Virus record (IMG/VR): IMGVR_UViG_3300045988_146535
DNA: 36,473 nucleotides
Strand: one strand, 5' to 3'
Source: a virus
Taxonomy: Duplodnaviria; Heunggongvirae; Uroviricota; Caudoviricetes
Shown here: in pieces, positions 1-36,473 of the stretch
How the letters are laid out: the number at the start of each line of letters is the position of its first letter
Position numbering within the stretch: the first letter of the stretch is position 1
The notes under the pieces: generated by a model
What the model was told of the DNA's origin: nothing
The model's database searches: none
The model's input: only the letters and a program-made list of their open reading frames with translations
Position numbers and translations under genes: made by a program

Positions 1-160
1 GATGAAAAGACTGTAGGCTGAACTTTTGTCAGCCTATTTATGTTCTTACTACTCTACATTACCTTCGTCATATCTGTATCCATGCAGCCATGTTAAAAAA
101 TCAACAGAAAAAACCATAAAATCTTCTTCGTATAATGTGTCAGGTATATTTTTTATTGAA

Positions 161-276
161 CTTTGTGCCACTGATTTTATCTTCAAAATCAACTCACATT
201 CTGCACAGTTCAACGAATTACGTTGCAGAGCGGTGTTCCGGTCATTTGTTGATACGCGTACATACCCAATAAGCAT
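161..276 (-). pseudogene. Remnant of a Pin/Gin/Hin-family serine DNA invertase (N-terminal ~38 codons only; frameshifted, then unrelated AT-rich sequence)
   Basis: Minus-strand translation from ATG at 274-276 gives MLIGYVRVSTNDRNTALQRNSLNCAECELI, the canonical invertase N-terminus from memory; after a single-base slip the -1 frame still reads EDKISGTK, then similarity ends near 161. The listed ORF 49-312 does not continue as a recombinase. Confidence 0.6.
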
Positions 277-330
277 GGTAGCTCCCCCTGGCAAAAGCAG
301 GAATGATGCCATTTGCTCGTTATTTCTGCA

Positions 331-356
331 TTTTCATAAACGTTGGTTTGGGAGAA
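331..356. repeat. Left crossover site of the invertible tail-fibre segment (26 bp, imperfect dyad)
   Basis: ttttcataaacgttggtttgggagaa; its reverse complement matches the right site at 2179-2204 in the first 14 positions and about 21 of 26 overall (hand alignment). Confidence 0.6.
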
Positions 357-824
357 GGCTCTGCATTACCTGTTGGTGTCCCTGTTCCGTGGCCTTCAGC
401 CACTCCGCCAACAGGCTGGCTGAAATGCAACGGAGCAGCTTTTTCTGCTGAAGAATACCCGGAACTGGCAAAGGCTTACCCGACAAATAAATTGCCAGAT
501 TTACGTGGTGAGTTTATTCGTGGCTGGGATGACGGGCGTGGTATTGATGCTGGACGTGCTTTATTGAGCCTTCAGGCTGGGATGCTGGAAAAACACCGCC
601 ATATTGTTGTTGCCAATGATGGTTACGACACAAAAGATGAATGGGAACTGGCTACGATTTTCAAAAAAACATACACACAAGGACGGGGACTTGATGCCAC
701 AAATACAGGAGGGAGTCTGATCCCATCACCGACACTTCATTCACGAGGGAGTATCGGTAATACTGGCGGGAGTGAGACCCGTCCACGAAATATTGCATTT
801 AACTTTATCGTGAGGGCTGCATAA
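345..824 (+). CDS. Alternative tail-fibre C-terminal variable segment (silent orientation; no own start, expressed only after inversion)
   Basis: ORF 303-824; from the crossover site it reads NVGLGEGSALPVGVPVPWPSATPPTGWLKCNGAAFSAEEYPELAKAYP, a tail-fibre C-terminus-like sequence. Confidence 0.55.
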   Translation, partial: GLGEGSALPVGVPVPWPSATPPTGWLKCNGAAFSAEEYPELAKAYPTNKLPDLRGEFIRGWDDGRGIDAGRALLSLQAGMLEKHRHIVVANDGYDTKDEWELATIFKKTYTQGRGLDATNTGGSLIPSPTLHSRGSIGNTGGSETRPRNIAFNFIVRAA

Positions 825-1426
825 TGGATAACGCAGTATTAAATAGCGAGTTTATTGCCACGAAGGCGGGGAATATTACCGTCTATAACTACGATGGTGA
901 AACTCGGGAATATATTTCTGCATCAACTGAATATCTTGCAGTGGGTGTCGGTATTCCAGCATATTCCTGTTTAGACGCTCCTGGTACATATAAGGCTGGT
1001 TATACAATTTGCCGTTCTGTAGATTTAAATTCATGGGAATATGTGCCAGACCATCGCGGTGAAATCGTCTATAACACCGAAACGGGAGATGCCAAAGAAA
1101 TCACAGCACCGGGTGATTACCCCGAAAATACAACCACTATCGCCCCATTAACGCCATACGATAAATGGGATGGTGAGAAATGGGTGACCGATACTGAGGC
1201 ACAGCATAGCGCCGCAGTAGACGCGGCAGAAGCACAGCGTCAGTCACTGATTGATGCTGCAATGGCTTCCATCAGTCTGATTCAGCTGAAATTACAGGCC
1301 GGACGGAAGTTGATGCAGGCAGAAACAACCCGGCTTAACGCTGTGCTGGATTACATTGACGCGGTGACGGCAACAAATACCAGCACAGCGCCGGATGTCA
1401 TCTGGCCTGAACTGCCGGAGGCGTAG
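824..1426 (+). CDS. Tail-fibre assembly protein (partner of the silent fibre segment)
   Basis: 200 aa; C-terminus TSTAPDVIWPELPEA resembles the end of the minus-strand Tfa (TSGAPDIEWPTPP); convergent with it. Confidence 0.65.
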   Translation: MDNAVLNSEFIATKAGNITVYNYDGETREYISASTEYLAVGVGIPAYSCLDAPGTYKAGYTICRSVDLNSWEYVPDHRGEIVYNTETGDAKEITAPGDYPENTTTIAPLTPYDKWDGEKWVTDTEAQHSAAVDAAEAQRQSLIDAAMASISLIQLKLQAGRKLMQAETTRLNAVLDYIDAVTATNTSTAPDVIWPELPEA

Positions 1427-1841
1427 GCCATTCAATATCTGGCGCCCCGGAAGTATCGACCAGTTCCAGTGCGTCCAGATAATCCAGCCACAAATTATAT
1501 TGCGCCAGCTCGTCCCCCTTCAGGCGACCAATAGCTGCTTTACCAGGCCATTGCCTACTGTTCATGTATTCGTTGGCATGGTTAATCAATAATTGCCTCT
1601 CTGATTCGGCCTGTTCAATAAGTTCCTCATGTGATGGTGGAGGTATTTCAGCCCATGTGGGAAAACCATTTTCCCCTGCAACTCGGATTTTCCCTTGTGG
1701 CGGTTCCGCCATATATTTTACAGAAATGTCATCAGGAATATCTAATGCATCAGCAGGCCATGTTCCATTTACTTCATAAGTGTTTTTTAAATTAACAGCA
1801 TAAAAAGCATTTTCCGAAGGGGAATAAATATATTGATTCAT
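1398..1841 (-). CDS. Tail-fibre assembly protein (Tfa), expressed orientation
   Basis: 147 aa directly downstream of the tail-fibre gene on the same strand; Tfa-like C-terminus. Confidence 0.7.
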   Translation of the reverse strand: MNQYIYSPSENAFYAVNLKNTYEVNGTWPADALDIPDDISVKYMAEPPQGKIRVAGENGFPTWAEIPPPSHEELIEQAESERQLLINHANEYMNSRQWPGKAAIGRLKGDELAQYNLWLDYLDALELVDTSGAPDIEWPTPPAVQAR

Positions 1842-1842
1842 A

Positions 1843-2481
1843 TTATCTTCCTATTGCGATAATCATAGTTCCATACAAACCATTTCCGGTTGATACTTTT
1901 AAAGTTACTGATGTCCTTGTTGTCGTGTACCCCATAAGTTTAAAGGTCGGAGCAGCCGTTAATGAGCCATCTGACCATAAGGCACTAACAGCTAGTGCGC
2001 CTGAAGGAAATGCAATAGGGAAATTACCTGTAGTTCCGTTAGTGTCCGCCCCATAAACATTCATCGAAAACATTTGGACAATATGACCACTTGGTAACTG
2101 AAACCAGTTTTTGCCAGATGGAAATGCAGACATATCTGGTATCTGATTTTCCCCTGTTCCCACATTCCGTTTTGCCGCTTCTCCCAAACCAAGGTTTTCG
2201 AGAGCCGTTTTCACCGTGCCATCCGATTTGATATCGCCAAACGGATTTTTGCGACTTAACAGCAGCGCACGAAGCGCGGTAAGCAGCTGGTCGTGCCTCT
2301 CCTTCTCCAGGCTGGCACCGGATGCCTCCACCACGCTACAAAGCTCTTCCTGCAACATGTCAAAGTAGTCATCATCCAGATCGGTGGCAGGCGTGCCGGT
2401 CTGGGGGTTGCCACGGGTAAAACCGTTCTTACCCGCGCCGAACTTATCCTTCTGCGCGGTTTTCGTGTCTATGCGATGCAT
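1843..2481 (-). CDS. Side tail-fibre protein (constant N-terminal part outside, variable C-terminal part inside the invertible segment)
   Basis: 212 aa; crossover site falls at residues ~94-101; position after the baseplate genes. Confidence 0.7.
2179..2204. repeat. Right crossover site of the invertible tail-fibre segment (26 bp, imperfect dyad), inside the tail-fibre gene
   Basis: ttctcccaaaccaaggttttcgagag; half-sites TTCTCCCAAACC / GGTTTTCGAGAG around a central AA; overlaps the codons for ENLGLGE. Confidence 0.6.
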
Positions 2482-2484
2482 GGA

Positions 2485-3069
2485 TTACTCCGGATATTTA
2501 AAAATTACGTAGGTATGAGACGGACAGAGTTTGTTAAGCACACATTCGACAACGGTGTCGCCCCAGATACGCAGTGCGGAATCACAGGGATCGCCACATG
2601 TCATCCAGGTGGTGTTTGTGGCGGCTGGCATGTTGACCTGCCAGTAATACCGCCATTCCGGCGCATTCACCGCGTCAGTACAGGCCGATGAGCAGGTGAA
2701 CGTGCTTTTGTCGTATCGCGTGATGGTAGCGTCTGGTCTGCCCAGGGCAGCAAGCTGTGCAAGATAAAAATTCTCGTTGATGCCGCCCGCCAGGTTAACC
2801 TTCGCATCCAGCCGTTGCTGACGCTGGCGAAGGGTCTGTGTCCCTGCGGGAATACATTCATCCGGCAGACCGCACAGACGCTCCCAGCGGTTTATCAGTT
2901 CAGTGGTGGTGCGCGGATCCAGCTCCCGCATCAGGGCATCCGCACGCTGATGAACGCGGGTTAATGACGGTGCCGCACCGGCAATCGACGGATCGCTGGC
3001 TGACCACGCCGGACCGGGGGGCAACAGTGCCGACAACAGACGGATGTAATCATCGTTTGTCACGTCCAT
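2485..3069 (-). CDS. Mu gp48-like tail/baseplate protein
   Basis: 194 aa following the baseplate J-like gene in the Mu-type tail gene order. Confidence 0.6.
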
Positions 3070-4118
3070 GAAATCGTCCCCAGTACCGCCAGTTCATTTT
3101 TTGCAATGGAGATATTGTCTGCCGGTGCAAGCAACTGATGGCTGTATTCCCCGTTCGCACCGGAAATCGCCTCACTGATACGCGATACCTTCAGTTCTCC
3201 CTGCGGATAACCATCACGCAGCAGGAACGAACGCAACTCCGCGGTGATGGCAGCCCGTATTTCCGGTGTGTCCGGCGTCACGCGGATATGAAAATCCACC
3301 GTATGTGCCACCGGCCTGAACACATACAAATCAGAGCCTGCCACCGGGGCCAGTGGCCCGATATGTTGTCTTGCCGCCGTTTCCGTTGATTCTTCCGGAA
3401 TGGGATTAATCAGGTCACTGCTGGCAATCATCACACCGACAGTTCCCGTTCCCATCCAGTGACGGTATGTCCATGCGCGGGTAATGCCGGGCACTTCTTT
3501 AGCCCAGACGACATAGTCCCCGTCAGCCCCGCCCTGCGGCGTCCAGTAATACCGCTCAATGACGCGGGCGCGCCACGTTTCCAGCTCTTCAGTATCAAAT
3601 CCGCCTGTCAGGGTGTCAGCCACACCGGAAGACGGCAGACCATTCACCGGCGTGACCAGGATTAATGCCGTACCGTCGTCAGCGTTACCGACCGCGCCTG
3701 CACTTGAGCAGGCGATCGGCACGCGCAGGACACCACCGGAGCTGGTTGCATCGGCAGTTGCCGTGTACTGAACCAGGTCATCGCGCTGAATAACACTCCC
3801 GGCGGTCACCTTCAGGCCATCGCTGACACCTTCCCAGCGCATATACCCGCTGGCAGCCGTGGCCCCCTTGCGCGGACACCGTTTCATCGCAGCATGTCGC
3901 GCCAGCCAGGACTCATCGCACAGGTCAGGCAGCATGTTCATTGCCAGATAATCGATGTACCCGTAAACCGTATGCAGCGCCGCCGCATACACCTTTGCCC
4001 GCACGTCTTCATCCATGCGCCGGAGCGTGTCGCTGACGTCCAGCCTGGCGAATAAATCGTTACGGAGCATACTGATATTTTCTGCCAGCGTCGGGCGCTG
4101 AAATTCACTGTCCGCCAT
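3060..4118 (-). CDS. Baseplate J-like protein (Mu gp47-like)
   Basis: 352 aa; position and size in the Mu-type baseplate module. Confidence 0.65.
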
Positions 4119-4533
4119 GCGTTATCGCACTCCACAGATCATCAAAAGAAATCATTACCGGTCCGTCACGACGCCAGAGGGTGATACTGTTACCCAGTTC
4201 ATTAATCCCGGTGCGGCGGATATCCAGATCAATACGGGACACCACGCCGTCATCAATCATCCATTGCAGGCATTCGCGGATATACCCCCTTACCGTCAGC
4301 ACCAGCTGATTGGTCAGTTTGCTGCGCTGAAGCAGCCACAGTCGGGAGCCGTAACGGTCATTCTGTACCGCAGGCCAGGTATCCCCCCACCATCCCATCG
4401 GGACGTCGGCGTTGTCATCAGGCTCCGCCCGCCGCCAGGTAAACAGGGAAATCACCACGGCGCGGGTCAGCGGATCCAGCGGTGCGCTGGCGCAGGTGCG
4501 TTTACCGTTCACCGTCAGCCACAGTTCCATCAT
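4105..4533 (-). CDS. Baseplate protein (Mu gp46-like)
   Basis: 142 aa between the gp45-like and J-like genes. Confidence 0.6.
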   Translation of the reverse strand: MMELWLTVNGKRTCASAPLDPLTRAVVISLFTWRRAEPDDNADVPMGWWGDTWPAVQNDRYGSRLWLLQRSKLTNQLVLTVRGYIRECLQWMIDDGVVSRIDLDIRRTGINELGNSITLWRRDGPVMISFDDLWSAITHGGQ

Positions 4534-5078
4534 GCCTCCATCGCTTTATCAGGTTTGTCGGTGTTACTGCCCTGACCGTTCTCTCTGTGACGATGCCCGT
4601 TATAGGCAAGCCGCATCGCTGACATGGTGGTGCCGCTGGAGTCGCACAGGTCTTTCACCTGTCCTGTCACTTCCAGGTCCATTTCAAAACGTGCTTTAGG
4701 TGAATTGCGAAACGTGATCGTTTTACCTGCACCGTCCACCACGATCCCCTCCCGGGTCAGCGTCACGGACTGCCCCTGATCGTCATAGACAGCCACCTCA
4801 CCAGTCTGCAGCCCTTTCAGGCGGTAGCGCCGGTCCGACACCGTAACAACCACCGCATGAGAACGGTCACCATCCGGAAACAACACCACCGCTTCCGCAC
4901 CGCTGTTTGCTCTTGCGGTAAAACCGTAGGGTTCAAGATGTTCAACCCCGGCTTTGGGTTCACCGGCAATCAGGGACACATCCACGGTCTGACATTTCGT
5001 GGCGGCACTGATGCTTTTCACCACCGCCCGCCCAATCAGGCCGAGGAGTTGTCGCTGTATGGTTTCAATCGCCTTCAT
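4530..5078 (-). CDS. Baseplate assembly/spike protein (Mu gp45-like)
   Basis: 182 aa; overlapping stop/start coupling with neighbours. Confidence 0.6.
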   Translation of the reverse strand: MKAIETIQRQLLGLIGRAVVKSISAATKCQTVDVSLIAGEPKAGVEHLEPYGFTARANSGAEAVVLFPDGDRSHAVVVTVSDRRYRLKGLQTGEVAVYDDQGQSVTLTREGIVVDGAGKTITFRNSPKARFEMDLEVTGQVKDLCDSSGTTMSAMRLAYNGHRHRENGQGSNTDKPDKAMEA

Positions 5079-6157
5079 CAGAACGGGTCCTCCTGTACTC
5101 TGGCTTTTTTCTTTTTCCGCGCGCCGGGGGCTTCGGGTTCAGGCAGATAAGCATCAGGTGGGCCGACACGGATTTCCGTCAGGGTGCCATTCTGGTCCTG
5201 AGTAAACGTGACTTCCGAGACAAGCAGTTCGGTATTGTCGAAACCACAGACCGGATCGAAGACAATCACCCGCTGGTTGGGCTGCCACAGCGTACCGTTA
5301 CCCTGTCGCCAGCCCTGCACCACATAGGTGGTTTCATCCGTCCGCGCCGCCCGTTGTCGGGCTTCAAAGTCAGCACGCGCAATACAGCCTGCCCCCGTAG
5401 CCTGCCCTGTCTGCCTGATATACATCGGACGGTAACGGGCAATAAATGCATCCTCTGTGCGGGCCCGCAGCGCGGTGGTGGTGGCCTCACCGAAATCATC
5501 GTCGTTTCCGGCACGCTGCCCCGCCACCTGGTAAACTGAAAACCGCTCCCGGATACTCTTCTCCGTATCACAGGAAAGGATGTTTTCCCCAAGTACCAGC
5601 GCGGTATGTGCCTGCGTTGAGCCAATACCACCAATCACCAGCCTGCCGTGCGGGTCGTCATAAGCCAGCGCCTGCTGCTGACCGAGTATTTTGTTGATCA
5701 CCTCGATCACCGTTTCACCGTGATCAGGCTGGACATCCGGAATAACACCCGACGGCGCATCGCTGTTCACCACCTCAATGCCGAAAGGCGCAGCAAGCGC
5801 CTGCGCAATCTGTACCAGCGATCGTCCGTTAAACTGTGTCGGTTCGGCTGCACAGTCAATCAGGTCAGCAGTCAGACTACGTCCGGCAATACCGGTGCTG
5901 ACCGAACGGGCATCGTAACGAACGGGGGTCGCCTCCACCCAGCCGGTGATCACCAGCTCATCACCAATCAGCACTTCCACTTTTGAACCATTTTTAATGC
6001 GCGGCTGAAGCGTGGTGATACCCTCATCACCCGGCCACTGGCGGGTGATCTCCACGCTGAAATCCCGCGCCAGCCGTTCAATACCGGCACCGATGCGCAC
6101 CGATGTCCAGCCATTCCACTCCCGGCCATTTACCCGTAGCGTGACATTGTCGTTCAT
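5078..6157 (-). CDS. Baseplate hub / tail protein (Mu gpP-like)
   Basis: 359 aa; position after the DNA-circulation gene. Confidence 0.6.
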   Translation of the reverse strand: MNDNVTLRVNGREWNGWTSVRIGAGIERLARDFSVEITRQWPGDEGITTLQPRIKNGSKVEVLIGDELVITGWVEATPVRYDARSVSTGIAGRSLTADLIDCAAEPTQFNGRSLVQIAQALAAPFGIEVVNSDAPSGVIPDVQPDHGETVIEVINKILGQQQALAYDDPHGRLVIGGIGSTQAHTALVLGENILSCDTEKSIRERFSVYQVAGQRAGNDDDFGEATTTALRARTEDAFIARYRPMYIRQTGQATGAGCIARADFEARQRAARTDETTYVVQGWRQGNGTLWQPNQRVIVFDPVCGFDNTELLVSEVTFTQDQNGTLTEIRVGPPDAYLPEPEAPGARKKKKARVQEDPF

Positions 6158-7482
6158 TGCACTGGCACCTTCAGAGGGATCACCGGCACAAAGCCGGGAT
6201 GCGTAATGGCATTACGCCGGATAATGTCCGCGTCACGCGCCGCGTTATCAAACCAGGTCGCCGCCAGCACCAGCGCGGGTAAAACCTCATCCGGTGTGCG
6301 CTGAATGATCCGTGCAGACTGTTCAAGGCGCGTGTTGATATCCGCATTCAGATCTGCTTTCACCCGGCGCAGCGCCAGAAACAGCGCATCGCTGGTTGTA
6401 CGGGACAACTCCTTATCAATTGCCGTATTCAGTGTGTCGCGAATGTCAGTCAGTTCTTCCCACGTCGGCAGGTCAACCGTGTTTTTCACCGCCGGTGCAT
6501 TGTTCAGTGCCGGATGCGTGACGGAAGGCCAGCCAGTGCTCTGCGCGGGTGTTGTTGCCTGCCCCACTGCGGAATTCTGCATCACCGCGGAAGTTGTTGG
6601 CGCAGGCAATCGGGTGACGGCATACGCCGCTTCGCTGATTGCGGTCGTACGAAGGGTGCTGGCAACCACGTTACGCTGCTGCGTCGCCGTGGCGGTGGTT
6701 TTACTGTCCGTTTTCCAGACGCCGCGCGGTTGCAGATCGCTGCCGAGGCTGACACCGGAAAGCGTTTTGATCATGGTGACCAGGTCGCTGGCGTTACCAT
6801 AAAGGCGTTTCCCGGTACGCCACATTTTCTGCACCTGCTCAACGAAATTTTTGCCTGACGATGGCGGCGGCAGAAGTACCGAGATATCCCCCTGCAACAG
6901 CCTGGCGGCATCCGATACGGCAGAATCCACCACTTTCATCGCATCAGAAACATACCCCAGCATTATGCTGGCATTACCGATAACGTCGTTCTGCACGAAA
7001 TCCGCCACACCATCGATACTGAAACCGCTGAAGCTGTCACTGATGCAGTCATCCAGTGCAGAACAGGATGACATCAGCGTCTGCGCCGTCGCCGCACCTG
7101 ATGTGGGGTAAGAGAGTTCTCCTGCTTCGACAAACTTCAGGTCAAAGCGGACAATACGCCCTTCACTTTTCGATGTGCTGACCCGAACTTCCCCGTCAAC
7201 ACAGACTTTCAGCTCACCGTATGTCGGATGGACAAGCGTGCCGGGACCGGGTTTATTCAGCGCGTCAATCAGGCGATCGCGCTGGTCAAAGCAGTCATCT
7301 CCCACCACATAAGCCGTGATGGACGGGCGGAAAGTGACTTTTCCCAGATCTTCGGTATAGGGTTTGTCGCGGTTCGGGTATTCGTGCGTTTCCACACGGC
7401 GACCTGTTCCCGCACTTTCTTCTTCGACCTTAAACGGCACGCCGCGAAATGACGCGTCCTGAAGCCTGTCTTTCCACGTCAT
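6154..7482 (-). CDS. Mu-like DNA circulation protein (tail component)
   Basis: 442 aa; N-terminus MTWKDRLQDASFRGVPFKVEEE...HEYPNRDKPYTEDLG typical of this family; follows the tape measure. Confidence 0.7.
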   Translation of the reverse strand: MTWKDRLQDASFRGVPFKVEEESAGTGRRVETHEYPNRDKPYTEDLGKVTFRPSITAYVVGDDCFDQRDRLIDALNKPGPGTLVHPTYGELKVCVDGEVRVSTSKSEGRIVRFDLKFVEAGELSYPTSGAATAQTLMSSCSALDDCISDSFSGFSIDGVADFVQNDVIGNASIMLGYVSDAMKVVDSAVSDAARLLQGDISVLLPPPSSGKNFVEQVQKMWRTGKRLYGNASDLVTMIKTLSGVSLGSDLQPRGVWKTDSKTTATATQQRNVVASTLRTTAISEAAYAVTRLPAPTTSAVMQNSAVGQATTPAQSTGWPSVTHPALNNAPAVKNTVDLPTWEELTDIRDTLNTAIDKELSRTTSDALFLALRRVKADLNADINTRLEQSARIIQRTPDEVLPALVLAATWFDNAARDADIIRRNAITHPGFVPVIPLKVPVQ

Positions 7483-7502
7483 ATATACTCCGAAAATTAA
7501 AA

Positions 7503-7530
7503 AGCCACCTATTAGAAGGTGGCCTTGTAA
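7503..7530 (-). terminator. Intrinsic terminator for the moron gene
   Basis: Minus-strand hairpin GCCACCT-tctaat-AGGTGGC followed by TTTTTAATTTT. Confidence 0.5.
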
Positions 7531-7543
7531 TGAATTTTATTAA

Positions 7544-8074
7544 TTAGCGAGTCAGAAACAACGAATCTTTATACTTTTGCTGTTGTTCATTTAAATACTT
7601 AGCTGTTTCATCGCTGGCAAATGGAAATATTACCGTATTTTTAGGCATGGTAATTTCTTTTTTGTCCAGCGTCAGAGTAAACATAGGAACATACTGAGCA
7701 GAGTAACGCACCGCAGAAACGAGCTCTAGTTTAGACTCTTCAACAACACTTAAATTATCCAGGCTAACTTTCTCTTCATCTTTTTTCTTTGACGCATTTA
7801 AAGTTTTTATTACTTTATTTAATTTCTCCTGAAAATCCTCCTTAAAGTTTTCAGGATTGCCGTCGACAACAAGAATCTGTTCACCCTGATTATCTGGAAA
7901 AATAATCTTTGCACTTATCAATTTATTTTCTTTATAAACATCACCAAGTTTTATGGCTCCTCCAGATAACTGAATAATATGTTCATCTTTAAAGGAGATG
8001 TTGCCAGAGATTATGAGAGATGAAAAAATAGCCGCTGCTCCAAGAATTACACTTGCTGTGATATAGCCTTTCAT
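7544..8074 (-). CDS. Secreted/exported hypothetical protein (moron in the tail module)
   Basis: 176 aa; N-terminal signal-peptide-like MKGYITASVILGAAAIFSSLIISG; visibly AT-rich; own promoter-like sequence (TTGTAA-16-TAGAAT) upstream and terminator downstream. Confidence 0.65.
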   Translation of the reverse strand: MKGYITASVILGAAAIFSSLIISGNISFKDEHIIQLSGGAIKLGDVYKENKLISAKIIFPDNQGEQILVVDGNPENFKEDFQEKLNKVIKTLNASKKKDEEKVSLDNLSVVEESKLELVSAVRYSAQYVPMFTLTLDKKEITMPKNTVIFPFASDETAKYLNEQQQKYKDSLFLTR

Positions 8075-8165
8075 TTTTCGCCTATTAACATTTTTCTAAA
8101 TGTGCATTAATTCTATCACTCTATTTATGACTTACAACCAGCAATACCTGTGAGGGGAATCCTGG

Positions 8166-9998
8166 CTACCAAAATCGGGTATAGCCAACATCGTGATTTA
8201 TATCAATGCCACTGGAGCGTGTTTCCGTAACCCGCATACCTGATGGCATATTTATAAATGATACCTTGATCTCACCATCAACTTTTGGCGCGGTAGCTTT
8301 ATTAATCATGAAAGGATTCGGGCCTGTGGCACCGGAGGCGTTGTTTGCCTGAGCCGGATCCACCTCCGGATAAGGAGTGTATCCCCGTGGCGGTATTCCC
8401 GTCCCATAAGCATCATAAGCACCCGCGCCCCACTGCGCCGAGTTAATGGCATCGACCGTGTCACCGGAACTGTCGGTAAACCACTCAATAATTGGCTTCA
8501 GCTTATCCCACATATCCTGAAACCACTTAACAACCGGTCCCCAGTTATTGATCACCATCCCCAGCGGCGACCAGGCAAAAACCTTCTTCAGAAGTTCCCA
8601 GCCAGCCTCAAAATAAGGACTAATGGTTTCCCAGAGCTTCTTGAAATAAGGTCCGACAACATCCCAGTTAGTGATAATTAATCCCGCAGCCAGGGCTATC
8701 GCCGTCGCAATCATGCCAATCGGCGTCATCGACATAATCCTGCTGACAATACTGATGGCACCGCCAACGCCCATCAATCCCAGTTTCAGAATCGCAAGAC
8801 CGGCAGCAAGCCCGACGACGCCGCGAATAACCCGGGGATTTTCATCCGCAAACTTCGTGAATTTTTCCCCCAACTCCCCCAGCCATTGCGTGATATTTTT
8901 GGCGTCACCAGAAAATGCGCCGCCAATAGCCGCAAGGCCGTTAGTTGCGGTCCCCGTCATTGCCTCCCACAGGTTGGACAGCGTACCAAGCTGGGCCTGA
9001 ACACGTTTATTCAGGCTGGCCTGTTTATTCATCTTCTGCTGGATCTGATCGTAGCCATCCTTTCCTTTATCGATTAGTGCATTGACCACCTGAAGGGTTT
9101 CGGCATCATCACCAAATATTGCCTTAAGTACACCTGTTCGCTTAACGTCGGTCAGTTTTCGCAGCTTTGCCAGTTGCCTGAACATGTTATCAAGACCGCC
9201 AAAACTCCCTTTGCCGTCAGTAAAATCGAGCTGTACCCCGAGTTTCTGGCGGGCCATGACTTTATTGACGTCCCTGATTTTCTTAACGCTTAATCCGGAC
9301 TGGATAACTTTTCGCAGGGCATTACCTGCCGACTCCCCGTTCATCCCCATCTGATCCATCATGACGCTGATGGGGGCAAGGCTCTGTGCAGCCTGAAGAC
9401 CGTCCTTGTTCACCATCTTCAGAACAGAACTGGTTTTAGTGAAGAAGGACAACATGTTGGTATCGTCAACGCCCAGATAAAACGCCTTCTGGATAGTGTC
9501 GAACAGCCCCATCATGTCTTCTGACGCCGTTCCGGTAGCATCCTGCATCTTTGCAGCAAACTCAGCAGCCGCTTCCGGTGTTTTTTTCAGTTGTACCGCA
9601 AGATAAGCTGTCGCTTTACCCACACCACCCAGGATGTTTTCTGCCGGGATCCCCTGACGCACCAGCATCTGCATCATGTTCTGGAAATCAGCCGTTGTAC
9701 CGGGTAGCTGGTTACCCAGGCCAATAGCCAGTTTATTGATGTCCTGAAAGCTCTTTCCAACCTCGCCGTTCGCATCCATCATGGCGACTTTCAGCCCGGT
9801 GGCGGCGTTTTCCTGATCGGCATAAGATTTCAGGGAAAGCGTCAGACCCGCTGCCAGTCCGCCACCAAGCGCCAGCCCACCCTGTGACGCTTCTTCCGCC
9901 TGGCGTTTAAATCCCCGGATTTTCTTTTGCATTTTCGACAGCGCTGGAGAAAGCCTGTCGACACCGGTGATCAACGCCTTAAGCTCAAATTCAGCCAT
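8166..9998 (-). CDS. Tail tape measure protein
   Basis: 610 aa, Gly/Ala-rich with hydrophobic stretches; directly downstream of the frameshifted chaperone pair. Confidence 0.75.
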   Translation of the reverse strand: MAEFELKALITGVDRLSPALSKMQKKIRGFKRQAEEASQGGLALGGGLAAGLTLSLKSYADQENAATGLKVAMMDANGEVGKSFQDINKLAIGLGNQLPGTTADFQNMMQMLVRQGIPAENILGGVGKATAYLAVQLKKTPEAAAEFAAKMQDATGTASEDMMGLFDTIQKAFYLGVDDTNMLSFFTKTSSVLKMVNKDGLQAAQSLAPISVMMDQMGMNGESAGNALRKVIQSGLSVKKIRDVNKVMARQKLGVQLDFTDGKGSFGGLDNMFRQLAKLRKLTDVKRTGVLKAIFGDDAETLQVVNALIDKGKDGYDQIQQKMNKQASLNKRVQAQLGTLSNLWEAMTGTATNGLAAIGGAFSGDAKNITQWLGELGEKFTKFADENPRVIRGVVGLAAGLAILKLGLMGVGGAISIVSRIMSMTPIGMIATAIALAAGLIITNWDVVGPYFKKLWETISPYFEAGWELLKKVFAWSPLGMVINNWGPVVKWFQDMWDKLKPIIEWFTDSSGDTVDAINSAQWGAGAYDAYGTGIPPRGYTPYPEVDPAQANNASGATGPNPFMINKATAPKVDGEIKVSFINMPSGMRVTETRSSGIDINHDVGYTRFW

Positions 9999-10158
9999 GT
10001 GTGCGTTTCTCCTGCTCTATCCTGTTTGCCTGACTGACCAGCAAGGGAATTTCACTGATCGGCTTATTCAGCAATTCGAAGGGATTAATGCGCCAGTAAC
10101 TGGCGCAGTCAAAGAAGCGATCAGTGAGGTATTCAGCCGTCAGGCCTGGAGGAAAAAA
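9991..10158 (-). CDS. -1 frameshift extension of the tail assembly chaperone (long form)
   Basis: Slippery heptamer T TTT TTC at 10152-10158 (minus strand) just before the 0-frame stop; -1 frame stays open to 9991, overlapping the tape-measure start. Confidence 0.5.
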   Translation of the reverse strand, partial: FFPPGLTAEYLTDRFFDCASYWRINPFELLNKPISEIPLLVSQANRIEQEKRTHG

Positions 10159-10409
10159 CCAGCCACAAGCCACGCCGCTGCATTCAGGTCTGCCGGAGAC
10201 ATCTGGTCGACAGAGCTTTGCGGCACTTTCGCCAGCCGCACAATGTATTTCGACACCACATGCGCCAGAAGTCTGACGGACTCATCCTGATTCATCTGGT
10301 AAGGATACCCCAGCTCGCGGACATCCTTCCCGGTGGGTTCATCAAACTCCAGTACGGAGAGTGTCTCGCCATGAGCGATAATCGGTTTCTTTAACTCAAG
10401 CTCTTTCAT
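10140..10409 (-). CDS. Tail assembly chaperone (Mu gp41-like, short form)
   Basis: 89 aa between tail tube and tape measure; ends next to a TTTTTTC slippery site. Confidence 0.65.
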   Translation of the reverse strand: MKELELKKPIIAHGETLSVLEFDEPTGKDVRELGYPYQMNQDESVRLLAHVVSKYIVRLAKVPQSSVDQMSPADLNAAAWLVAGFFLQA

Positions 10410-10765
10410 TACTGGTAATCCCCTTCTTCACCGTGGAACTCAAGATCAACCGTGCCTTCTTCGGCATTATGGTTCGCTTCGCCGTGCAGCCAGGCAGACG
10501 ACAGTACATAGACCTGACCGTTCGCCAGCTCGGCAGTAATGGTCATCTCATCAGACGAGGTGATTTTGCTCACCGGAAAATTCTTCGGCACCTTGAAGGT
10601 CCCTTTGACATAAGGCGCACGGTGAGTTTCCTTGCGGTCCACTGAACCGTCCAGGCCGATGATGTCATCATTGACCGTCCTGTTCATGGGCACCTCAATG
10701 CCGCCGGTCAGCGATAGCTGCTGACCGTCAATTTTGAAATAACAGGTTCCCCCGATACGGGCCAT
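10409..10765 (-). CDS. Tail tube protein (Mu gpM-like)
   Basis: 118 aa immediately downstream of the sheath gene. Confidence 0.7.
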   Translation of the reverse strand: MARIGGTCYFKIDGQQLSLTGGIEVPMNRTVNDDIIGLDGSVDRKETHRAPYVKGTFKVPKNFPVSKITSSDEMTITAELANGQVYVLSSAWLHGEANHNAEEGTVDLEFHGEEGDYQ

Positions 10766-12261
10766 TATGCGGACTCCTCTGAATACTGAAGACGGAACTG
10801 GTTAACCACGGCAAAGACACGCAGCTGGTTAACATAGTCAGGCGGGAACAGCGTGTTCAGGCGGTCCGGATCGCTGGCATCACGCTCCACAACCAGGTAC
10901 TGCTTAAACAGTTCGTAGTTTTCCACGATCCCCACACGCTCAAGCTGACGGTAGGTTGCCAGCAGTTCCCCTTTGATCACCGCCGGAGTGACAATCGCCT
11001 GACCGGGACCAAAGCGGGTACCGTCACTGGCAAGCTTGTGACGCCCGTACTTACTGGTAATGACGGATTTCAGTTTGCGCAGTACATACGCGCTGGTATG
11101 CAGCGTCTCACTGTCGAGGTAGCTGTTATCCGCAACCCCGTAAGCGTTTTTCCTGTACGTGGTGACATCACGCTGAATGCGCAGTACCCCGCTTTCGACA
11201 TACGCCGTTGCCACGCCATGAGACAGCAGGGTCTGTTGTTCGGTCATCGTGAACCGTTTCCCCTTCGGCGCAGGCAGCATACCCACCAGCTCACCGGTCT
11301 GCGTGGGACGTGCCGGATCGTTGCGGATAAACACCGCTGCGCGGGCGGTACGGCTTGCCGCCAGCTCGTCGGCAGGCGTCTGGGTCTCTTTTTCGTACCC
11401 CGCCAGGGTAATGTGCTGCTGGTTAAACTGGTCACCTGCGGTCACCAGTTCTGACAACGTGCCGATCTTTGCCGTATACACATGACCATACAGCTGACGC
11501 GCATAGCTCCAGCGACCGCTGGTATCGTTCATCTCGGTCACCAGCGTGTTAACGGAGGCCGTGTCGTTGAACGGCAGACCGATATAATCAAACGGCTCAT
11601 CCGCCATTGCAGCCACCGCGCCGGTGAGAACAGGAGCCCCCGTTCCGGCGGTCCCCGCCGCCACGGCAATCTGTACGCCCGCTGGCAGCACTTCGCCCCC
11701 ACCAAAGCCGTAGTAATTGAGGCTGACAGGAATTTCATTCCCGCAAAGCCCCTTATGACGCGCGGTCAATGTAACCACGCCAGCCGAAGATGAGGCCGTA
11801 AACGGCAGGGCCGGAACGGCATTGATGGCATCTTTGATACTGCTGGCAATCGTCGCGACGTTATCGCCGTTGGTCACCGGTGCCTGCACGCGGGTACGTC
11901 CCACATAAACATTCACCGTGCCGGTTTCGGTTGCCGCGCCGGTCACCGTCAGCGTAACTGTTGCCGCCGCGCCCGTGGATTCAGGAACGGCAATCACATA
12001 CAGTTCACCAAACGGGTCGGTCTGGCGATAAGCCTCGACCATACGCGCCAGCTGACTTCCCGCACCACAAATCTGGCGTGCATAGTCTGCCGATGGCATC
12101 AGCACCAGACTGTTGGCAACAATCTCTGCACCGTTATTGGCATGACCAATCAGCAGCGATGCCCCGCTGTCCTGTGCAGTATTCGCCGCCTGGTTATCCA
12201 TTTCCGCATAAAACAGCGGAACCAGCGTATTCGACGGAATGGTGTTAAAGCTTATCGTCAT
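10765..12261 (-). CDS. Contractile tail sheath protein (Mu gpL-like)
   Basis: 498 aa; size and position. Confidence 0.75.
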   Translation of the reverse strand: MTISFNTIPSNTLVPLFYAEMDNQAANTAQDSGASLLIGHANNGAEIVANSLVLMPSADYARQICGAGSQLARMVEAYRQTDPFGELYVIAVPESTGAAATVTLTVTGAATETGTVNVYVGRTRVQAPVTNGDNVATIASSIKDAINAVPALPFTASSSAGVVTLTARHKGLCGNEIPVSLNYYGFGGGEVLPAGVQIAVAAGTAGTGAPVLTGAVAAMADEPFDYIGLPFNDTASVNTLVTEMNDTSGRWSYARQLYGHVYTAKIGTLSELVTAGDQFNQQHITLAGYEKETQTPADELAASRTARAAVFIRNDPARPTQTGELVGMLPAPKGKRFTMTEQQTLLSHGVATAYVESGVLRIQRDVTTYRKNAYGVADNSYLDSETLHTSAYVLRKLKSVITSKYGRHKLASDGTRFGPGQAIVTPAVIKGELLATYRQLERVGIVENYELFKQYLVVERDASDPDRLNTLFPPDYVNQLRVFAVVNQFRLQYSEESA

Positions 12262-12415
12262 CGGTGTTCACCTTTTTATTCACGCGCCGGATATCACCCG
12301 CTGCTTCACGGCGCAGCCAGTAGTTGTTCTCATCAACATTTCGCCCCTCGGCGGGCAAAAGGTCGCCGCGGGCAGGGTCAGGCACTGACCGCCCTTTAAC
12401 AGCTTTCACAAACAT
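12245..12415 (-). CDS. Small hypothetical protein upstream of the sheath gene
   Basis: Hand-translated 56-aa ORF MFVKAVKGRSVPDPARGDLLPAEGRNVDENNYWLRREAAGDIRRVNKKVNTDDKL; below the ORF-track length cut-off. Confidence 0.35.
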   Translation of the reverse strand: MFVKAVKGRSVPDPARGDLLPAEGRNVDENNYWLRREAAGDIRRVNKKVNTDDDKL

Positions 12416-12423
12416 GAGGATCC

Positions 12424-12984
12424 TCAGGAAGGAAGGGTTATTTCGGTGTGATGTTCGATATCGCCGTCAGGCCCGTTACCGGGCTCGAGATAATCAACAT
12501 CAATCGCCAGCGTTTGCAGTTCATCCAGACTGTTCAGATCATCCTGCTGGCGGGTATCGTCTTCAGTCAGCTCTCTGATGACCGAAAAATCGAACTGATA
12601 AATCAGCTCATGACGATTCATATCCAGCAGCGTGCCGCCGTCATAGGTAATCGGGTTACCGCACGCCTCCGGGTTCCAGCCCAGCAGAGCCTTAAAGAGC
12701 ATCTGCCGGACATCGTCCACCACATCATACGAGGCAAACTGACCGCGCTCATCACGCCCGTTACTCAGTATGACAACCACGGAGAAACCCTCTTTCAGCT
12801 CCTGCCAGTAGTCGGTCTGGCTTTTATTTTCTCCCGGAGAATCATCACCCGGTACCACATACGCCGCCGGGAGTCTCAGCTTTCCGACCTCCGGCAGATT
12901 TTTGAACTGTGCCGCGCCTGCCACCCGGTTTTCAAAATACGGGCAGCGGGCACGCAGCGCAGCAATAACAGGCGTCAGTTTCAT
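12424..12984 (-). CDS. Virion structural protein (tail completion/joining, Mu gp37-like position)
   Basis: 186 aa in the head-tail joining block. Confidence 0.5.
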   Translation of the reverse strand: MKLTPVIAALRARCPYFENRVAGAAQFKNLPEVGKLRLPAAYVVPGDDSPGENKSQTDYWQELKEGFSVVVILSNGRDERGQFASYDVVDDVRQMLFKALLGWNPEACGNPITYDGGTLLDMNRHELIYQFDFSVIRELTEDDTRQQDDLNSLDELQTLAIDVDYLEPGNGPDGDIEHHTEITLPS

Positions 12985-13487
12985 CTGTGTCGTCGCTCCG
13001 GCTTCAGTGATTTACGTAATTCCCGCGCCAGAAAATAGCGTGTCCAGCTGCGGTTCTTTTCAAGCGTTTCCACCATAAAGTTATTACGTGGAGCCAGCCG
13101 CCAGCCGCTGCCACCGGATGCACCACGATGATGGCTGCGACGACGCTTTGCCCCTCCCCGGACACCAAAAAACAGAAACGCCGGATAGAAGTCACCAGAG
13201 ATCATCCGGTTCCCCTTCCCGTTGCGCTGGTTAGGGGCAATGCGTGTCATAAAACCGGCTCGCTTTTTACTGGCTCTCGGCACCATGTAACCAATCGAAC
13301 GAGCCAGGCGTCCGGTCTGATAACCGGGGTTTTCACCCGGTGCCGACCGCGCACGGCGCATCACCAGCCGACGGGCATCACGCATATGACGCTGACCAAT
13401 CGTGACAAACGCCCGCCGGACACGGGCGCGGTTAAAGCGCATCTCCGCGGGCTGCTGAAAATCAACGTGCAAAAAGGAAGTCGCCAT
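12981..13487 (-). CDS. HK97 gp10-family tail-completion protein
   Basis: 168 aa, basic, with the family-typical GRLARSIGY motif. Confidence 0.55.
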   Translation of the reverse strand: MATSFLHVDFQQPAEMRFNRARVRRAFVTIGQRHMRDARRLVMRRARSAPGENPGYQTGRLARSIGYMVPRASKKRAGFMTRIAPNQRNGKGNRMISGDFYPAFLFFGVRGGAKRRRSHHRGASGGSGWRLAPRNNFMVETLEKNRSWTRYFLARELRKSLKPERRHR

Positions 13488-13872
13488 TGTTGCCTCCGTG
13501 ACTCTGCGTAAATTCGCCCAGCTCCGTACACTCCAGCAGCAGAAAGCGCCGCGCTCCGTTCAGATCACGCTGACGTTTCACGCGGTACACACTGTCACCA
13601 CAGACCACCTCATAATCAGCGGTGATCCCCCGGCGGTAACGAATGGTGATGTAATGGGTGATGGCGTCCCCGGTCTGCGCGGTTTCCTGCCAGGTGGTGG
13701 CACTGGTCTGGATAACCTTCGCCCATGTCCGGAACGTAACCGGGTATTGAGGCTCCACGCCAAAGTTATCCGCGGGCATATCCACCCGCAGGCGGATCAG
13801 GACGCGTTTATTCAGTTCACCGGGGTCCGGCAGAATGTAGGTTGCGCTGGTCTGCGCCTGACGAATTTTCAT
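13462..13872 (-). CDS. Head-tail adaptor / head closure protein
   Basis: 136 aa; position after the gp6-like connector. Confidence 0.55.
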   Translation of the reverse strand: MKIRQAQTSATYILPDPGELNKRVLIRLRVDMPADNFGVEPQYPVTFRTWAKVIQTSATTWQETAQTGDAITHYITIRYRRGITADYEVVCGDSVYRVKRQRDLNGARRFLLLECTELGEFTQSHGGNNGDFLFAR

Positions 13873-14192
13873 TGCGGAAAGTACCTGTACGGGCCGACAA
13901 GCCAGCCAAAACTCTGCGGCATGTCGAGTTTCTCCACTTCCGTAACCGACGAGCGGTTTTCGTAAAAATGGCTGATAAGCATCAGCATCCCCAGACGAAT
14001 ATCATCCGGCAGGTGCAGCCCGTCCGGATCGCTGTCCGGAATGGTTTCATCCGGTGCATAGAGCTTCCGGTTCAGATACGTTTCCGTCCGCTTTTGTGCC
14101 GCACAGGCCAGCAGTTGCAGATGGCGGTCATCAGCATCGAAATCCTCATCCAGCCGGAGTTGGGCTTTAATCTCTTCCATTGTCAGAAGCAT
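13869..14192 (-). CDS. gp6-like head-tail connector protein
   Basis: 107 aa; N-terminus MLLTMEEIKAQLRLDEDFDADD typical of this family. Confidence 0.6.
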   Translation of the reverse strand: MLLTMEEIKAQLRLDEDFDADDRHLQLLACAAQKRTETYLNRKLYAPDETIPDSDPDGLHLPDDIRLGMLMLISHFYENRSSVTEVEKLDMPQSFGWLVGPYRYFPQ

Positions 14193-14194
14193 AC

Positions 14195-14395
14195 TCAGCC
14201 CTCTTTACTGGTCGTGGCTTTTTTCTCTTTTGCCGCTTTACTGCTTTTTGCACTGATTCCGCGCTCTGCTAACCCGGCCTGAAGTGCAATCTCCTGCACC
14301 CGGGCAGGAAGCGCCCCGTCGTCATACTCACCGGCCCGAATGACCTCAACACGCATACCGTCCGGTGACCATTTCAGATCTTGTTTCAGGATCAT
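14195..14395 (-). CDS. Small hypothetical head-module protein
   Basis: 66 aa between capsid and connector genes. Confidence 0.4.
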   Translation of the reverse strand: MILKQDLKWSPDGMRVEVIRAGEYDDGALPARVQEIALQAGLAERGISAKSSKAAKEKKATTSKEG

Positions 14396-14444
14396 GATTC
14401 TTCACCCGTCAGAACAGGGGGCGCGGTTCCGCGCCCCTGAGTGA

Positions 14445-15650
14445 TTACGCCGCTGCAATCTTCAGCAGTTTGATGGCCTGCGAATCGACCAGCATCCCGC
14501 CGGTGCGCTTGGTGGTATAAAAACCGACAAACGGTTTATTGGTGTACGGGTCACGCAGAATGCGGGTGCCGATACGGTCAACGATGGTGTAACCCCGTTT
14601 GAAGTTACCAAATGCAATGGCTTTCGCATCAGCGGCGATATCCGGCATCTGTTCGTTTTCAGCGATACCGTAACCCGCCAGAGAGGACGGCTGCCCCAGT
14701 TCCAGCCCCGGACGCCACAGATAGTTACCCTCGGTGTCTTTCAGCAAACGGATGGCAAACAGGCTGTTGTTGTTCATCATGAACTTCGCGCCGGTGCGGT
14801 GTGCCTTTCGCAGCGTGTAAATCAGTTTGATAATGGCGTCTGCGGTCACCCCCGTCGCTTCGCCGGATACAATATGCTGAAGTTTGCCGAACGCCCGGAC
14901 CTTATCGGTTTCATCGGTGGATTCATACGCCAGGAACCCTTTCGGCTTCTTGGTACCATCGCCGGTGGTAAAGGCAATTTCTTCCTGTTCGGCAAATTCG
15001 GTTGCCAGCTCGCTGTTGATCCAGGTCTCCACGTTGAAGAAGGCATCATCCAGCATTTTCTGGGTAGCCTGCGGGTTGCCGTAGATTTCCCCCATGAAAG
15101 GTTCAATCAGTCCCAGTTTTGAGGTGGCGGTCTGGGAGCGTGCATCAGTCTCGCCAACCCATCCGGAAGCCGTGCCGCCCAGATTCACCAGTTTTTTGTA
15201 GTCGGAACCGCCAACAGTGATTACCGTGGCTTCCTGGCGCATCACCACTTCATCTTTCAGCAGGGTGAGAATGTTGCGATCCAGTGCTTCCGGCACGGCA
15301 TAGCCACCGTCTTCATCGGTGCCCACCTGCAATGCCTTGCGCTCCAGATCGCGCAGACCTTCTTCACGGCCTTTACGCAGGAAGCCCACAAACGCCTCTT
15401 TGTGCTCTGTGGCCAGTTTATTTTGCGCACCACCTGCCGGACGTTTCAGCTCAAGCAGCTCTTTTTCAAGGTCGCTTTTGAGATTTTCCAGCTCGCTGAG
15501 TTTCCCGTTCAGGGTTTCCACCTGTCCGGCAAGTTTGCCTTTTTCCTGCTCAATCGCATCCACGCGCTTGTCGTTCTTTGCCTTGAAGTCGTCAAACTTC
15601 TGCTGCAGCTCCTGCGCGACCTGTTCCACATCTTTAATATCAACCGCCAT
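14445..15650 (-). CDS. Major capsid protein, HK97 family (with N-terminal delta/scaffold domain)
   Basis: 401 aa; coiled-coil N-terminus followed by HK97-like fold region; follows the prohead protease. Confidence 0.85.
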   Translation of the reverse strand: MAVDIKDVEQVAQELQQKFDDFKAKNDKRVDAIEQEKGKLAGQVETLNGKLSELENLKSDLEKELLELKRPAGGAQNKLATEHKEAFVGFLRKGREEGLRDLERKALQVGTDEDGGYAVPEALDRNILTLLKDEVVMRQEATVITVGGSDYKKLVNLGGTASGWVGETDARSQTATSKLGLIEPFMGEIYGNPQATQKMLDDAFFNVETWINSELATEFAEQEEIAFTTGDGTKKPKGFLAYESTDETDKVRAFGKLQHIVSGEATGVTADAIIKLIYTLRKAHRTGAKFMMNNNSLFAIRLLKDTEGNYLWRPGLELGQPSSLAGYGIAENEQMPDIAADAKAIAFGNFKRGYTIVDRIGTRILRDPYTNKPFVGFYTTKRTGGMLVDSQAIKLLKIAAA

Positions 15651-15664
15651 CGTATTCCTCCTGA

Positions 15665-16351
15665 TTAGAAGTTCAGATTTTTCAGTGCATTCAGTGCAGA
15701 GCCCACATCCTCAGCGTCGCGCAGGGACAGTGCGCCATAGCCCCCGGCCATGAATGCTTTGGCCTGGGTACGGGAGAGTCCGACATCACGCAGGACTCTT
15801 TCGATTTTTTTCTGTTCGGGGATTTCCCCGCGGGCCAGTGCGTTCTTGACGTCGCTGATCCGCGCCTCGTCGTTAGACGGGAACGTCACCAGACTGACTT
15901 CCCAGAGGTCGATTTCTTTCAGCAGAAAGGCTTCTTTGCTCCGGTCGTATTCCCAGTCTTTCAGGACGTACCCAATAGAAAGGCCGGTTAACGAACCGGC
16001 CTTCATGTGTGCATGTGCGCGTTTTGCCAAGGGATCATCATCAATGAGCAACCGCCCCCTGACGTAAAGCCCGACATCGTCTTCCTTCATTTCGGTGTAA
16101 ACACCGATGGGCTCATCCATGCGGTGCTGCCAGAGCAGCGCAGGTAACGCTTTTCTGTCACTCCACGCCCGCAGGGAAGCGGCAAATGCCCCTGACATCA
16201 CCACATCATCGTGGCTGTCCTTTACACCAAAGACGGAGCCATACCCTTCAAACTCACCGGAGTCACTGACAGATTTCAGACTCAGCGGTACATCAAGACG
16301 TTGTTTCGTCTGCATTGGCGTTATCCTTCTGCTTACCGGCTTTACTGCCAT
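15665..16351 (-). CDS. Prohead maturation protease, HK97 family
   Basis: 228 aa between portal and capsid. Confidence 0.75.
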   Translation of the reverse strand: MAVKPVSRRITPMQTKQRLDVPLSLKSVSDSGEFEGYGSVFGVKDSHDDVVMSGAFAASLRAWSDRKALPALLWQHRMDEPIGVYTEMKEDDVGLYVRGRLLIDDDPLAKRAHAHMKAGSLTGLSIGYVLKDWEYDRSKEAFLLKEIDLWEVSLVTFPSNDEARISDVKNALARGEIPEQKKIERVLRDVGLSRTQAKAFMAGGYGALSLRDAEDVGSALNALKNLNF

Positions 16352-17534
16352 CGGAGGGTTTCGTGGTCATGTTCATCGGTGTGAGATAGACATCACCACC
16401 GGGACGCGGATTCATATCTTCCAGGTCGCGGCAGTCATTGGGAGAGTAAATTCCCCAATTGATCCCGGTAGCGTAGGCTTCAAAACGGGACTTCATATCC
16501 CCGCGCAGTAAGGCCCCGGCGTTAAATTTGGCGTAATAAACGCCCTGCTTACTTTTTCGTACCAGTCCGGTGTTGATCCGCTGCTCAATGCGGGTCAGAT
16601 ACGGCACCAGTGAATAGTTGATAAATCCCAGCCCCAGCTCTTCGATATTGTTGAAGGTGGCGCGATCGGTGTTCTGCACCATGTGCAATGGCACCCGGAA
16701 CAGACGACAGATTTCTTCAAGCTGAAACTTGCGGGTTTCCAGGAACTGGCTGTCCTCGGCGTTCAGCGCCATCGACTTCCAGTCCAGCCCCATCTCAAGG
16801 ATCATCGGGCGGTGAGCATTGCCAAGCCCGGTGTGACGCTCCTCAAAATCTTTCTTCAGGCGCTCGTAAGCCTGATCTGACAGCGTCTGCTCTGTACGCA
16901 ACACACCCGACGTCACCGCACCATTGCTGAACAGTCTGGCCCCGTGCTCTTCGGTCGCTGCCGCCAGCGATATTGCCTCGCGGGCATAGGCGATGGGATT
17001 CAGCCCCACCAGTCCGTCCAGCGTCAGCGTGCGCACATGCCAGATATCTTCCTGGCTCAGCACATCCGTGGAGCCGTCCGGGAATGTGACCTGATAGACC
17101 GGCTCCCAGCTACTGTTAAGCTTCGGTACCACACAGCCGGGATCGACGGGTAGCAGTTCAGCCACTTCGCCAAATGCTTTCACTTTGTAGGCGTAAAAGT
17201 TTCCCCGCAGGCACAGACAGGTGACCACCAGCTCCCAAAACTCCTGCGGCGTCATATAGCCATTGGGATGCGTGGAAATCAGCTTATGCAGACGTTCGCC
17301 GGTGGCTCTCTGTTTCAGGTTGCCGTTCAGGTGATACAGGTTGCAGGGCAACATCCCGACCGACTCTGCCAGCACCCTGACGCAGGAAAAAACCGCCGTC
17401 AGTCGCATGGCCCGCTGACTGCTGATCTGCTTTCCGGTATAGGTGTCGTAGGACAACCCGATGGCATCCGCCAGCTCTGCTGGCGTGGTCACCGGTGCGT
17501 CACTTTTTCGTTGAAATAATCCCGAAAAGAACAC
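16293..17534 (-). CDS. Portal protein, HK97 family
   Basis: 413 aa downstream of the terminase large subunit. Confidence 0.8.
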   Translation of the reverse strand: MFFSGLFQRKSDAPVTTPAELADAIGLSYDTYTGKQISSQRAMRLTAVFSCVRVLAESVGMLPCNLYHLNGNLKQRATGERLHKLISTHPNGYMTPQEFWELVVTCLCLRGNFYAYKVKAFGEVAELLPVDPGCVVPKLNSSWEPVYQVTFPDGSTDVLSQEDIWHVRTLTLDGLVGLNPIAYAREAISLAAATEEHGARLFSNGAVTSGVLRTEQTLSDQAYERLKKDFEERHTGLGNAHRPMILEMGLDWKSMALNAEDSQFLETRKFQLEEICRLFRVPLHMVQNTDRATFNNIEELGLGFINYSLVPYLTRIEQRINTGLVRKSKQGVYYAKFNAGALLRGDMKSRFEAYATGINWGIYSPNDCRDLEDMNPRPGGDVYLTPMNMTTKPSDGSKAGKQKDNANADETTS

Positions 17535-17716
17535 TATTTACCTCCGCCGACAGACGGCTGTGTACGGTCGAGATATCGCGCCACCAGCCACGACCAGAAC
17601 AGGCACAACGCCCCGGCAACAACAAACCCCGCCGGGGGATAAATCAGCCAGGCACCATACGCCAGCAAAAGCGCCCCCAGCACGCCCACCAGAGGCGCGA
17701 GAATCAGCATGATCAT
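17534..17716 (-). CDS. Small hydrophobic hypothetical protein
   Basis: 60 aa, two predicted transmembrane stretches, between terminase and portal. Confidence 0.35.
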
Positions 17717-17727
17717 AATTACCTCAG

Positions 17728-19461
17728 TTAAAGCGAGCGGATCCCATAGGACTCAATGTGGTCAGACAGCGTGTCTTCTTTCTCGTACAGCATGGCTCTG
17801 CCAACCGCCATAATCAGCGCAACTGCACCATCGATTTTGTTTTCCGCCTGCTCTTTGACGGGCTTCACCACATCATCGTTACCCGGAATGGTTTTGCCGA
17901 CCACGTTGCCAATACACCAGGTCATGATGGGATTGCCATCATGATGAAAGCGCCCCGATTCAATTGCCGCTTCCAGCTCTTTCATCGGGTCGGACATGTT
18001 GGTGTAGTTCTGAATGATAGTGATGGGGTTCAGGTCTTCATCAGCAAGGTCATGTGAGAGCCCGGTCGCCCCGAAGGGGTCGATGGGTGACTCGCTGACC
18101 GGGCTGATTTTGTTCGCCGCTTTGGCCTCCTCGAGGATGTAGCGATAATCCACCTCTGCACCATCGGTAACGGTCAGAACGCCCATTTCCACCCATTTCT
18201 GAAAGCGTTCGGCTGTCCGTCGATCTTCATTTTTCTCGACGCTGTACACCGTGTCATACGGTACCCAGAAACGCGGGGCCACACTGTAGTAATGCGTTTT
18301 ACCGTCAATCTCGCGGGTATAAAGTCGCGCCATGCTGTTCATATCCAGCTTACGCGCCAGGTCAAAGGCCAGAATGCACGGCTGCCCCTCGAACTGCTCA
18401 AGGGTCAGTGATTTATCCTCGCAGCTCTGCCAGCTCACCAGGTTGAAATACGCCGAACGCGCCGACACCCAGATATTGAGGTGTTTTGTTTTAAAGACGT
18501 TTGCCAGACGGGCGTTATTTTTCGCACGCTGCTGCTGACTTAACAAAAATTCGCGATAAACCGACACGCCAATATTTGGATTGGCTTTTTCCAGCACCTG
18601 CGGGTCGGTCCAGTCGTCACCTTCATCAACGGTATAGATGATCCCGAACAGTTCATCGTTAGGCACCGAGCCGTTGAGCATCTCGATGACTTCCCGCCGT
18701 TTGTCGTAGCACGGCCCCTCAATGTTGTACCCGGCGGTAGTGATAGCCCACATCAGTGGCTGACGTCGCGCCCCCATCCCGGTAAGCATCGTGGTGTAAA
18801 GCGCATCTGTGGCGTGCTCGTGATATTCATCCACCACCGCACAGTGGGGTGATGAACCATCACCGGGGTTACCAATCAGCGGTTCAAACCGCGCCCCATC
18901 CTCCGGACGGTTCATGTTTGAGGCGTTAACCTCAATCCCGAACGCTTCCGTCAGCATGGGTGTGCGTTTACACATCAGTCGCGCCGGGCGAAAGACTTCC
19001 CACGCCTGTTTCTCTGTCGTGGCACCGGAATACACTTCCGCGCCAAACTCGTTATCACAGGCAAAACAATACAGGGCAACACCGGCAGAGATTGCCGATT
19101 TGCCGTTCTTACGGGGGATTTCGGTATACACCTCCCGGAAGCGGCGCAGCCGGGAGCCTTTATTGACCCAGCCAAACGCGCAGCAGATCACAAAGAGCTG
19201 CCACGGCTCCAGCGTGATGGGCATCCGTTTAAATGCCCACTCACCCTTGGTGTGCGGCAACAGCTGAATAAATTTGGCGGCCCGTTCAGCCAGATCCTTG
19301 TCGAAGCGGTAACGAAACGACTTACTTTTTTCCGCCATCAGGTCGTCAAGATGGCGCTGGCAGGCCTGAATCACAAACTGGCAGGCCACAATCTTTCCGC
19401 GCACGACATCCCGGGCATACTGATTGGCAGCATTTACGTTGGGGTAAGATTTCCGGCTCAT
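17728..19461 (-). CDS. Terminase large subunit
   Basis: 577 aa; ATPase and nuclease regions; follows the small subunit. Confidence 0.85.
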
Positions 19462-19961
19462 GACTCGATAATTTTCAGAAACGGGTTAGTGGCTTTCTTC
19501 TTCCCCGCCAGGCCAATCAGACGCTGGCGGCTGCTGGGGTCGAGTCCGAGCATTGCCCCCGTACTGCTCATCTCGGACTCCTGTTCTTTTTTGGCGGTCA
19601 GCTCCGGATTTTTGACCATGCCGCCCATTGCACCGGTGATGGTGTTGCCCTGTCTGGCAATATTTTTCACGGCACGTCGCCAGAACTCATAGGCCACGCA
19701 CCACCGCTCAAGCACTGCGAGGTCAGTCACGCACAGCAGGCCCTGACCGCAGAGTTCTTTGGTTGTCAGTTGCCACATGATCGTAGCGAGAGGAAGCTCT
19801 TCTTCAGCGAACCACTCCGGTGGCTCAACACCTTTGATGGGCGTAAAAACAGGTTCATCTTTGTTCAGGGCTCGCTTGCCGGGGTTTCCGGCCAGCGCCT
19901 TGCGCGCCGTTGGCTTAGGGCGACGCCCGGAACGCCCCGCCGTTCCAGCCATATGCGGCAC
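19458..19961 (-). CDS. Terminase small subunit
   Basis: 167 aa, basic N-terminus; stop/start overlap with the large subunit. Confidence 0.7.
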
Positions 19962-20077
19962 TCCTGGTTAAATTTCATTTTTCGCGGGTATAAAAAAACG
20001 ATGGGGCGGGCAGTCCGGAAGACGTCAGGTCACAGGGATTTGACCCGCCCCTCCCCTCTGGCAGTGGGAACTGGTTC

Positions 20078-20428
20078 TCACTTCAGCCGTTCACGGGCCG
20101 TCTTCGCCTTATGACACGGCCAGCACAGGCTCTGCAGATTGCTGTCGGCATCTGTGCCGCCATGCGCTTTAGGGATGATGTGGTCAACGGTTTTCGCCTC
20201 ACGTACCACACCAGCACGCAGACATAACTGACACAGTCCTTTATCACGCTTCAGCACGCACGCGCGGATAACATCCCACTTCGAACCGTAGCCGCGCTGG
20301 TGACGGGATTGTCCAGGTTTGTACTGCTTCCAGCCTTCGCTTTTGTGGCTTTCGCAGTAGCCTGACGGGTCTGTGGTTGTAGAGCGGCAGCCGCGAACAC
20401 GGCAGGCTTTTGGTGTTCGTGGTGGCAT
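20078..20428 (-). CDS. HNH endonuclease (packaging-associated)
   Basis: 116 aa with Cys clusters and HNH motif (VDHIIPKAHGG...N...LC..CH); sits just upstream of the terminase genes. Confidence 0.8.
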   Translation of the reverse strand: MPPRTPKACRVRGCRSTTTDPSGYCESHKSEGWKQYKPGQSRHQRGYGSKWDVIRACVLKRDKGLCQLCLRAGVVREAKTVDHIIPKAHGGTDADSNLQSLCWPCHKAKTARERLK

Positions 20429-20557
20429 GATAGGCTCCCCTCGTAAATGAGGTGATTCACAAAATGAAACAAAAAAAGCACTGGTAGTACCAGCATCCTA
20501 AATTACAGATTCCATAACATGCTCAATGCTGCTAATGGCAAGAAAGGATGTTTTTAA

Positions 20558-20770
20558 ATGACAAGCGATAATCTGGACTCCAAGCCCACAATTGAAGATG
20601 TTGATTTCAAGCATTTGATCTGCGTCGCAGGAGGAATCATCGAGGATCTAAAAGGCCCATTTATATTCAAGGCTCCAGAAAATATTAGGCGATTACTTAA
20701 TCATAAGGGAGTGAATGAAATAAGTAATCTCTCTCAAAAATTTAATGCAGATTCTCCATCTTGCTATTAG
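20558..20770 (+). CDS. Hypothetical small protein (AT-rich island)
   Basis: 70 aa; AGGA-like ribosome-binding site upstream; convergent with the 197-aa membrane protein gene; stem-loop at 20776-20803 after the stop. Confidence 0.4.
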   Translation: MTSDNLDSKPTIEDVDFKHLICVAGGIIEDLKGPFIFKAPENIRRLLNHKGVNEISNLSQKFNADSPSCY

Positions 20771-20846
20771 AGTTCAGCAGCAGGCACTCAGTGAATGCCT
20801 GCTGTAACGACTACTCCAATAATAATGGATGCTCTATGGATACATA

Positions 20847-21440
20847 CTAAAATATGGATGTTAAATAATTGCTAAGTCTTTTTGCATTCTTACAGAATGC
20901 CAAAGCATCTTCCTGAGTACATAAGAGCTTTCCTTGGGATATAGGCTTAATAGACTCTCCTGTTTTTTCATAGAGCTTAACAATGTCACTAGAAATTTTG
21001 TTTGCAGATTGGACATTTTTCAAGGCAGCGATACCTGAAGCCCGCCCTAAAGATGTCCCGTTGATCTCAATCCCCTTTTTAGATGCAAGCGTTATAGCGG
21101 TTAACTCCAATTCGCGCCAAGCTGAAAGTACAGCAACATTAGGCTGAGTACTAGCAAGACTCTCAAAAATATTGAAATTCTCAATGAGTTGAGTCGGCAG
21201 GACAGGATTTGTTCCAGGTAAATTTTTAATAACCTCTATACTTTTAGATTCTATTTCAAACATTTCTTTTTTAAATTTAATCTCATAGTCACCTAGCTTA
21301 ACTGTATTAAGACGACCTAAAACCATTATTATTTCTTTTTTTAAAGTAAAAAAGACAATCAAACAAGCAAGAACAATAAATAAAACATTGCCTTCTTTAA
21401 GAAGCATCTCTATCCAGTAAAAAAAAGTATAGTCCGTCAT
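20847..21440 (-). CDS. Membrane-anchored hypothetical protein (moron downstream of the lysis cassette)
   Basis: 197 aa; N-terminal transmembrane segment LFIVLACLIVFFTL; visibly AT-rich. Confidence 0.6.
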   Translation of the reverse strand: MTDYTFFYWIEMLLKEGNVLFIVLACLIVFFTLKKEIIMVLGRLNTVKLGDYEIKFKKEMFEIESKSIEVIKNLPGTNPVLPTQLIENFNIFESLASTQPNVAVLSAWRELELTAITLASKKGIEINGTSLGRASGIAALKNVQSANKISSDIVKLYEKTGESIKPISQGKLLCTQEDALAFCKNAKRLSNYLTSIF

Positions 21441-21634
21441 TTTCAGTTCTCAAATAGAAATAGTTCTCTCAGTATACGTATATTGAACTCTGCTATCACT
21501 TAGTTTATACAACGTTATGCTGGCCACACGCTCGTAGTTGACGTGCATGTGGCTACTCGCTATTTTAGGTATTTGGGACATCTTCATTAATGCTGAACAG
21601 GCACTTCTTGCTGCGGTCTTTCCACTTTACTGCT

Positions 21635-21892
21635 TCATGGCTCACTCTTCTCTGCTTCAATTTTACGAATATCAGCCTTATCCCTATTACAGGCAGCCAG
21701 CACTGACAGCAGGCTCACGTTTAAATCCAGACTATCTTTGTAAGTCAGCGGATCAGGAATAGCTGGCTGTGGGGTTTCAGCGGTCAGGTTCGCCGGTAGT
21801 GGTACCGCCGGAACTGGCACGTAAATTGTCCGCGTACCGGCGCAGCCGCTCAGTTGCACGAGCAGGAACAAGACGGGAAGCGCAATCATCAT
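21635..21892 (-). CDS. Rz1-like outer-membrane spanin lipoprotein (overlapping Rz in another frame)
   Basis: Signal peptide with lipobox LVQLSGCAG and Pro-rich body; start taken at the internal MMIALPV of ORF 21635-21958. Confidence 0.55.
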   Translation of the reverse strand: MMIALPVLFLLVQLSGCAGTRTIYVPVPAVPLPANLTAETPQPAIPDPLTYKDSLDLNVSLLSVLAACNRDKADIRKIEAEKSEP

Positions 21893-22169
21893 TCTCAACA
21901 GCCACTTTGATATCTTCCTGGGTTCTCTGTGACTCCAGTGCGATCTGCTGTTTTGCATGCTGGTTAGCCTCCAGAACTGTATTTAAGATTTGTATTGATT
22001 GCAGGACGTTATTGGTAATGGCAGTTGCCGATTCAGCATTTTGTACAGCCTCATCAGCACGTTTCTTTTCATGCTGATATTTGCTGTAGTAGTAATTCGC
22101 TGACCAGATGAAAGAGCCAATGACAGTAAAGAAGAAAGCAGAGATAGCCAACTTATAACTCAACTTCAT
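21777..22169 (-). CDS. Rz-like inner-membrane spanin
   Basis: 130 aa; N-terminal transmembrane segment then a charged helical region; immediately after the endolysin. Confidence 0.65.
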   Translation of the reverse strand: MKLSYKLAISAFFFTVIGSFIWSANYYYSKYQHEKKRADEAVQNAESATAITNNVLQSIQILNTVLEANQHAKQQIALESQRTQEDIKVAVENDDCASRLVPARATERLRRYADNLRASSGGTTTGEPDR

Positions 22170-22629
22170 TTACCACCCCACCAGCCTCTTTAAATCGGGC
22201 AATCAGGTCACCGATTCTATGTTCATACTGACCGTAACCAGCACCCGGCAATGAAGCCCAGATATTGCTGCAACGGTCGATTGCCTGACGGATATCGCCG
22301 CGATCAATCATCGGTAAAGCGCCACGCTCTTTAATCTGCAGCAATGCCACTGCGTCCTGGTTTTTGGGGGAGAAGTCTTTCAAACCAAGCTGTTTACGGT
22401 AAGCATCCCACCAACGGGAAAGAAGCTGGTAACGTCCGGCGGCTGTTGATTTGAGTTTTGGGTTCAGCATGACAAGTTTGCGAGGATGATCGGAGTAATC
22501 AGTGAACAGTTCGCCCCCCACAATAACGTCATAACCGTGGTTACGTGTCGGTTGTCGCCCGTTATCCGTTCCTTCTGACCAGGCCACCATATCTAGGAAA
22601 GCTTTACGCTGGGGATTTAGTTCCTGCAT
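22153..22629 (-). CDS. Endolysin, lambda R-type lytic transglycosylase
   Basis: 158 aa; long identical runs to lambda R as recalled (QRKAFLDM.AWSEGTDNGRQ.TRNHGYDVIVGGELFTDYSDHPRKLV.LNPKLKST.AGRYQLLSRWWDAYRKQLGLKDFSPK). Confidence 0.9.
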   Translation of the reverse strand: MQELNPQRKAFLDMVAWSEGTDNGRQPTRNHGYDVIVGGELFTDYSDHPRKLVMLNPKLKSTAAGRYQLLSRWWDAYRKQLGLKDFSPKNQDAVALLQIKERGALPMIDRGDIRQAIDRCSNIWASLPGAGYGQYEHRIGDLIARFKEAGGVVNEVEL

Positions 22630-22632
22630 AAA

Positions 22633-22959
22633 TTACTCCTTCGAGCTACCAAATTTGTTACCGATTACTCGCATTGCAGCCCCACGAATAGCATCGACAC
22701 CGATCAGCCCAACGCCGCCACCAATGGCAACAGAAAGCGATTTAGGCCATCCGACATACTCAAGAGCGGATGCAAAAGTCAGCGTCAGAGCACCACAGAG
22801 CAAAATCTCGAGCGTTTTTCGTTTCCAGCCACCACCACTGCCAAAATAGGCAATACGTAAACCAGCCATAACGATCGACATAATCACTGCGCCCAGCGGT
22901 GTGTCTCCACGCCACCAGCTCTGGACCAACTCCAGCCAGGTATTTGGGTTATGAGGCAT
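22633..22959 (-). CDS. Holin
   Basis: 108 aa with hydrophobic transmembrane segments, immediately upstream of the endolysin. Confidence 0.7.
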   Translation of the reverse strand: MPHNPNTWLELVQSWWRGDTPLGAVIMSIVMAGLRIAYFGSGGGWKRKTLEILLCGALTLTFASALEYVGWPKSLSVAIGGGVGLIGVDAIRGAAMRVIGNKFGSSKE

Positions 22960-23178
22960 TTGTAGTTATCTCTCACCTCGCCGATACAGGAGGTGCAAAT
23001 TGAGGGAGTACCACGAACCGCAAATCAGAAGCGGAAACGTAAAAGAAGCCGAGCCAATGGATAAGTACTAGATAGAACAAGCCCAACGAATACCAAGGCC
23101 CAGAAACGACAAAACCCGCTCAATGGCGGGTTTAAGCTGTGTGGCGACGTAACCACTCTTAACACGATACAATACTTT

Positions 23179-23207
23179 TTGCGTACGCGTTAGCATTTTA
23201 GTAATAT
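23179..23207 (+). promoter_or_regulatory. Candidate sigma-70 promoter for the accessory operon
   Basis: TTGCGT (23179-23184), 17-bp spacer, TAATAT (23202-23207), about 30 bp upstream of the ATG at 23241. Confidence 0.3.
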
Positions 23208-23240
23208 TCTGAAGTACGTTTATCTATTGAATCTATACAA

Positions 23241-24350
23241 ATGAAGAAAATCGAAAAACTGTTCACTGAAGTAATACGGAAGTTGCGCCATAAGAAATTT
23301 ATGCGCTCGATAGCTAGTAAAAGAAGCACAACAGAAAGAAAGCTAAAACGTAATGGAAGTTTAAAAAAAATCGCTCCAGAGAAAATACTTGCTCCAACCA
23401 TACTTGATATTTACAAGGCGGAATATCATGAGAATGTGGTTAATTTTATAGAAAAAATAGAAAACAAAGCAAAGACAGGAAATAAAAAGATATATATATG
23501 TTTTAGAAATACAATTCATATATCGGCTGCTGCTGGCTTATTTCTTCTTGCAAAACTAGAGACGTTAAAAAGCAATCATAGGGACTTAAAATATATCGTA
23601 GCCAAACCGCCAATCAAAACTTCATCAAAAGGAGAACAGCACGTTGTTGATTCTGTTTTGAACAGAATCGGAATCTATGCAGCATTAGGTGTTAAATCAA
23701 GAGAAATGAGAGAAACTCCGTCTGTAAAATGTTGGGAGGTAATTCGTGGCGAACTAGTAGATTCGGAAATTGCAGGAAACTTATTAGAAACAATCACAGA
23801 AAAAATGGGTACCGATTATACAGATTTATATCGTCCCTTGATAGAAGCCATGTCTAATTCAGTAGAACATGCATATCGAGACGATTTATATGACTCAAAT
23901 AAAAATAACAATAAAAATAAATGGTGGTGCTTTGCTGCAATTATGAACAACAAGTCAATTATGAACAACAAGTTAATATTACTAATTTGTGACCTCGGTG
24001 TAGGTATACCTAAAACGTTAAAACTTACTCAAGGTGAAAAGGTTCTTGCAAAGCTAACCGAGTTCCTTGGTAAGCCATTAGTCCTTGATTCAGAACATAT
24101 AAAAGCCTCATTGCAGGTTAAACGAACCCGAACAAAGCTTGGATACAGAGGGAAAGGAGGAACTGATTTACAATCTATCATAGAAAACTTTGAAAATGCA
24201 CAATTACGAATTATATCCAACAAAGGAAATTACAGATATACTCATCGTAAGAAAGCAAGACCAGAGTTAATGTGGGATGCCAAACATTCCATCAACGGTA
24301 CTATAGTTGAATGGAGCGTACCGCTACCAAATGAAGGAGACTCTCAATGA
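23241..24350 (+). CDS. GHKL/HATPase_c-type ATPase (RsbW-like serine-kinase fold) with an uncharacterised N-terminal region
   Basis: 369 aa; N-box-like EAMSNSVEHAY, G1-like ICDLGVGIP (DxGxG) and G2-like GYRGKGGTDL; visibly AT-rich; opposite strand to the flanking late genes. Confidence 0.6.
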   Translation: MKKIEKLFTEVIRKLRHKKFMRSIASKRSTTERKLKRNGSLKKIAPEKILAPTILDIYKAEYHENVVNFIEKIENKAKTGNKKIYICFRNTIHISAAAGLFLLAKLETLKSNHRDLKYIVAKPPIKTSSKGEQHVVDSVLNRIGIYAALGVKSREMRETPSVKCWEVIRGELVDSEIAGNLLETITEKMGTDYTDLYRPLIEAMSNSVEHAYRDDLYDSNKNNNKNKWWCFAAIMNNKSIMNNKLILLICDLGVGIPKTLKLTQGEKVLAKLTEFLGKPLVLDSEHIKASLQVKRTRTKLGYRGKGGTDLQSIIENFENAQLRIISNKGNYRYTHRKKARPELMWDAKHSINGTIVEWSVPLPNEGDSQ

Positions 24351-24664
24351 AAACCTTATTTATCAAGGACTTTTCAAGATTCCCGGGGCCTAGATACGAA
24401 AGGTTAGGTGAAAACAGTGGCGAAAAATTCCGCGATTTATTTTTGATACCAGCACTTAACGAAAATCCAGACTTAGTCATTGACTTTGATGGTGTTTTTG
24501 GCTATGGCTCATCTTTCCTTGAGGAGGCCTTTGGAGGTTTGGTGCGTAAAGGGATAGAGCGCGAAAAATTGGAGAAGCTTAAGAAGAATCTCAAAAGTAA
24601 AGATCAATACATTATTGAGGAAGTAATTTCATATATTGATGATGCTCTGCGAGATCTAAAATAA
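24347..24664 (+). CDS. STAS-like small protein (DUF4325-like, anti-sigma-antagonist fold)
   Basis: 105 aa; VIDFDGVFGYGSSFLEEAFGGL matches the DUF4325 core pattern as I recall it; start overlaps the stop of the upstream gene. Confidence 0.5.
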   Translation: MKTLFIKDFSRFPGPRYERLGENSGEKFRDLFLIPALNENPDLVIDFDGVFGYGSSFLEEAFGGLVRKGIEREKLEKLKKNLKSKDQYIIEEVISYIDDALRDLK

Positions 24665-25125
24665 TGGACACTGACGTTACTCAGAATTTATGGACAATGC
24701 CTGCAACGATTATAGCGATTGTTGGCATTTTTTTAACAATATTAGGCTGGATAGTTACAGCAATACTTACTCGCATTAACAATGCGAAGAATTTAAAAAA
24801 ACTAGAAATAAATAGACTTATTGATGAGTTATTTTATAAATTAGATTTTATTTATAGCGAAATGCTTGAATTGCTGCGAGACGATAAAAAAGACAAACAA
24901 GTCCTATATTACATTTTTACATCATCAGTAAGGCATGTTGAGTTTATTTGCGAGCGAATTGAACTATTAGACAACAAAAAAAACAAAGACAATGGATTAA
25001 TATCTGAATTAAGACAAGCATGTACTAACGATGCGAAATATGAAAAAGAAAAAATTGGAACAACATTACATGAAATCCAAAGCGCTAATGAAAAACTCAA
25101 AAACAAATATCTGAAATCATTTTAA
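24664..25125 (+). CDS. Membrane protein (one N-terminal transmembrane helix, charged coiled-coil-like C-terminal region)
   Basis: 153 aa; transmembrane segment ATIIAIVGIFLTILGWIVTAILT; ATGG overlap with the upstream stop. Confidence 0.55.
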   Translation: MDTDVTQNLWTMPATIIAIVGIFLTILGWIVTAILTRINNAKNLKKLEINRLIDELFYKLDFIYSEMLELLRDDKKDKQVLYYIFTSSVRHVEFICERIELLDNKKNKDNGLISELRQACTNDAKYEKEKIGTTLHEIQSANEKLKNKYLKSF

Positions 25126-25131
25126 TTAAAA

Positions 25132-25157
25132 AAGAACCGGCTAAGCCGCCGGTTCTT
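25132..25157. terminator. Bidirectional intrinsic terminator between the accessory operon and the Q-like gene
   Basis: AAAAAA-GAACCGGC-taagcc-GCCGGTTC-TTTTTT; A-run and T-run flank a GC-rich stem. Confidence 0.7.
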
Positions 25158-25159
25158 TT

Positions 25160-25519
25160 TTAATTTATTACACAAAGGCAGCCTTCAATAAATCCAATGG
25201 CCATTTGTAATTCTTTTCTAATTGTACCATCAGAATACTTCCTCTTTTTAGCAATAGCACGAAGTGAGATGCCAACAACAAAGTGAGCAATTATCAGCTC
25301 ATACTCTTCCGGCTTATATTTACGCAACCTAGCCACACAACTATCTATCATGATGCCTTCATCATCATCACACTGGAGACGTGACTTTTTACCGTGTGGT
25401 AAAAGTCCCTTGAAACCAGCCGCTATCGGCTGCCAGTCCACACCACTGTTATCTGCTGCCGCCCATGCTCCCCAGCGGTCCAAAACTTCATACATATCAC
25501 GCATCAACCTTCTCCACAA
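25160..25519 (-). CDS. Putative late-gene antiterminator (Q-like)
   Basis: 119 aa; position between the replication/accessory early genes and the lysis cassette; HTH-like LRKYKPEEYELIIAHFVVGISLRAIAKK. Confidence 0.45.
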   Translation of the reverse strand: MWRRLMRDMYEVLDRWGAWAAADNSGVDWQPIAAGFKGLLPHGKKSRLQCDDDEGIMIDSCVARLRKYKPEEYELIIAHFVVGISLRAIAKKRKYSDGTIRKELQMAIGFIEGCLCVIN

Positions 25520-25521
25520 AA

Positions 25522-26517
25522 TCAGGCCAGCACACCAATTGCCAACGCACGATCGATAAAACGAAATATCAGCTCCAGCTGGGAGCCATACATCTCTTCA
25601 AATGCCACGGTATCCGCATGCAGCTCGTCGTGATGCTTTCTGCACAAAGGCAACACAAAGAGGTCATGCGCTTTTGTACCCATTCCACCCTGGCCGTGAC
25701 CTATCAGGTGGTGGGGATCATCAGCAGGCTTTCCACAACATGCACACGGCTGTGTCTTAACCCAGCGCGTGTACTTTTCATTAACCCAGCGGCGACGTTT
25801 GGGGCGTAACATAAAAGACTCCGGCGACTCCGGATCCACTTTCAGCGTCAGCACCTTTTTCGCTTTATCCTGGATGATGCTGGTGGCAGGAACCGAAGGC
25901 ACAAAGTCACTTTCCCGGGTGACAGACGGCACAACAGGCTTCGGTAATCTCAGTGCCTTACGGGCTGCACTTTCCGGTAAGGCATCCGCCAGATCATTAC
26001 GAATCAGCCACCAGCACAGTTCCGGCATTGTCACAACGTGACTATCATCAAAACCGAGATCCCGACGCACAACAGACAACACCCAGCGGGCACAGTTATC
26101 CGTTGCCATTGATTCCAGCCGTTCCGTGAACTGATCGCGCAGCTGGTTATCGCAGTGCCAGCACAGACGGATTGCGCCCGGCGCGTGTCGCATTGTGGCC
26201 ATGTTCTCGCTGTGCCAGTCGGAATGAGGCCACTGACAGCCCTTTTCACGAAGTAACCAGCTTTCAAGACATTCCACGCCACCAGCACGACGGATCACTG
26301 CCTCATTGCGGAACACGGCCCGAACGGCAGGATCATCCGCCAGCGGTTGTGATGCCGCCGGAACGGCACCACTGGCGAAAGATGAATAACGTTCCGGCTC
26401 AGGCTCCAGCAGGACACGCCCCTGCATAAACAGGGGCATCAGCTCTGAACCTGGTCTGAACAATACGATCCCCATACGCGGGGCAATTTCAGGGGTCAGT
26501 AGTGCTCTCACGGTCAC
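25522..26517 (-). CDS. DUF968-like protein with C-terminal HNH-like Cys/His motif
   Basis: 331 aa; C-terminal CACCGKPADDPHHLIGHG...CRKHHDELH. Confidence 0.5.
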   Translation of the reverse strand: MTVRALLTPEIAPRMGIVLFRPGSELMPLFMQGRVLLEPEPERYSSFASGAVPAASQPLADDPAVRAVFRNEAVIRRAGGVECLESWLLREKGCQWPHSDWHSENMATMRHAPGAIRLCWHCDNQLRDQFTERLESMATDNCARWVLSVVRRDLGFDDSHVVTMPELCWWLIRNDLADALPESAARKALRLPKPVVPSVTRESDFVPSVPATSIIQDKAKKVLTLKVDPESPESFMLRPKRRRWVNEKYTRWVKTQPCACCGKPADDPHHLIGHGQGGMGTKAHDLFVLPLCRKHHDELHADTVAFEEMYGSQLELIFRFIDRALAIGVLA

Positions 26518-26518
26518 C

Positions 26519-27349
26519 TCAATGAACGGTATCGAGCAGCTTTAACAGCTCAGGGAATCGGGATTCGAAGAAATGCGGCTGCGTCTCGCGCGGATTTGCG
26601 GGACTGGTGATGTTCTTGCCGAACATGCAGCCTTTCGCTGTCAGCGACCAGAATTTTTTGATGTTGTTAATCGCGGTACGGCTGTATCGTTCGCGTTGTT
26701 CAACGATCCCCAGCTTCACCATCTGGTGATATGCCTGATTAGCCGTCAGGCGGATACCATACTGCTTCAGCAGTGCACTCAGCGACAGCGTGGGGCGACT
26801 TGAGCCATCGTGTGCATCAGCAGGAGCATCAATGGCATAGCGCGGTGCCAGATTCGGTAAGCCAACAGCCTCCTGGAGTTTCTGACAGGCCCCAAGCACA
26901 GATGAGTTAGACAGGTTTAACTCCCGACGCATAAAGTCCAGCAGAATCACTCCAGCCTGCATCTTGTCAGCAGCCTGTCCGGATAATTTTTCCGGTGCGC
27001 TGGTTACCATGTCGAAAGTACGGATCACCTTCAGATGGAATGACGGGCTGATCCACATTGCATAGGCATACACCAGTTCCTTACAGACATACGTCCCCTG
27101 ATTATTTCCGCCGCGAATAACGTTAACTGGCTCTATATTGACCGAGTTGCAAATCTGCAACTCGCTTATTAAACGTTCAGTTTGCTCATTGCGGAGCCAG
27201 AATGCAGGCTTATGCTTATCCAGAGAACCGGCAGCCCTGTGCAGATCGTTCAGGCTGTAACGCCCATAAGCATCACGACGAACTTCAATACCATCAATGA
27301 CCATCAGATTATTCATACTTCGTTTCTCCTCTTGATCAGGCGGCTGCAC
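26519..27349 (-). CDS. KilA-N domain protein (possible antirepressor-type regulator)
   Basis: 276 aa; N-terminal MNNLMVIDGIEVRRDAYGRYSLNDLHRAAG is KilA-N-like. Confidence 0.6.
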   Translation of the reverse strand: MQPPDQEEKRSMNNLMVIDGIEVRRDAYGRYSLNDLHRAAGSLDKHKPAFWLRNEQTERLISELQICNSVNIEPVNVIRGGNNQGTYVCKELVYAYAMWISPSFHLKVIRTFDMVTSAPEKLSGQAADKMQAGVILLDFMRRELNLSNSSVLGACQKLQEAVGLPNLAPRYAIDAPADAHDGSSRPTLSLSALLKQYGIRLTANQAYHQMVKLGIVEQRERYSRTAINNIKKFWSLTAKGCMFGKNITSPANPRETQPHFFESRFPELLKLLDTVH

Positions 27350-27725
27350 CCGCCGTTTTCTCGTACTTACTGATAGTGATCTCGACCTTCCCTTCCGGGA
27401 TAACCGGTCCCCACTCCACCAGCATTCTTTTCACCTGGCTGTCGTCTTCCCACACACCCGCGTGGGTCAGGGCGTCAAACAGCGCCTTGTTATAGTTGTC
27501 CAGATCGCGGATCCGGTTATCCGGAGGAAACAACACAATCTCCACTGAAGCAGGTGCCGACGTTGGTTTCGGCAGACGACGTAACTGCTCAACTATTGCT
27601 GCGCACGCCGCGCTCTGGAATTTTCGCCCCGCCGCACTTATCAGGCTCTTACCAGCGAATGCCCCTTTGTTGGGGTGTCGCCAGTAGGTGTTCACGCTGG
27701 GTGGAAAAGGCAGAATCAGCTTCAT
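27336..27725 (-). CDS. rusA: Holliday-junction resolvase RusA
   Basis: 129 aa; RusA-like DLDNYNKALFDALTHAGVWEDDSQV core. Confidence 0.75.
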   Translation of the reverse strand: MKLILPFPPSVNTYWRHPNKGAFAGKSLISAAGRKFQSAACAAIVEQLRRLPKPTSAPASVEIVLFPPDNRIRDLDNYNKALFDALTHAGVWEDDSQVKRMLVEWGPVIPEGKVEITISKYEKTAGAAA

Positions 27726-28081
27726 ACTTTCACCCCCCTCTCATGTAACCAGTGGGCTGCACGCAGCCTGGCGTTTTCCTCACCGGCAAGCAGTGAGCGG
27801 ATAATCCCGACCGCCTCGCTGTCGTCATCCTTCACCGCGGTATGAAGCGTGATGCCCCGGGCCACGCCACGCTTTATCGTGATGACGCCTTTTTTCTCCA
27901 GTGCGCGAAGATGCTCCACCGCTGCATTCACTGAACGGTATCCCAGCATGGTAGCCACCTCCTGATTGCTTGGCGGGAAGCCACGTTCTTTCTGGTAAGA
28001 AATCAGCATATCCAGCACCTGCTGCTGGCATTGAGTTAACGTCGTCATTAAGCCCCCACGTAATTCCCTGACAGATACCAC
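27722..28081 (-). CDS. LexA-N-like winged-helix DNA-binding protein (no peptidase domain)
   Basis: 119 aa; LTQCQQQVLDMLISYQKERGFPPSNQEVATMLGYRSVNAAVEHLRALEKKGVI resembles the LexA DNA-binding domain. Confidence 0.5.
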   Translation of the reverse strand: MVSVRELRGGLMTTLTQCQQQVLDMLISYQKERGFPPSNQEVATMLGYRSVNAAVEHLRALEKKGVITIKRGVARGITLHTAVKDDDSEAVGIIRSLLAGEENARLRAAHWLHERGVKV

Positions 28082-28536
28082 TCTTCACCCGATGCAGCGC
28101 GCTTGCTGCTTTTCCGTAAGCACCGCTCACGACGCGCCAGAAAATTGTTTCGTTCTGGCTGGGAGTGGCTTTCACGGAATGCCTCCATCCACACCGTTGC
28201 AGCTCGACGGAATAAGCCCCTGGACTCCAGTTCTTCAGCCTGGCGGGTCAGGCACAAAATCGCCCGGGGGTCGTTAGTGCCGACATAGAAATTGCGCACA
28301 GGTCTGGTTTCACAAACTGGTTCCGGCTCCTGCGATATCTCAGCCTGGCGCGGGAAATGTCTGCGTGTATCCTCTTCACAACGGTGAGCCACACGCCCAC
28401 TCTGACGTAACTTGCTTGCTGACTGCAGAACTCGCTGCCGTGAGTAACCTGCAAAAGCATCCGCAATGTCTCCGGAAGTACACCCCGGATGGGCTTCAAT
28501 GAATTTCTGAACGTCATTCAAAAGACTCATGCTCAC
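28048..28536 (-). CDS. Hypothetical protein in the replication module
   Basis: 162 aa, basic C-terminus; ORF only. Confidence 0.35.
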   Translation of the reverse strand: MSMSLLNDVQKFIEAHPGCTSGDIADAFAGYSRQRVLQSASKLRQSGRVAHRCEEDTRRHFPRQAEISQEPEPVCETRPVRNFYVGTNDPRAILCLTRQAEELESRGLFRRAATVWMEAFRESHSQPERNNFLARRERCLRKSSKRAASGEEWYLSGNYVGA

Positions 28537-29474
28537 CCCCTGAATCCTGCCGGGATCTGGCTGTAGTCCACATTGTCGTAACTGGCTTTGAAGTACGGGT
28601 CTTCGCGTTTTTCTGTGTGCGTGCTGACGGACGGCGATAAGCGCAGGGAAAGCTCATCCCATTTTTCCCGCAACTTCGACGGGCTGAGCACGTTACGGCA
28701 CCAGAACGGATCGCGGCTGACGCGGCTGTACATCTCGCAGATTTGTTTGTGAGTACGACCATCCTGCACACACATCAGGCGAATTTCGTTTGCCCAGGCT
28801 GTCCAGTTCGGTTCTTTGGGACGAACCACCTCGCCGTCACATTCGGCAGCCTGCTCGTACAGGGCGATGATTTTTTTCCAGAGCCACTGTGCGCAGATCA
28901 AATCATCCGGCGTTCCCCACTGGCGCTTTTTAGGGCTGAATACAACCGCATCAGGATGGCGAGTTAAAAAATCCTGTTCATCCGTCTGCGTGTCCGGTTG
29001 CGAAGCGTCCGGACGAGAAGGTTTTTTATCTGACGGATCATGTTTTGATTTTACTGACGGATCCCCGCCAGATTCTGACGGGTGAAAACCCGATTTTTTG
29101 CCAGATTTCGACGCATCAAATTTTGACGGGTCAGATTTTGATGCGTCAGATTTTGACGGGTCAGAATCTGACAGTTGAGAAAATGCCGCTGCCTGAAGCT
29201 TCGCAACGTTAAGCTGATAAACATTCGACGCATTGCGGTTACCCTGGCGACGCGCCTTACGCGTTAACCAGCCTTCTGCTTCCAGCCGTGCGATAGCCGT
29301 TCTGACGGTACTCATCCCCGCGCCAATCTGGCGGGCAATAGTTTCAATTGATGGCCAGCACACACCTTCGTCATTACTGAAATCAGCCAGGCGGGCCATA
29401 ATTGCCACACTGGATAATTTCATGCCTGACGCTGCGCAACCATCCCATACATAGCCGGTTAATTTAGTGCTCAT
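28533..29474 (-). CDS. Replication initiation protein (N-terminal wHTH, DnaT-like C-terminal domain) containing internal iterons
   Basis: 313 aa; low-complexity SDSDPSKSDASKSDPSKFDASKS linker encoded by tandem DNA repeats; position after cro/cII-like genes. Confidence 0.6.
   Translation of the reverse strand: MSTKLTGYVWDGCAASGMKLSSVAIMARLADFSNDEGVCWPSIETIARQIGAGMSTVRTAIARLEAEGWLTRKARRQGNRNASNVYQLNVAKLQAAAFSQLSDSDPSKSDASKSDPSKFDASKSGKKSGFHPSESGGDPSVKSKHDPSDKKPSRPDASQPDTQTDEQDFLTRHPDAVVFSPKKRQWGTPDDLICAQWLWKKIIALYEQAAECDGEVVRPKEPNWTAWANEIRLMCVQDGRTHKQICEMYSRVSRDPFWCRNVLSPSKLREKWDELSLRLSPSVSTHTEKREDPYFKASYDNVDYSQIPAGFRG
29047..29175. repeat. Iteron-like tandem repeats (candidate replication origin inside the initiator gene)
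   Basis: About 6-7 copies of a GATTTTGACGG-like unit at roughly 15-bp spacing, e.g. agattttgacgggtc, agattttgatgcgtc, agattttgacgggtc. Confidence 0.5.
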
Positions 29475-29483
29475 GACCGACCT

Positions 29484-29822
29484 CTATTTCCCTGAATTTA
29501 CGACGAAACTGTTCGAGCGGGCTGAAGCACTCATGCTCATAGCCTTCTCGGAGATAGATAACCCGTTGTGTTTCCGGCTCCCAACGAATGACTCTGACGG
29601 GCACTCCGTAGTGATCTTTGAACCAGCGGTTAACTTCTCGCAAAGGACTGTCTCCTTCTGCCGGTTGAAATCACCCACAGCCCACTCAGCAAAGCTGTGG
29701 GTTACAATTTCCCTGTCACCTGGTACATTCACTGCATAGCAATACTCCACCCTCGCTTTTCCACCCGGTACAGGAAGCGCAATCAGTTGCGAGCGACGGT
29801 AGTGTGTTGTTAAACTGTTCAT
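29484..29822 (-). CDS. Hypothetical early protein (cII-position), translationally coupled
   Basis: 112 aa; ATGA start/stop overlap with the upstream YdaT-like gene. Confidence 0.35.
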
Positions 29823-30382
29823 GCGTTAGTTTCTCCACAGTCACGACACGCCACGGCGCCCGGAGCTGCACACTCGCGGGCGTCATTACTTTCTGAAATG
29901 CAAAAGATTTTGTAGACCAGTGCTGCATGCTCCTGCAGCTTCGAAATTGAGAGATACAGCTCGTCGTTAATTGCTGTCTTCTCATGCGGTTCCACTACAC
30001 CGTCTTCGATTGCTGAACGAATCTGTCTGGAATAACTGCCAATCTGTTCAATGACTTCCAGCAGGCGCTGGTTGATATCAGCGTTGTCCACATCCTCGAC
30101 GTCAGGAAGAGACACAAAGACGCCATTTGCAGACTGCGCCACAGCATCAGCAATGAAGTGAGTGCCACCAGCACGCTGTAAAACCATTGCCCATCCCAGC
30201 GGGAAAATCTGATCGCCATCTGCACGAAGGCGGTTGAATAAAGCGTTTTCTGTTACATCGAGCCAGTCAGCCGCTTCAGCGTAACCCCCCGGCAACGCCG
30301 CGATAGTTTTTCTGACAGCTTTCACGTACCACTCAGGCTGTTTTTCTATTTTCCAGTGATGCTTACCCACGATTAGCCTCAT
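29819..30382 (-). CDS. YdaT-like early regulatory protein
   Basis: 187 aa immediately downstream of the Cro-like gene; weak resemblance to the YdaT family from memory. Confidence 0.4.
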
Positions 30383-30413
30383 CGTTCTGTGGTTAAAAAT
30401 TGAAAGTGTTCTG

Positions 30414-30614
30414 CTAATCTTTCGGATAGATATCCGGTCTTAAGTCAGATTTCGTAATTGCACCTGACGTGCATTGCTCAAGTTTTTTAGCCAGCACAAA
30501 ACTGGCTTTTTTATAGCCATTGAAAACCAGCCGTAAGTAGCCAGGTGTTGAGCCAACTTTTCCGGCCAACTCGCCCTGCTGTTCTTTGGTTAAAGAGTCC
30601 CAATACGCTTTCAT
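30414..30614 (-). CDS. Cro-like (YdaS-type) HTH repressor
   Basis: 66 aa MKAYWDSLTKEQQGELAGKVGSTPGYLRLVFNGYKKASFVLAKKLEQCTSGAITKSDLRPDIYPKD; GGAGG ribosome-binding site 10 nt upstream; divergent from cI. Confidence 0.7.
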   Translation of the reverse strand: MKAYWDSLTKEQQGELAGKVGSTPGYLRLVFNGYKKASFVLAKKLEQCTSGAITKSDLRPDIYPKD

Positions 30615-30704
30615 ACAATATGTACCTCCGGTATACATATTACATGATTGAAATGAACCTTCAAGATACTTGTACCTTAACGGTACAAGGGTTTTAATTT
30701 TGTT
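30615..30704. promoter_or_regulatory. Immunity-region operator/promoter (divergent pR / pRM-like)
   Basis: Perfect palindrome CTTGTACC-ttaac-GGTACAAG (30669-30689) and imperfect ATGTACC-tcc-GGTATACAT (30620-30638); candidate -10 TTTAAT at 30693-30698 gives a near-leaderless cI. Confidence 0.5.
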
Positions 30705-31379
30705 ATGAAAACAATCCATGACATCCGGCGGTCTAACGCCAGAAAACTGAGAGATGGTGTTGGCGGGAATTCTTCCTTTGCCACTATGATTGATCGCGAG
30801 CCAACCCAGACCAGCAGGTTTATGGGAGATGGTGCTACTAAAAATATCGGTGACAGCATGGCACGACACATCGAAAAATGTTTCGACCTGCCTGTCGGAT
30901 GGCTCGATCAAGAACACCAGACAACGAACATCACAAAAAAACCTGATGTTTCAATCACTAATAAACAAATCACATTAGTCCCTGTCATATCATGGGTACA
31001 GGCCGGAGCATGGAAAGAAGTTGGATATTCTGAGGTTGATTTGAGCACAGCAGAAACGTATCCCTGCCCTGTCCCCTGTGGGGAAATGACTTATATCTTG
31101 CGGGTGATAGGTGATTCAATGATTGATGAGTACCGCCCGGGAGACATGATTTTTGTCGATCCTGAAGTACCTGCCTGCCACGGTGACGACGTTATTGCAT
31201 TGATGCACGATACAGGTGAAACCACCTTCAAAAGGTTGATAGAAGATGGGACACAGCGTTATCTCAAAGCGTTAAACCCAAACTGGCCTGAGCCTTACAT
31301 TAAGATCAACGGTAATTGCTCTATAATTGGTACAGTGATTTTCTCAGGAAAACCAAGAAGATACAAAATCAAAGCCTAA
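30705..31379 (+). CDS. cI-like repressor (HTH plus LexA/S24-type autocleavage domain)
   Basis: 224 aa; C-terminal VIGDSM...GD...V and K-containing S24 peptidase-like region. Confidence 0.8.
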   Translation: MKTIHDIRRSNARKLRDGVGGNSSFATMIDREPTQTSRFMGDGATKNIGDSMARHIEKCFDLPVGWLDQEHQTTNITKKPDVSITNKQITLVPVISWVQAGAWKEVGYSEVDLSTAETYPCPVPCGEMTYILRVIGDSMIDEYRPGDMIFVDPEVPACHGDDVIALMHDTGETTFKRLIEDGTQRYLKALNPNWPEPYIKINGNCSIIGTVIFSGKPRRYKIKA

Positions 31380-31390
31380 TCAATGTTTAT

Positions 31391-31415
31391 GAACCTGCTT
31401 CGGCAGGTTTTTTTA
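31391..31415 (+). terminator. Intrinsic terminator after cI
   Basis: AACCTGC-ttcg-GCAGGTT followed by TTTTTTT. Confidence 0.6.
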
Positions 31416-31418
31416 TAC

Positions 31419-31452
31419 TTGACAATGTACCTTTGAGATACATAATGTACCC
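31419..31452 (+). promoter_or_regulatory. pL-like early-left promoter with flanking operator repeats
   Basis: TTGACA (31419-31424), 16-bp spacer, CATAAT (31441-31446); 8-bp direct repeat AATGTACC at 31424-31431 and 31444-31451 shares the TGTACC half-site of the cI/cro operators. Confidence 0.5.
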
Positions 31453-31572
31453 AAGAGAAACAACAAACAGGCAGGTCGTCCACGAAGTAGCCCCCTGGAG
31501 CATATGAAGTCCAGGATGATTCGTTGAGTCATGTTGTGCCACTAGGCACTCATGTTAAAGCAGGTGTATGAA

Positions 31573-31848
31573 ATGAAAGTCCAGATTTTAAACAATAACT
31601 GTGAAGTCGTTTGGTCATACGACATAGCCGCCCCTGTAGATCAGAGCGGCGATAGCTGGACCAATGGGAAACATCAGATTATGGCTGGAGTTGTGTTCTC
31701 TTTACGCCGTGCTTTGGAACAGGCTGAAGTATTTCCATCAGACCCTGAATGGAAATGGCCTTTTTCTATTTGTCCAAATTCGGAGAGCACATTTCAGAAA
31801 ATTGGTCAGAAAGTCGCACTCGAAGAGCATCAGCCAACTGTTTCCTGA
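31573..31848 (+). CDS. Hypothetical protein, first gene of the early-left transcript
   Basis: 91 aa from the internal ATG with an AGGTG ribosome-binding site (ORF 31552-31848). Confidence 0.4.
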   Translation: MKVQILNNNCEVVWSYDIAAPVDQSGDSWTNGKHQIMAGVVFSLRRALEQAEVFPSDPEWKWPFSICPNSESTFQKIGQKVALEEHQPTVS

Positions 31849-32011
31849 TTTTTTCAGGTAACTCGTCGGCATCGCAGAAACAACAACGCTCGATCATGTT
31901 GAAAGCCGATTCGTAGAACTGTTTCTGCTGAGTGTCGCTGAGACAGGAAAAGAGCGACGTTACGATGATTTTATTAATTGCATTATCAAGTTCTTTTTCA
32001 TCAAAAGTCAT
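31766..32011 (-). CDS. Hypothetical protein (antisense to the early-left transcript)
   Basis: 81 aa; AGGAAA ribosome-binding site 6 nt upstream of the ATG; Cys pairs (CCFC); overlaps the 3' end of the plus-strand ORF. Confidence 0.35.
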   Translation of the reverse strand: MTFDEKELDNAINKIIVTSLFSCLSDTQQKQFYESAFNMIERCCFCDADELPEKIRKQLADALRVRLSDQFSEMCSPNLDK

Positions 32012-32265
32012 TTGATTTTCCTTTTATGTATACGGGCTTAAAAGGATACCACCGAGCCTGAAGTGGTGAAAAGACAGGCACATAACAGCTAAGTATTTTC
32101 AACCAAAGAGAATCCTTAGCGTTGTGGTGAATGCGGCTCAGCGCACGCGGGTTAAGGTTGAGGCTGACAGTCGACCTTCTGTGGATACCCACCCGCCTGG
32201 TGTGCAACCTTCGCCAGGCACCGGGAGGCACCCGGCACCACAACTTTATGCTGTGTGTAGTCCTG

Positions 32266-32310
32266 GCGGTACCAGCTTGTACCCTTGCTTCCGGCTGGTA
32301 CCGTCCTTTT
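32266..32310 (+). terminator. Candidate intrinsic terminator inside the structured early-left leader
   Basis: CGGTACCAGC (32266-32275) pairs with GCTGGTACCG (32293-32302), followed by tccTTTTT. Confidence 0.35.
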
Positions 32311-32448
32311 TACAAAACAGAGAAGAGCATCACCGGACGACGGGCTCATAACCCAATCCATCCGGGCGGCTGCCACCGCAGGTGTTCTTCTCTGTTTTGT
32401 GGAGAAACTAATCGGCCTTGCAGGGTCGATATGATGAGGAGCAGCAAA

Positions 32449-32811
32449 ATGGCTAGCGAACGCAGTACTGATGTGCAGGCATTTATCGGGGAGCTGGACG
32501 GCGGCGTATTTGAAACCAAAATCGGCGCAGTTCTCAGTGAAGTCGCTTCCGGTGTGATGAACACGAAAACCAAAGGTAAGGTCTCACTCAACCTGGAAAT
32601 CGAACCATTTGATGAGAACCGTGTGAAAATCAAACACAAACTCTCATATGTTCGCCCGACTAACCGCGGGAAAATTTCCGAAGAAGACACCACCGAAACG
32701 CCGATGTATGTCAATCGCGGTGGTCGCCTGACTATTCTGCAGGAAGACCAGGGACAGTTACTGACTCTTGCCGGTGAACCTGACGGAAAACTCCGCGCAG
32801 CAGGTCGTTAA
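32449..32811 (+). CDS. YfdP-like protein
   Basis: 120 aa from MASERS; the upstream part of ORF 32131-32811 looks non-coding; size and order match the K-12 CPS-53 yfdPQRST cluster as I recall it. Confidence 0.5.
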   Translation: MASERSTDVQAFIGELDGGVFETKIGAVLSEVASGVMNTKTKGKVSLNLEIEPFDENRVKIKHKLSYVRPTNRGKISEEDTTETPMYVNRGGRLTILQEDQGQLLTLAGEPDGKLRAAGR

Positions 32812-32876
32812 TATCGTTTTTAATTAACTGATTATTTATCTCATCACTGAATATCTTTATATAGTGAGGACTTATT

Positions 32877-33701
32877 ATGTCTCAGAACTTAGACGCAACC
32901 GCAATTAATCAAATCCATGCCCTTATTTCTGCTCAGGGTGTTAATGAAATTATCAGTAAGATTGGTGCCGATGCTGTGGCATTGCCTGAGAATTTCCGCA
33001 TTCATGATCTGGAAAAATTTAATTTAAATCGCTTCCGTTTCCGTGGTGCGCTTTCCACTGCCAGCATCGATGACTTTACCCGTTATTCTAAAGATCTTGC
33101 AGATGAAGGCACCCGCTGCTTTATCGATGCTGATAATATGCGTGCCGTCAGTGTGCTTAACCTGGGTACTATTGATGAACCAGGTCACGCAGATAACACC
33201 GCCACACTCAAACTGAAAAAGACAGCACCGTTCTCTGCTCTGTTGTCTGTTAACGGCGAGCGTAACTCCCAGAAGTCACTGGCAGAATGGATTGAAGACT
33301 GGGCCGACTATCTTGTGGGCTTTGATGCTAATGGTGACGCTATTCAGGCAACAAAAGCGGCTGCGGCTGTCCGTAAAATCACGATTGAAGCAAACCAGAC
33401 CGCTGATTTTGAAGATAATGACTTCAGCGGCAAACGCTCCCTGATGGAGTCTGTCGAAGCGAAGACCAAAGACATTATGCCAGTGGCATTTGAATTTAAA
33501 TGCGTTCCGTTTGAAGGTCTGAAAGAACGTCCGTTTAAATTACGCCTCAGTATTATCACTGGCGATCGTCCTGTACTGGTTCTGCGCATTATTCAGCTGG
33601 AGGCGGTGCAGGAAGAAATGGCTAACGAATTTCGTGATCTGCTTGTTGAGAAATTCAAGGACAGCAAAGTAGAAACCTTTATTGGTACTTTCACCGCCTG
33701 A
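32877..33701 (+). CDS. YfdQ-like protein
   Basis: 274 aa; size and position in the yfdPQRST-like cluster. Confidence 0.55.
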
Positions 33702-33828
33702 TTTCATTACTGCATATGCCCCTGCGGGGGCATTTATGGAAACGTAATTTACTCAATAATCGCCGGATGGTGAGGGATTCTTTTTACCAGAATTCAGCGC
33801 GGTGCAGCGCATATACGTGGAGAACAAA

Positions 33829-34365
33829 ATGTCATTTATTAAAACTTTTTCCGGGAAGCATTTTTATTATGACAGGATAAATAAAGACGACATCGATATT
33901 AACGATATCGCGGTTTCCCTTTCAAATATCTGTCGCTTTGCCGGTCATCTTTCGCACTTCTACAGCGTCGCCCAACATGCGGTTCTTTGCAGCCAGCTGG
34001 TGCCGCAGGAATTTGCTTTTGAAGCGTTAATGCATGATGCAACAGAAGCGTATTGCCAGGACATTCCCGCACCACTGAAACGCCTTCTTCCTGACTATAA
34101 ACAAATGGAAGAAAAAATAGACGCCGTAATCCGTGAGAAATACGGGTTACCCCCAGTTATGAGTACGCCCGTGAAATATGCCGATCTCATCATGCTGGCA
34201 ACCGAACGCCGCGATCTCGGGCTTGATGATGGCTCTTTCTGGCCTGTACTGGAAGGTATCCCGGCAACAGAGATGTTCAACGTGATTCCACTGGCACCGG
34301 GCCATGCCTACGGGATGTTTATGGAACGCTTTAACGAGTTATCGGAGTTACGCAAATGCGCATGA
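33829..34365 (+). CDS. YfdR-like HD-domain phosphohydrolase
   Basis: 178 aa from the ATG with a GGAGA ribosome-binding site; HD-like H...HD motif region (AQHAVLCSQL...LMHDATEAY). Confidence 0.6.
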   Translation: MSFIKTFSGKHFYYDRINKDDIDINDIAVSLSNICRFAGHLSHFYSVAQHAVLCSQLVPQEFAFEALMHDATEAYCQDIPAPLKRLLPDYKQMEEKIDAVIREKYGLPPVMSTPVKYADLIMLATERRDLGLDDGSFWPVLEGIPATEMFNVIPLAPGHAYGMFMERFNELSELRKCA

Positions 34366-34718
34366 ATGTTTTCGAAATGGAAGGGTTTCTTCGTGGGAGA
34401 TGTGTACCGCGAGATCTGAAAGTAAATGAAACAGATGCTGAATACCTGGTGCGTAAATTCGATGCGCTTGAAGCTAAATGTGCAGCACAGGAAAACAAAG
34501 TAATACCAGTGTCAACTGAACTGCCACCAGCAAATGAAAGTGTTTTGTTATTCGATGCTAACGGAGAAGGCTGGCTAATTGGCTGGCGTTCTCTCTGGTA
34601 CACCTGGGGACAAAAAGAAACCGGAGAATGGCAGTGGACATTTCAGGTCGGGGACCTTGAAAACGTCAATATCACTCACTGGGCAGTAATGCCAAAAGCA
34701 CCGGAGGCTGGAGCATAA
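34356..34718 (+). CDS. YfdS-like protein
   Basis: 120 aa; overlapping coupling with neighbours. Confidence 0.5.
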   Translation: MRMNVFEMEGFLRGRCVPRDLKVNETDAEYLVRKFDALEAKCAAQENKVIPVSTELPPANESVLLFDANGEGWLIGWRSLWYTWGQKETGEWQWTFQVGDLENVNITHWAVMPKAPEAGA

Positions 34719-35023
34719 TGACCACTTTTACCGACAAAGAACTGATTAAAGAAATTAAAGAGCGTATCAGCAGCCTTGACGTGCGAGACGATATTGAGCG
34801 CCGTGCTTATGAAATCGCACTCCTATCTCTGGAAGTAGAACCAGATGAACGCGAAGCTTATGAATTATTCATGGAAAAGCGTTTCGGTGACTTAGTAGAT
34901 CGTCGGAGAGCAAAAAACGGCGATAACGAATACATGGCATGGGATATGACTCTCGGTTGGATCGTCTGGCAGCAACGAGCTGGTATCCATTTTTCAACAA
35001 TGTCACAGCAAGAGGTGAAATAA
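34718..35023 (+). CDS. YfdT-like protein
   Basis: 101 aa; ATGA overlap with the upstream gene. Confidence 0.5.
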   Translation: MTTFTDKELIKEIKERISSLDVRDDIERRAYEIALLSLEVEPDEREAYELFMEKRFGDLVDRRRAKNGDNEYMAWDMTLGWIVWQQRAGIHFSTMSQQEVK

Positions 35024-35373
35024 TGGAGCCATACAGCCTCACACTCGATGAGGCCTGTCATTTTCTCAAGATATCCAGACCGACTGCCATTAACTGGATA
35101 CGCACAGGGCGTCTTCAGGCAACACGCAAAGATCCCACTAAGAATAAATCTCCTTACCTCACAACACGACAAGCCTGCATTGCGGCTCTTCAGTCTCCGC
35201 TGCATACTGTCCAGGTGAGCGCGGGTGATGGCATAACAGAGGAAAGAAAATGTCACTCTTCCGCAGAGGTGAAATATGGTACGCCAGTTTCACATTGCCG
35301 AACGGTAAAAGATTTAAACAGTCTCTTGGAACAAAGGACAAAAGGCAGGCGACAGAACTCCATGACAAGCTAA
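35023..35373 (+). CDS. xis: Excisionase (HTH), 3' end overlapping int
   Basis: Starts [31 protein letters not shown] (HTH) at an ATG overlapping the upstream stop; about 116 aa, overlapping the integrase start by ~124 nt. Confidence 0.5.
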
Positions 35374-36413
35374 AGGCTGAAGCATGGCGGGTCAGCAAAC
35401 TTGGTGAAATACCTGATATAACGTTCGAGGAAGCGTGTGTCAGGTGGCTTGAAGAGAAAGCACATAAAAAATCACTGGACGATGACAAAAGCCGGATCGG
35501 ATTCTGGCTTCAACATTTCGCAGGAATGCAACTAAGAGACATTACTGAATCAAAAATTTATTCAGCAATGCAGAAAATGACGAACCGGCGTCATGAGGAA
35601 AACTGGAAACTCAGGGCAGAAGCATGCAGAAAAAAAGGGAAACCTGTTCCAGAATACACGCCAAAACCAGCGTCCGTTGCAACGAAGGCTACGCATCTTT
35701 CATTTATAAAGGCCCTACTAAGAGCCGCAGAGCGTGAATGGAAAATGCTGGATAAGGCACCAATTATTAAAGTGCCTCAACCAAAGAATAAACGGATCCG
35801 CTGGCTGGAGCCCCATGAAGCACAAAGGCTGATTGATGAATGTCCGGAGCCATTAAAGTCTGTTGTTGAATTTGCACTGGCAACAGGCTTAAGACGCTCG
35901 AACATCATCAACCTTGAATGGCAACAAATAGATATGCAGCGCCGGGTGGCATGGATAAACCCGGAAGAGAGTAAATCAAACCGCGCAATTGGCGTTGCGC
36001 TGAATGATACTGCATGTCGCGTATTGAAAAAACAAATCGGGAATCATCACCGTTGGGTATTTGTGTACAAGGAAAGCTGTACCAAACCAGACGGAACGAA
36101 AGCGCCAACAGTAAGGAAGATGCGGTATGACGCAAACACAGCCTGGAAAGCGGCGCTGAGACGGGCTGGTATTGATGATTTCAGATTTCACGACTTGAGA
36201 CACACCTGGGCAAGTTGGCTGGTTCAAGCCGGAGTCCCGTTGTCAGTGTTACAGGAAATGGGAGGCTGGGAGTCTATCGAAATGGTTCGTCGATATGCTC
36301 ACCTTGCACCTAATCACCTTACCGAACACGCACGGCAAATAGACTCGATCCTGAACCCATCGGTCTCAAATTTGTCCCAGTCAAAAAATAAGGAAGGTAC
36401 TAATGATGTGTAA
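35250..36413 (+). CDS. int: Tyrosine integrase (phage integrase family)
   Basis: 387 aa; N-terminus [34 protein letters not shown] typical of P22/SfV-type integrases; C-terminal R...[10 protein letters not shown]...Y catalytic motifs; adjacent to the tRNA 3' end. Confidence 0.9.
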
Positions 36414-36427
36414 CTTATTGATTTTAA

Positions 36428-36473
36428 TGGTGCCGATAATAGGAGTCGAACCTACGACCTTCGCATTACGAAT
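36428..36473 (-). tRNA. thrW: tRNA-Thr 3' portion (partial, runs off the window end); probable attachment site
   Basis: Reverse complement of the last 46 nt is ATTCGTAATGCGAAGGTCGTAGGTTCGACTCCTATTATCGGCACCA, the anticodon-arm-to-CCA part of a tRNA; matches E. coli thrW from memory. Confidence 0.7.

Follow-up and report, generated by a model that had tools for sequence, protein, structure and literature searches.

We found a host-range switch in a complete prophage: a site-specific inversion module of the Hin/Gin/Cin/Pin type, closely related to the P segment of Escherichia coli e14, whose resident invertase gene is reduced to a stub. Genome comparisons indicate that the switch is not frozen after the loss of its own invertase. 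It is very probably still flipped by a Pin-like serine invertase from another prophage or a plasmid, and would be locked only in hosts without such an enzyme. The locus is a further case of the known Din-family inversion of tail-fibre cassettes, and the mechanism itself is textbook. The window, by which we mean the whole stretch of 36,473 nucleotides that was analysed, is an e14/SfV-like prophage integrated at the tRNA-Thr gene thrW. Integrase, repressor, lysis, head, tail and baseplate genes are all present, with lambdoid head genes and a Mu-like contractile tail. The switch comprises the following features (window coordinates).

1-159, no strand assigned: DNA that took the place of the 3' four-fifths of the invertase gene, with pin homology absent left of 160
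160-276, minus strand: invertase (pin) stub of 117 nt, corresponding to nt 1 to ~119 of a pinE-like gene (~39 codons)
187-258, no strand assigned: stretch homologous to the recombinational (Fis) enhancer, from an alignment of cin, gin, pinE and the stub
331-356, minus strand: crossover site L, adjoining the pin stub, centre at 343-344
345-2190, no strand assigned: invertible segment, ~1.85 kb between the site centres
345-824, plus strand: silent alternative fibre C-terminus, StfE-like, with a Collar domain (Pfam Collar, E = 1.2e-15), in frame with the site-encoded GLGE
824-1426, plus strand: TfaE-like assembly chaperone for the Collar-type tip (Pfam Caudo_TAP, E = 2e-30)
1398-1841, minus strand: TfaP-like assembly chaperone for the currently expressed tip (Pfam Caudo_TAP, E = 1.4e-32)
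1843-2481, minus strand: expressed tail fibre gene of 212 aa (ORF, translation and Pfam Gp53-like_C), consisting of a constant N-terminus (2205-2481), the site-encoded LENLGLGE (2179-2204) and a variable Gp53-like_C tip (1843-2178)
2179-2204, plus strand: crossover site R, inside the fibre gene, centre at 2191-2192

The two 26-bp crossover sites are inverted relative to each other. Site L reads TTTTCATAAACG TT GGTTTGGGAGAA on the plus strand and TTCTCCCAAACC AA CGTTTATGAAAA on the minus strand, and site R reads TTCTCCCAAACC AA GGTTTTCGAGAG on the plus strand. The central dinucleotide is identical in both (AA, or TT on the other strand), and the half-sites match as dyads at 8/12 and 9/12 positions for the two sites. 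The top pair of the repeat finder (338-357 versus 2178-2197; 20 nt, 95% complementary) is the core of this inverted repeat. A 14-mer common to both sites, TTCTCCCAAACCAA, has exactly two copies in the 36.5-kb window, one per strand, where chance would yield 0.35 matches even with up to two mismatches allowed. Site L is identical (26/26) to the pinE-side site of e14 in MG1655 and site R (26/26) to the stfP-side site; the published repeat of the e14 P segment, TTGGTTTGGGAGAAGG (PMC12529663), corresponds to 343-358. In a consensus scan, the sites scored 20/24 and 21/24, site R being the top hit, and the next best of ~6350 candidates reached 14/24. The scan found no good crossover site beyond L and R in the window and 6 kb of its left flank. 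Both sites also align with P1 cixL and Mu gix as given in the phage records.

Between the sites, two pairs of fibre tip and chaperone genes converge, 303-824 and 824-1426 on the plus strand against 1398-1841 and the C-terminal part of 1843-2481 on the minus strand. Translation across site R reads LENLGLGE, and the plus-strand ORF containing the silent Collar-type tip (303-824) reads ...INVGLGEGSALPVG through the left site. An earlier note on this DNA had described two inverted 26-bp sites bracketing convergent fibre-segment/Tfa pairs, with the right site at a GLGE junction inside the expressed fibre gene and the silent segment beginning with the same GLGE. The sequence, the repeat finder, the ORF translations and the Pfam matches bear out this description. 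The note's comparison with the Mu G, e14 P and P1 C switches also holds, given the identity of both sites with those of e14 and their alignment with cixL and gix, along the lines of the check that it had recommended. Over residues 1 to ~100, the expressed fibre is almost the same as e14 StfP; its tip diverges, and identity over the whole protein is 61%. The product of 824-1426 shares 88.5% amino-acid identity with e14 TfaE, that of 1398-1841 shares 55% identity with e14 TfaP (C-terminal part), and the silent Collar cassette is ~92% DNA-identical to the HK97 stf/tfa region. Each cassette supplies a fibre C-terminal tip and its own assembly chaperone, and exchange at the central AA/TT joins the constant 100-residue N-terminus to either the Gp53-like tip (212 aa) or the Collar-type tip. 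The window is in the Gp53-like state; in the opposite orientation, the Collar tip is fused to the constant part to give a 256-aa fibre.

No intact serine invertase (a resolvase catalytic domain followed by a C-terminal HTH) lies next to the segment, and of pinE only the stub remains. The stub was identified by aligning it with the pinE genes of K-12 and strain muskdeer13-4. It has a 1-nt deletion in a T run at 185-188, and pinE homology ends shortly after; its ~39 codons agree with the frameshifted ~38 N-terminal codons of the earlier note. Pfam Resolvase covers profile positions 2-31 only (17.3 bits, below the cut-off), and RefSeq labels the stub in sister genomes 'recombinase family protein; frameshifted; incomplete'. 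Past position 160, no DNA similarity to pin was found in any collection searched. A diverged pin homology left of 160, where 'DTLYEEDFMVFSVD' loosely resembles Pin 'RTLSAGDTLVVWKLD', was rejected since the Pfam match stops at position 31. Positions 1-159 flank a convergent DUF4145 cargo gene on its 3' side and contain a hairpin. The cargo gene itself ends just outside the window, on the left; in strain PSUO2, the DUF4145 CDS ends one base before window position 1. Of 5426 complete E. coli genomes, only 6 have this flank, in each case beside the pin stub, and a search of phage and plasmid collections for the origin of 1-159 and the DUF4145 cargo matched only the pin stub. The module's own invertase gene has been cut to a 117-nt 5' stub, the rest being replaced by cargo DNA that includes the DUF4145 gene. 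A three-gene island is also found in the prophage at 23241-25125. A PADLOC scan of the cargo proteins and this island gave no meaningful match (best E-values ~0.003).

The stub still contains the Fis-enhancer-homologous stretch, at its native distance from the left site. The Cin enhancer is annotated at cin nt 19-90 in the P1 record and nt 19-86 in the P7 record. Two Fis-like 15-mers are found in the stub, at 241-255 (GTATCAACAAATGAC) and 192-206 (GTGCAGAATGTGAGT). The former matches its counterpart in pinE and gin exactly, and the latter ends in T where pinE, gin and cin have C. The centre of the proximal 15-mer is ~96 bp from the centre of site L; in the Hin system, the enhancer-to-site distance is ~100 bp (PMC3798978). 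From this homology, we infer an enhancer function for the stub. Its activity could be impaired, since the distal 15-mer lacks the terminal C and a base is missing (the 1-nt deletion) where the enhancer-homologous stretch has its distal edge.

The closest known system is the P segment/PinE of e14 (stfP-tfaP-tfaE-stfE-pinE). Besides the sites, both share the gene order ymfQ - fibre - tfa - tfa - fibre' - pin, a nearly identical constant fibre N-terminus, a similar TfaE and an equal pin-to-site spacing, and DNA identity in the conserved parts is 88-96%. They differ in that the prophage studied here is complete and located at thrW, whereas e14 is at icd. The receptor-binding tips are only ~60% identical, and the segment measures ~1.85 kb against the published 1797 bp. 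In place of pinE, there is the 117-nt stub followed by the DUF4145 cargo, where e14 has mcrA. Mu G/Gin and P1/P7 C/Cin likewise invert DNA between two 26-bp sites inside a fibre gene and carry alternative Sv/U and Sv'/U' cassettes. Their invertase genes hold an enhancer in the 5' part, which the P1 and P7 records annotate. The half-site TTCTCCCAAACC of the present switch aligns with TTCTCTTAAACC of cixL and TTCCTGTAAACC of gix. With AA at the centre, the sites agree with cix and pix but not with Mu, whose dinucleotide is GA. The P1 site lies against the 3' end of cin, whereas site L here adjoins the 5' end of pin. The fibre proteins differ, and no intact invertase is present here.

The likeness to e14 also bears on what the switch does. 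One orientation's chimeric fibre might primarily defend the lysogen by keeping other phages from adsorbing, an effect reported for e14 StfE2 and phage T2 in the homologous P segment (PMC12529663). The cargo slot beside pin holds defence genes in relatives (retron Ec67, retron Ec48 and, in e14, mcrA), which fits such a role. However, the prophage looks complete, unlike e14, so that a role in the host range of the virion is the straightforward reading, and the variable tips share only ~60% identity with their e14 counterparts. We consider a primarily defensive role unlikely, and a host-range switch is the reading that we follow below.

The same prophage with an identical stub is present in five complete E. 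coli genomes, with at most three substitutions relative to the window. Apart from the segment, these genomes are 99.94-100% identical to the window, and the segment is inverted in all five. PSUO2, for example, shows 99.94% identity over 36 kb, the inverted segment aside, and inverting the window at any breakpoint within 343-357 gives 0 mismatches over 2600 bp against PSUO2. The exchange between L and R is placed by this comparison in 343-357, an interval that includes the site centre. After re-inversion, the six sequences form a star, in which a single private SNP and an 18-nt duplication set the window apart and each of the others carries 0-2 private SNPs; these SNPs are few and all singletons, so that the tree of the six full-length sequences resolves no more than 'recent'. 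A lineage with 97% identity, represented by EC6563, has the same stub/DUF4145 junction and the window's orientation, together with a very different Gp53-type cassette. The identical stub in both orientations and the same junction in this lineage indicate that the truncation is older than the flip. None of the complete RefSeq E. coli genomes combines the window's orientation with the 1-159 left flank. Proteins specific to one orientation were found in 32 and 35 contigs for the window's state and in 192 and 117 for the opposite state, counted by exact protein sequence and possibly including relatives with an intact pin. The earlier note had judged the switch 'probably locked' and had proposed a search for both orientations in a population. 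The genome comparison answers this search with near-identical stub carriers in both orientations, and a further inversion in the draft genome L014 also speaks against a locked state.

In L014 (GCA_044678415.1), 2069 bp are inverted between site L and a quasi-site T (TTCTATAAACTC AA GGTTTATTACTA), which lies ~1.7 kb outside the window in a non-fibre cargo ORF and scores 14/24 against the consensus with an AA centre. The junctions have only CAA (3 bases) in common, at the centre of both 26-bp sites, indicating a site-specific rather than a homologous exchange. Site T is inside the DNA that replaced the invertase, and this event is therefore later than the arrival of the cargo. The inversion is seen as a fixed rearrangement in this one draft genome. 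According to Iida and Hiestand-Nauer in the 1980s, quasi-cix sites are reportedly secondary Cin crossover sites used at low frequency. Site T resembles them in its poor match to the consensus, its AA centre and its recombination with a true site exactly at the centre; it differs in that its use is known from L014 only and in non-fibre cargo. A designed three-site shufflon was rejected, as site T is weak, lies in a non-fibre ORF and was used in one examined contig only. Shufflon-like systems, such as Min of p15B and the three-repeat P2-like locus in EPEC, have at least three good sites delimiting cassettes, which were not found here.

Contigs from single samples point in the same direction. Two metagenome contigs (L005 and L006) cover exactly 303-2232, which comprises the segment and a 55-mer ending at either repeat boundary. 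L004, from metagenome SAMEA11123499, starts in the pin-side flank, crosses the segment and re-enters that same flank, including the stub and DUF4145, and L012, from assembly GCA_958401325.1, follows a similar path with the fibre-side flank. These patterns are the output of an assembler when the reads hold both junctions within single samples. Such heterogeneity within a metagenome could mean two co-resident strains, not flipping in one clone.

These data bear on three other explanations. One is that the module has been locked since it lost its invertase and that both orientations in the databases predate the truncation. In favour of such a history, the invertase gene is clearly inactivated, the five complete sisters are all in one orientation, and in two of these five no pinE-like or pinQ-like DNA was detected at other places on the chromosome. 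However, a truncation hits one molecule in one orientation, whereas prophages only 0-3 SNPs apart per 36 kb carry one and the same stub and junction in either orientation, and the same junction recurs in the 97% lineage. The L x T exchange used a site inside the invertase-replacing DNA, so a recombinase acted after the truncation, and both junctions are found within single assemblies. A lock dating from the truncation is already disfavoured, and we regard it as very unlikely. Another explanation dispenses with invertases: either RecA recombined the inverted repeats of 15-20 bp, or the stub module moved by recombination from one prophage to another of the opposite orientation. The L x R exchange is placed only within the 15-nt identical stretch 343-357, as short-homology recombination would give, and cassettes have visibly been swapped between lineages, as the EC6563 cassette illustrates. 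However, repeats of 15-20 bp are very poor RecA substrates. Homologous recombination also leaves unexplained the L x T exchange, with 3 nt in common at the exact centre of 26-bp sites, and the sites are proven substrates in e14 (PMC12529663). This route, too, is highly improbable. Finally, a mis-join at the repeats during assembly is extremely unlikely, even though some draft or metagenome contigs (L004 and L012) are indeed chimeric paths through the segment, since assembler k-mers are longer than the 20-bp repeat, the five independent complete genomes all show one state and each state is backed by dozens of independent assemblies.

Flipping by invertases supplied in trans, a known capability of the Hin/Gin/Cin/Pin family, is the most likely explanation of the sequence comparisons. 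The occurrence of both orientations with the same stub and the L014 inversion point to a trans enzyme, in line with the earlier note, which had allowed for one. PinQ, encoded by prophage Qin, flips the P segment of e14 (PMC12529663), and another paper (PMC4272514) cites the Fels-2 invertase (Fin; Kutsukake 2006) as contributing to flagellar phase variation by acting on Salmonella hix. In both cases, a prophage invertase flips a segment elsewhere in the genome, as proposed here. However, those targets also have their own invertase, whereas the resident gene is gone here, so trans supply would be the only route. PinE-like DNA is present in 4699 of 5426 complete E. coli genomes. We searched the sister genomes with chimeric queries joining the lineage-specific flank to the 3' part of pinE or to pinQ, which count matching places without giving coordinates or intactness. 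FDAARGOS_1267, AST216 and AF5 each have one additional pinE-like locus. Two of the five sisters, PSUO2 and B1172, have no pinE-like or pinQ-like DNA elsewhere, in a search that covered the chromosomes and reached down to ~70% DNA identity. At least some carriers are therefore probably locked, and the switch in individual hosts may still be so.

It is possible, and we propose this tentatively, that the phage has outsourced its invertase: the stub would be kept for its cis-acting Fis enhancer, and the enzyme-less switch would be flippable by the Pin-like invertases of other prophages, which most E. coli carry. The deletion endpoint, which spares the enhancer-homologous stub, makes it simple to test whether a gene remnant persists for the sake of its cis-acting DNA. 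The carrier strains (PSUO2, an isolate from a chicken peritoneal cavity; AF5, a blood-culture isolate; and other human isolates) are lysogens on hand for experiments. Annotation pipelines would call the locus a dead pseudogene and two 'partial' fibre genes, and host-range predictions from a single prophage assembly would therefore miss the alternative fibre. The locus represents a natural 'orphan' switch, in which comparative data indicate that flipping continued after its own recombinase was lost, and it supports the idea that prophage invertases are shared trans-acting functions within a lysogen. If the invertase has been outsourced, fibre plasticity and occasional quasi-site inversions in the cargo would depend on co-resident prophages.

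We found the earlier description of the locus to be accurate: two mutually inverted 26-bp sites bracket two convergent fibre/Tfa pairs, on which the repeat finder, ORFs and Pfam domains agree, and the right site lies inside the expressed fibre gene while the silent segment carries the same GLGE, as translations across both sites confirm. The expressed fibre has 10 residues, the junction and then AAKRNVG across site R, and the silent ORF reads ...VGLGE/GSALPVG across site L. The best inverted pair in 1-2600 consists of the site cores (338-357 against 2178-2197, 20 nt, 95% complementary). The 14-mer TTCTCCCAAACCAA, common to both sites, has exactly two copies in the 36.5-kb window, one on each strand (0.35 matches with at most two mismatches expected by chance).

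Crossover sites (read from the sequence) and genes between them (ORFs and Pfam); window coordinates unless stated.
331-356, site L, on the pin (invertase) side: TTTTCATAAACG-TT-GGTTTGGGAGAA
2179-2204, site R, in the fibre gene: TTCTCCCAAACC-AA-GGTTTTCGAGAG
303-824, plus strand, silent Collar-domain ORF
824-1426, plus strand, Caudo_TAP chaperone
1398-1841, minus strand, second Caudo_TAP chaperone
1843-2481, minus strand, fibre gene, Gp53-like C-terminal part between the sites
Left of the window, site T, a third, weak site in cargo DNA: about 12176-12201 in draft genome L010; about 4311-4336 in L003 (PSUO2); rearranged at 2226-4294 in L014 (draft genome GCA_044678415.1)

Together with its chaperone, the silent Collar-type tip (335-1478) has ~92% DNA identity to the C-terminus of phage HK97 stf plus tfa, and similar cassettes are found in P2-like and Klebsiella phages; such cassettes are thus common to unrelated tail types. 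Between the two stub-bearing lineages, the window and EC6563 (L020), the Gp53-type cassette (1400-2200) shows ~50-65 differences per 100 nt and the Collar-type cassette ~93-99% identity per 100-nt bin. It seems that one cassette was exchanged independently of its neighbour.

The likeness to the Mu G, e14 P and P1 C switches, proposed earlier, is borne out by site identity and gene order. The e14 prophage of MG1655 has the same order (ymfQ - stfP - tfaP - tfaE - stfE - pinE), and both of its 26-bp sites are identical to ours (26/26); the published e14 P segment repeat, TTGGTTTGGGAGAAGG (PMC12529663), equals window 343-358. As for the suggested alignment to other known crossover sites, P1/P7 cixL (reverse complement TTCTCTTAAACC AA GGTTTAGGATTG) and Mu gix (TTCCTGTAAACC GA GGTTTTGGATAA), both from phage records, also align with the window sites. 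StfP of e14 has almost the same constant N-terminus as the fibre here, and TfaE is 88.5% identical, whereas the receptor-binding tips have only ~60% identity. Judged by its sites and gene order, the locus belongs with this family of Fis-enhanced serine-invertase switches. An invertase of its own is the sole defining feature that it lacks, and it is a degenerate 'orphan' member.

The invertase is indeed cut to a short N-terminal stub with a frameshift. The stub (276 to 160, minus strand) aligns with about the first 119 nt of a pinE-like gene, has a 1-nt deletion in the T run at 185-188, after which homology ends, and matches Pfam Resolvase only at profile positions 2-31. The Cin enhancer is annotated at cin nt 19-90 in the P1 record and nt 19-86 in the P7 record; when cin, gin and pinE are aligned with the stub, this stretch is window 187-258, wholly within the stub. 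The G-N13-C 15-mer at 241-255 (GTATCAACAAATGAC) is the same as in pinE and gin; the second 15-mer (192-206) ends in T, not C, with the 1-nt deletion just beyond. The centre of the proximal 15-mer lies ~96 bp from that of site L, and the 65-bp Hin enhancer, both ends of which hold a Fis site, lies ~100 bp from hixL (PMC3798978). Thus, the sites and enhancer homology keep their native spacing (160-356), and the deletion took away only protein-coding sequence beyond them. Selection or chance may have kept the enhancer-homologous stretch; the two stub alleles have one difference in 160-258 (EC6563 comparison), too little for a test of selection.

Window 1-335, with the stub and the 159/160 junction, occurs at 100% identity in PSUO2, FDAARGOS_1267, B1172, AST216 and AF5, all of them complete E. 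coli genomes, and 338-2197 lies on the opposite strand in all five. Inversion aside, PSUO2 is 99.94% identical to the whole window, and inverting the window at any point in 343-357 leaves 0 mismatches in 2600 bp. The outer half-sites are unmoved and the inner ones swapped, as would be expected for exchange at the site centre. Once the segment is turned back, a star describes the relations of the six sequences of 36 kb, with one private SNP in the window (plus an 18-nt duplication) and 0-2 in the others. The EC6563 prophage, only 97% identical in this region, has the same stub and DUF4145 junction in the window's orientation. The truncation is therefore older than the split of these lineages, and orientation, unlike truncation, varies among near-identical copies.

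By exact protein matches, 32 contigs carry the 212-aa fibre and 35 the 172-aa silent ORF of the window state, against 192 with the 256-aa fibre and 117 with the 128-aa silent ORF of the opposite state. In draft genomes L010, L011 and L013 the segment lies as in the window and is joined to the stub and DUF4145. Two metagenome contigs, L005 and L006, comprise exactly 303-2232, the segment with a 55-mer ending at each repeat boundary. Contig L004 has the pin-side flank, stub and DUF4145 included, on both sides of the segment; in L012 it is the fibre-side flank that appears on both sides, and the sequence ends 127 nt beyond the repeat. The reads thus held both junction types, which in metagenomes may reflect two co-resident strains.

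The draft genome GCA_044678415.1 contains an extra 2069-bp inversion, between sites L and T, which flipped the stub, DUF4145 and a 146-aa ORF. Site T (TTCTATAAACTC AA GGTTTATTACTA) falls in a 95-aa cargo ORF, ~1.7 kb to the left of where the window begins, and scores 14/24 against the half-site consensus (R 21, L 20), joint third among ~6350 candidates. The novel junctions and the parental sequences have only CAA in common, which falls precisely on the 26-bp site centres. The orientation difference might be put down to homologous recombination at the 15-20-bp repeat, but this cannot explain these junctions; a 3-nt shared sequence at the site centre is instead the signature of a Hin-family recombinase. 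Since site T lies within the DNA that took the place of the invertase gene, the recombinase must have come from elsewhere. A switch locked since invertase loss is contradicted by this inversion, by the inverted segment in five near-identical genomes with the same stub, by their star-like SNPs, by the shared stub junction in the 97% lineage while near-identical copies differ in orientation, by contigs of both states, including the window's state on contigs with the stub, and by assembly paths needing both junction types. An assembly artefact is excluded by the five complete genomes and dozens of independent assemblies per state. The comparative evidence says that the switch has not been locked. 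Of the earlier view that it is probably locked unless an enzyme is supplied in trans, only the proviso survives.

Candidate sources of an enzyme in trans are widespread. Of 5426 complete E. coli genomes, 4699 contain PinE-like DNA (the 3' part of the gene, missing from the stub), and a flank-plus-pinQ query matched 2971, nearly all through PinQ-like DNA. Chimeric queries that ranked six carriers on top, counting matching places on chromosomes, intact or not, at a floor of ~70% DNA identity, located one further pinE-like place each in FDAARGOS_1267, AST216 and AF5, one pinQ-like place in FDAARGOS_1267, and three pinE-like and two pinQ-like places in EC6563; at this floor they located no further pinE-like or pinQ-like place in PSUO2 or B1172. 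With such places in some carriers and none in others, the switch is probably conditional on the host, flippable in many and locked in some. It has long been known that Hin/Gin/Cin/Pin-type invertases cross-complement. There are precedents for such action in trans. The P segment of e14 is inverted by PinQ, an enzyme of the Qin prophage (PMC12529663). PMC4272514 describes ongoing e14 P inversion in clonal cultures, and among its references is one that gives a Fels-2 invertase a part in Salmonella hix inversion.

Cargo in the slot downstream of pin varies between genomes (left of the window; L003 4000-6036; equivalents in the compared sequences L002, L020 and L015).

Cargo next to pin.
Here: DUF4145, 146-aa ORF and 95-aa ORF
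muskdeer13-4: retron Ec67 RT and GIY-YIG protein
EC6563: additionally retron Ec48 RT and effector
e14: mcrA

The DUF4145 module is found in 6 of 5426 complete E. coli genomes, with a truncated pin alongside in every one. A PADLOC scan of this cargo gave no significant match, and no source was found in phage and plasmid collections.

The window is a complete prophage, located at tRNA-Thr beside proA. It encodes an integrase (35250-36413), LexA-like repressor, replication genes, Q antiterminator and lysis genes, then terminase, portal, capsid, sheath, tube, tape measure and Mu-like baseplate, followed by the fibre module; RefSeq sister genomes give e14 names to many of these genes (ymfK, ymfT, ymfL, ymfR, ymfQ, tfaE). 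A 48-nt att repeat at the right end (36426-36473, tRNA-Thr side) has a second copy in PSUO2 (L003 879-926), 5.1 kb to the left of where the window begins, so the integrated island reaches past the window; the extra stretch holds a GntR/aminotransferase gene, an EamA transporter gene and then an integrase Arm-domain remnant. Three plus-strand genes (23241-25125) separate the lysis genes from the Q antiterminator and run against the neighbouring late genes; their products have 369, 105 (annotated as STAS-like) and 153 aa. They may be a moron or defence cassette; a PADLOC scan of them gave no meaningful match. The 18-nt in-frame tandem duplication (CAATTATGAACAACAAGT x2, 23950-23967) lies inside ORF 23241-24350 and is private to the window, being absent in all five complete sister genomes.

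As the prophage looks complete, unlike e14, virion host range is the simplest function of the switch. By analogy with the effect reported for e14 StfE2 against T2, one fibre chimera may have a defence role, additional to the inversion mechanism and not replacing it; the completeness of the prophage argues against defence as the main role. To the known cross-complementation, this locus adds natural evidence of flipping after invertase decay, a retained stub with enhancer homology and inversion at a quasi-site, all of which are testable.

What the first reader, a model, noticed from the sequence alone, without database searches (positions are those of the whole stretch)
7483..8165. Self-contained secreted-protein moron inside the tail gene block
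An AT-rich 176-aa gene with a signal-peptide-like N-terminus is wedged between the DNA-circulation and tape-measure genes. It has its own sigma-70-like promoter (TTGTAA-16-TAGAAT) and a rho-independent terminator, the typical signature of a lysogenic-conversion moron expressed from the prophage. An exported periplasmic or surface protein could act in superinfection exclusion or host fitness.
Basis: partly seen in the sequence, partly recalled or inferred. Interest (0 to 1): 0.45.

Follow-up and report, generated by a model that had tools for sequence, protein, structure and literature searches.

The report
Prophage moron encoding an exported envelope protein
This is a real but fairly ordinary accessory gene cassette ("moron") in the tail genes of an SfV-like E. 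coli prophage; it encodes an uncharacterised protein exported to the cell envelope, and it sits in a variable slot that holds other unrelated, mostly envelope-targeted genes in related prophages.

Summary
ORF 7544..8074 (- strand, 176 aa, GC 0.34 against 0.52-0.57 in the flanks) lies between the tape-measure gene and the DNA-circulation/baseplate-hub gene of an SfV-like prophage. It has a promoter-like site and a strong terminator hairpin.

- **Accessory, not structural.** SfV, SfI and SfII and most related E. coli prophages have an empty slot. About 174 of 5,426 complete E. coli genomes carry this cassette.
- **A variable slot.** Four unrelated cassettes occupy the same slot elsewhere, and three of them also encode exported, anchored or lipidated proteins.
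- **A real, conserved gene.** dN/dS is about 0.03-0.19. There are 79 cluster representatives in a 1.8-billion-protein library, with a conserved N-terminal hydrophobic helix and no Pfam, NCBIfam, PADLOC or PDB match. A confident AlphaFold model (pLDDT 90.8) has no significant solved-structure neighbour.
- **Same slot in other genera.** Homologues sit there in Leclercia and Edwardsiella elements. One Lelliottia copy survives alone in a prophage remnant.

Function is inferred, not shown. The most likely role is an envelope-level block to phage entry, by analogy with the HK97 gp15 moron, which is not homologous. The promoter match alone is no better than chance. This is a new member of a known kind.

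The parts
7544..8074 (-). Cargo gene: 176-aa protein of an uncharacterised family (PHROG 5485), with an N-terminal hydrophobic helix followed by an alpha/beta domain of about 145 aa
   Evidence: ORF and translation. phrog_5485 E = 6e-108, unknown function. No Pfam, NCBIfam or PADLOC hit. dN/dS 0.03-0.19. AF2 model pLDDT 90.8.
8006..8062 (-). Codons 5-23: hydrophobic export or anchor segment (ITASVILGAAAIFSSLIIS)
   Evidence: KD19 = 2.11. Modelled as helix 2-23. Conservation 2.03 bits per column, equal to the folded core. The N-flank is more positive than the C-flank in 45 of 59 family members.
7547..7990 (-). Codons 29-176: predicted periplasmic domain (b33-36, b39-42, b46-58, b69-72, a74-93, b114-126, b132-143, a149-171), carrying the conserved motif G39-x-[IV]-x-L43-G44-x-V-Y47-x-E49 and Y124
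8110..8137 (-). Sigma-70-like promoter candidate TTGTAA-16-TAGAAT with a TG extension, 35 nt upstream of the ATG
   Evidence: 9 of 12 matches, and the number of such sites in the region equals the chance expectation. Promoter-like sites lie in the equivalent spacer of L092 (11 of 12) and L013 (9 of 12), but none was found in L009 or L015.
8081..8083 (-). Weak Shine-Dalgarno (AGG), 6 nt before the ATG
   Evidence: Read directly from the sequence.
7493..7526 (-). Rho-independent terminator: AAGGCCACC-TTCTAA-TAGGTGGCTTT followed by a T-run
   Evidence: z = -5.05. A hairpin plus T-run sits at the same place in the seven loci with downstream sequence, with different stem sequences. The same holds for the other co-oriented cargo types and the empty slot.
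7497..8172 (.). Approximate extent of the cassette relative to the empty slot of SfII. Homology resumes in the T-run/CGGAGT.TAT just before the DNA-circulation ATG, and in the last codons of the tape-measure gene
   Evidence: Junction comparison. No flanking direct or inverted repeats.
8166..9998 (-). Upstream neighbour: tail tape-measure protein (610 aa)
   Evidence: PF10145, phrog_28/17727.
6154..7482 (-). Downstream neighbour: DNA-circulation / baseplate-hub protein (442 aa, Mu gp43-like)
   Evidence: PF07157, phrog_184.
25160..25519 (-). Phage antiterminator Q, the likely reason late transcription can read through the slot terminator
   Evidence: PF06530, E = 1e-46. Read-through itself is inferred from established lambdoid biology.

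Best explanation
The feature is a moron: an accessory cassette of about 670 bp (promoter candidate, one gene, terminator) in a polymorphic slot between the tape-measure and DNA-circulation/hub genes of an SfV-like prophage, which has an HK97-like head and a Mu-like contractile tail.

Shown here:
- It is dispensable for the phage.
- It is compositionally foreign.
- It is under purifying selection.
- It encodes a protein with a conserved N-terminal hydrophobic helix.

Inferred:
- The helix directs the protein into or across the inner membrane, N-in and C-out, so that the alpha/beta domain of about 145 aa faces the periplasm, most likely still anchored.
- The gene is transcribed from its own promoter in the lysogen. 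It is probably also transcribed by Q-antiterminated read-through late in infection.
- At the envelope the protein most likely blocks entry of incoming phages, for example by interfering with the tape-measure, hub or tube tip of contractile-tail phages as they cross the periplasm and inner membrane. This would protect the lysogen, and possibly the progeny, as the non-homologous HK97 gp15 moron next to its tape-measure gene does.
For: Dispensable and variable:
- SfV, SfI and SfII and most related E. coli prophages have the same flanks (94-95% identity) but only about 50 bp in the slot.
- In an even sample of 49 loci with both flanks, 28 were empty, 10 had this cargo and 11 had other cargo.
- Genome counts: 174 for this cargo, 84 for the secreted 170-aa protein, 54 for the lipoprotein, 54 or more for the TM-anchored OB-fold protein, and 24 for bPH_1.
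- The cargos are mutually unrelated. Four of the five types carry an N-terminal export, anchor or lipobox signal.

Foreign composition and transcription signals:
- GC is 0.34-0.38 against 0.46-0.57 in the flanks, in every locus checked.
- The terminator has z = -5.05 and is present in the seven loci with downstream sequence.
- The promoter candidate is, with a stronger one in L092.
- Q antiterminator is present.

A real, selected gene:
- dN/dS is 0.03-0.19. Among E. coli alleles there are 14 synonymous and 9 non-synonymous segregating sites.
- There are 79 representatives, all about 170-190 aa.

Export:
- Hydrophobic maximum 2.11 and TM-like helix 2-23.
- The segment is as conserved as the core, and 45 of 59 members obey positive-inside for an N-in orientation.
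- UniRef names a Leclercia homologue 'Secreted protein'.
- The only structural neighbour is a phage 'lipoprotein'.

Selected independently of the virion:
- In Lelliottia, the gene with its upstream spacer and terminator survives next to icd, beside only a 31-aa remnant of the tape-measure C-terminus and no other tail gene.

Analogy:
- HK97 gp15 is a co-oriented moron next to the tape-measure gene, with a terminator. It is an inner-membrane protein that blocks genome injection (PMC3594210).
Against: - There is no functional evidence of any kind: no expression data, no phenotype, no homology to any known exclusion or defence protein, and nothing in the searchable literature.
- The promoter match is at chance level, and L009 and L015 show no promoter by the same scan.
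- The gene is co-oriented with the late operon, so it may be mainly a late-expressed gene.
- Whether the N-terminus is cleaved could not be decided. Distant family members show AXA-like motifs typical of cleaved signal peptides.
- 'Envelope-located' fits many roles other than phage exclusion.
- None of 50,697 deposited phage genomes carries a homologue, so it has never been examined in a cultured phage.
Confidence: 0.55

Rival explanations
1. It is a host-fitness or virulence moron. The exported protein changes an envelope property of the lysogen that is unrelated to phages, such as serum or stress resistance, adhesion or colonisation, as lambda Bor and Lom do.
For: The moron anatomy and envelope targeting are the same as in the best explanation. 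The cassette is retained in a decayed prophage in Lelliottia. Carriers come from many hosts, including human, poultry, pig, dog and wastewater. PMC3594210 lists such roles for morons.
Against: There is no similarity to Bor, Lom or any known virulence family. In SfV-like elements of three or four genera the family stays at this one tail-gene slot next to the tape measure, which suits a phage-directed role better. Carriers show no obvious pathotype enrichment, though this was not tested statistically.
Confidence: 0.2
2. It is a lytic-cycle accessory. The gene is expressed mainly by read-through with the late tail operon and acts in the periplasm of the dying cell. It might stop progeny from adsorbing to or injecting into lysing cells and debris, as the T5 Llp lipoprotein does, or it might tune lysis.
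For: The gene is co-oriented with the tail operon, and Q antiterminator is present. The promoter is weak or undetected in several orthologous loci. The family diverges roughly in step with its structural neighbours across genera.
Against: The Lelliottia remnant keeps the gene without any late operon, with a promoter-like site 20 nt upstream of the ATG. The OB-fold cargo in the same slot is on the opposite strand and so must be transcribed independently. The AT-rich spacer of 60-90 nt upstream is kept in all loci.
Confidence: 0.17
3. It is a structural or assembly component of the tail, for example a minor tail protein or chaperone sitting between the tape-measure and hub genes.
For: It lies inside the tail block on the same strand. 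Homologues sit at the same place in Leclercia, Edwardsiella and a metagenomic relative.
Against: It is absent from the infectious phages SfV, SfI and SfII and from most related prophages. Unrelated genes replace it in others, including in the isolated phage SKA5. It has an N-terminal export signal. Distant members lie outside any tail operon. It has no PHROG structural annotation.
Confidence: 0.03
4. It is a chance ORF in AT-rich spacer DNA and not a gene.
For: It has low GC and no Pfam family.
Against: There are 79 family representatives with full-length alignments. dN/dS is 0.03-0.19. The AF2 model has pLDDT 90.8.
Confidence: 0.01

Closest known systems
HK97 gp15 moron (Juhala et al. 2000; Cumby et al. 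2012, reviewed in PMC3594210)
   Same: Both are single-gene cassettes inside the tail operon, immediately next to the tape-measure gene and co-oriented with it. Both are followed by a hairpin terminator just before the next gene, are absent from close relatives, and encode a protein with an N-terminal transmembrane helix.
   Different: There is no sequence similarity (BLASTP E = 18). gp15 is 62 aa with essentially only the TM helix and a short tail, whereas this protein has an additional folded domain of about 145 aa. gp15 sits before the tape-measure gene of a siphovirus, and this gene sits after that of a contractile-tail phage. gp15's exclusion activity is demonstrated, and nothing is demonstrated here.
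Membrane-anchored or lipoprotein superinfection-exclusion proteins (lactococcal Sie2009, S. thermophilus Ltp, P22 SieA, T5 Llp, phi80/N15 Cor). This comparison rests on my own knowledge plus PMC3594210 and the abstracts of PMC3952083 and PMC10883804.
   Same: These are prophage-borne and envelope-located. Several consist of an N-terminal anchor plus an extracytoplasmic domain of similar size. They act on DNA entry or on the receptor.
   Different: No sequence homology was detected to any PHROG family annotated with a function, or to any PADLOC defence family. Structural comparison gave no match among solved structures.
Other cargos of the same slot in SfV-like E. coli prophages: secreted 170-aa protein (phage SKA5, phrog_8976), 225-aa lipoprotein (phrog_1353), TM-anchored OB-fold protein (PF12869), bPH_1 protein (PF08000)
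   Same: They occupy the same insertion point, have low GC (0.31-0.42), and carry their own terminators (the co-oriented ones) or convergent transcription (OB-fold). Most are envelope-targeted.
   Different: They are unrelated in sequence (hhalign probabilities <= 1.7%). One (bPH_1) has no export signal, and one type is on the opposite strand.
The 'Q-to-lysis' moron region of SfIV (PMC3851460)
   Same: It is in the same phage group, with low GC and flanking transcription signals, and its authors called it a moron. The window has its own AT-rich island at that position (23100-25200).
   Different: It is a different slot with different genes. The tape-measure/DNA-circulation slot is not mentioned in that paper's moron passages.

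Membership tests
Moron (as defined in PMC3594210 after Juhala et al. 2000) | Extra DNA at a position where closely related phages have none | tested here: met
   SfV, SfI and SfII and most related E. coli prophages span 1,281 bp where the window spans 1,901 bp. The empty-slot sequence was read.
Moron (as defined in PMC3594210 after Juhala et al. 2000) | Base composition different from the neighbouring genes | tested here: met
   GC 0.34 against 0.52-0.57.
Moron (as defined in PMC3594210 after Juhala et al. 2000) | Own terminator | tested here: met
   Hairpin 7526..7501 plus T-run, z = -5.05, present in the loci with downstream sequence. A hairpin is also present in the empty slot.
Moron (as defined in PMC3594210 after Juhala et al. 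2000) | Own promoter | tested here: inconclusive
   A 9-of-12 match with TG extension is well placed, but the count equals the shuffle expectation. Equivalent sites are found in L092 and L013 and not in L009 or L015.
Moron (as defined in PMC3594210 after Juhala et al. 2000) | Expressed from the repressed prophage | not testable with these tools
   This needs RNA-seq or 5'-RACE on a lysogen.
HK97 gp15 family | Sequence homology to gp15 | tested here: not met
   BLASTP E = 18.
Known anti-phage defence or exclusion protein families (PADLOC-DB, PHROGs with a functional annotation) | Profile match to a described family | tested here: not met
   PADLOC gave 0 hits. PHROGs matched only the unknown-function families 5485 and 34391.
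Superinfection-exclusion protein (functional class) | Blocks adsorption or DNA entry of incoming phage when expressed alone | not testable with these tools
   This needs plating, adsorption and injection assays.
Sec-exported or membrane-anchored protein | Short basic N-region followed by a hydrophobic stretch | tested here: met
   K2 followed by 26 uncharged residues, KD19 = 2.11. The stretch is helical in the AF2 model and conserved in 59 homologues.
Sec-exported or membrane-anchored protein | Signal-peptidase cleavage site (cleaved, soluble) versus uncleaved anchor | tested here: inconclusive
   Several weak -3/-1 candidates exist, for example after G24. High conservation and length of the segment favour an anchor. 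No SignalP or DeepTMHMM was available.
Tail structural or assembly protein | Conserved in all relatives that share the tail module | tested here: not met
   Absent from most related loci, including infectious phages.

The most novel reading that the evidence does not exclude
The junction between the tape-measure and hub genes of SfV-like contractile-tail prophages may be a dedicated hotspot for envelope-acting anti-phage cassettes. On this reading, the 176-aa family would be a previously unrecognised class of inner-membrane-anchored, periplasm-facing injection blockers. Its fold has no solved relative. It would act on the tape-measure, hub or tube tip of incoming myophages, and it would be useful enough to be kept after the rest of the prophage has decayed, as in Lelliottia.
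Probability: 0.25. Interest if true: 0.6.

Novelty: new member of a known kind. Interest (0 to 1): 0.38.

Why it matters
Morons are where temperate phages keep genes that change their hosts, and most remain unassigned. This work defines one well-bounded, common cassette present in about 3% of complete E. coli genomes. Natural 'empty' and 'alternative cargo' controls are available in otherwise near-identical prophages. The slot's cargos are mostly envelope proteins, and the family has a confident but unmatched predicted fold. Together these give a short, testable list of candidate entry-blocking or envelope-modifying proteins for contractile-tail temperate phages, a group for which few exclusion proteins are known. 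If the function turns out to be unrelated to phages, the finding is simply one more hypothetical moron.

Tried and rejected
Searches with no informative result:
- Pfam, NCBIfam and PADLOC scans of the protein and of 59 homologues gave no family.
- PDB sequence searches with two profiles gave nothing below E = 0.6.
- tblastn against 50,697 phage genomes gave no hit.
- Rfam on 7300..8400 gave only sub-threshold leader-like hits caused by the terminator hairpin.
- A repeat search for transposon-like or att-like boundaries found none.
- hhalign of the family against the other slot cargos showed them to be unrelated.
- Literature searches for this slot or gene found nothing specific.

- The search for related loci with the deep alignment failed because no stretch was conserved enough. 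With the shallow alignment it returned mostly identical E. coli copies.

Interpretations considered and dropped:
- The weak phrog_15137 'endonuclease' hit (E = 0.01) is not significant.
- The 35-64 kb 'plasmid' records carrying the gene cannot be taken as proof of excision. They may be assembly artefacts.
- I considered 'free horizontal shuffling of the cassette among E. coli prophages'. Cargo-bearing loci have flanks 97.6-100% identical to the window, while empty loci are 94-95% identical. Linkage with the flanks, meaning descent or long recombination tracts, is therefore equally possible.

Full report
**1. What is there**

The window is an SfV-like E. coli prophage.
- It has an HK97-type head module, a Mu-type contractile tail, a lambda-type holin, endolysin and spanin, a Q antiterminator and an integrase. 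Most genes are on the - strand.
- The closest sequenced phages over the region are SKA5, SfV, SfI, SfII and vB_EcoM-689R6, at 94-95% identity in the flanks.

The finding's ORF is real: 7544..8074 (-), 176 aa.
- It lies between the tape-measure gene (8166..9998, PF10145) and the DNA-circulation/baseplate-hub gene (6154..7482, PF07157, phrog_184).
- The 683-bp slot has GC 0.34 against 0.52-0.57 on either side.

**2. Transcription signals**

TTGTAA-16-TAGAAT, with a TG extension, lies at 8137..8110 (-), 35 nt upstream of the ATG. However, the scan finds as many such sites in this 3-kb stretch as in shuffled sequence (4 against 3.8 +/- 2.2). The promoter is therefore plausible by position only.

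In the diverged orthologous loci the results are mixed:
- L092 has a much better site in the same spacer (TTGTCA-16-TATAAT, 11 of 12).
- L013 has a 9-of-12 site.
- L009 and L015 have none by this criterion.

The terminator is solid.
- It has a 10-bp stem plus T-run, -17 kcal/mol, z = -5.05.
- Each of the seven loci with downstream sequence has a hairpin plus T-run at the same place, with a different stem sequence.

The window encodes a Q antiterminator (PF06530). From established lambdoid biology this would let late transcription pass such terminators. That step is inferred.

**3. It is accessory, and the slot is polymorphic**

Among 5,426 complete E. coli genomes, about 1,100 contain one or both flanks. 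In an even sample down the ranking, 49 loci had both flanks:
- 28 were empty (span 1,281 bp against 1,901 bp);
- 10 carried this cassette;
- 5 carried an 'OB-fold protein';
- 3 carried a 225-aa hypothetical protein;
- 2 carried a different gene of about 170 aa;
- 1 carried a 'PH domain-containing protein'.

Cargo-only searches give 174 genomes for this cassette (at least 99% identical in 174 of 181 records). They give 84 for the SKA5-type gene, 54 for the 225-aa gene, 54 or more for the OB-fold gene and 24 for the bPH_1 gene.

All co-oriented cargos are inserted between the last codons of the tape-measure gene and a terminator hairpin. The ~20 nt before the DNA-circulation ATG (T-run...CGGAGTTTAT) are shared. 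No direct or inverted repeats flank the cassette.

The cargos are unrelated to each other, but four of the five types are envelope-targeted:
- this protein;
- a protein with a classical signal peptide (SKA5);
- a lipoprotein with the lipobox LLGGC;
- a TM-anchored PF12869 OB-fold protein encoded on the opposite strand.

Only the bPH_1 protein lacks an export signal.

**4. The protein**

It is a real, selected gene.
- dN/dS is 0.03-0.19 wherever dS is measurable.
- E. coli alleles show 14 synonymous and 9 non-synonymous segregating sites.

The family is small but genuine.
- There are 25 clusters in the word-indexed search.
- There are 79 representatives at 50% identity in the exhaustive HMM search, nearly all 165-195 aa and aligned end to end.
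- No member hits a Pfam family convincingly. There is no NCBIfam, PADLOC or PDB sequence match.
- PHROGs has the family as phrog_5485, function unknown.

With the 59-sequence alignment, AlphaFold gives a confident model (pLDDT 90.8, pTM 0.75).
- It has an N-terminal helix at residues 2-23, then a beta-hairpin, and a sheet packed against two long helices.
- The only significant BFVD neighbour is a 144-aa 'lipoprotein' of Pseudomonas phage ventosus (E = 3e-6, TM 0.55/0.65).

The N-terminal hydrophobic segment looks more like an anchor than a cleaved signal peptide.
- It is as conserved (2.03 bits per column) as the beta core (1.96-2.29) and more conserved than the helices (1.2-1.5).
- 45 of 59 members have the more positive flank on the N side.
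- I therefore favour an uncleaved N-in/C-out anchor with a periplasmic domain.
- Some distant members show AXA-like motifs, and no formal predictor was available, so cleavage remains open.

**5. Where the relatives are**

- In Leclercia (53% identity), a Citrobacter MAG (58%), Edwardsiella (41%) and several viral contigs (55-60%), the homologue follows a tape-measure gene. Where the contig continues, a DNA-circulation gene follows the homologue. The Citrobacter contig ends inside the cargo gene.
- A 34%-identical metagenomic member also sits directly upstream of a DNA-circulation homologue.
- Low GC (0.35-0.38) persists in all of them. AT-richness here is therefore a stable property, not proof of recent transfer.
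- In Lelliottia amnigena the gene lies next to icd with only a 31-aa remnant of the tape-measure C-terminus upstream and no other tail gene. Its spacer, a promoter-like site and the terminator are retained. In other words, the moron outlived its prophage.
- More distant members occur in other contexts: next to gluconate dehydrogenase genes, next to a Sel1-repeat gene, and near an unrelated tape-measure-like gene on the opposite strand.
- No deposited phage genome encodes a homologue.

**6. Mechanism**

Shown: the cassette is a dispensable, foreign-composition, terminator-bounded unit that encodes a conserved protein with an export or anchor signal.

Inferred:
- The protein has a periplasm-facing location.
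- It is expressed in the lysogen.
- It acts at the envelope.

I commit to entry exclusion of incoming phage as the most likely role. The reasons are:
- the precedent of the HK97 gp15 moron next to its tape-measure gene (PMC3594210);
- the envelope bias of the slot's cargos;
- the persistent linkage of this family to the tape-measure/hub junction;
- its retention in a prophage remnant.

The moron and envelope-protein part is very likely (about 0.9). The exclusion function is much less so (about 0.3-0.35).

Rivals are a phage-unrelated envelope fitness factor (0.2), a late-expressed periplasmic accessory such as a debris or re-infection blocker (0.17), a structural tail protein (0.03, effectively refuted) and a spurious ORF (0.01, refuted).

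**7. Comparison and novelty**

The cassette meets the tested criteria for a moron, except that the promoter is inconclusive and expression is untested. It is not a member of the gp15 family or of any described exclusion or defence family. It works, at most, like them.

It is a new member of a known kind. The gene family and this particular hotspot appear undescribed in the searchable literature, but the phenomenon is textbook. Interest is moderate: 0.38.

Noticed in passing
window 23100-25200 (+ strand ORFs 23241..24350, 24347..24664, 24664..25125): A second AT-rich island (GC 0.30-0.39) holds three + strand genes set against the - strand phage genes, between the holin (22633..22959) and the Q antiterminator (25160..25519), with the DUF968 gene (25522..26517) just beyond Q. 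The middle gene has a DUF4325 STAS-like domain. The others are unknown-function PHROGs with no PADLOC hit. It looks like a candidate defence or accessory operon in the 'Q-to-lysis' moron region described for SfIV (PMC3851460). A related element carries different cargo there (a 'nucleoid-associated protein' plus a hypothetical, L107).
   Followed up: partly
window 20400-21600 (ORF 20847..21440, - strand): A third AT-rich island (GC about 0.36) carries a 197-aa ORF (phrog_30030, unknown function, no Pfam or PADLOC hit) downstream of the Rz-like spanin gene. It is probably another moron.
   Followed up: partly
window 303..2481: A tail-collar-domain gene and a Caudo_TAP tail-fibre assembly gene on the + strand (303..824, 824..1426) face a second assembly-like ORF and a tail-fibre C-terminal gene on the - strand (1398..1841, 1843..2481). 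This is the layout of an invertible tail-fibre host-range switch. A related record annotates pinE next to the equivalent genes (L107).
   Followed up: no
L001 (SfII) 893..931, and the empty slots of SfV-like prophages: Even the empty slot has a rho-independent terminator hairpin (CCCACTCCGGTGGG plus T-run) between the tape-measure and DNA-circulation genes, inside the late operon. The SfII record extends the DNA-circulation ORF over it. It may be the scar or landing pad of past cassettes, or a Q-dependent regulatory stop.
   Followed up: partly
L013 7650..8600 (Lelliottia amnigena chromosome, next to icd): This is a prophage remnant reduced to the last ~93 nt of a tape-measure gene (its stop codon lost) plus the intact cargo gene with spacer and terminator. 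The icd 3' end is a known phage attachment region.
   Followed up: partly
L009 10013..11808 (Leclercia prophage): Two extra genes (503 aa and 94 aa, no Pfam hits on record) sit between the DNA-circulation gene and the gpP-like baseplate gene. They have no counterpart in the window, where those two genes abut. This may be another variable position in the tail block.
   Followed up: no
window 8166..8195 and the equivalent ends in L001-L008: The last few codons of the tape-measure gene differ with the cargo type (...YTRFW*, ...YTRFGR*, ...YTHIGR*, ...RFGMGG*, ...ELEWEG*). The upstream recombination junction of the cassettes therefore lies inside the end of the tape-measure ORF.
   Followed up: partly
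PLSDB records CP088862.1 (35.4 kb), NZ_CP081716.1 (37.7 kb), NZ_CP148394.1 (19.1 kb): Phage-sized circular 'plasmid' records carry this prophage segment, including the cargo gene. In NZ_CP081716.1 the gene appears disrupted (66% apparent identity, and a 104-aa fragment, P0020). They may be excised phage genomes or assembly artefacts.
   Followed up: no

Follow-up and report, generated by a model that had tools for sequence, protein, structure and literature searches.

A polymorphic cargo slot behind the spanin genes of an E. coli prophage holds a predicted membrane-anchored pseudo-HEPN protein and a separable 70-residue gene

The DNA analysed here (the window; 36,473 nucleotides) includes an AT-rich cargo island at positions 20429 to 21550, and the element hosting this island is an E. 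coli prophage of lambdoid type. GC content is 0.31-0.40 over 20400-21600, as against 0.55-0.59 in the packaging genes on one side and 0.47-0.51 in the lysis genes on the other, and the limits of the island follow from comparison with other loci: homology to an empty-site locus (L020) ends at 20428, and homology to a locus with a different cargo (L022) restarts at about 21550. An initial annotation had drawn the island between lysis and packaging genes at 20430-21540, in near-exact agreement with these comparative limits. All flanking genes are on the minus strand. The downstream flank is the HNH endonuclease gene of the packaging module (20078-20428; Pfam HNH, 2.3e-16, and annotation), followed by a P27-type small terminase and a large terminase, whereas the upstream flank consists of the spanin genes (21635-22169), with Rz1/LysC at 21635-21958 and Rz at 21777-22169 (open reading frames, family matches and annotation), and the lysis side also has a GH24 lysozyme and a lambda-family holin.

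Two genes converge within the island, as the initial annotation had described. One encodes a 197-aa protein (20847-21440, minus strand; an open reading frame annotated by PGAP as hypothetical, WP_001560812.1) and has a GC content of 34% versus about 55%; the other encodes a predicted soluble protein of 70 aa (20558-20770, plus strand; recognised as an open reading frame and by comparison with a copy at locus L030). Between them lies a strong hairpin at 20778-20804, formed by an inverted repeat (20778-20790 and 20792-20804) complementary at 12 of 13 positions. It had been noticed before as a stem-loop at 20776-20803 which both genes share; the structure itself is there, and its association is with the 70-aa gene and not with both genes equally.

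What occupies the Rz1-HNH junction varies between prophages, making it a polymorphic cargo slot. Among 5426 E. coli genomes, 20 carry the island, and seven E. coli copies of it are about 99% identical while their flanks diverge: where the island is this similar, the difference in HNH is about 8%, and two of the six comparison loci show a far larger one in Rz/Rz1. When the junction was surveyed with a spliced query of Rz1 and HNH, 298 genomes had a place where 80% or more of the query was covered, with sampled gaps of about 20 to 830 nt. The shortest of these places (717-718 nt span) are empty sites, for instance L020, with 26 nt between the genes, and other prophages carry a GrlR-family regulator or proteins of 93, 64 or 113 aa without assigned function. 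The suggestion that this position carries cargo is therefore borne out, and the check proposed with it, presence or absence across related prophages, showed not only a polymorphic slot but also that each of the two cargo genes is found separately. The island has the hallmarks of a moron or prophage cargo, namely site polymorphism (an empty site and four alternative cargos), deviant GC content and transcription signals of its own, predicted as a distal terminator and, upstream, a -10-like element that is conserved. A search of IMG/VR returned the same E. coli prophage variants and nothing else, and megablast and tblastn searches with the island or protein gave no match in phage and plasmid collections. 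In P27/HK97-type E. coli prophages, the Rz1-HNH junction is on this evidence a hotspot for cargo.

Upstream of the 197-aa gene lies a promoter-like element on the minus strand (21471-21499, GTGATA-17-TATACT), which scores 9/12 in a consensus scan that found 6 sites in the region versus 4.3 expected by chance. Its -10-like hexamer is kept in the same place, as TATAGT, in two loci with homologues of the gene (L024 and L005), and the element may act as a promoter. The best-scoring match of the scan (21453-21426, 10/12) overlaps the start codon and is unconserved in L024 and L005, and we set it aside as a chance match. At the distal end of the cargo, just before HNH, there is a weak terminator-like stem with a T-run on the minus strand (20469-20495; -7.4 kcal/mol, z -1.05), which aligns with a much stronger canonical terminator which, in L024 and L003, immediately follows the homologue of the 197-aa gene (-15.8 kcal/mol and z -3.0 in the L024 copy).

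The 70-aa gene was at one point suspected to be spurious, given its missing PGAP call, the lack of distant homologues and of a promoter match, its absence beside homologues of the 197-aa gene and its length, which lends no support by itself (when the 418-nt spacer was shuffled by dinucleotides, 236 of 2000 shuffles contained an ORF of at least 70 aa). This suspicion was overturned by the 70%-identical copy at L030 (1746-1955), whose protein is 63% identical and which gives a dN/dS of 0.16, with 17, 16 and 35 differences at the three codon positions, an in-frame indel, a conserved stop and only this frame open in both copies. The sequence AAAGGA stands 9 nt before the ATG. The protein belongs to a PHROGs family of unknown function (phrog_22590) and matched no family in Pfam, including MNT or other antitoxins, nor in NCBIfam or PADLOC, and no solved structure in the PDB; an AF2 model built from the single sequence has three helices and, with a pLDDT of 67, is too poor to use. 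Truncated variants of 56 aa (P0009) and 51 aa (P0010, from L025) also exist, L025 being a short metagenome contig which still includes the 3' end of the 197-aa ORF. Folding energies of the hairpin are -20.4 kcal/mol (plus strand) and -22.7 kcal/mol (minus strand), with z of -3.8 and -3.9 versus shuffles, and it is not a canonical intrinsic terminator since no U-run follows it on either strand. Its counterpart at L030 (-20.2 kcal/mol) differs by a compensatory change from C-G to T-A and by a repaired mismatch; the hairpin is co-inherited with the 70-aa gene. Rfam returned one sub-threshold chance match over 20000-22000.

The two genes are separable. Five further E. coli genomes have the 70-aa gene with its hairpin next to HNH but no 197-aa gene; there the 70-aa homologue stands beside a different gene of 113 aa. 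Conversely, of the five loci with homologues of the 197-aa gene, four (L002, L003, L005 and L024) lack the 70-aa gene and have downstream neighbours unrelated to it, the fifth having been screened by nucleotide similarity only. Relative to L024 and L005, the body of the 70-aa ORF in the window coincides with an insertion of about 207 nt.

The 197-aa protein matches phrog_30030 (unknown function), which begins at its residue 39, and has no match in Pfam (at E <= 1), NCBIfam or PADLOC. Six homologues with 47-69% identity are conserved over the full length, and the gene evolves under purifying selection in this clade, with a dN/dS of 0.11-0.27 among members saturated at synonymous sites and 49 invariant columns, among them Cys26, RASG, K165, S168, C174 and C183. 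The initial annotation had called the protein membrane-anchored, and it does have a hydrophobic segment at residues ~13-40 with Kyte-Doolittle means of about 2.2. Hydropathy and charge asymmetry place a single transmembrane helix at residues 18-33 (codons at 21342-21389, minus strand); the N-terminal tail has a net charge of -2, and residues 34-60 hold seven K/R versus four D/E. From these features alone we infer a single-pass inner-membrane protein with its N-terminus out and its C-terminus in, so that the helical domain at residues ~83-197 (codons at 20850-21194, minus strand) would be cytoplasmic. A shorter product starting at Met12 or Met39 was considered and rejected, as the homologues conserve residues 7-17 and one of them (P0004) has Leu in place of Met12. 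In strain AR_0061 the gene has an N-terminal frameshift.

Remote-homology and structure searches, which had been proposed as a check for both proteins, led from the 197-aa protein to the HEPN superfamily, which is heavily used in abortive-infection, toxin-antitoxin and CRISPR-accessory systems; for the 70-aa protein they gave no family or solved structure. A profile of the clade (A1) retrieved 271 proteins at E <= 1e-3, mostly of about 185-200 aa (for example P0013 at 1.4e-17 and P0014 at 6.7e-13), and aligned by hhalign with the A7 profile at a probability of 99.84% (E 1.8e-30, 186 aligned columns). This is significant full-length homology to a family which combines a transmembrane helix bearing a WP signature with a DUF4145-type HEPN domain, and by this measure the 197-aa protein descends from that family. 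Relatives reach the DUF4145 gathering threshold of 23.1 bits (P0013 with 24.4 and P0017 with 23.1) or have PF13643 in a precomputed domain table; the 197-aa protein itself lies below the Pfam cut-off, with no match to PF13643 at E <= 1, and its DUF4145 membership is transitive, by way of profile homology. Its predicted cytoplasmic domain is an all-alpha up-down bundle of HEPN type, with LsoA, RnlA and HepT among the structural matches. Foldseek gave no significant match in the PDB or BFVD, with HEPN proteins ranked top in the PDB, searches of PDB sequences with A1, A2 and A6 gave nothing significant, and scans with A1 and A6 of genome contigs of 185,579 species representatives found no relative.

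What the clade has lost is precisely what characterises this family. At codons 158-169 (EKTGESIKPISQ; 20934-20969, minus strand), relatives have LRxLRNxAxH, which includes the HEPN Rx4H motif, versus TGESIKPISQG in the window clade, with R, N and H all replaced; a MAFFT alignment (A2) and an independent hhalign alignment agree on this placement. The Rx4-6H motif is present in 221 of 241 relatives versus none of the seven clade members and the WP signature in 235 versus none, while 219 relatives have both and no clade member has either. In the A2 columns WP is replaced by I-V in the window protein and by I-V, I-T or V-V across the clade, and no histidine is invariant in the clade. Scaffold residues common to the wider family (F56, P100, W108, E112) are kept, at an identity to catalytic members of only about 20-30%. 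A catalytic HEPN RNase carries Rx4-6H where its third and fourth core helices meet; the 197-aa protein lacks it, and an HEPN RNase toxin is therefore unlikely.

The neighbourhoods of the distant relatives point to conflict. They are solitary genes beside genes for AbiV-HEPN, methyltransferase, Mrr, ResIII, AAA_21-RloB and PLD proteins, and the wider family occupies chromosomal, defence-island-like settings and not lysis cassettes. One catalytic member is orf24 of the temperate phage D6 (YP_009914701.1), beside dar anti-restriction genes and co-directional with its neighbours, which are darA/ddrA/ddrB on one side and portal on the other; further catalytic members are found on plasmids from E. 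coli and Salmonella (about 35-96 kb). Only the family profile ties the clade to D6, a direct hhalign comparison of A1 with the single orf24 sequence being weak (12%). PADLOC-DB 2.0 gave no match for either island protein, and only weak ones (E 0.003-0.004), to unrelated models, for catalytic relatives; nor did we find, in the literature or among PADLOC models, a tested defence role for any member of the transmembrane family. Three validated defences, RAZR (PMC13017515), BxaP and Ishtar, have DUF4145 domains as their effectors.

We thus favour, with a probability of roughly 0.55, the reading that the island comprises two separate, horizontally exchanged cargo cassettes, of which the first would encode a non-catalytic, membrane-tethered pseudo-HEPN accessory conflict factor. 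This cassette, on the minus strand and co-directional with the late operon, has its own promoter-like element and a predicted distal terminator, and its product would be a single-pass inner-membrane protein with a cytoplasmic HEPN-fold domain. Since WP and Rx4H were lost under continued purifying selection, the protein cannot be a canonical HEPN RNase and would have to act by binding or oligomerising at the membrane. It would probably be used in phage-phage or phage-host conflict, as a superinfection exclusion or abortive infection factor and possibly in counter-defence, the gene being read through from the late promoter, with expression in the lysogen also conceivable. The second cassette, on the plus strand, consists of the conserved gene for a predicted soluble protein of 70 aa, followed by the hairpin. 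Established here are the anatomy, the homology, the fold, the loss of the motifs, the selection, the separate occurrence of the cassettes and the variability of the slot; topology, expression and biological role are predictions. Points which sit less easily with this reading are the weak promoter match (9/12), the lack of a PADLOC match, the spanin-adjacent position and the AR_0061 frameshift.

One of these points leads to an alternative to which we give some, but clearly less, weight. In five of six contexts (the window, L002, L003, L024 and L005) the 197-aa gene lies directly downstream of the spanin genes and co-directional with them, the spanins belonging to three unrelated families (DUF2570/LysC, PF03245 Rz and phrog_1275), and a lysis-linked or late phage-benefit role fits this position as well. 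The protein might then, for example, regulate holin or spanin timing or membrane integrity as infection ends and be made from the late-operon transcript instead of being a lysogen-expressed moron. As our scan showed no terminator separating Rz1 from the gene, late transcription should extend into the latter, and the catalytic relative in D6 also lies among co-directional genes, with darA/ddrA/ddrB and portal presumably late. However, most related prophages do without the gene (the empty sites) and others have unrelated cargo in its place, with 34% GC it is foreign in composition to the lysis module, and the wider family is not found in lysis cassettes.

An unlikely alternative is a counter-defence decoy, in which a dead, membrane-anchored copy would interfere with catalytic transmembrane-HEPN defence proteins of the host or of rival elements, or with the trigger of these proteins, by poisoning or occupying them. 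Such a copy could work in this way since HEPN domains form dimers whose active sites are composite, and the role would be in keeping with the retention of F56, P100, W108 and E112 alongside the loss of exactly the catalytic R, N and H and of WP, with the circulation of catalytic members on E. coli and Salmonella plasmids and in phage D6, and with a late-operon position suited to a phage-benefit gene. On the other hand, nothing in the data indicates that the protein co-occurs with catalytic members or targets them, an identity of about 20-30% is low for heterodimer mimicry, and anti-defence genes are usually early genes.

The remaining explanations fare worse. The initial annotation had proposed that the two proteins form a toxin/antitoxin or two-gene abortive-infection pair, an understandable idea given adjacent, convergent genes with a hairpin between them, their co-inheritance in all 20 E. 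coli genomes carrying the island, and the frequency of toxins among HEPN proteins, LsoA, RnlA and HepT included. The separability of the genes largely refutes it, each occurring without the other, and with the Rx4H motif required for HEPN toxicity missing, no antitoxin match for the 70-aa protein and truncated variants of the latter in existence, we consider such a pair very improbable. Nor is there the conserved two-gene arrangement of type II or VII toxin/antitoxin systems (HEPN-MNT, RnlAB/LsoAB-like), the genes being convergent and not an operon; that two small genes of a moron lie side by side and converge does not by itself make them a toxin/antitoxin pair.

The same annotation had thought of lipoprotein or exclusion-type cargo, of which the cargo part stands and the lipoprotein part does not; the island is horizontally acquired and occupies a position already known for morons. 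A Bor-type periplasmic or outer-membrane lipoprotein would make Cys26, within VLAC, the lipobox cysteine and Cys174 and Cys183 a periplasmic disulfide; all three are invariant in the clade, and lambda carries the lipoprotein gene bor right after Rz/Rz1, on the strand opposite to late transcription. We find this barely plausible: the hydrophobic segment is preceded by 17 conserved residues which are net negative and devoid of a positive n-region, the hydrophobic stretch runs seven residues past Cys26 and is followed by a K/R cluster, the putative -2 position is an atypical L, I or G, and for homologous family members a cytoplasmic domain on an inner-membrane protein has been predicted (PMC3710099). 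A decaying remnant, with the 197-aa gene a relic and the 70-aa ORF a product of chance, is the least credible reading of all, for despite the loss of both family hallmarks, the AR_0061 frameshift, the chance-level ORF length and the missing PGAP call, neither gene looks degenerate in view of the selection on both (dN/dS of 0.11-0.27 with 49 invariant columns for the one; dN/dS of 0.16, a conserved stop and an indel that keeps the frame for the other).

Comparison with known systems places the pseudo-HEPN reading in context. With lambda bor/lom-type morons the island has in common AT-rich, dispensable cargo between conserved late modules with its own transcription signals, and with bor the position after Rz/Rz1 and, for the 70-aa gene, the opposite-strand orientation; it differs in showing no sequence similarity and in that Bor is a lipoprotein, which neither island protein resembles. 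[quoted passage not shown] The window protein shares with it a length of about 185-200 aa, a short N-terminal tail, one transmembrane helix, a K(Y/L)xDxExxF juxtamembrane motif, an SPxAAxxEAWRxxE helix and C-terminal helices, as well as the presence of members on temperate coliphage elements (phage D6 orf24). It differs in that its clade lacks WP and Rx4H and has its own invariants (RASG, K165, S168, C174 and C183) and a fixed post-spanin position. A clade without catalytic and signature membrane motifs, still under purifying selection and fixed behind lysis genes, suggests that the HEPN scaffold is used non-enzymatically at the membrane. Cargo slots of temperate phages are a productive source of new conflict systems. 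We found no experimental work on transmembrane HEPN proteins in the literature since their prediction in 2013, and the gene, being small, stand-alone and present in culturable E. coli strains such as PSUO2 (CP011915) and FDAARGOS_1267, makes the idea directly testable.

Among HEPN defences, the HEPN-TM system reportedly comprises two genes, one for an HEPN protein and one for a separate membrane protein, which would set it apart from the window protein. It is referred to in PMC11087260 and PMC12948488 as a system of phage-inducible chromosomal islands of Enterobacteria with reported anti-phage activity; as described there, its name joins HEPN and transmembrane and it is borne by a mobile element of Enterobacteria, like the window protein. 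PADLOC models gave no match to the 197-aa protein. The single-protein HEPN defences borne by prophages or known from E. coli, namely HepS of Gifsy-1 (PMC13043305), Tha of S. aureus phages (PMC11087260) and RAZR/PD-T7-4 with DUF4145 (PMC13017515), are soluble, with an intact Rx4-6H required for defence, whereas the window protein is predicted to be membrane-anchored and has no such motif.

We detected no sequence or fold similarity between the 197-aa protein and Csx28, but the latter is a precedent which shows that a membrane-anchored HEPN effector can work without catalysis. Csx28 has a length of roughly 180-200 aa. An accessory of type VI-B2 CRISPR-Cas13b, it combines an N-terminal transmembrane helix with a cytoplasmic four-helix HEPN-like bundle whose HEPN motif is not used as a nuclease, and forms an oligomeric membrane pore that depolarises infected cells (bioRxiv 10.1101/2021.11.02.466367). 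By analogy, and quite tentatively, the stand-alone prophage pseudo-HEPN could be a self-sufficient membrane effector, for example a Csx28-like oligomeric pore or membrane-perturbing switch without a CRISPR partner, which would have abandoned both RNA cleavage and the WP sensor helix of its family and would keep superinfecting phages out of the lysogen or serve the phage late in infection. If true, this would mean that an RNase defence family has been turned into a non-enzymatic membrane weapon, which then became fixed in the lambdoid post-lysis cargo slot.

The AT-rich segment between the Rz1-like gene (LysC, 21635-21958) and the HNH gene (20078-20428) extends from 20429 to about 21550 and carries two convergent ORFs, one of 197 aa on the minus strand (20847-21440) and one of 70 aa on the plus strand (20558-20770), with a hairpin built on a 13-nt inverted repeat between them (20778-20804; folding energy about -20 to -23 kcal/mol on either strand, z about -3.8). 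Its GC content is 0.31-0.40, against 0.55-0.59 across the packaging genes, and the layout described in the initial annotation is thus present in full. The window is E. coli prophage DNA. A 1.25-kb query spanning the island matched 20 of 5426 complete E. coli genomes at 99-100% identity, chromosomal every time; in strain FDAARGOS_1267 the prophage adjoins tRNA-Thr and proA. PGAP orders the late operon, on the minus strand, as Q antiterminator, holin, GH24 lysozyme, Rz1-like LysC, a hypothetical protein (the 197-aa product), HNH endonuclease, P27-family small terminase, large terminase and portal. Judged from its annotated genes, the prophage containing the window at NZ_CP069522.1 3873644-3914894 (L001) is a mosaic of e14-type (ymfK/L/T/Q/R) and CPS-53-type (yfdP/Q/R/T) genes with a Mu-like baseplate and contractile-tail module, its integrase adjoining tRNA-Thr and proA.

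P27/HK97-type E. coli prophages have a hotspot for cargo at the Rz1-HNH junction. Using a query in which HNH was fused directly to Rz1, we matched 1234 genomes, 298 of which have the two flanks no more than about 850 nt apart, and the span between them varies among E. coli prophages. One locus (L020) is empty, with a span of about 718 nt and 26 nt from Rz1 to HNH, while others contain a 107-aa GrlR-family regulator (WP_000651450.1; L021), a 93-aa plus-strand protein (L022), a 64-aa protein (L023), or a 113-aa protein accompanied by a 70-aa gene homologue (L030); the 93-, 64- and 113-aa proteins have no assigned function. The earlier suggestion that cargo sits behind Rz/Rz1 is therefore supported by empty and alternatively filled sites in related prophages. 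Homology to the empty site runs precisely as far as the start codon of HNH (20428), and homology to L022 picks up again at 21550. Across the island, seven E. coli copies differ at about 1% of positions, whereas HNH diverges by about 8% and Rz/Rz1 by far more in two of six comparison loci; the island is thus swapped between prophages as one unit.

The 197-aa protein is a membrane-anchored HEPN-fold protein, under constraint and devoid of the catalytic and WP motifs of its relatives. As initially annotated, it has a membrane anchor, a single strongly hydrophobic segment (roughly residues 18-33), preceded by an acidic N-tail and followed by K/R enrichment. Only six homologue clusters were recovered among 5.8 billion proteins (47-69% identity), but a profile built from all seven members of the clade retrieved 271 proteins at E <= 1e-3 among 1.84 billion representative proteins, mostly of 180-200 aa and aligned nearly full length. 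Several of these reach the Pfam gathering threshold for DUF4145, and others match further HEPN families weakly, so that the suspected kinship with conflict proteins was supported by remote homology. In the alignment of relatives, the invariant positions include the W and P of the transmembrane helix and the R and H of LRxLRNxAxH; among relatives of 150-230 aa, WP occurs in 235/241, Rx4-6H in 221/241 and both in 219/241, compared with 0/7 clade members for either motif. No invariant histidine exists among clade members, in which the motif columns face 'TGESIKPISQG' (MAFFT and hhalign agree). The clade keeps the family scaffold positions F56, P100, W108 and E112, and has invariant residues of its own (R133-A-S-G, K141, Y157, K165, S168, C174, D178 and C183). 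Its genes have 34-36% GC in all members, whatever the host prophage, and since dN/dS is 0.11-0.27 at pairs with unsaturated synonymous sites, the gene is not decaying.

We propose that this protein works without catalysis on the cytoplasmic side of the inner membrane and has a role in conflict, be it exclusion, abortive infection or counter-defence. The reading that competes most strongly with this one is a late phage function linked to lysis, because in five of six contexts the gene follows spanin genes, which belong to three different families. However, the slot is empty in most related prophages and alternative cargos occupy it elsewhere, from which we argue that the post-spanin position reflects tolerance of cargo. 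No terminator was found on the minus strand between Rz1 and the 197-aa gene, and late transcripts are therefore expected to run into it. The element GTGATA-17-TATACT (21499-21471, minus strand), whose -10-like hexamer is kept as TATAGT in L024 and L005, two loci carrying homologues, is suggestive of a promoter for the gene. The best sigma-70-like score (10/12) belongs to TTGAGA-16-TATACT (21453-21426, minus strand), which we rejected as a probable chance match because it is not conserved at either locus; it spans the 197-aa start codon, and its predicted transcript start lies inside the ORF. In one complete genome, strain AR_0061 (L010), a 1-bp deletion at the equivalent of 21419 lies near the 5' end of this gene, and PGAP has moved the start to Met12.

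A toxin/antitoxin pair, as raised initially, is rejected, since each gene occurs without the other: the two are separable cargo cassettes. Beside the 197-aa homologues, no relative of the 70-aa ORF was found at the five loci with sufficient flanks (L026 by nucleotide similarity alone). There, the homologue lies between Rz and a convergent 184-aa ORF (L002), between a spanin and a terminator, 72-aa ORF and HNH (L003), between an Rz-like spanin (phrog_1275) and a terminator and HNH (L005, L024), or beside a convergent 149-aa ORF (L026). Conversely, a sensitive nucleotide search recovered the 70-aa segment from another five E. coli genomes (70% identity), where it adjoins HNH without the 197-aa gene. 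Compared with the aligned downstream regions of L024 and L005, some 207 nt are inserted in the window (about 20573-20779), essentially the 70-aa ORF body plus one hairpin arm. A canonical terminator stands directly 3' of the homologue in L024 and L003; its window counterpart is weakened (20495-20479 plus T-run) and lies past the inserted cassette, so a minus-strand transcript would cross the 70-aa gene antisense. At L005, which encodes homologue P0003, the downstream HNH gene (2340-2640) appears degenerate, with an in-frame stop shortly past the conserved start, and is followed by another AT-rich gene (2683-3129), whose 148-aa product (phrog_6169, no assigned function) carries a hydrophobic helix at its N-terminus.

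The 70-aa ORF is absent from PGAP calls and unremarkable in length (11.8% of shuffles match or exceed it), but judged from its conservation it is a real gene. The L030 copy has start and stop at identical positions, an in-frame 3-nt indel and 63% protein identity, with dN/dS of 0.16, differences of 17/16/35 by codon position and stops in the other five frames. Conservation of both genes speaks against the alternative that the ORFs are degenerate. The hairpin is retained after the L030 copy, with one compensatory C-G to T-A exchange, and hence is part of the 70-aa cassette; it does stand between the genes, but is not shared equally, as first supposed. A scan of the region found no convincing sigma-70 promoter for the 70-aa gene, and family, structure and fold searches gave no functional clue to its protein. 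Shortened alleles of 51 aa (P0010; L025 474-629) and 56 aa (P0009) occur, and sequencing error is possible for the metagenome-derived one.

The Q antiterminator and holin genes flank a second AT-rich island (23241-25125, plus strand, GC 0.30-0.40), in the interval that serves as the toxin gene slot of Stx phages. Its three co-directional genes encode a 369-aa protein (phrog_3364) with GHKL-ATPase-like motifs by eye, no Pfam match and in PADLOC only a weak, sub-threshold Cas6b match (E 0.0026); a 105-aa STAS-like DUF4325 protein (PF14213, 2.8e-15); and a 153-aa protein (phrog_34309) carrying a hydrophobic helix at its N-terminus. By sequence, it looks like a candidate three-gene accessory or defence unit, as yet uncharacterised.

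The parent transmembrane HEPN family of the 197-aa protein is already known, though experimentally uncharacterised, and the window clade is a variant of it; the family coincides exactly with the group that Anantharaman et al. 2013 (PMC3710099) treat first under 'bacterial membrane-associated HEPN domains'. Distant relatives are solitary genes, neighboured by an AbiV-HEPN protein, methyltransferase, relaxase and Mrr (L017), ResIII and AAA_21-RloB (L018), or an ORC/Cdc6-like protein and PLD (L015). A canonical member with WP and RNEAAH intact is orf24 (YP_009914701.1) of temperate phage D6, between ddrB and the portal gene (NC_050154.1 25650-26207; L048 3501-4058) and also on about 16 plasmids, mostly non-mobilizable, including 12 of Salmonella or E. 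coli origin that measure about 35-96 kb; we found no published test of its function. No PADLOC model covers the transmembrane HEPN family, the window protein and catalytic relatives having been searched. DUF4145 domains are described as catalytic effectors of the validated defences RAZR/PD-T7-4 (PMC13017515), BxaP and Ishtar. HepS (PMC13043305) and Tha (PMC11087260) are reported as prophage-borne single-protein HEPN defences; both are soluble, whereas the window protein is membrane-anchored. Although no relationship to it was detected, Csx28, in which a transmembrane helix joined to an HEPN-like bundle is described to work as a pore and not as a nuclease (bioRxiv 10.1101/2021.11.02.466367), offers a precedent for a non-nuclease protein of this architecture.

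Follow-up and report, generated by a model that had tools for sequence, protein, structure and literature searches.

A probable Q-dependent pR'/tR' late regulatory cassette, separated from its Q gene by an inserted cargo module in an Escherichia coli prophage

In phage lambda, a constitutive promoter, pR', gives a short terminated leader of 194 nt, and Q-dependent read-through extends transcription into the lysis genes; the Q gene adjoins pR', and the lambda Q protein belongs to a family, PF03589, different from that of the Q proteins described here. The Q protein of phage 21 (Q21) is a member of PF06530. It binds between the -35 and -10 elements, loads on sigma-paused RNA polymerase and forms a nozzle at the RNA exit channel (PMC6606751; 10.1101/651190), its site being a direct repeat of TGAGCA at about -25 to -12 (PMC6606751). 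In the 933W-like prophage Sp5 of the O157 Sakai strain, the pR' start (mapped by dRNA-seq) and the 3' end (mapped by Term-seq) are 258 nt apart, and the same start drives stx and the late transcript (Sy et al.; PMC7547250). This leader runs to a second hairpin at about +230 to +258, which is the terminator named tR', and is processed to the small RNA StxS, of 74 nt.

A second described arrangement is that of DLP12, quuD(ybcQ)-nmpC-essD (seen in phage 434B), and of lc in PA-2. Here, a short PF06530 Q gene is followed by a backward-oriented cargo whose terminator abuts the 3' end of Q, and then by a regulatory cassette and a holin gene. In both cases the cargo gene encodes a porin and has a promoter of its own, distant from the cassette by about 400 nt, and the nmpC terminator has been mapped in K-12 antisense to the 3' end of ybcQ. 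Rueggeberg et al. are said to have described, in 2013, Q-dependent control of the DLP12 lysis cassette. The prophage studied here shares the DLP12/PA-2 order.

The window, by which we mean the whole stretch of 36,473 nt that was analysed, is a near-complete E. coli prophage resembling SfII and SfIV. It has an integrase, a repressor, early genes and Q, as well as the genes for lysis, terminase and tail, and the phage genes lie on the minus strand. A prophage that is 99.4% identical is carried by E. coli PSUO2. The features surrounding the Q gene, the cargo and the first late genes are as follows.

25504-25160, minus strand: late antiterminator Q gene, 114 aa from the ATG, with a TAA stop at 25162-25160
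25124-25165, both strands: two-way intrinsic terminator, with a perfect 18-bp stem including the A/U arms and a GC core at 25132-25157
23195-25180, plus strand: inserted cargo module, about 1.99 kb, GC about 0.33, with junctions placed from alignments with relatives carrying other cargo
23241-24350, plus strand: cargo gene 1, 369 aa, with GHKL-ATPase-like motifs recognized by eye
24347-24664, plus strand: cargo gene 2, 105 aa, DUF4325 STAS-like
24664-25125, plus strand: cargo gene 3, 153 aa, with an apparent transmembrane segment recognized by eye
22633-22959, minus strand: holin, first late gene, PF05106 (E = 6e-25)
22629-22153, minus strand: endolysin, next after the holin

The Q protein of the window matches PF06530 (Phage_antitermQ) in Pfam with E = 1.2e-46. 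It is 46% identical to the Sp5 Q over 113 aa and 47% identical to the DLP12 Q, and the only solved structures that it matches, albeit weakly (E = 5e-4), are those of Q21 (PDB entries 6P18 and 6JNX). The window Q has no counterpart to the long loop found within the helix-turn-helix of Q21. The initial annotation had this gene ending directly in a bidirectional terminator at 25132-25157, and this is what we observe. Only 2 nt separate the Q stop codon from the GC core of the hairpin. The folding energy of this hairpin is -24.7 kcal/mol for the plus strand (z = -7.2) and -26.1 kcal/mol for the minus strand (z = -7.9), with none of 200 shuffled sequences as stable, and U-runs follow it on both strands. 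The hairpin also overlaps the stop codon of the last cargo gene (25123-25125), and it is predicted to end both the cargo operon (plus strand) and the Q transcript (minus strand). A hairpin-like inverted repeat, recognized by eye rather than by folding, lies at most a few nucleotides from the Q stop in most of the other insert-bearing relatives.

In alignments with relatives, the DNA homology of the window Q gene stops after GGATTTATTGAAGG, at about 25181. For this reason we assign the two-way terminator and the last six or so Q codons (CLCVIN), which would thus be encoded by the cargo, to the inserted module; Q ends directly in a terminator because the module went into its 3' end at the junction between Q and pR'. 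The three-gene plus-strand operon (23241-25125) has a GC content of about 0.33, compared with about 0.50 for its flanks, and the conserved cassette described below begins 1,967 bp from the Q stop. The displacement of about 2 kb by an inserted operon, as first proposed, holds. As regards the nature of the cargo, the 369-aa protein has no Pfam match, PADLOC gave no credible match to the cargo (a single marginal one, to Cas6b, with E = 0.0026), and searches of NCBIfam and of PDB sequences with the cargo returned nothing. This cargo is unique in our viral sample, and a copy that is about 99% identical is present in six complete E. coli genomes.

On the holin side of the module, about 90 bp of the minus strand (23193-23102) are conserved. 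The following elements are recognized in this region, together with a predicted promoter on the opposite strand.

23164-23193, minus strand: putative pR' core promoter, with a -35-like CTAACG (23193-23188), an 18-nt spacer and a -10 TATCGT (23169-23164)
23181-23188, no strand assigned: palindrome GCGTACGC, followed by an A5 run (23180-23176); candidate Q-binding element at about -31 to -24 of pR'
23143-23164, minus strand: conserved start region, TGTTAAG-A(+1, 23157)-GTGGTTACGTCGC; predicted late start and possible pause region
23133-23112, extending to 23102, minus strand: putative tR'-type intrinsic terminator, a hairpin plus the tail UUUUGUCGUUU
23179-23207, plus strand: predicted cargo promoter, with TTGCGT (23179-23184), 17 nt and TAATAT (23202-23207), diverging from pR'

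The cassette thus reads palindrome GCGTACGC, A5 run, -10 TATCGT, block TGTTAAGAGTGGTTAC and terminator. The unit can be described in general as a palindrome, A5, about 11 variable nucleotides ending in TA-N3, TGTTAAGAGTGGTTAC, about 15 nt, a hairpin and a T-run. An alignment of the window with SfII, SfIV and three E. coli prophages whose cargo is different shows homology that starts sharply at CTAACGCG (about 23193) and extends through the hairpin to the holin. We conclude that 23193-23102 is very probably the Q-dependent late regulatory cassette, pR'/tR', of this phage. On this reading the feature is an ordinary member of the known Q/pR'/tR' switch, related to the 933W/Sp5 and DLP12 modules. 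The late promoter/terminator region had been placed in the interval upstream of the holin, and this is supported both by the conservation of the cassette and by its homology to the mapped Sp5 start. The hairpin described there also exists; it had been located at 23118-23141, that is, 6-8 nt away from its actual position at 23112-23133.

The cassette is present in 380 phage records and in more than 200 IMG/VR loci. Its carriers include SfII, SfIV, four E. coli prophages, Stx1a phages, vB_EcoS-569R4, mEp460, Stx2a_1447, 434B/DLP12 and PA-2. In the Stx1a phages it precedes stx1A; vB_EcoS-569R4 and mEp460 have it before small ORFs and a methylase, Stx2a_1447 before a methylase, tRNA genes and stx2, and 434B/DLP12 and PA-2 before another type of holin. 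Past the T-run the sequences diverge according to what comes next. Since the cassette recurs before differing late genes, it behaves as one unit that travels with the type of Q and not with the late genes. This conservation is a stronger argument than folding that the cassette is not due to chance. SfII, an inducible phage, shows the layout of the window, and holin and lysin annotations are present in both SfII and SfIV. In addition, a megablast search of E. coli genomes with the 101-nt cassette found it in at least 74 genomes, a lower bound set by the word size of 28 nt and not a prevalence.

We then relied on a scan of IMG/VR for TGTTAAGAGTGGTTAC, which gave 120 loci. Taking the scan, the window and the loci collected earlier together, 104 loci, which are not mutually independent, have an upstream, same-strand Q gene of the same family. 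Twelve of these loci have the motif 3-44 nt after the Q stop, and their promoter region is superimposed on the end of the Q ORF (in one locus, L020, the ORF reaches to 3 nt before the motif). The other 92 carry cargo between Q and pR', with one to three antisense ORFs in 83 loci and sense-direction ORFs in nine. Most of the loci obtained in a second scan, with the variant GATAAGAGTGGTTAC, lack an insert and have gaps of -2 to 37 nt. The textbook layout, with Q adjacent to pR', is therefore that of the insert-less relatives (gaps of -2 to 44 nt) and not that of the window; Sp5, which also lacks an insert, has its Q stop inside the promoter. Q proteins from insert-less loci are longer (130-143 aa), whereas those from insert-bearing loci are cut after GFIEGxL or LEMD. 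The comparison with relatives lacking the insert, which had been suggested as a check, shows that the same cassette abuts or overlaps their Q stop codon. On the other hand, the arrangement had been thought unusual. The order Q, cargo, pR' and late genes is in fact the majority state in the sampled family, and DLP12 and PA-2, which also show it, have long been sequenced.

For the comparison of promoters, the -10 hexamer was defined as the five bases before the search motif plus the first T of this motif. The A at position 2 is found in 53 of 53 unique upstream variants and TAnnnT in 92% of them, the three middle bases being variable. As T6 lies inside the search motif its invariance carries no weight, and it is the TA dinucleotide that constitutes independent evidence. 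The -35 of the window, CTAACG, is weak (three matches out of six, with an 18-nt spacer), that of the SfIV clade is worse, and a consensus promoter scan of 23240-23134 called no canonical promoter. The promoters of the DLP12/933W clade are canonical, TTTACG-16-TATGCT (the DLP12 sequence) or TTTACG-16-TATCAT, and the latter, which is that of Sp5, was called promoter-like by the scan. The window and Sp5 share the family of Q and the order of the elements, namely palindrome, A-tract, TAnnnT and xxTAAG-A-GTGGTTAC, and no gap is needed to align the two sequences between the -10 and the first hairpin, start region included. They differ in the palindrome, ACGATCGT in Sp5 with a good -35 TTTACG, compared with GCGTACGC and a weak -35 in the window.

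This alignment allows the mapped start to be transferred. In our Sp5 locus (L134) the U-run of the second terminator ends at 1103; an RNA of 258 nt ending there has its +1 at 846, which is the A in GATAAG-A-GTGG. This A is 7 nt after TATCAT and aligns with A 23157 of the window, where we predict the late start; the holin ATG is 198 nt downstream. The calculation implies a shift of 142 between genome versions, in agreement with the position of stx2A, 1,267,107 in version 2 and 1,266,965 in version 1 of the Sakai genome. Three other assignments were discarded. An alternative -10, TATTGT (23174-23169), in a lambda-like register and with TAAGAG/AAGAGT as a transcribed pause element, was rejected because this hexamer is missing in DLP12 and other cassette types (49% at offset -10) and because the mapped Sp5 start fits the TATCGT register. 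TTACTA (23204-23199) was rejected as the -35 of pR' on account of its spacing of about 24 nt; this site is the -10 of the predicted cargo promoter on the opposite strand. Finally, the '+1' given for DLP12 does not mark the start of the cassette: the published primers map it to about position 3176 of our DLP12 locus (L009), which is a further upstream sigma-E promoter (PMC7918800).

Downstream of the predicted start, the hairpin has the form AAACCCGC-N6-GCGGGTTT at 23112-23133. The terminator scan recognized it on the minus (late) strand only, as AAACCCGCCATTGAGCGGGTTT then TGTCGTTTCT. The late-strand hairpin folds at -12.8 kcal/mol (z = -3.0), with one of 200 shuffled sequences as stable, and the U-tract in its tail UUUUGUCGUUU is interrupted. 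An RNA ended at this hairpin would be about 50 nt long. Of 56 unique leader variants, whose 5' part is fixed by the search pattern and whose alternative hairpins cannot be aligned column by column, nearly all have a hairpin with a T-run, at a distance of 25-55 nt from +1. As some variants have unrelated stems at the same place, each with its T-run, we argue that terminator function has been under selection. In Sp5, the first hairpin (the homologue of that of the window) must be at least partly read through, since the mapped 258-nt RNA ends at the second. The window has the first hairpin only: the terminator scan found no second late-strand terminator before the holin, and past the first hairpin the sequence is unrelated to Sp5, so that no StxS-type leader is found. 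No Rfam family matched anywhere in the window, leader RNA included. The 3'-end tables for K-12 contain no plus-strand end at the DLP12 cassette, although RNAs of about 50 nt may have been lost from them (PMC7815308).

As regards the pause, we found no clear TAnnnT downstream of +1 that could act as a -10-like element. Two candidates can be put forward, AAGAGT at -3 to +3 and a segment resembling the pause region of lambda, where the polymerase pauses at +16/+17, within that segment. The window sequence GGTTACGTCGC agrees with GGTTAATTCGC of lambda pR' at nine of 11 positions. Most relatives read AAGAGT-GGTTACTTCGC, in which GGTTACTTCGC agrees with GGTTAATTCGC at ten of 11, and the lambda record reads AACGAT-GGGTTAATTCGC. 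The register of the window segment relative to +1 is 4 nt shorter than that of lambda, and we consider this segment as a lead only for the pause region.

Each cassette has a symmetric element of 8-10 bp just upstream of the A5 run. When Q proteins were clustered at 78% identity, the following correspondence with the type of palindrome was obtained.

Q cluster of the window type, 27 loci: GCGTACGC
Q cluster of the SfIV type, 29 loci: GCGGTCCGC (one locus GCGTTCCGC)
Q cluster of the DLP12/933W type, 41 loci: ACGTACGT (DLP12 itself), ACGATCGT or ACAATCGT
Q cluster 3, five loci: TGTTATAACA
Q cluster of L020, one locus: TGGAATTCCA
Q cluster of L098, one locus: GCGGGCCGC

The type of palindrome agrees with the Q cluster in 103 of the 104 loci, the sole exception, in the SfIV cluster, being the one-base variant GCGTTCCGC; the second scan adds the palindromes TCGTTACGA, TGTCATGACA and TGTAATTACA. 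The helix-turn-helix region of Q also differs among the clusters. The position of the palindrome is near that of the Q21 and lambda Q sites, which lie between the -35 and -10 elements (PMC6606751). The Q21-type repeat TGAGCA is absent from the late strand of 23240-23134, where the palindrome is found instead, and lambda has no such palindrome. Given its agreement with the Q cluster, the palindrome is a candidate Q-binding element, and the correspondence above provides a lead towards an operator code for a large family of Q proteins.

The cassette could be pR'/tR' and its palindrome nevertheless serve another factor as operator, or simply form the -35/spacer sequence of overlapping divergent promoters, with linkage accounting for the match to Q. 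The palindrome does overlap the -35 of the predicted cargo promoter, and the characterized Q21 binds two direct TGAGCA repeats and no palindrome (PMC6606751). Moreover, the ancestral layout has Q directly next to the palindrome, and a search for cargo families common to more than one Q cluster, intended to separate Q/palindrome matching from linkage, found none and hence offers no independent recombination test; linkage could therefore explain part of the match. Yet this match persists in at least 29 cargo architectures, and also where the types of downstream late genes are shared. The clades also differ in an element that is always symmetric, always 8-10 bp long and always at the same position, roughly the place of the lambda and phage 21 Q sites, and the Q helix-turn-helix region varies along with them. 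We therefore regard a role unrelated to Q as unlikely, and retain the palindrome as the candidate Q-binding element of pR'/tR'.

The following mechanism can be proposed. The sigma-70 promoter pR', with its -10 TATCGT, would initiate at A 23157 or no more than 2 nt from it. In the absence of Q, the RNA would stop at 23133-23102 as the short species predicted above, leaving the holin, the endolysin and the downstream late genes silent. Q, produced from its gene 2 kb upstream, would diffuse to the cassette, most likely bind GCGTACGC just upstream of the -10 and load on RNA polymerase paused in the conserved initial transcribed region, allowing the terminator to be read through into the late genes. 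The 2-kb gap would be due to the cargo module 23195-25180, which would have entered the Q gene within its last codons, exactly at the Q|pR' junction. It would have brought with it the two-way terminator, which now presumably ends Q and the cargo operon, and probably also the -10 of the divergent promoter whose -35 overlaps the palindrome. The distance between Q and its own gene is mechanistically meaningless, as Q is a diffusible protein that binds DNA and RNA polymerase and loads at its pR' site (PMC6606751; 10.1101/651190), and the adjacency of Q and pR' is a habit of layout and not a mechanistic requirement. The cargo operon would leave the Q switch undisturbed because the DNA target of this switch moved with the late genes. 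Of the two possibilities offered by the initial annotation, the first, a promoter beside the holin with Q acting at a distance, is thus very probably the right one, the cassette lying just upstream of the holin.

The second was that late transcription reads antisense through the whole accessory operon. In this case the late genes would be transcribed from the early operon or from a promoter near Q, across the cargo, with 23133-23112 as an attenuator. Such a route would accommodate the lack of a canonical promoter call in 23240-23134, and early transcripts of lambdoid phages can pass terminators once modified by N-type factors. It would however have to cross a very strong late-strand terminator placed directly after Q, and a promoter-like conserved cassette, homologous to a mapped start, lies just upstream of the hairpin. 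In addition, insert-less relatives carry this cassette immediately after Q, and the cargo varies widely in length and content, with no conserved antisense features. Read-through of the operon is therefore unnecessary, and we judge it very unlikely. That the true late promoter would lie in 23100-22960 and the cassette specify a small terminated RNA unrelated to late control is hardly credible: the 150-nt interval is kept among phages with the holin type of the window, and the leader without an Rfam match leaves room for a small RNA, but the scan finds no promoter-like site in this interval, which varies with the downstream gene (holin types, methylase, stx) while the cassette stays constant and tracks the Q clade, and the homologous start in Sp5 drives the stx/late transcript (PMC7547250).

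With 23193-23102 taken as pR'/tR', the junction between Q and pR' is a hypervariable cargo hotspot. The 92 insert-bearing loci contain 48 cargo protein families in at least 29 gene architectures, of which fourteen are found with the window-type Q alone. This recalls morons and the P2/P4 hotspots, in which many unrelated low-GC modules with their own terminators occupy a fixed spot (PMC9122126). The window module has its own terminator and a low GC content, and its own promoter, TTGCGT-17-TAATAT, is predicted from the sequence. Unlike the P2/P4 hotspots, the site lies inside the last Q codons, against the predicted Q operator, and the orientation of the cargo is mostly antisense. Among 17 unique window-type cassettes that differ in their antisense cargo, 13 have a TTGCGT-17-TAnnnT. 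Two leads follow from the site: it could be mined for defence or virulence genes, and the pR' palindrome and the cargo promoter may form a shared control region.

We may wonder at this stage whether the Q|pR' junction of 933W/DLP12-type lambdoid phages is a dedicated docking site for cargo, at which Q would play a dual role. In such a scheme, modules would replace the last Q codons and bring a two-way terminator, and would set their -10 exactly 17 nt from a TTGCGT -35 located inside the clade-specific palindromic operator. Q would antiterminate the late genes and also silence the divergent cargo promoter, for instance that of defence genes, the cargo being shut off by Q binding at the palindrome together with pR' activity. 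In the window and SfIV clades, which have no usable -35, a Q with sigma-region-4-like features might also activate, and a palindromic site would imply symmetric binding, unlike the direct repeats of Q21. We put the scheme forward only tentatively, as a conceivable but somewhat doubtful extension of the pR'/tR' reading.

In Stx1a and Stx2a phages, too, a Q of the window type is followed by antisense cargo and then by the cassette, which lies upstream of stx. An Stx2a prophage whose Q is divergent (47.6% identity to Q933), with two CDSs separating it from stx2a, was described in 2023 as one that 'lacked the late promoter PR'' (PMC10562709), and from this published description it seems to share the layout of the window. 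Should its pR' prove to be displaced and not missing, predictions of toxin inducibility would change. Other prophages have likewise been noted without the reference pR' site (PMC6266700), and the displaced promoter may not always have been recognized in the Stx literature.

The start region of pR' and the first hairpin can both be compared with known systems. At 23143-23153 (-) the window reads GGTTACGTCGC, which is identical to the lambda pR' sequence GGTTAATTCGC (779-789 in L133, the lambda locus) at nine of 11 positions, while most relatives read GGTTACTTCGC there and match lambda at 10 of 11. This lambda segment is the region of the +16/+17 pause; the Q proteins of the window and of lambda are from different Pfam families. 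The first hairpin of Sakai Sp5 (869-890 in the comparison locus L134) is the same as that of the window (23133-23112) and is followed by seven T, at about +24 to +52. Despite this hairpin, the mapped pR' RNA of Sp5 is 258 nt long and ends at a second terminator. Either the first hairpin of Sp5 is a weak terminator, or its product of about 50 nt was overlooked in the published libraries.

A promoter for the cargo is predicted on the opposite strand:

23179-23207, +, predicted cargo promoter TTGCGT-17-TAATAT, divergent from pR', with its -35 element within the palindrome and A-tract

On this prediction the cargo promoter and pR' should compete with each other, because their predicted starts are only about 57 bp apart. 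Of the 17 window-type cassettes that carry other antisense cargo, 13 likewise have a TAnnnT hexamer after a 17-nt spacer.

The cargo operon (23241-25125, +) looks like a partner-switching-type module. Its 369-aa protein carries motifs that we judged by eye to be GHKL-ATPase-like (EAMSNSVEHA, DLGVGIP and GYRGKGG), and a Pfam search with this protein gave no match. The second gene encodes a DUF4325 STAS-like protein (E = 2.8e-15) and the third a 153-aa protein with one transmembrane segment, again by eye. In PHROGs each of the three proteins is assigned to a family without known function; phrog_5816 has the STAS part fused to a longer protein. PADLOC gave no credible match for the operon. The operon is found at about 99% identity in six complete E. 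coli genomes. The cargo module also supplies the final six codons of Q (CLCVIN; 25160-25181, -). This short tail differs with each cargo type, and the ...DIRLEMD... tail of other Q clades is absent from all window-type Q proteins.

Upstream of their stx genes, Stx1a phages and Stx2a_1447 likewise have a Q of the window type together with antisense cargo and the cassette. The Stx-phage loci are as follows:

L006, 6532-6623, cassette locus of an Stx phage
L011, 3501-3592, cassette locus of an Stx phage
L032, locus of an insert-less Stx2 phage whose Q is SfIV-type

Some Stx prophages have been published as lacking pR' (PMC10562709, PMC6266700); given the layouts in the Stx1a phages, Stx2a_1447 and L032, these prophages may therefore have displaced or divergent cassettes.

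The promoter at the '+1' of the DLP12 lysis cassette is reportedly, after Rueggeberg in 2015, a sigma-E promoter. Using primer positions from PMC7918800, we mapped this '+1' to about 3176 in phage 434B (L009, DLP12-derived), near the nmpC start; the conserved cassette lies about 350 nt downstream of it. The cassette terminator would still lie in the path of transcripts from this promoter.

Between the lysis genes and the HNH/terminase genes there is a second low-GC island (20450-21650, GC 0.28-0.41). One further gene was noted in this island and one directly upstream of Q:

20847-21440, -, 197-aa ORF in the second island, phrog_30030 (unknown function)
25522-26517, -, DUF968/HNH-like gene directly upstream of Q (PF06147, E = 1.8e-80)

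The 197-aa ORF, for which a Pfam search returned no match, is probably a further cargo gene. The DUF968/HNH-like gene is labelled 'antitermination protein Q' in at least one record (mEp460_4F5), apparently a mis-annotation that stems from its neighbourhood.

Follow-up and report, generated by a model that had tools for sequence, protein, structure and literature searches.

A kinase-controlled bacterial immune system has recently been described, VapKSC, which consists of a STAS-GHKL kinase, VapK, a DUF4325/STAS antitoxin, VapS, and a PIN toxin, VapC (Chambers et al., EMBO J 2026, PMC13373217). VapS is phosphorylated on S48, and VapKSC protects against phage Bas42 (PMC13373217). CapK/CapS is a transcriptional controller of immune operons, in which CapS carries a C-terminal wHTH and represses the downstream immune operon, and CapK, which carries an N-terminal HTH, is activated by DNA damage (PMC13373217). 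Both kinases have an aromatic residue that stacks on ssDNA, W68 in CapK and F54 in VapK (PMC13373217).

CapK/CapS and VapKSC are the closest known systems to the locus analyzed here, a trio of genes (A, B and C) within a 36,473-nucleotide stretch of Caudoviricetes DNA (IMG/VR record IMGVR_UViG_3300045988_146535), hereafter the window. The trio lies at a site where related prophages hold anti-virus genes and is, therefore, most likely an uncharacterized relative of such a kinase-controlled immune system.

Organization of the trio cassette

The trio resides in an AT-rich cassette of 1.97 kb, with the holin on one side and the late antiterminator Q on the other. The features of the locus are:

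22633..22959, minus strand: lambda-family holin, left neighbor (Pfam Phage_holin_3_1, 6e-25)
23000..23209, minus strand: left flank of the hotspot, a conserved segment of ~200 bp located upstream of the holin (E. coli genome comparison)
23210..25180, plus strand: variable cargo cassette, comprising the trio, the terminator and the last ~7 Q codons, with sequence common to sibling prophages on either side
23241..24350, plus strand: gene A, STAS-GHKL serine-kinase-like protein, 369 aa
23241..23375, plus strand: A residues 1-45, basic helical N-terminal extension (17 K/R and 3 D/E in the translation)
23376..23750, plus strand: A residues ~46-170, STAS-like domain in which Ala occupies the canonical phospho-serine position (FRNTIHISAAAG)
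23763..24326, plus strand: A residues ~175-362, predicted GHKL (Bergerat) kinase domain
23938..23977, plus strand: tandem duplication of 18 bp (2.2 copies), by which the hairpin between the N box and G1 gains IMNNKS (TRF)
24347..24664, plus strand: gene B, DUF4325 STAS-like protein, 105 aa (Pfam PF14213, 2.8e-15)
24509-24514 (codons), plus strand: candidate phospho-acceptor S55/S56 of B
24664..25125, plus strand: gene C, predicted single-pass membrane protein, 153 aa
25124..25165, both strands: bidirectional intrinsic-terminator-like hairpin between convergent C and Q, folding on each strand
25160..25519, minus strand: late antiterminator Q, right neighbor (Pfam Phage_antitermQ, 1.2e-46)

Comparison with eight sibling E. 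coli prophages (blastn) places the cassette boundaries at ~23210 and ~25180: homology to the left flank stops at 23164-23209 (at 23199-23209 in 6 of the 8), and on the right it restarts at 25181/25182 in 4, at 25403/25458 in 3 and outside the fetched locus in 1. The GC content is 0.29-0.40 over 23200-25200 versus 0.50-0.58 in the flanks. All three ORFs are intact and translationally coupled, the stop of A overlapping the start of B in ATGA, with GGAG 9 nt upstream, and the stop of B overlapping the start of C in TAATG. A preliminary description of this DNA, made from the sequence alone, had read the locus as three coupled plus-strand genes with overlaps at 24347-24350 and 24664, antisense to the flanking phage genes and of lower GC content; all of this is borne out, holin and Q both being encoded on the minus strand. 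The strong bidirectional terminator that it had noted is likewise supported by the hairpin between C and Q, which folds with a dG of -24.7 kcal/mol on the plus strand and -26.1 kcal/mol on the minus strand (z of -8.0 and -7.2, respectively; 0 of 200 shuffles as good). A further terminator-like hairpin, identified in a terminator scan, lies at 23133-23112 on the minus strand, inside the left-flank segment. The promoter that had been proposed for the trio was not confirmed: a consensus scan of 23134-23240, upstream of A, is empty of sigma-70-like sites matching at least 9 of 12 consensus positions, and the best candidate found by eye, TTGCGT-18-TAATAT, matches at 7 of 12 only, so that no promoter is claimed.

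Predicted products of genes A, B and C

Structure modeling predicts that a basic N-terminal helix is followed in A by a STAS-like domain and then by a GHKL kinase domain of the SpoIIAB/RsbW type. The N-terminal extension is modeled as helices at residues 2-7 and 10-28, and its basic character is retained across the homolog alignment. The kinase domain displays an N box (E202/N206/H210), G1 (D251-G253-G255) and G2 (R303-G304-G306), and in structural comparisons, A comes closest to true anti-sigma factor kinases. By sequence, no Pfam family matches A at E<=1, with HATPase_c (PF02518/PF13581) not reaching its gathering threshold; precomputed PF13581 or PF02518 matches exist in just 4 of 96 A homolog clusters, and the best PDB sequence match, RsbW, is marginal (E 0.069). 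The predicted fold is assigned as GHKL from structure, not from Pfam. Thus, the earlier view of A as a HATPase_c-like protein holds for the fold and the three boxes but not at the Pfam threshold, and the preliminary description, while correct on the kinase, had overlooked the N-terminal STAS-like domain of A itself. The IMNNKS insertion of the window copy is missing from all aligned homologs; over the stretch queried, the copies in E. coli genomes are shorter by 18 bp (A of PSUO2 is 363 aa), and residues 237-241 of the structure model have a pLDDT below 50. The 6-residue insertion in the kinase domain might impair the window allele.

B belongs to STAS/DUF4325, with a score of 56.2 bits against PF14213 that passes the gathering threshold of 23 bits and confirms the preliminary reading. 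No HTH was found in B, DUF4325 being the sole Pfam match over its 105 aa, and PDB sequence matches are marginal (a STAS protein at E 0.12, VapS at E 0.15). In the alignment of B homologs, S56 is invariant and S55 is present in 37 of 41, within the motif LDGxxGYGSSFLEEAFGG; judging from the alignment, the invariant serine sits near the canonical phospho-acceptor position, and S55 is aligned with S48 of VapS.

For C, the AF2 model (pLDDT 84) contains helices at residues 11-72, 78-102, 110-126 and 131-148, with a hydrophobic segment within residues ~11-34 followed by a four-helix bundle. The best 19-residue hydrophobic window begins at residue 16, and in a 99%-identical E. coli copy, it is preceded by 0 and followed by 4 K/R. 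C is, hence, predicted to adopt an N-out/C-in topology, with one N-terminal membrane helix, in agreement with the single-pass protein initially described, and a cytoplasmic four-helix bundle. The mean identity among C homologs is 19% versus ~40% for A and B, with T121 (codon 25024-25026) near-invariant, being kept in at least 90%. No PIN domain was matched in C in Pfam or NCBIfam.

Searches of Pfam, NCBIfam and PADLOC yielded nothing meaningful for A or C. Among the PADLOC-DB v2.0.0 profiles, B and C have no match, and A has only a chance-level match to Cas6b (E 0.0026, 15.6 bits). PHROGs matches all three proteins, but only to families without assigned function (PHROG 34309 in the case of C). 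In the literature on STAS or DUF4325 with phage defense, no description of the trio was found.

Distribution and genomic context

The A family comprises 3266 clusters at 50% identity, and the hosts of the trio range from Enterobacterales to Campylobacterota and Francisella. Recurrence of the trio as a conserved cassette, which the preliminary description had proposed as a check, is readily apparent. A and B are adjacent in 40 of 41 genome loci, and the trio is complete, with a C-family gene after B, in 38 of 42; in three Campylobacterota loci, the place of C is taken by a small gene without a match, whose product has a hydrophobic segment at its N terminus. Among IMG/VR viral contigs, 73 of 76 contain the complete set, the remaining 3 being cut by contig ends: A, B and C occur jointly at all phage loci that can be assessed. 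The isolated Marinobacter phage AS1, the only match in a tblastn search, has the same layout, as does Francisella phage KIRK (PMC7924643); megablast against GenBank phages returned nothing.

In 64 of 75 viral contigs, the gene upstream of the trio is on the same strand, with a gap of less than 150 nt in 51. This gene encodes a Peptidase_S24 protein in 30 of the 75 and Phage_CI_repr in 8, so that in about half of the viral contigs (at least 38/75), the trio is located directly behind the CI repressor, in the rexAB position. It is here, not in the Q-holin slot, that other phages usually have the trio. Either way, behind cI or in the Q-holin hotspot, the sites of the trio are lysogeny-oriented cargo sites.

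The Q-holin slot is a true cargo hotspot, as the preliminary description had supposed, and known defense genes are among its cargo: in sibling E. coli prophages, the same slot holds Kiwa (PADLOC matches at 1.9e-83 and 2.3e-150), PDC-S60, TIR, KAP NTPase or SDH protease genes, and this cargo shares cassette breakpoints with the trio (blastn). Of 5426 E. coli genomes, 322 contain the left-flank segment, at 85-100% identity, and only 6 the trio cassette; apart from the 18-bp duplication, the window cassette is 99.2% identical to six other genomes. The slot mapped here also offers more candidates, such as an unassigned pair of genes for proteins of 343 aa and 179 aa in strain FDAARGOS_144. At non-phage genome loci, enrichment in defense islands is weak, given that 130 neighboring ORFs include few defense matches (methyltransferase, restriction enzyme, PbeA, MADS and PD-Lambda-5).

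Proposed function and alternatives

On balance, we favor the view that phages carry the trio as a mobile module, that its expression probably takes place in the lysogen and that it most likely functions as a kinase-gated abortive-infection or superinfection-exclusion system. By analogy with VapKSC, unphosphorylated B would keep the cytoplasmic domain of C inactive in the undisturbed lysogen, until an infection cue switches on A; single-stranded DNA or some other nucleic acid may serve as this cue, with the basic tail of A and the STAS/GHKL groove binding it. A would then phosphorylate B at S55/S56, and B would release C, which, once freed, would oligomerize and disturb the inner membrane. Such disturbance would stop the incoming phage at the expense of the cell or block phage entry. 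The domain assignments, the coupling and co-occurrence of the three genes, their lysogeny-oriented sites, the defense genes of the hotspot and the example of VapKSC speak for this view; the remote relationship of A to VapK, the variable H93 column of A, the promoter scan that came up empty, the sparse defense neighbors at non-phage loci and the insertion in the kinase domain of the window allele speak against it.

Among the alternatives, it is conceivable, albeit unlikely, that the trio serves the life cycle of the prophage itself, with a damage- or stress-sensing kinase switch tuning induction, lysis timing or lysogeny maintenance and C acting as a holin- or antiholin-like or membrane-signaling protein. 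Such a role would fit the CI repressor adjoining the trio in about half of the viral contigs and the lysis cassette adjoining it here, as well as the activation of the related CapK by DNA damage (PMC13373217), the same signal as for S24 repressor induction. However, the trio is dispensable and swappable (6 of the 5426 E. coli genomes versus 322 with the flanking segment and other cargo), runs opposite to all lytic genes, is insulated by the bidirectional terminator and has defense genes as its slot-mates.

Equally improbable, in our judgment, is lysogenic-conversion signaling, whereby A would be an RsbW-like anti-sigma or partner-switching kinase acting on a host regulator, B its antagonist and C a mere membrane anchor or sensor. 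The resemblance of A to true anti-sigma factor kinases and of B to their antagonists, together with the small size of C and its lack of a recognizable toxic fold, would be in line with this scheme, and a likeness to RsbW/RsbV had been drawn in the preliminary description. As far as the GHKL boxes and structural matches go, that likeness stands, but neither a sigma factor nor a PP2C phosphatase is encoded in the cassette or its flanking genes, and neither sigma-70 nor PP2C families are among the top families in neighbor surveys of related loci. Moreover, A has an additional STAS domain and a basic tail that are absent from anti-sigma kinases, and the taxonomic spread of the trio, with phages of many hosts carrying it, speaks against any single host regulator being the target.

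Classical Sie-type genes encode membrane proteins in the immunity region, which raises the rather faint prospect that C acts constitutively in superinfection exclusion at the inner membrane, blocking DNA entry without death of the cell, with A and B only adjusting its activity or level. The location of C, its predicted N-out/C-in topology and its fast evolution, which would be expected of a protein in contact with phage components, are compatible with this role. Nevertheless, the kinase and the phospho-acceptor are strictly retained alongside C at every locus, which argues for triggered rather than constitutive activity. Finally, the in-frame duplication in the kinase domain, unique to the window, could signify that the window copy is an inactive remnant, but this is very unlikely given the three intact, coupled ORFs, the location of the insertion in a surface hairpin turn and the near identity of the remaining sequence to six other genomes.

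Extending the proposal of a kinase-gated system beyond this locus, we suggest more tentatively that the trio might found a large, unnamed family in the immunity regions of temperate phages, that is, a phosphorylation-gated membrane effector serving as a functional counterpart of RexAB in many phages of Proteobacteria, in which the kinase would sense an infection cue and the DUF4325 switch would free a one-helix protein that collapses the membrane or blocks entry. If this is true, phages themselves bear the CapK/VapK kinase-STAS switch as a general sensor module with exchangeable effectors. Given that the proteins are small and tractable, with point mutants N206, S55/S56 and T121 to hand, the trio could be used to address both the cue detected by an infection-sensing kinase and the way in which a one-helix membrane protein halts a phage.

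Relationship to known systems

With the SpoIIAB/SpoIIAA and RsbW/RsbV pairs, the trio shares a predicted serine kinase of the GHKL type, N, G1 and G2 boxes included; it differs from them in the lack of a sigma factor or PP2C phosphatase in the cassette, its flanking genes and the neighbor surveys, in the STAS domain of A itself and in the membrane protein as a third partner. The likeness to lambda RexA/RexB is one of position, directly behind cI and in the same orientation, and of composition. RexAB pairs a cytoplasmic sensor with a membrane protein, and the trio likewise combines cytoplasmic and membrane proteins, but C has one predicted membrane helix versus four in RexB, the trio consists of three genes versus two, and no homology to RexA or RexB was detected in Pfam or PHROGs. 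Kiwa (KwaA/KwaB), which occupies the same Q-holin slot in the same orientation, also consists of a membrane protein and a cytoplasmic partner, although A, B and C have no KwaA or KwaB match in PADLOC.

In VapKSC as in the trio, the kinase gene comes first, the gene for a small STAS protein second and the gene for the third protein last. Both VapK and A appear to combine a GHKL domain with a fused STAS domain that has a non-phosphorylatable residue at the acceptor site, and VapS and B belong to the same Pfam family, DUF4325 (2.7e-17 and 2.8e-15, respectively), sharing the aligned serine and a conserved C-terminal helix. Profile comparison (hhalign) aligns A with VapK at 6.4e-4 over 230 columns spanning both domains, A with CapK at 6.5e-5, in an alignment covering the STAS domain, N box and G1, and B with VapS at 2.8e-4. 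Close homology of A to VapK/CapK was considered and rejected (HMMER scores of 12.7, 9.9 and 8.7 bits), the score of the A profile against VapK, 12.7 bits (E 0.48 at PDB-size Z), being no better than that against RsbW (15.4 bits). VapK F54 appears to have no conserved counterpart in A, where it aligns with H93 in a variable column (H/Y/F/T/K/M/R and others). At its N terminus, A is longer than VapK by a basic helix of ~45 residues. The third gene encodes a PIN nuclease in VapKSC and a predicted single-pass membrane protein in the trio. Furthermore, the trio is mostly phage-borne and cI-linked, whereas no such thing is described for VapKSC (PMC13373217).

As in A-B, a STAS-GHKL kinase is followed in CapK/CapS by a STAS protein with a conserved serine, but B lacks the wHTH of CapS, A has a basic helix instead of the N-terminal HTH of CapK, and where CapK/CapS has an immune operon downstream, the trio has none, with a terminator after C. 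The preliminary description regarded the trio as a candidate novel system; indeed, PADLOC names none, but given that CapK/CapS and VapKSC share the logic of a kinase and a DUF4325/STAS protein, the novelty is at the level of a variant only. Two outputs are known for the GHKL-kinase/STAS immune switch, CapKS acting through a transcription factor and VapKSC through a PIN toxin. If active, the trio would add a third, a membrane protein, and would show that temperate phages widely bear this switch behind cI, the classic position of exclusion genes.

Cargo between the late antiterminator and the holin

The window is a complete prophage of lambdoid type (e14/CPS-53-like), with all lytic genes on the minus strand; antisense to these, between the late antiterminator gene Q and the holin gene, run three coupled genes, A, B and C (together, the trio):

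22633-22959, holin gene, left neighbour of the trio (Pfam Phage_holin_3_1, 6e-25)
23241-24350, plus strand, A, open reading frame of 369 aa
24347-24664, plus strand, B, open reading frame of 105 aa
24664-25125, plus strand, C, open reading frame of 153 aa
25124-25165, both strands, 42-nt hairpin in the gap of 34 nt where C and Q converge
25160-25519, Q, right neighbour of the trio (Pfam Phage_antitermQ, 1e-46)

A and B are joined by an ATGA overlap preceded by GGAG, and B and C by a TAATG overlap; the GC content of the trio is 0.29-0.40, compared with 0.50-0.58 in both flanks. The hairpin folds about equally on the two strands (dG -24.7 and -26.1 kcal/mol; z -8.0 and -7.2). Thus, the coupled antisense operon, its low GC content and the strong bidirectional terminator are all as claimed in the preliminary description. 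The promoter that it assigned to the operon is unverified because a consensus scan of 23134-23240 gave no sigma-70-like site.

In blastn comparisons with 8 E. coli sibling prophages, which carry other cargo in this slot, homology on the left (90-97% identity) ends at about 23200-23209 in most, and on the right it restarts at 25181/25182 in 4 and deeper inside Q in 3. Since identity breaks off around 23209 and restarts around 25181, we take 23210-25180, from these alignments, to be a swapped cassette. Of the 5426 complete E. coli genomes, 322 have the left flank (23000-23209) and only 6 have the trio (99.2% identity), whose genes are annotated there as hypothetical, STAS-like, and hypothetical.

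Cargo of the sibling prophages, with the same breakpoints and orientation as the trio
Kiwa (PADLOC: KwaA, 1.9e-83; KwaB, 2.3e-150)
PDC-S60 metallophosphoesterase, 1050 aa
KAP family NTPase
TIR-domain protein
SDH-family Clp-fold serine protease
TIGR04255 protein and two hypothetical proteins
Overlapping gene pair, 343 aa and 179 aa (E. coli FDAARGOS_144; L045, 3742-5305)

Judged by this cargo, the slot is a defence hotspot, and the FDAARGOS_144 pair, which occupies it instead of the trio and is without a PADLOC match, is another defence candidate.

Upstream of the holin gene, the minus strand of 23000-23209 holds a conserved stretch of about 200 bp with a terminator-like hairpin (23133-23112); the scan of this strand gave no consensus promoter. 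This stretch may correspond to the late promoter and a tR'-type region, in which case the cargo slot would lie between Q and the late promoter. Elsewhere, a second AT-rich cargo gene (20847-21440, minus strand; GC 0.31-0.39; 197 aa, with a hydrophobic N-terminal segment), a member of PHROG 30030 (unknown function), is located between the Rz/lysC genes and an HNH endonuclease gene. Near this site, the siblings encode KilA-N and DUF6979 proteins, a GrlR-family regulator, iss, or two hypothetical proteins, and the region looks like a second variable slot.

Conservation and genomic context of the trio

One genome per species was scanned, which yielded 41 loci in Gamma-, Beta- and Alphaproteobacteria, Flavobacteriales, and Campylobacterota, 40 of them with A and B adjacent; an iterated C profile placed C directly behind B in 38 loci out of 42. 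The three Campylobacterota loci encode an unmatched small third protein with a hydrophobic start followed by a K/R-rich stretch. Among the 76 IMG/VR viral contigs with A, ABC is complete in 73, the other 3 being cut by the contig end, so that the trio does recur as a conserved cassette, a check that the preliminary description had called for. An exhaustive profile search for A recovered 3266 cluster representatives at E<=1e-3, 829 of them at E<=1e-30. C diverges far more quickly than its partners, with a mean column identity of 19% where A and B have about 40%.

Of 75 viral contigs, 64 have a gene on the trio's own strand just upstream of it, in 51 of these with a gap below 150 nt. In 30 contigs this upstream gene codes for a Peptidase_S24 repressor, and in another 8 for a Phage_CI_repr protein. 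CI-type repressors account for 9 of 10 upstream genes in a hand-picked set of genome loci, and a wider survey of two upstream genes per locus found 8 S24 and 3 Phage_CI_repr proteins. Two isolated phages have the same layout, with the trio behind a CI repressor: in Marinobacter phage AS1, cro is followed divergently by AS1_42 (Phage_CI_repr, 1.4e-7) and then by AS1_41, AS1_40 and AS1_39, which are A, B and C, and in Francisella phage KIRK the published gene table gives, in a row, a CI repressor, a 293-aa protein with a sole match in AS1, a DUF4325 protein and a transmembrane protein (PMC7924643). In the window, the trio shares its strand with the cI homologue ymfK and the integrase gene. Together with this shared strand, the place directly behind a CI repressor in other phages, which is the rexAB position of lambda, suggests that the trio is expressed in the lysogen.

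In IMG/VR contigs L061-L066 and L082-L108, an open reading frame of about 330-370 aa often lies downstream of the trio, in many on the minus strand; it may be an integrase gene, placing the trio between cI and int.

Domains and motifs of A and B

Protein A consists of three parts:

residues 1-45, basic helix (17 K/R, 3 D/E)
residues ~46-170, STAS-like domain
residues ~175-362, GHKL serine-kinase-type domain

The STAS motif, FRNTIHISAAAG, has alanine at the position of the antagonists' phospho-serine. All three HATPase_c-like boxes claimed for A are seen in an alignment of 35 homologues: the N box, EAMSNSVEHAY, with invariant E202, N206, E209 and H210; G1, D251-L-G253-V-G255; and G2, R303-G304-K-G306. 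In the window copy of A, an 18-bp tandem duplication (23938-23977; 2.2 copies of CAATTATGAACAACAAGT) keeps the frame and adds six residues, IMNNKS, to the kinase domain, in the hairpin that links the N box to G1. All aligned homologues lack these residues, including the six E. coli copies, which are otherwise 99.2% identical and 18 bp shorter (A is 363 aa in PSUO2); the insertion could be neutral or disabling for this allele.

The proposed Pfam check held for B, which is a DUF4325 protein (56 bits, 2.8e-15) and hence of the STAS/DUF4325 nature envisaged, but not for A, which has no match in Pfam or NCBIfam and none meaningful in PADLOC. Across 41 orthologues, B keeps the motif LDGxxGYGSSFLEEAFGG, with S56 invariant and S55 present in 37, followed by a conserved acidic C-terminal helix. 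Of the PHROG 5816 profile (length 441), B covers only positions 342-439; therefore, some phage proteins are much longer and have DUF4325 as their C-terminal part, possibly as a fused sensor and switch.

Relationship to CapKS, VapKSC and partner switching

Among systems studied by experiment, CapK/CapS and VapKSC come closest to the trio. The ssDNA-activated CapK (HTH-STAS-GHKL) phosphorylates the STAS protein CapS, whereas for the STAS-GHKL kinase VapK the proposed target is S48 of VapS, whose phosphorylation would release the PIN toxin VapC, and the vapKSC operon protects by about 2 logs against phage Bas42 (Chambers et al., EMBO J 2026, PMC13373217). The coupling of one group of VapC toxins to DUF4325 genes had already been noted in an earlier PIN census (PMC5499597). 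VapS belongs to the same family as B (DUF4325, 2.7e-17; hhalign of B and VapS, 2.8e-4), and in the B profile S55 aligns with VapS S48. For A, hhalign gave 6.4e-4 with VapK, across both domains (230 columns), and 6.5e-5 with CapK. A is nevertheless very distant from these kinases: its HMMER profile scored 12.7 bits against VapK, no better than the 15.4 bits against RsbW.

Because of this distance, and because VapK F54, the proposed ssDNA-stacking residue, lies opposite a variable column in A, we only infer the mechanism that we prefer, in which B restrains C and A releases it. B would keep the cytoplasmic bundle of the membrane protein C inactive; an infection cue would switch A on, A would phosphorylate B on S55/S56, and the released C would oligomerise and then damage or seal the inner membrane. 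Alternatively, the trio might regulate the phage's own cycle, or it might be a host-directed partner switch with C as anchor; unlike classical partner-switching modules, it has neither a sigma factor nor a PP2C phosphatase. C might also act constitutively in exclusion, with A and B tuning it, and phosphorylation at T121 of C is a further possibility.

The three families, PHROGs 3364, 5816 and 34309, are all listed as of unknown function, and full-text literature searches found no paper describing the trio. It is absent from PADLOC v2.0.0, in line with the preliminary description, which had assigned it to no named anti-phage system. The trio lacks the wHTH and HTH domains of CapKS; with VapKSC it shares the kinase architecture and the DUF4325 partner but not the PIN toxin or close kinase homology. 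By analogy with these systems, we file the trio as a putative immune switch of the kinase-STAS type that is linked to a membrane protein and borne mainly by temperate phages.

Follow-up and report, generated by a model that had tools for sequence, protein, structure and literature searches.

The locus raises the question of why a phage replication initiator gene carries, in the middle of its coding sequence, a tandem array of short repeats, and of whether this array serves the protein that it encodes or the DNA itself. By its sequence, the window (the whole stretch of DNA that was analyzed, 36,473 nt) is an SfII/SfIV-type temperate phage, and the gene in question encodes 313 aa on the minus strand (28533–29474 in the ORF list), follows cI/cro/YmfL-like genes, and is 98.7% identical to gene 41 of Shigella phage SfII. 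The original prediction had placed an iteron-like array inside a replication initiator gene, and had taken it, as in lambda O, for the location of the origin and of the initiator-binding sites. The first part of this is confirmed: the whole protein matches PHROG 391 (“replication initiation O-like”, E 4e-134), and the gene is resolved into a winged-helix N-domain, a disordered linker, a lambda-O-type C-domain, and a DnaT-like tail.

The N-terminal domain (aa 1–99; 29178–29474, minus strand) was assigned as a DNA-binding winged helix from AF2, Foldseek, and conserved motifs. In Pfam it falls among HTH_36, GntR, and MarR-like winged helices (HTH_36 at E 4e-11, with weak matches to DnaD_N and RP-C), and no Phage_rep_O match to the initiator was found, which makes the domain probably analogous in function to that of lambda O, yet a member of a different family. 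The AF2 model (pLDDT 72–90) has a helix-turn-helix and a beta wing, the best Foldseek matches are MarR-type winged-helix dimers on DNA, and the recognition helix STVRTAI and the wing RRxGNRNASNVY are kept across the initiator family, so that on the modeled structure this domain is presumed to be the reader of the iterons. Residues 103–163, i.e., the array and the part that follows it, have pLDDT values below 50 and are predicted to be disordered. The C-terminal domain (about aa 164–277; 28644–28985, minus strand) is helical in AF2 (pLDDT 86–93), and BLASTP aligned aa 131–277 with lambda O aa 139–270 (35% identity over 149 columns, E 4e-25), while tblastn with the C-domain gave matches in lambda, 21, 933W, and phi80. 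This homology surfaced only via tblastn and BLASTP, as Pfam returned no match in the C-domain and a PDB sequence search with the C-domain or the DnaT domain returned only weak MarR-type matches, which fell in the N-domain. Judged from these alignments, what the gene encodes is an initiator of the lambda O type whose DNA-binding domain has been swapped. The ydaU gene of the Rac prophage was considered as a homologue with a known origin (oriJ) and was rejected, as ydaU is a DUF1376 gene and unrelated.

Tandem Repeats Finder, the check proposed for the array, recovered it at 29102–29165 with a period of 15, 4.3 copies, 81% matches, and the consensus CAGATTTTGACGGGT, together with a 30-bp super-period (88%), and a repeat search widened the family to 29054–29176, each unit being the dyad GTCA-N5-TGAC. 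Five tandem 15-bp units occupy 29100–29174, with the family consensus GTCARAWTYTGAC and a free spacer of 2–3 nt. Read on the coding strand from 29174 down to 29100, and in strict 15-bp register, they are GTCAGATTCTGAC, GTCAAAATCTGAC, ATCAAAATCTGAC, GTCAAAATTTGAT, and GTCGAAATCTGGC, and their 13-bp dyad sites lie at 29160–29172, 29145–29157, 29130–29142, 29115–29127, and 29100–29112, the last of which is degenerate. A sixth copy, GTCAGAATCTGGC (site 29067–29079), is located 33 bp beyond the five-unit array within the extended palindrome CCCGTCAGAATCTGGCGGG (29064–29082), and is followed by two GATCCGTCAG half-copies. The earlier count of six or seven copies at about 15 bp thus stands for the five units in register, while the sixth is off register and the supposed seventh is a half-site. 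The array covers codons 101–137 of the initiator gene, and its peptide, DSDPSKSDASKSDPSKFDASKS, with its repeated DPSKS/DASKS, agrees with the Ser/Asp/Lys linker that had been foreseen.

A weight matrix for the sites, trained solely on relatives that are less than 90% identical to the window, identified six strong sites (29158–29172, 29143–29157, 29128–29142, 29113–29127, 29098–29112, and 29065–29079), all of which score on both strands, and one weak site (29035–29049); no site above 14.5 bits was found elsewhere in the 36.5-kb window. When up to three mismatches to GTCAAAATCTGAC were allowed, 11 of the 17 strand-hits of the window fell within 106 bp, for which the shuffled sequence (on average 10.55 hits over the full window) gives an expectation of ~0.03. 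The repeat array is therefore real and non-random.

A period of 15 bp is also a period of five codons, and the repeats could in principle be a low-complexity Ser/Asp/Lys linker made by slippage, with no function at the level of DNA. The predicted disorder of the segment fits such an origin, as does the copy number in E. coli, where 2104 of 5426 complete genomes contain a match to the array region and near-identical alleles differ by exact 15-bp units (5, 6, and 8 tandem copies). Species-representative genomes were scanned with the N-domain, which returned 79 loci, ~66 of them with both the N-domain and the array and spanning Escherichia to Yersinia, Pantoea, Rahnella, Proteus, and Providencia. 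In 66 of 66 loci the array has between one and nine units of the same kind (mostly 4–6), followed by ~20 variable nt and a conserved block. Among residue pairs with the same amino acid, the fraction of identical codons was 0.44 in the N-domain versus 0.90 in the post-array block (60 non-redundant loci), and in 10 diverged full-length loci it was 0.79–0.92 at codons 109–168, against 0.36–0.60 nearly throughout the flanking domains (the exception being a 12-codon bin at aa 241–252, with 0.75). Compared with the Citrobacter phage phiNP, the N-domain has 63 differences over 300 nt, and the array (nt 304–353) has none.

Codon usage within the units narrows down what is being conserved. Over 292 units from 60 loci, the first Ser is encoded by TCA (265) or TCG (14) and never by TCT, TCC, or AGY, whereas the later Ser is encoded by TCT (195) or TCC (34) and never by TCA; Lys is AAA in 189 cases and never AAG, and the Asp codon is frozen as GAC. 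Only the fifth (spacer) codon is free, and it is free at all three positions. The variation that is tolerated within a unit keeps to the dyad symmetry (R at position 5, W at 7, Y at 9), which yields the degenerate palindrome GTCARAWTYTGAC, and one relative (L182) with the same DNA consensus as GTCAGATTTTGAC encodes DPSDFD instead of DPSKSD. Slippage accounts for the tandem copies, but not for codons that stay the same from genus to genus next to flanking domains that are close to saturation, nor for two serines per unit with different fixed codons, and the non-repetitive block after the array is conserved even more than the array. The frozen synonymous codons, the symmetric variation, and the changed peptide in L182 mean that neither neutral slippage nor selection on the peptide is sufficient, whereas a dimeric DNA-binding protein fits; we consider a linker without DNA function very unlikely. 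By this codon-level evidence, what is conserved in the array is the DNA and not the peptide, and it is nearly certain that the array acts in cis as a protein-binding element of the DNA.

Synonymous conservation of this kind could also stem from an overlapping antisense gene (QILTG…, plus-strand ORF at 29045–29212) or from a structured RNA. At 63 of 66 loci the antisense frame is open over the array and the block, wobble positions in either strand coincide with second codon positions in the other, and the palindromes are able to fold. Yet the frame is open because the repeat unit contains no stop codon in it, and it has no conserved start codon, variable ends, and lengths of 19 to 116 codons, while common unit variants (AAT, GAT, TCC, GAT/GAG) are non-synonymous there; the absent start and the varying ends led us to reject an overlapping gene. 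A known RNA family was likewise rejected, as Rfam gave just sub-threshold microRNA look-alikes (30.7 bits versus a gathering score of 97). Taken as one explanation, the antisense gene or RNA is the least credible of those that we weighed.

The cis-acting DNA element appears to extend well past the repeats. The nearly invariant block, which is conserved at synonymous codons and present in all relatives, lies at 29034–29087, and its sequence after the ~20 variable nt is TTTCACCCGTCAGAATCTGGCGGGGATCCGTCAGTAAAWTCAAAACAWGATCC (about 66 loci). The palindrome CCCGTCAGAATCTGGCGGG with the sixth site falls within it. The block also has two direct copies of CTGACGGATC (29030–29039 and 29054–29063) and two GATC motifs (29036 and 29060) that are 24 bp apart, and 53 of 66 loci retain the pair at this spacing. 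In many relatives a Dam-type methylase is encoded two genes downstream, and the GATC pair together with this nearby methylase hints at control by methylation. The least stable stretch of the gene in the nearest-neighbor profile (29017–29055, AT 0.67) adjoins the block and is a weak candidate for the unwinding region, since about 5% of the 30-mers of the window are at least as unstable as its own least stable 30-mer. In the 10-locus codon profile, the island of suppressed synonymous change covers codons 109–168 (28971–29150), and the cis-acting element probably spans this whole island. No DnaA box was found at 28883–29756, and the count of such boxes over the whole window corresponds to chance.

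If the array is read by the N-domain of the protein in which it is embedded, the two should travel together, and the relatives provide several such cases. Phage phiNP has the N-domain and the array in common with the window, joined to an unrelated C-domain (Phg_2220_C), while mEp460_4F5 has the C-domain alone in common, the joint being immediately 3′ of the array. Over the scanned loci as a whole, the N-domain and the array are combined with either of two unrelated C-domains, Phg_2220_C at 52 loci and the O-type at 10. Of 120 viral contigs that contain the exact two-unit pattern, 118 have the array in frame behind an N-domain. Where the N-domain has diverged, the dyad repeat is a different one. 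At 60% N-domain identity, phiP27 L17 has TTCAGAWTCTGAA at 15-bp spacing, and at 59% Kp4866-6 has TCAAAWTTTGA, again at 15 bp; at 43%, phi24B O has three copies of GGGGCAGGAGCTGCCC spaced by 21–24 bp, and at 45% ST13-OXA48phi12.5 has four copies of TATGCCATCTGATGGCAC spaced by 22–24 bp. With different N-domains, SfV orf39 and mEp460_4F5 have their own arrays (spacing of 24–42 bp and about 23 bp, respectively). All of these differing arrays are placed directly after the winged helix. An array that changes as the N-domain diverges and keeps its position would, by analogy, follow the iteron logic of lambda, P22, and phage L. The O protein of “P27” (PMC7466680) was examined as a possible relative of phiP27 L17 and rejected, as it is lambda-like and has ATCCCTCAAAACGAGGGA iterons.

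The position of the array can be compared with that of the lambda origin through the C-domain alignment. Residue 139 of lambda O aligns with residue 131 of the initiator, which places the four lambda iterons (O codons 117–145) at about codons 109–137 here, and the array thus lies at the place homologous to the lambda iterons. The second part of the original prediction, a lambda O-like location of the origin and of the initiator sites, is accordingly supported by the C-domain homology, the dyads, the position, the conservation at the DNA level, and the linkage to the N-domain, and the array is found in relatives that are functional, i.e., in the plaque-forming or inducible SfII and SfIV. On these grounds, we estimate at roughly three in four the probability that the array represents the iterons of a lambda-type origin inside the initiator gene. 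Against this reading stand the weakness of the A/T-rich candidate, sites and a spacing that are shorter than those of lambda, the missing partner loader gene, and the finding that a host regulator (SrsR, see below) is the sole protein with demonstrated binding to the boxes. Our literature search returned no report of origin mapping or of an initiator-binding assay for the SfII/SfIV-type initiator family, and no paper that describes the SfII/SfIV-type array as an origin. Small plasmids that carry the gene were considered as proof of autonomous replication and rejected, as they proved to be an excised e14 circle and a prophage fragment, which are uninformative. An origin would hereby be assigned to a very common temperate phage family of E. 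coli, Shigella, and other Enterobacterales, which includes the serotype-converting SfII and SfIV as well as the K-12 cryptic prophages CPS-53 and e14.

Iterons can also have roles other than initiation, as in plasmids, where autoregulation and handcuffing are among their secondary roles. The initiator might accordingly bind its sites for autoregulation, for “handcuffing” in copy-number control, or for the exclusion of related phages, with the origin elsewhere, and the weakness of the candidate unwinding element would be compatible with this. Such a non-initiating array is nevertheless quite unlikely in our view, given that the search of the 36.5-kb window turned up no other cluster of sites, that the arrangement is collinear with the functional origin of lambda, and that the ~180-bp conserved island reaches well past the binding sites.

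With the array read as an origin, the following sequence of events can be proposed. The initiator would be translated from an early rightward-type operon, and its winged-helix N-domain, as a dimer, would bind the 13-bp dyad sites GTCARAWTYTGAC, namely the five tandem sites and the one embedded in the palindrome. The resulting nucleoprotein complex would then destabilize the adjoining conserved, GATC-bearing, A/T-richer stretch (~29017–29063), and the lambda-O-type C-domain with its DnaT-like tail would recruit the host DnaB-DnaC directly. That the initiator binds these sites, where the DNA is unwound, that replication starts here, and how the helicase is recruited are all inferred from sequence comparison.

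Direct recruitment of the host complex is proposed because genes for P, DnaC, or a helicase are missing from the phage: the initiator gene is followed by PerC-like, LexA-DBD-like, and RusA genes, with no partner loader P downstream, and none of the three was found in the complete SfII genome. The C-terminal tail SQIPAGFRG (28536–28562, minus strand) is identical at eight of nine positions to the end of E. coli DnaT (SQIPPGFRG), and among the relatives it recurs on both types of C-domain, whereas lambda O is without it. A literature search for the binding partner of the DnaT C-terminal tail returned nothing specific, and recruitment of DnaB-DnaC via the DnaT-like tail is put forward as a conjecture. 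One possibility suggested by the similarity is that the initiator replaces the phage loader by the nine-residue end of DnaT and thereby docks on the host DnaB-DnaC route. A lambda-O-type initiator without a P protein would in that case illustrate a route for single-protein phage initiators to capture the host helicase.

The array boxes have also been met from a different direction. In the K-12 genome, the strongest gSELEX peak of SrsR (YgfI, a LysR-type regulator) was reported in the “yfdO/yfdP spacer” of prophage CPS-53/KplE1, where a 66-bp DNase I footprint covers the boxes TCAaATTTTGa, TCAGATTTTGa, TCAGATTTTGa, and TCAGAgTcTGa, and the yfdONMLK mRNA goes down in an srsR mutant and up on overexpression, from which SrsR was described as an activator of yfdONMLK (Kobayashi et al. 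2022, PMC9181523). These boxes are the plus-strand reading of window positions 29115–29170: against the footprinted boxes TCAGATTTTGC, the units of the window read TCAAATTTTGA, TCAGATTTTGA, TCAGATTTTGA, and TCAGAATCTGA, which match, and the K-12 copy of the array is identical to the published boxes. K-12 yfdO is a 5′-truncated copy of the initiator gene (99.6% identity) in which codons 1–78 are deleted and the array is kept, and it is only because of this deletion that the array appears to be intergenic in K-12. The SrsR study makes no mention of iterons or of an origin (PMC9181523).

It follows that the array might primarily be a cluster of SrsR operators that activates downstream transcription, with its conservation reflecting regulatory use. 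In favor of this are the gSELEX peak, the footprint on four boxes, and the yfdONMLK response (PMC9181523), SrsR being the only protein that has been experimentally shown to bind the array boxes (PMC9181523), and also the genera for which SrsR orthologues are named (Escherichia, Citrobacter, Kosakonia, Klebsiella, Yersinia, and Hafnia), a list that coincides in part with the hosts of the array. In the intact gene, however, the array lies ~300 nt inside the coding region, and a consensus scan of 28400–29900 found no sigma-70-like promoter. The nine other SrsR targets match the box at just 7–9 of 11 positions, so that the “SrsR box” is essentially defined by the phage array, and arrays occur in Providencia and Proteus, for which no SrsR orthologue is listed, although this comparison is not rigorous. 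Since an SrsR operator leaves the linkage between array and N-domain, the allele-specific arrays, and the mid-gene position unexplained, we take SrsR binding to be an additional or accidental use, and regard a primarily regulatory array as unlikely. A dual use, in which the phage iterons are at the same time the highest-affinity genomic target of the stationary-phase regulator SrsR, is doubtful too, if somewhat easier to entertain; SrsR may then directly gate prophage replication or early transcription, or serve as a co-factor of the origin. Under the iteron reading, what has been called the “SrsR box”, like the top target of SrsR in K-12, would be a fossil phage iteron array, which would change how the SrsR regulon is read.

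Among known systems, the iteron reading has its closest model in the lambda origin, which lies in gene O and consists of four 19-bp dyad-symmetric iterons and an AT-rich region, bound by O dimers. The two have in common a homologous C-domain, an array of dyad-symmetric, linker-encoded repeats between the N- and C-domains at a collinear position, and an N-domain that together with its iterons appears to form one exchangeable specificity module. They differ in the N-domain (HTH_36 here versus Phage_rep_O in lambda) and in the sites, which are 13 bp long at 15-bp spacing here and 19 bp at about 20–24 bp in lambda, and the phage described here has a weak AT-rich region, no P gene, and the additional DnaT-like tail. 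Plasmid iterons (pSC101, F, P1, R6K) are direct repeats of 17–22 bp at a spacing of ~22 bp (about two helical turns) and are bound by Rep monomers. They resemble the array in being tandem repeats that bind an initiator (presumably so here) beside an unwinding region (a weak candidate here) and in that copy number matters, whereas the sites described here are dyad-symmetric, shorter (13 bp), 15 bp apart, and within the coding sequence of the initiator, with no DnaA box near the array.

The SrsR box cluster upstream of K-12 yfdO is the same DNA (four units of the window, 99.6% identity), but its published description is that of an operator in a promoter region, used by a host LysR regulator, and the N-domain of the initiator is deleted in K-12. 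Intragenic iterons are finally known from lambda O and from gene 18 of phages P22 and L, with six imprecise 11-bp repeats as the proposed origin in L (PMC8022706). As in P22 and L, the window has short, allele-specific repeats in a distantly O-like lambdoid initiator gene, and the origin is proposed from sequence. The repeat sequences themselves are unrelated, and P22 and L encode a DnaB-type helicase (gp12), whereas the phage described here encodes none.

Beyond the probable iteron array, a second set of short repeats occurs in initiators that carry other N-domains. In SfV orf39, ST13-OXA48phi12.5 and phi24B O, two to three copies of GAACCAGTCAnT lie directly past the iterons (L003 2908-2947, L092 1808-1848 and L090 about 1800-1823 among the relatives' loci), where they code for the conserved motif SFEPVxEP. 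Compared with the GATCCGTCAG pair at 29030-29063 of the window, these repeats look like its counterpart, and the two sets may therefore constitute a second conserved component of the origin. At 29079-29092 on the plus strand, antisense to the initiator gene, CGGGTGAAAACCCG and a run of T behind it form a hairpin that resembles a terminator. It falls within the variable spacer that separates the array from the nearly invariant block, and the spacer sequence that holds it is not conserved in the relatives.

Two further sets of repeats were observed in the window. At 23897-23977, four copies of AAATAA precede 2.2 copies of an 18-bp direct repeat, CAATTATGAACAACAAGT, which holds two DnaA-box-like TTATGAACA matches; these repeats are unrelated to the array in the initiator gene. 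A 20-bp tandem repeat, AATGTACCCAAGAGAAACAT (two copies, 78% matches), lies at 31424-31462, directly downstream of the cI-like repressor gene.

Upstream of the initiator, two minus-strand ORFs overlap in different frames, both with family support: one of 59 aa (29464-29643), annotated as DUF4222 by RefSeq in E. coli relatives and overlapping the initiator start by 11 nt, and one of 112 aa (29484-29822), which matches PHROG 1170 and K-12 YmfM (“cell division inhibitor”). Directly downstream, at 27722-28081 and 28048-28536 and also on the minus strand, are a PerC-family activator-like gene (YfdN homologue) and a gene whose product is a LexA DNA-binding domain and nothing more. A Dam-type methylase sits between these two genes in SfII, SfV and mEp460, and is missing there in the window, as it is in SfIV.

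The initiator gene also persists as complementary fragments in K-12 cryptic prophages. In e14 (oweE, part of ymfN; L096 4671-4904), nucleotides 1-234 are retained and joined to terminase, while the K-12-type CPS-53 copy (yfdO; L085 3574-4281) retains nucleotides 235-942, the break being at the identical nucleotide in both. The same truncation is present on a viral contig (L167). The common break point suggests either that all go back to a single rearrangement or that a hotspot of breakage lies 66 nt upstream of the array.

Lambda O is without a DnaT-like tail, and the phage in the window has no loader gene. The last nine codons of the window's initiator (28536-28562, minus strand) encode SQIPAGFRG, which is identical at eight of nine positions to the residues that close E. 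coli DnaT (SQIPPGFRG), and such a tail or a variant of it (e.g., LPENSGFRS) recurs in relatives of both C-domain types as well as at the end of SfV orf39.

Follow-up and report, generated by a model that had tools for sequence, protein, structure and literature searches.

What do the TGTACC repeats on either side of a phage repressor gene do, and how is the mRNA of that repressor begun? The question is raised by a 36,473-nucleotide stretch of Caudoviricetes DNA (IMG/VR record IMGVR_UViG_3300045988_146535), referred to here as the window. A first-pass annotation of its sequence had pointed to operator half-sites shared by an immunity switch and a pL-like promoter, and to an apparently leaderless cI. 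Our analysis indicates that positions 30414–31462 very probably constitute a lambda-type bistable immunity switch, in which five predicted operators are arranged around three promoters (Table 1). Judged by its sequence, the module is one already in the databases, that of Shigella phage SfV and the Escherichia coli prophage e14.

Table 1. Features of the switch region in window coordinates (operators OR1–OR3, OL1 and OL2 are predicted)
Feature	Position	Strand	Description
cro (YmfT/CroE)	30414–30614	-	66-aa lytic repressor; ORF; named cro in SfV, ymfT in E. coli
OR1	30621–30637		TGTACC-TCCGG-TATACA; 2 mismatches; PWM 23.4, second best in window
pR (predicted)	30637–30664	-	-10 TAATAT 30642–30637; 16-bp spacer; -35 TTGAAG 30664–30659; read from sequence
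OR2	30654–30670		TGAACC-TTCAA-GATACT; weak, 3 mismatches; PWM 11.5, fourth in window
pRM	30670–30705	+	-35 TTGTAC 30670–30675; 17-bp spacer; -10 TTTAAT 30693–30698; +1 30705; conserved geometry; K-12 start site
OR3	30671–30687		TGTACC-TTAAC-GGTACA; 0 mismatches, sole perfect palindrome; PWM 22.6
cI (YmfK/CohE)	30705–31379	+	224 aa; N-terminal HTH domain and S24 autopeptidase domain
Intrinsic terminator of cI transcript	31391–31417	+	8-bp stem, then T-run; annotated in SfV and Ayreon
pL	31419–31453	+	-35 TTGACA 31419–31424; 16-bp spacer; -10 CATAAT 31441–31446; 11/12 consensus
OL1	31426–31442		TGTACC-TTTGA-GATACA; 1 mismatch; PWM 26.4, best in window; between pL -35 and -10
OL2	31446–31462		TGTACC-CAAGA-GAAACA; weak, 2 mismatches; PWM 9.8, fifth in window; about -7 to +10 of pL
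Structured leader RNA	31458–31532	+	~75 nt, 5' end of pL transcript; covariance model match 80.9 bits

An Immunity Region of the SfV/e14 Type

DNA identity to SfV is 98.1% over window positions 30300–31700, and some E. coli chromosomes match the switch region at 100% DNA identity. The K-12 YmfK protein is 100% identical to the cI of the window. At the DNA level, the OL side of the K-12 switch is identical and the OR side has two base differences; within pRM the sole difference falls at 30702, among the 6 nt that separate the -10 from the ATG. Only point differences separate the SfV and e14 switches from that of the window, among them the right half of OR1, which is TATACA in the window but TGTACA in K-12 and in most of the relatives. 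The mosaics differ further on, the gene after the pL leader being ymfJ in e14 and of the SfV orf33 type in the window.

The two regulatory genes, named cI and cro in SfV, are divergent and separated by a 90-bp gap. Cro has a weak Pfam match (YdaS_toxin/HTH_3) and belongs with phrog_35, "transcriptional repressor" (E 3e-15). The cI protein falls into phrog_4 and phrog_12107 (the latter by its N-terminal domain, E 9e-13), both of them repressor families, and matches Pfam Peptidase_S24 at E 1.5e-26. Its C-terminal domain matches that of lambda CI (E 2e-9, with the lysine of FK(R/K)L aligned), and the autopeptidase residues can be read from the sequence as Ala100-Gly101 (VQ-A100-G101), Ser138 (GDS138M) and Lys176 (FK176RL). 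The N-terminal DNA-binding domain contains a REPTQTSR stretch, taken to be the recognition helix, which is kept in most of the relative loci, with single substitutions in four. The gene just downstream of cro, ymfL, encodes a member of the CII-like activator family (Pfam Phage_CP76; phrog_101).

The GenBank record of SfV labels the equivalent of window positions ~30620–30688 as a "putative operator region" and also annotates the terminator of the cI transcript. Annotation of the SfV/e14 immunity region goes back to 2002, and ymfK mRNA has been known to be leaderless since it was mapped in 2014; because both operators and leaderless cI mRNA are essentially on record, the finding is correct but not new, and adds little. 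What is gained is a cleaner parts list for a binding study, consisting of five operators with their consensus, three promoters with exact geometry and a conserved weak-site design. A literature search covering part of the SfV/e14 papers found no footprint, EMSA or reporter data for YmfK/CohE or YmfT/CroE. In E. coli K-12 the SOS-inducible division inhibitor YmfM is under the control of the e14 switch (bioRxiv 10.1101/2020.11.19.390815), which gives a precise map of the operators a certain practical value.

Operator Sites and Their Conservation

The predicted operator is 17 bp long, with the consensus (A/T)TGTACC-N5-GGTACA(T/A). When up to two mismatches are allowed, TGTACC-N5-GGTACA has four matches in the 36.5 kb, compared with 0.83 expected, and four or more were seen in 1 of 100 shuffles. 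All four matches lie within ~260 bp of intergenic DNA, in the two gaps that flank cI. The TGTACC hexamer occurs 26 times in the window (11.1 expected), a count reached in none of 100 shuffles.

Both palindromes that the first-pass annotation had placed between cI and cro are real. The perfect one (30669–30689) reads CTTGTACC-TTAAC-GGTACAAG, with 8-bp arms, and the imperfect one (30620–30638) reads ATGTACC-TCCGG-TATACAT, with two mismatches to TGTACC-N5-GGTACA. The OR region nevertheless holds three sites and not two, OR2 having been overlooked. At pL, TGTACC does recur at 31426 and 31446, flanking the -10, as had been described; each copy is, however, better taken as the left half of its own 17-bp inverted repeat (OL1 and OL2) than as part of a direct repeat.

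For conservation we used 16 loci of other genera (cI 73%–88% identical), which bring the set to 18 sequences from about 17 genera. Across the 16 loci the half-sites are invariant and the N5 spacers vary freely, and across all 18 sequences the -10 hexamers and TTGACA are invariant as well. OR1 extends from about -7 to +10 relative to the predicted pR start, and the Shine-Dalgarno sequence of cro (GGAGG, - strand, 30625–30629) falls inside it; TGTACCTCC and TACA of this site are invariant in the 18 sequences. The arms of OR3 are invariant around a spacer that is free to vary across genera, and OL1 is likewise conserved in relatives with a free spacer. In OR2, ATGAACC is invariant in 18/18 sequences, its T-to-A deviation included. 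OL2 has an invariant left half and a loosely conserved right half (G-n-A-A-C).

A PWM trained solely on the relatives' sites from other genera, with OR2 and OL2 outside the training set, gives the five sites ranks 1–5 window-wide (26.4, 23.4, 22.6, 11.5 and 9.8). No further operators were found in the window outside the switch: the highest score there is 3.8, whereas the null maxima average 6.6. Since the training sites are orthologous, the high scores of OR1, OR3 and OL1 partly reflect homology. Those of OR2 and OL2 fall inside the best-chance range (null maximum 14.7), so the support for these two comes from position and conservation, not from score alone. Enrichment, conservation and PWM ranking together support the earlier proposal of predicted half-sites shared by the immunity switch and pL. 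The sequence comparisons support a set of five sites that share one consensus, overlap the predicted pR, pRM and pL, and are phylogenetically footprinted.

Promoters and the Leaderless cI mRNA

The near-consensus sequence of the strong promoter that had been described just after the cI terminator is present. Its TTGACA and ACATAATGTAC are invariant in the 18 sequences, the record of phage Ayreon has a promoter annotated at the same position, and transcription would start near 31453. The stem of the terminator itself shows compensated changes in other genera. The predicted pR and pRM have 8/12 consensus matches each, below the threshold of the promoter scan, and neither was called. In relatives the pR -10 keeps its position and reads TAATAT or CATAAT, and the -35 retains its TTG; from these features we infer the promoter and its start site. 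OR2 lies over the pR -35, with its centre at -43 from the cI start, and abuts OR3, which occupies -34 to -18 of pRM and shares bases with the -35 of that promoter.

A -10 shortly before the cI ATG, together with the lack of a Shine-Dalgarno sequence, had led to the suggestion of a leaderless pRM-type mRNA, and both observations stand. TTTAAT ends 6 nt before the cI ATG, a distance at which the canonical +1 falls on the A of that codon. Of the 18 sequences, 17 have nnTAAT at this distance and one has it at 7 nt, and the 6 nt in between are unconserved in relatives. None of the 18 sequences has a conserved Shine-Dalgarno sequence ahead of the cI ATG. In K-12, dRNA-seq puts the ymfK start site (RVS_(I)-1202156, equal to the annotated start) at the first base of the start codon, a leader of 0 nt (Romero et al. 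2014, PMC4681348), and ymfK is counted there among five leaderless mRNAs of E. coli. The fixed distance of the -10 and this start site support a leaderless pRM-type mRNA for the cI of the window, the start having been mapped in K-12.

Proposed Operation of the Switch

In the mechanism that we propose, a cI dimer would bind the 17-bp operators, three of them between cro and cI and two after the cI terminator. At each lytic promoter one operator, beginning at the last T of the -10, would cover the start site (OR1 for pR, OL2 for pL), and a second would lie over the -35 or the spacer (OR2 for pR, OL1 for pL). With both elements covered, bound repressor would exclude RNA polymerase from pR and pL. 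Maintenance of cI would depend on pRM, with its -35 (TTGTAC) inside OR3 and TTTAAT as its -10, and because the transcript would begin at the A of the AUG, translation of cI would proceed with no Shine-Dalgarno sequence. If lambda is a guide, occupancy of the weak OR2 by repressor may stimulate pRM, and repressor or Cro on OR3 may turn it off. DNA damage would bring about RecA-stimulated self-cleavage of cI at Ala100-Gly101, and both lytic operons would then be derepressed. Here we infer the pairing of proteins with sites, the order of affinities and the activation from OR2.

In K-12, one iModulon contains e14 genes of either arm together with the SOS genes sulA and recN. Its e14 members include ymfJ, ymfH, xisE and intE from the pL arm and ymfT, ymfL, ymfM and ymfN from the pR arm, and its activity is highest when cells meet peroxide stress or lack fur function through mutation.

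Comparison with Known Repressor Systems

Lambda has divergent cI and cro genes and 17-bp partially symmetric operators, three in OR and three in OL, that lie 23–24 bp apart. Its CI activates pRM from an OR2 centred near -42/-43, 6 nt separate the -10 from the ATG of cI so that the mRNA starts at the AUG, and the site equivalent to OR3 is the weakest for CI. The window shares the divergent gene pair, the 17-bp partly symmetric operators, their number in OR, the further sites at a pL that follows cI and points the same way, the position of the -10 and an OR2 centred near -42/-43 of pRM; the S24 C-terminal domain of its cI is homologous to that of lambda CI. It differs in operator sequence, in having two OL sites and not three, in being without N, nut sites and rex genes, and in a cI N-terminal domain that has no detectable relation to that of lambda CI and is nearest to 5d50. 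OR2 and OR3 also abut here: 17 bp, or about 1.6 helical turns, separates their centres in place of 23–24 bp, and the perfect site lies over pRM. Given this spacing, simultaneous or cooperative occupancy of the two is uncertain. As OR3 is the sole perfect palindrome and sits on the pRM -35, while its lambda equivalent is the weakest site for CI, a lambda-like hierarchy of affinities may not hold. A perfect site on the pRM -35, abutting OR2, could mean an autoregulatory logic unlike that of lambda.

Two other systems offer partial likenesses. The OL of HK022 carries ATGTAC-N5-GTACTT and ATGAAC-N5-GTACAT, which resemble the half-site of the window, but the TGTAC cores are 5 bp apart there and 7 bp apart here, and the N-terminal sequence of HK022 CI is unrelated to that of the window cI. 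Among solved structures, PDB 5d50, the antirepressor-controlled Rep of Salmonella phage SPC32H, comes closest to the DNA-binding domain at the N terminus of cI, the match being limited to cI residues 1–76 (aligned with residues 2–77 of that repressor, E 9e-4). The 5d50 repressor is presumably inactivated by its antirepressor and not by self-cleavage, whereas the match of the C-terminal half of cI is to the self-cleaving S24 domain found in lambda CI, UmuD and LexA.

Alternative Explanations

OR3 could be the primary high-affinity site for cI, giving tight LexA-like autorepression without positive autoregulation from OR2, which would then block the pR -35 or serve Cro. OR3 alone has no mismatches, with a PWM score (22.6) on a par with that of OR1, and it covers -34 to -18 of pRM. 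OR2 directly adjoins it, unlike the operators of lambda with their wider spacing, and a T-to-A deviation in OR2 that is invariant in 18/18 sequences suggests a deliberately different site. Operator symmetry, however, predicts affinity poorly, and OR2 is centred at -43, where lambda CI sits when it activates pRM. In K-12 cells that carry e14, moreover, pRM is active, with a Class I start site (PMC4681348). We regard autorepression of this kind as possible but somewhat improbable, and continue to favor the lambda-type switch with a leaderless maintenance transcript.

It is unlikely that cI is made mainly from a longer, leadered transcript, initiated at a YmfL-activated establishment promoter and running antisense through cro, with the leaderless mRNA as a minor product. 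The CII-like activator gene next to cro makes an establishment promoter during infection likely, but leadered and leaderless cI transcripts can coexist, and lambda uses both. A Shine-Dalgarno sequence upstream of the cI ATG is conserved in no relative, and the start codon is the only start site reported for K-12 ymfK (PMC4681348).

That the palindromes are hairpins (a terminator, an attenuator or another DNA or RNA structure) and not protein operators is highly improbable: although a terminator scan flags 30669–30689 followed by GGTTTTAATT as terminator-like, and an 8-bp-arm palindrome alone is unremarkable in a window with 95 inverted-repeat pairs of such size, the arms are invariant and never covarying, as expected of protein recognition rather than structure, and the T-run is not kept in relatives, two findings on which we rejected the perfect palindrome as a terminator, while the half-site recurs in the imperfect OR1, OR2 and OL2, which are incapable of good hairpins, and the sites are placed on promoter elements.

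A Structured Leader RNA Downstream of pL

The RNA at the start of the pL transcript, which formed no part of the first-pass finding, has a closing helix (31462–31467 with 31520–31525), an invariant 23-nt core (31470–31492) and a hairpin (31494–31498 with 31511–31515) with a conserved 12-nt loop. Compensatory changes are seen in 10/11 pairs, and covariation is 0.62, compared with 0.16 in shuffles. The same leader follows pL-type promoters of many unrelated immunity types, in enterobacterial, Yersinia, Pectobacterium and Aeromonas phages. A search of Rfam with 101 nt gave no match, even at E <= 10; none of the phage records examined carries an annotation for the leader, and its core sequence is not printed in the literature searched.

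Several candidate identities were considered. The putL element of HK022 is a ~73-nt structured RNA with which the pL transcript of that phage begins (PMC9378689), the same position and size as the leader, but it consists of two side-by-side stem-loops (PMC9378689), where the leader has a closing helix with an internal hairpin. Our covariance model (R1) has no match at putL or putR, and the leader is present in a single copy in the window; we do not assign it to the put family. Nor is it a nutL/nutR pair, there being no second copy downstream of cro, and its 12-nt loop is unlike boxB. Pairing of the P4 kind with a downstream STnc100-like RNA is not significant (-53.3 kcal/mol versus -49.3 +/- 4.4 kcal/mol in shuffles, 15% of which were as good), and the leader is not linked to that RNA, since K-12 e14 has the leader with a different downstream mosaic.

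No N homologue has been reported in SfV, SfII or SfIV (PMC3851460). We suggest tentatively, and with considerable doubt, that the leader may represent a new cis-acting class for read-through of downstream terminators in the early-left transcription of lambdoid phages that lack N. If shown to be a new antitermination element, it could matter more than the operators.

Recurrent Predicted Operators in the Immunity Switch

Several E. coli chromosomes match positions 30300–31700 of the window at 100% identity and name the genes there ymfK (LexA family), ymfT and ymfL; Shigella phage SfV matches at 98.1% identity, and its annotation reads cI and cro. The module is common, with matches in 2561 of 5426 complete E. 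coli genomes. The repressor encoded by cI is 100% identical to K-12 YmfK; its C-terminal half is nearest to the C-terminal domain of lambda CI (E 2e-9), and its N-terminal 76 residues align with the repressor of PDB 5d50 (E 9e-4) and with a PHROG repressor family (E 9e-13). The gene next after the divergent cro encodes YmfL, a CII-like regulator.

The palindromes that the first-pass annotation described between cI and cro are present, one perfect (CTTGTACC-TTAAC-GGTACAAG, 30669–30689) and one imperfect (30620–30638), as are the strong promoter (pL; TTGACA-16-CATAAT, 11/12 consensus matches) that it placed after the cI terminator and the TGTACC copies flanking that promoter's −10 (31426 and 31446). 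On its own, one such palindrome is unremarkable, since the window contains 95 inverted-repeat pairs of that size. Unlike the lone palindrome, the recurrence of the motif is remarkable: a search of the window for sites matching TGTACC-N5-GGTACA with at most two mismatches found four, against 0.83 expected, all within ~260 bp of intergenic DNA on both sides of cI. The supposed direct repeat at pL does hold TGTACC twice, but it is really two inverted-repeat operators 20 bp apart (OL1 and OL2), because both fit the full motif.

Features of the switch and of the region downstream of pL (window positions; promoters read from sequence)
Feature	Position	Strand	Details
cro	30614–30414	−	66-aa HTH protein, phrog_35
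OR1	30621–37		≤2 mismatches to TGTACC-N5-GGTACA
OR2	30654–30670		TGAACC-TTCAA-GATACT; 3 mismatches; adjoins perfect palindrome
OR3	30671–87		≤2 mismatches
pR	−35 30664–59; −10 30642–37	−	TTGAAG (inside OR2), 16-bp spacer, TAATAT
pRM	−35 30670–75; −10 30693–98; +1 30705	+	TTGTAC (inside OR3), 17-bp spacer, TTTAAT
cI	30705–31379	+	Peptidase_S24 domain, E 1.5e-26
cI terminator	31391–31417
pL	−35 31419–24; −10 31441–46	+	OL1 between hexamers
OL1	31426–42		≤2 mismatches
OL2	31446–62		≤2 mismatches
Structured RNA	31458–31532	+	~75 nt; covariance model 80.9 bits; 5′ end of pL transcript; unannotated

Conservation across Genera

Among loci encoding cI relatives, taken from one genome per species, 16 belong to other genera (Pseudocitrobacter, Klebsiella, Atlantibacter, Leclercia, Phytobacter, Enterobacter, Pantoea, Trabulsiella, Kluyvera, Limnobaculum, Rahnella, Edwardsiella and others), with cI 73%–88% identical. 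In the alignment of 18 sequences across the cro–cI gap, the invariant columns are TGTACCTCC and TACA in OR1, ATGAACC and part of GGTAC in OR2, CTTGTACC and G-TAC in OR3, the TAAT of the −10 hexamer and the cI ATG, while the 5-bp operator spacers and the 6 nt preceding the ATG vary freely. Around OL, it is TTGACA, TGTACC, G-TACATAATGTAC and the T-run of the terminator that do not vary. On the protein side, REPTQTSR in the N-terminal DNA-binding domain of cI, taken to be its recognition helix, is intact in 14 of the 18, and each of the remaining four has one substituted residue.

A weight matrix trained on OR1, OR3 and OL1 of non–E. coli loci only, with OR2 and OL2 excluded, ranks the five window sites first to fifth (26.4, 23.4, 22.6, 11.5 and 9.8), with the caveat that the three strong ones are orthologous to the training sites; the next best window score is 3.8, and null maxima average 6.6. 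The operator observation is confirmed, and its interpretation in the first-pass annotation is supported.

The left half of OR2, TGAACC (30654–30659), differs from TGTACC by a T-to-A change that is invariant in the window and all 17 related loci, which points away from drift and towards selection for a site that is purposely different or weaker. The right half of OR1, varying at 30633, reads TATACA in the window and TGTACA in K-12 e14 and most relatives; this natural variant, one step further off consensus, could slightly weaken pR repression. The OL/pL region of HK022 (8325–8375, − strand) has ATGTAC-TATTG-GTACTT and ATGAAC-TTTAA-GTACAT, closely resembling the window half-site and including the same TGAAC variant, although the half-site cores lie 2 bp closer together and the N-terminal sequence of HK022 CI looks unrelated. 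The likeness may reflect convergence or an old relationship.

Leaderless cI mRNA and Switch Design

Among the 18 sequences, cI has no conserved Shine-Dalgarno sequence. A −10-like hexamer ends exactly 6 nt before the ATG in 17 of them (7 nt in one locus), and a search for an in-frame start codon upstream of the cI ATG found none. Differential RNA-seq has mapped start sites in K-12 (Romero et al. 2014, PMC4681348), where only five mRNAs are listed as leaderless, that of e14 ymfK among them; the Class I start of ymfK (1202156) coincides with the annotated start (leader 0 nt). The leaderless mRNA first proposed from sequence is right, because that site is mapped, YmfK is identical and the cro–cI gap is near-identical (two bases differ, 30633 and 30702; OL is identical). 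Such an mRNA is already experimentally established for this module, in K-12. Since a CII-like regulator, YmfL, is encoded nearby, cI may well also have a leadered establishment transcript, which would be compatible with a leaderless maintenance mRNA.

A lambda-type switch is the best-supported reading of the overall design, and in our judgment a highly probable one. Each lytic promoter has one operator over about −7 to +10, because OR1 and OL2 begin at the last T of the pR and pL −10, and a second operator upstream; the cro Shine-Dalgarno sequence GGAGG sits within OR1. OR2 is centered at −43 relative to the cI start, which is where CI sits in lambda to activate pRM; OR3 covers −34 to −18 of pRM. 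We infer where pR and pL start and in which order the sites are bound. The sole perfect site, OR3, lies on the pRM −35 and adjoins OR2 (centers 17 bp apart), and tight simple autorepression of cI without positive control is a serious, though less probable, alternative. That the palindromes form a hairpin or terminator is very improbable, and we reject it because their arms are invariant without covarying and the following T-run is not conserved.

The finding is standard lambdoid biology from a prophage with a long record of study, already annotated and with its leaderless mRNA already measured. The 2004 abstract of Mehta, Casjens and Krishnaswamy reportedly identifies e14 repressor and Cro binding sites by comparison with SfV. 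The SfV GenBank record (U82619) has a "putative operator region" that maps to window ~30620–30688, and annotates the cI terminator; the phage Ayreon record has a promoter at the pL position. No footprint or EMSA for the predicted operators was found in the literature searched. In K-12, a single iModulon brings together genes from both e14 arms and the SOS genes sulA and recN (ymfK is not listed), which is indirect functional support for the switch.

A Structured RNA Downstream of pL

Immediately 3′ of OL2 lies a block conserved across genera, beyond which homology stops abruptly. The leader RNA consists of a closing helix, a 23-nt core that is invariant (GGCAGGACGCCCACGAAGTAGCC; two mismatches in the window copy) and a hairpin with the conserved loop GGCRUAYGAAKR. 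In 40 diverse copies, across the closing helix and internal hairpin, 93% of cells are paired, 10 of 11 pairs show compensatory changes, and covariation is 0.62, versus 0.16 in shuffles (0/500 reach 0.62) and at most 0.13 in slid controls. The covariance model finds a single copy in the window and one in K-12 e14, between ymfK and ymfJ.

The core has exact matches in at least 120 IMG/VR contigs. Among those listed, only 20 have an e14-type OL upstream; in the other 100 the core lies just 3′ of pL-like promoters with many operator sets, lambda-like ones included. The RNA is present in about 50 named phages, and unannotated in SfV, SfII, SfIV, ST64B, phiNP, ZF40, YeP1-3, mEp237, SPN3UB and others; it had no Rfam match and was not found in the literature searched. 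It is the one item here that merits a separate look. Its position is that of HK022 putL (PMC9378689), and N is reportedly missing from SfV-type phages (PMC3851460); a role in antitermination would be a reasonable guess. The covariance model has no match at HK022 putL or putR, and so no relation to put is detectable. A probable terminator downstream is the 3′ hairpin and U-run of an STnc100-like RNA.

That RNA (32099–32314, +) matches the gammaproteobacterial sRNA family STnc100 of Rfam at 41.4 bits (E 6e-7), below the gathering score of 47. Located between SfV orf33 and orf32 homologues, it ends in a terminator-like hairpin, whose loop holds a further TGTACC (32278–32283) lacking a partner half-site, probably by chance. 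Transcription-termination immunity was reportedly described for SfV by Roberts in 2007, and the STnc100-like RNA may relate to it; predicted pairing between this RNA and the pL leader was not significant. Just 3′ of that leader, two convergent ORFs, 31766–32011 (−) and 31552–31848 (+), share 83 bp; both are conserved in phages and of unknown function (phrog_3195 and phrog_3311), and transcription of the one on the − strand would run against pL.
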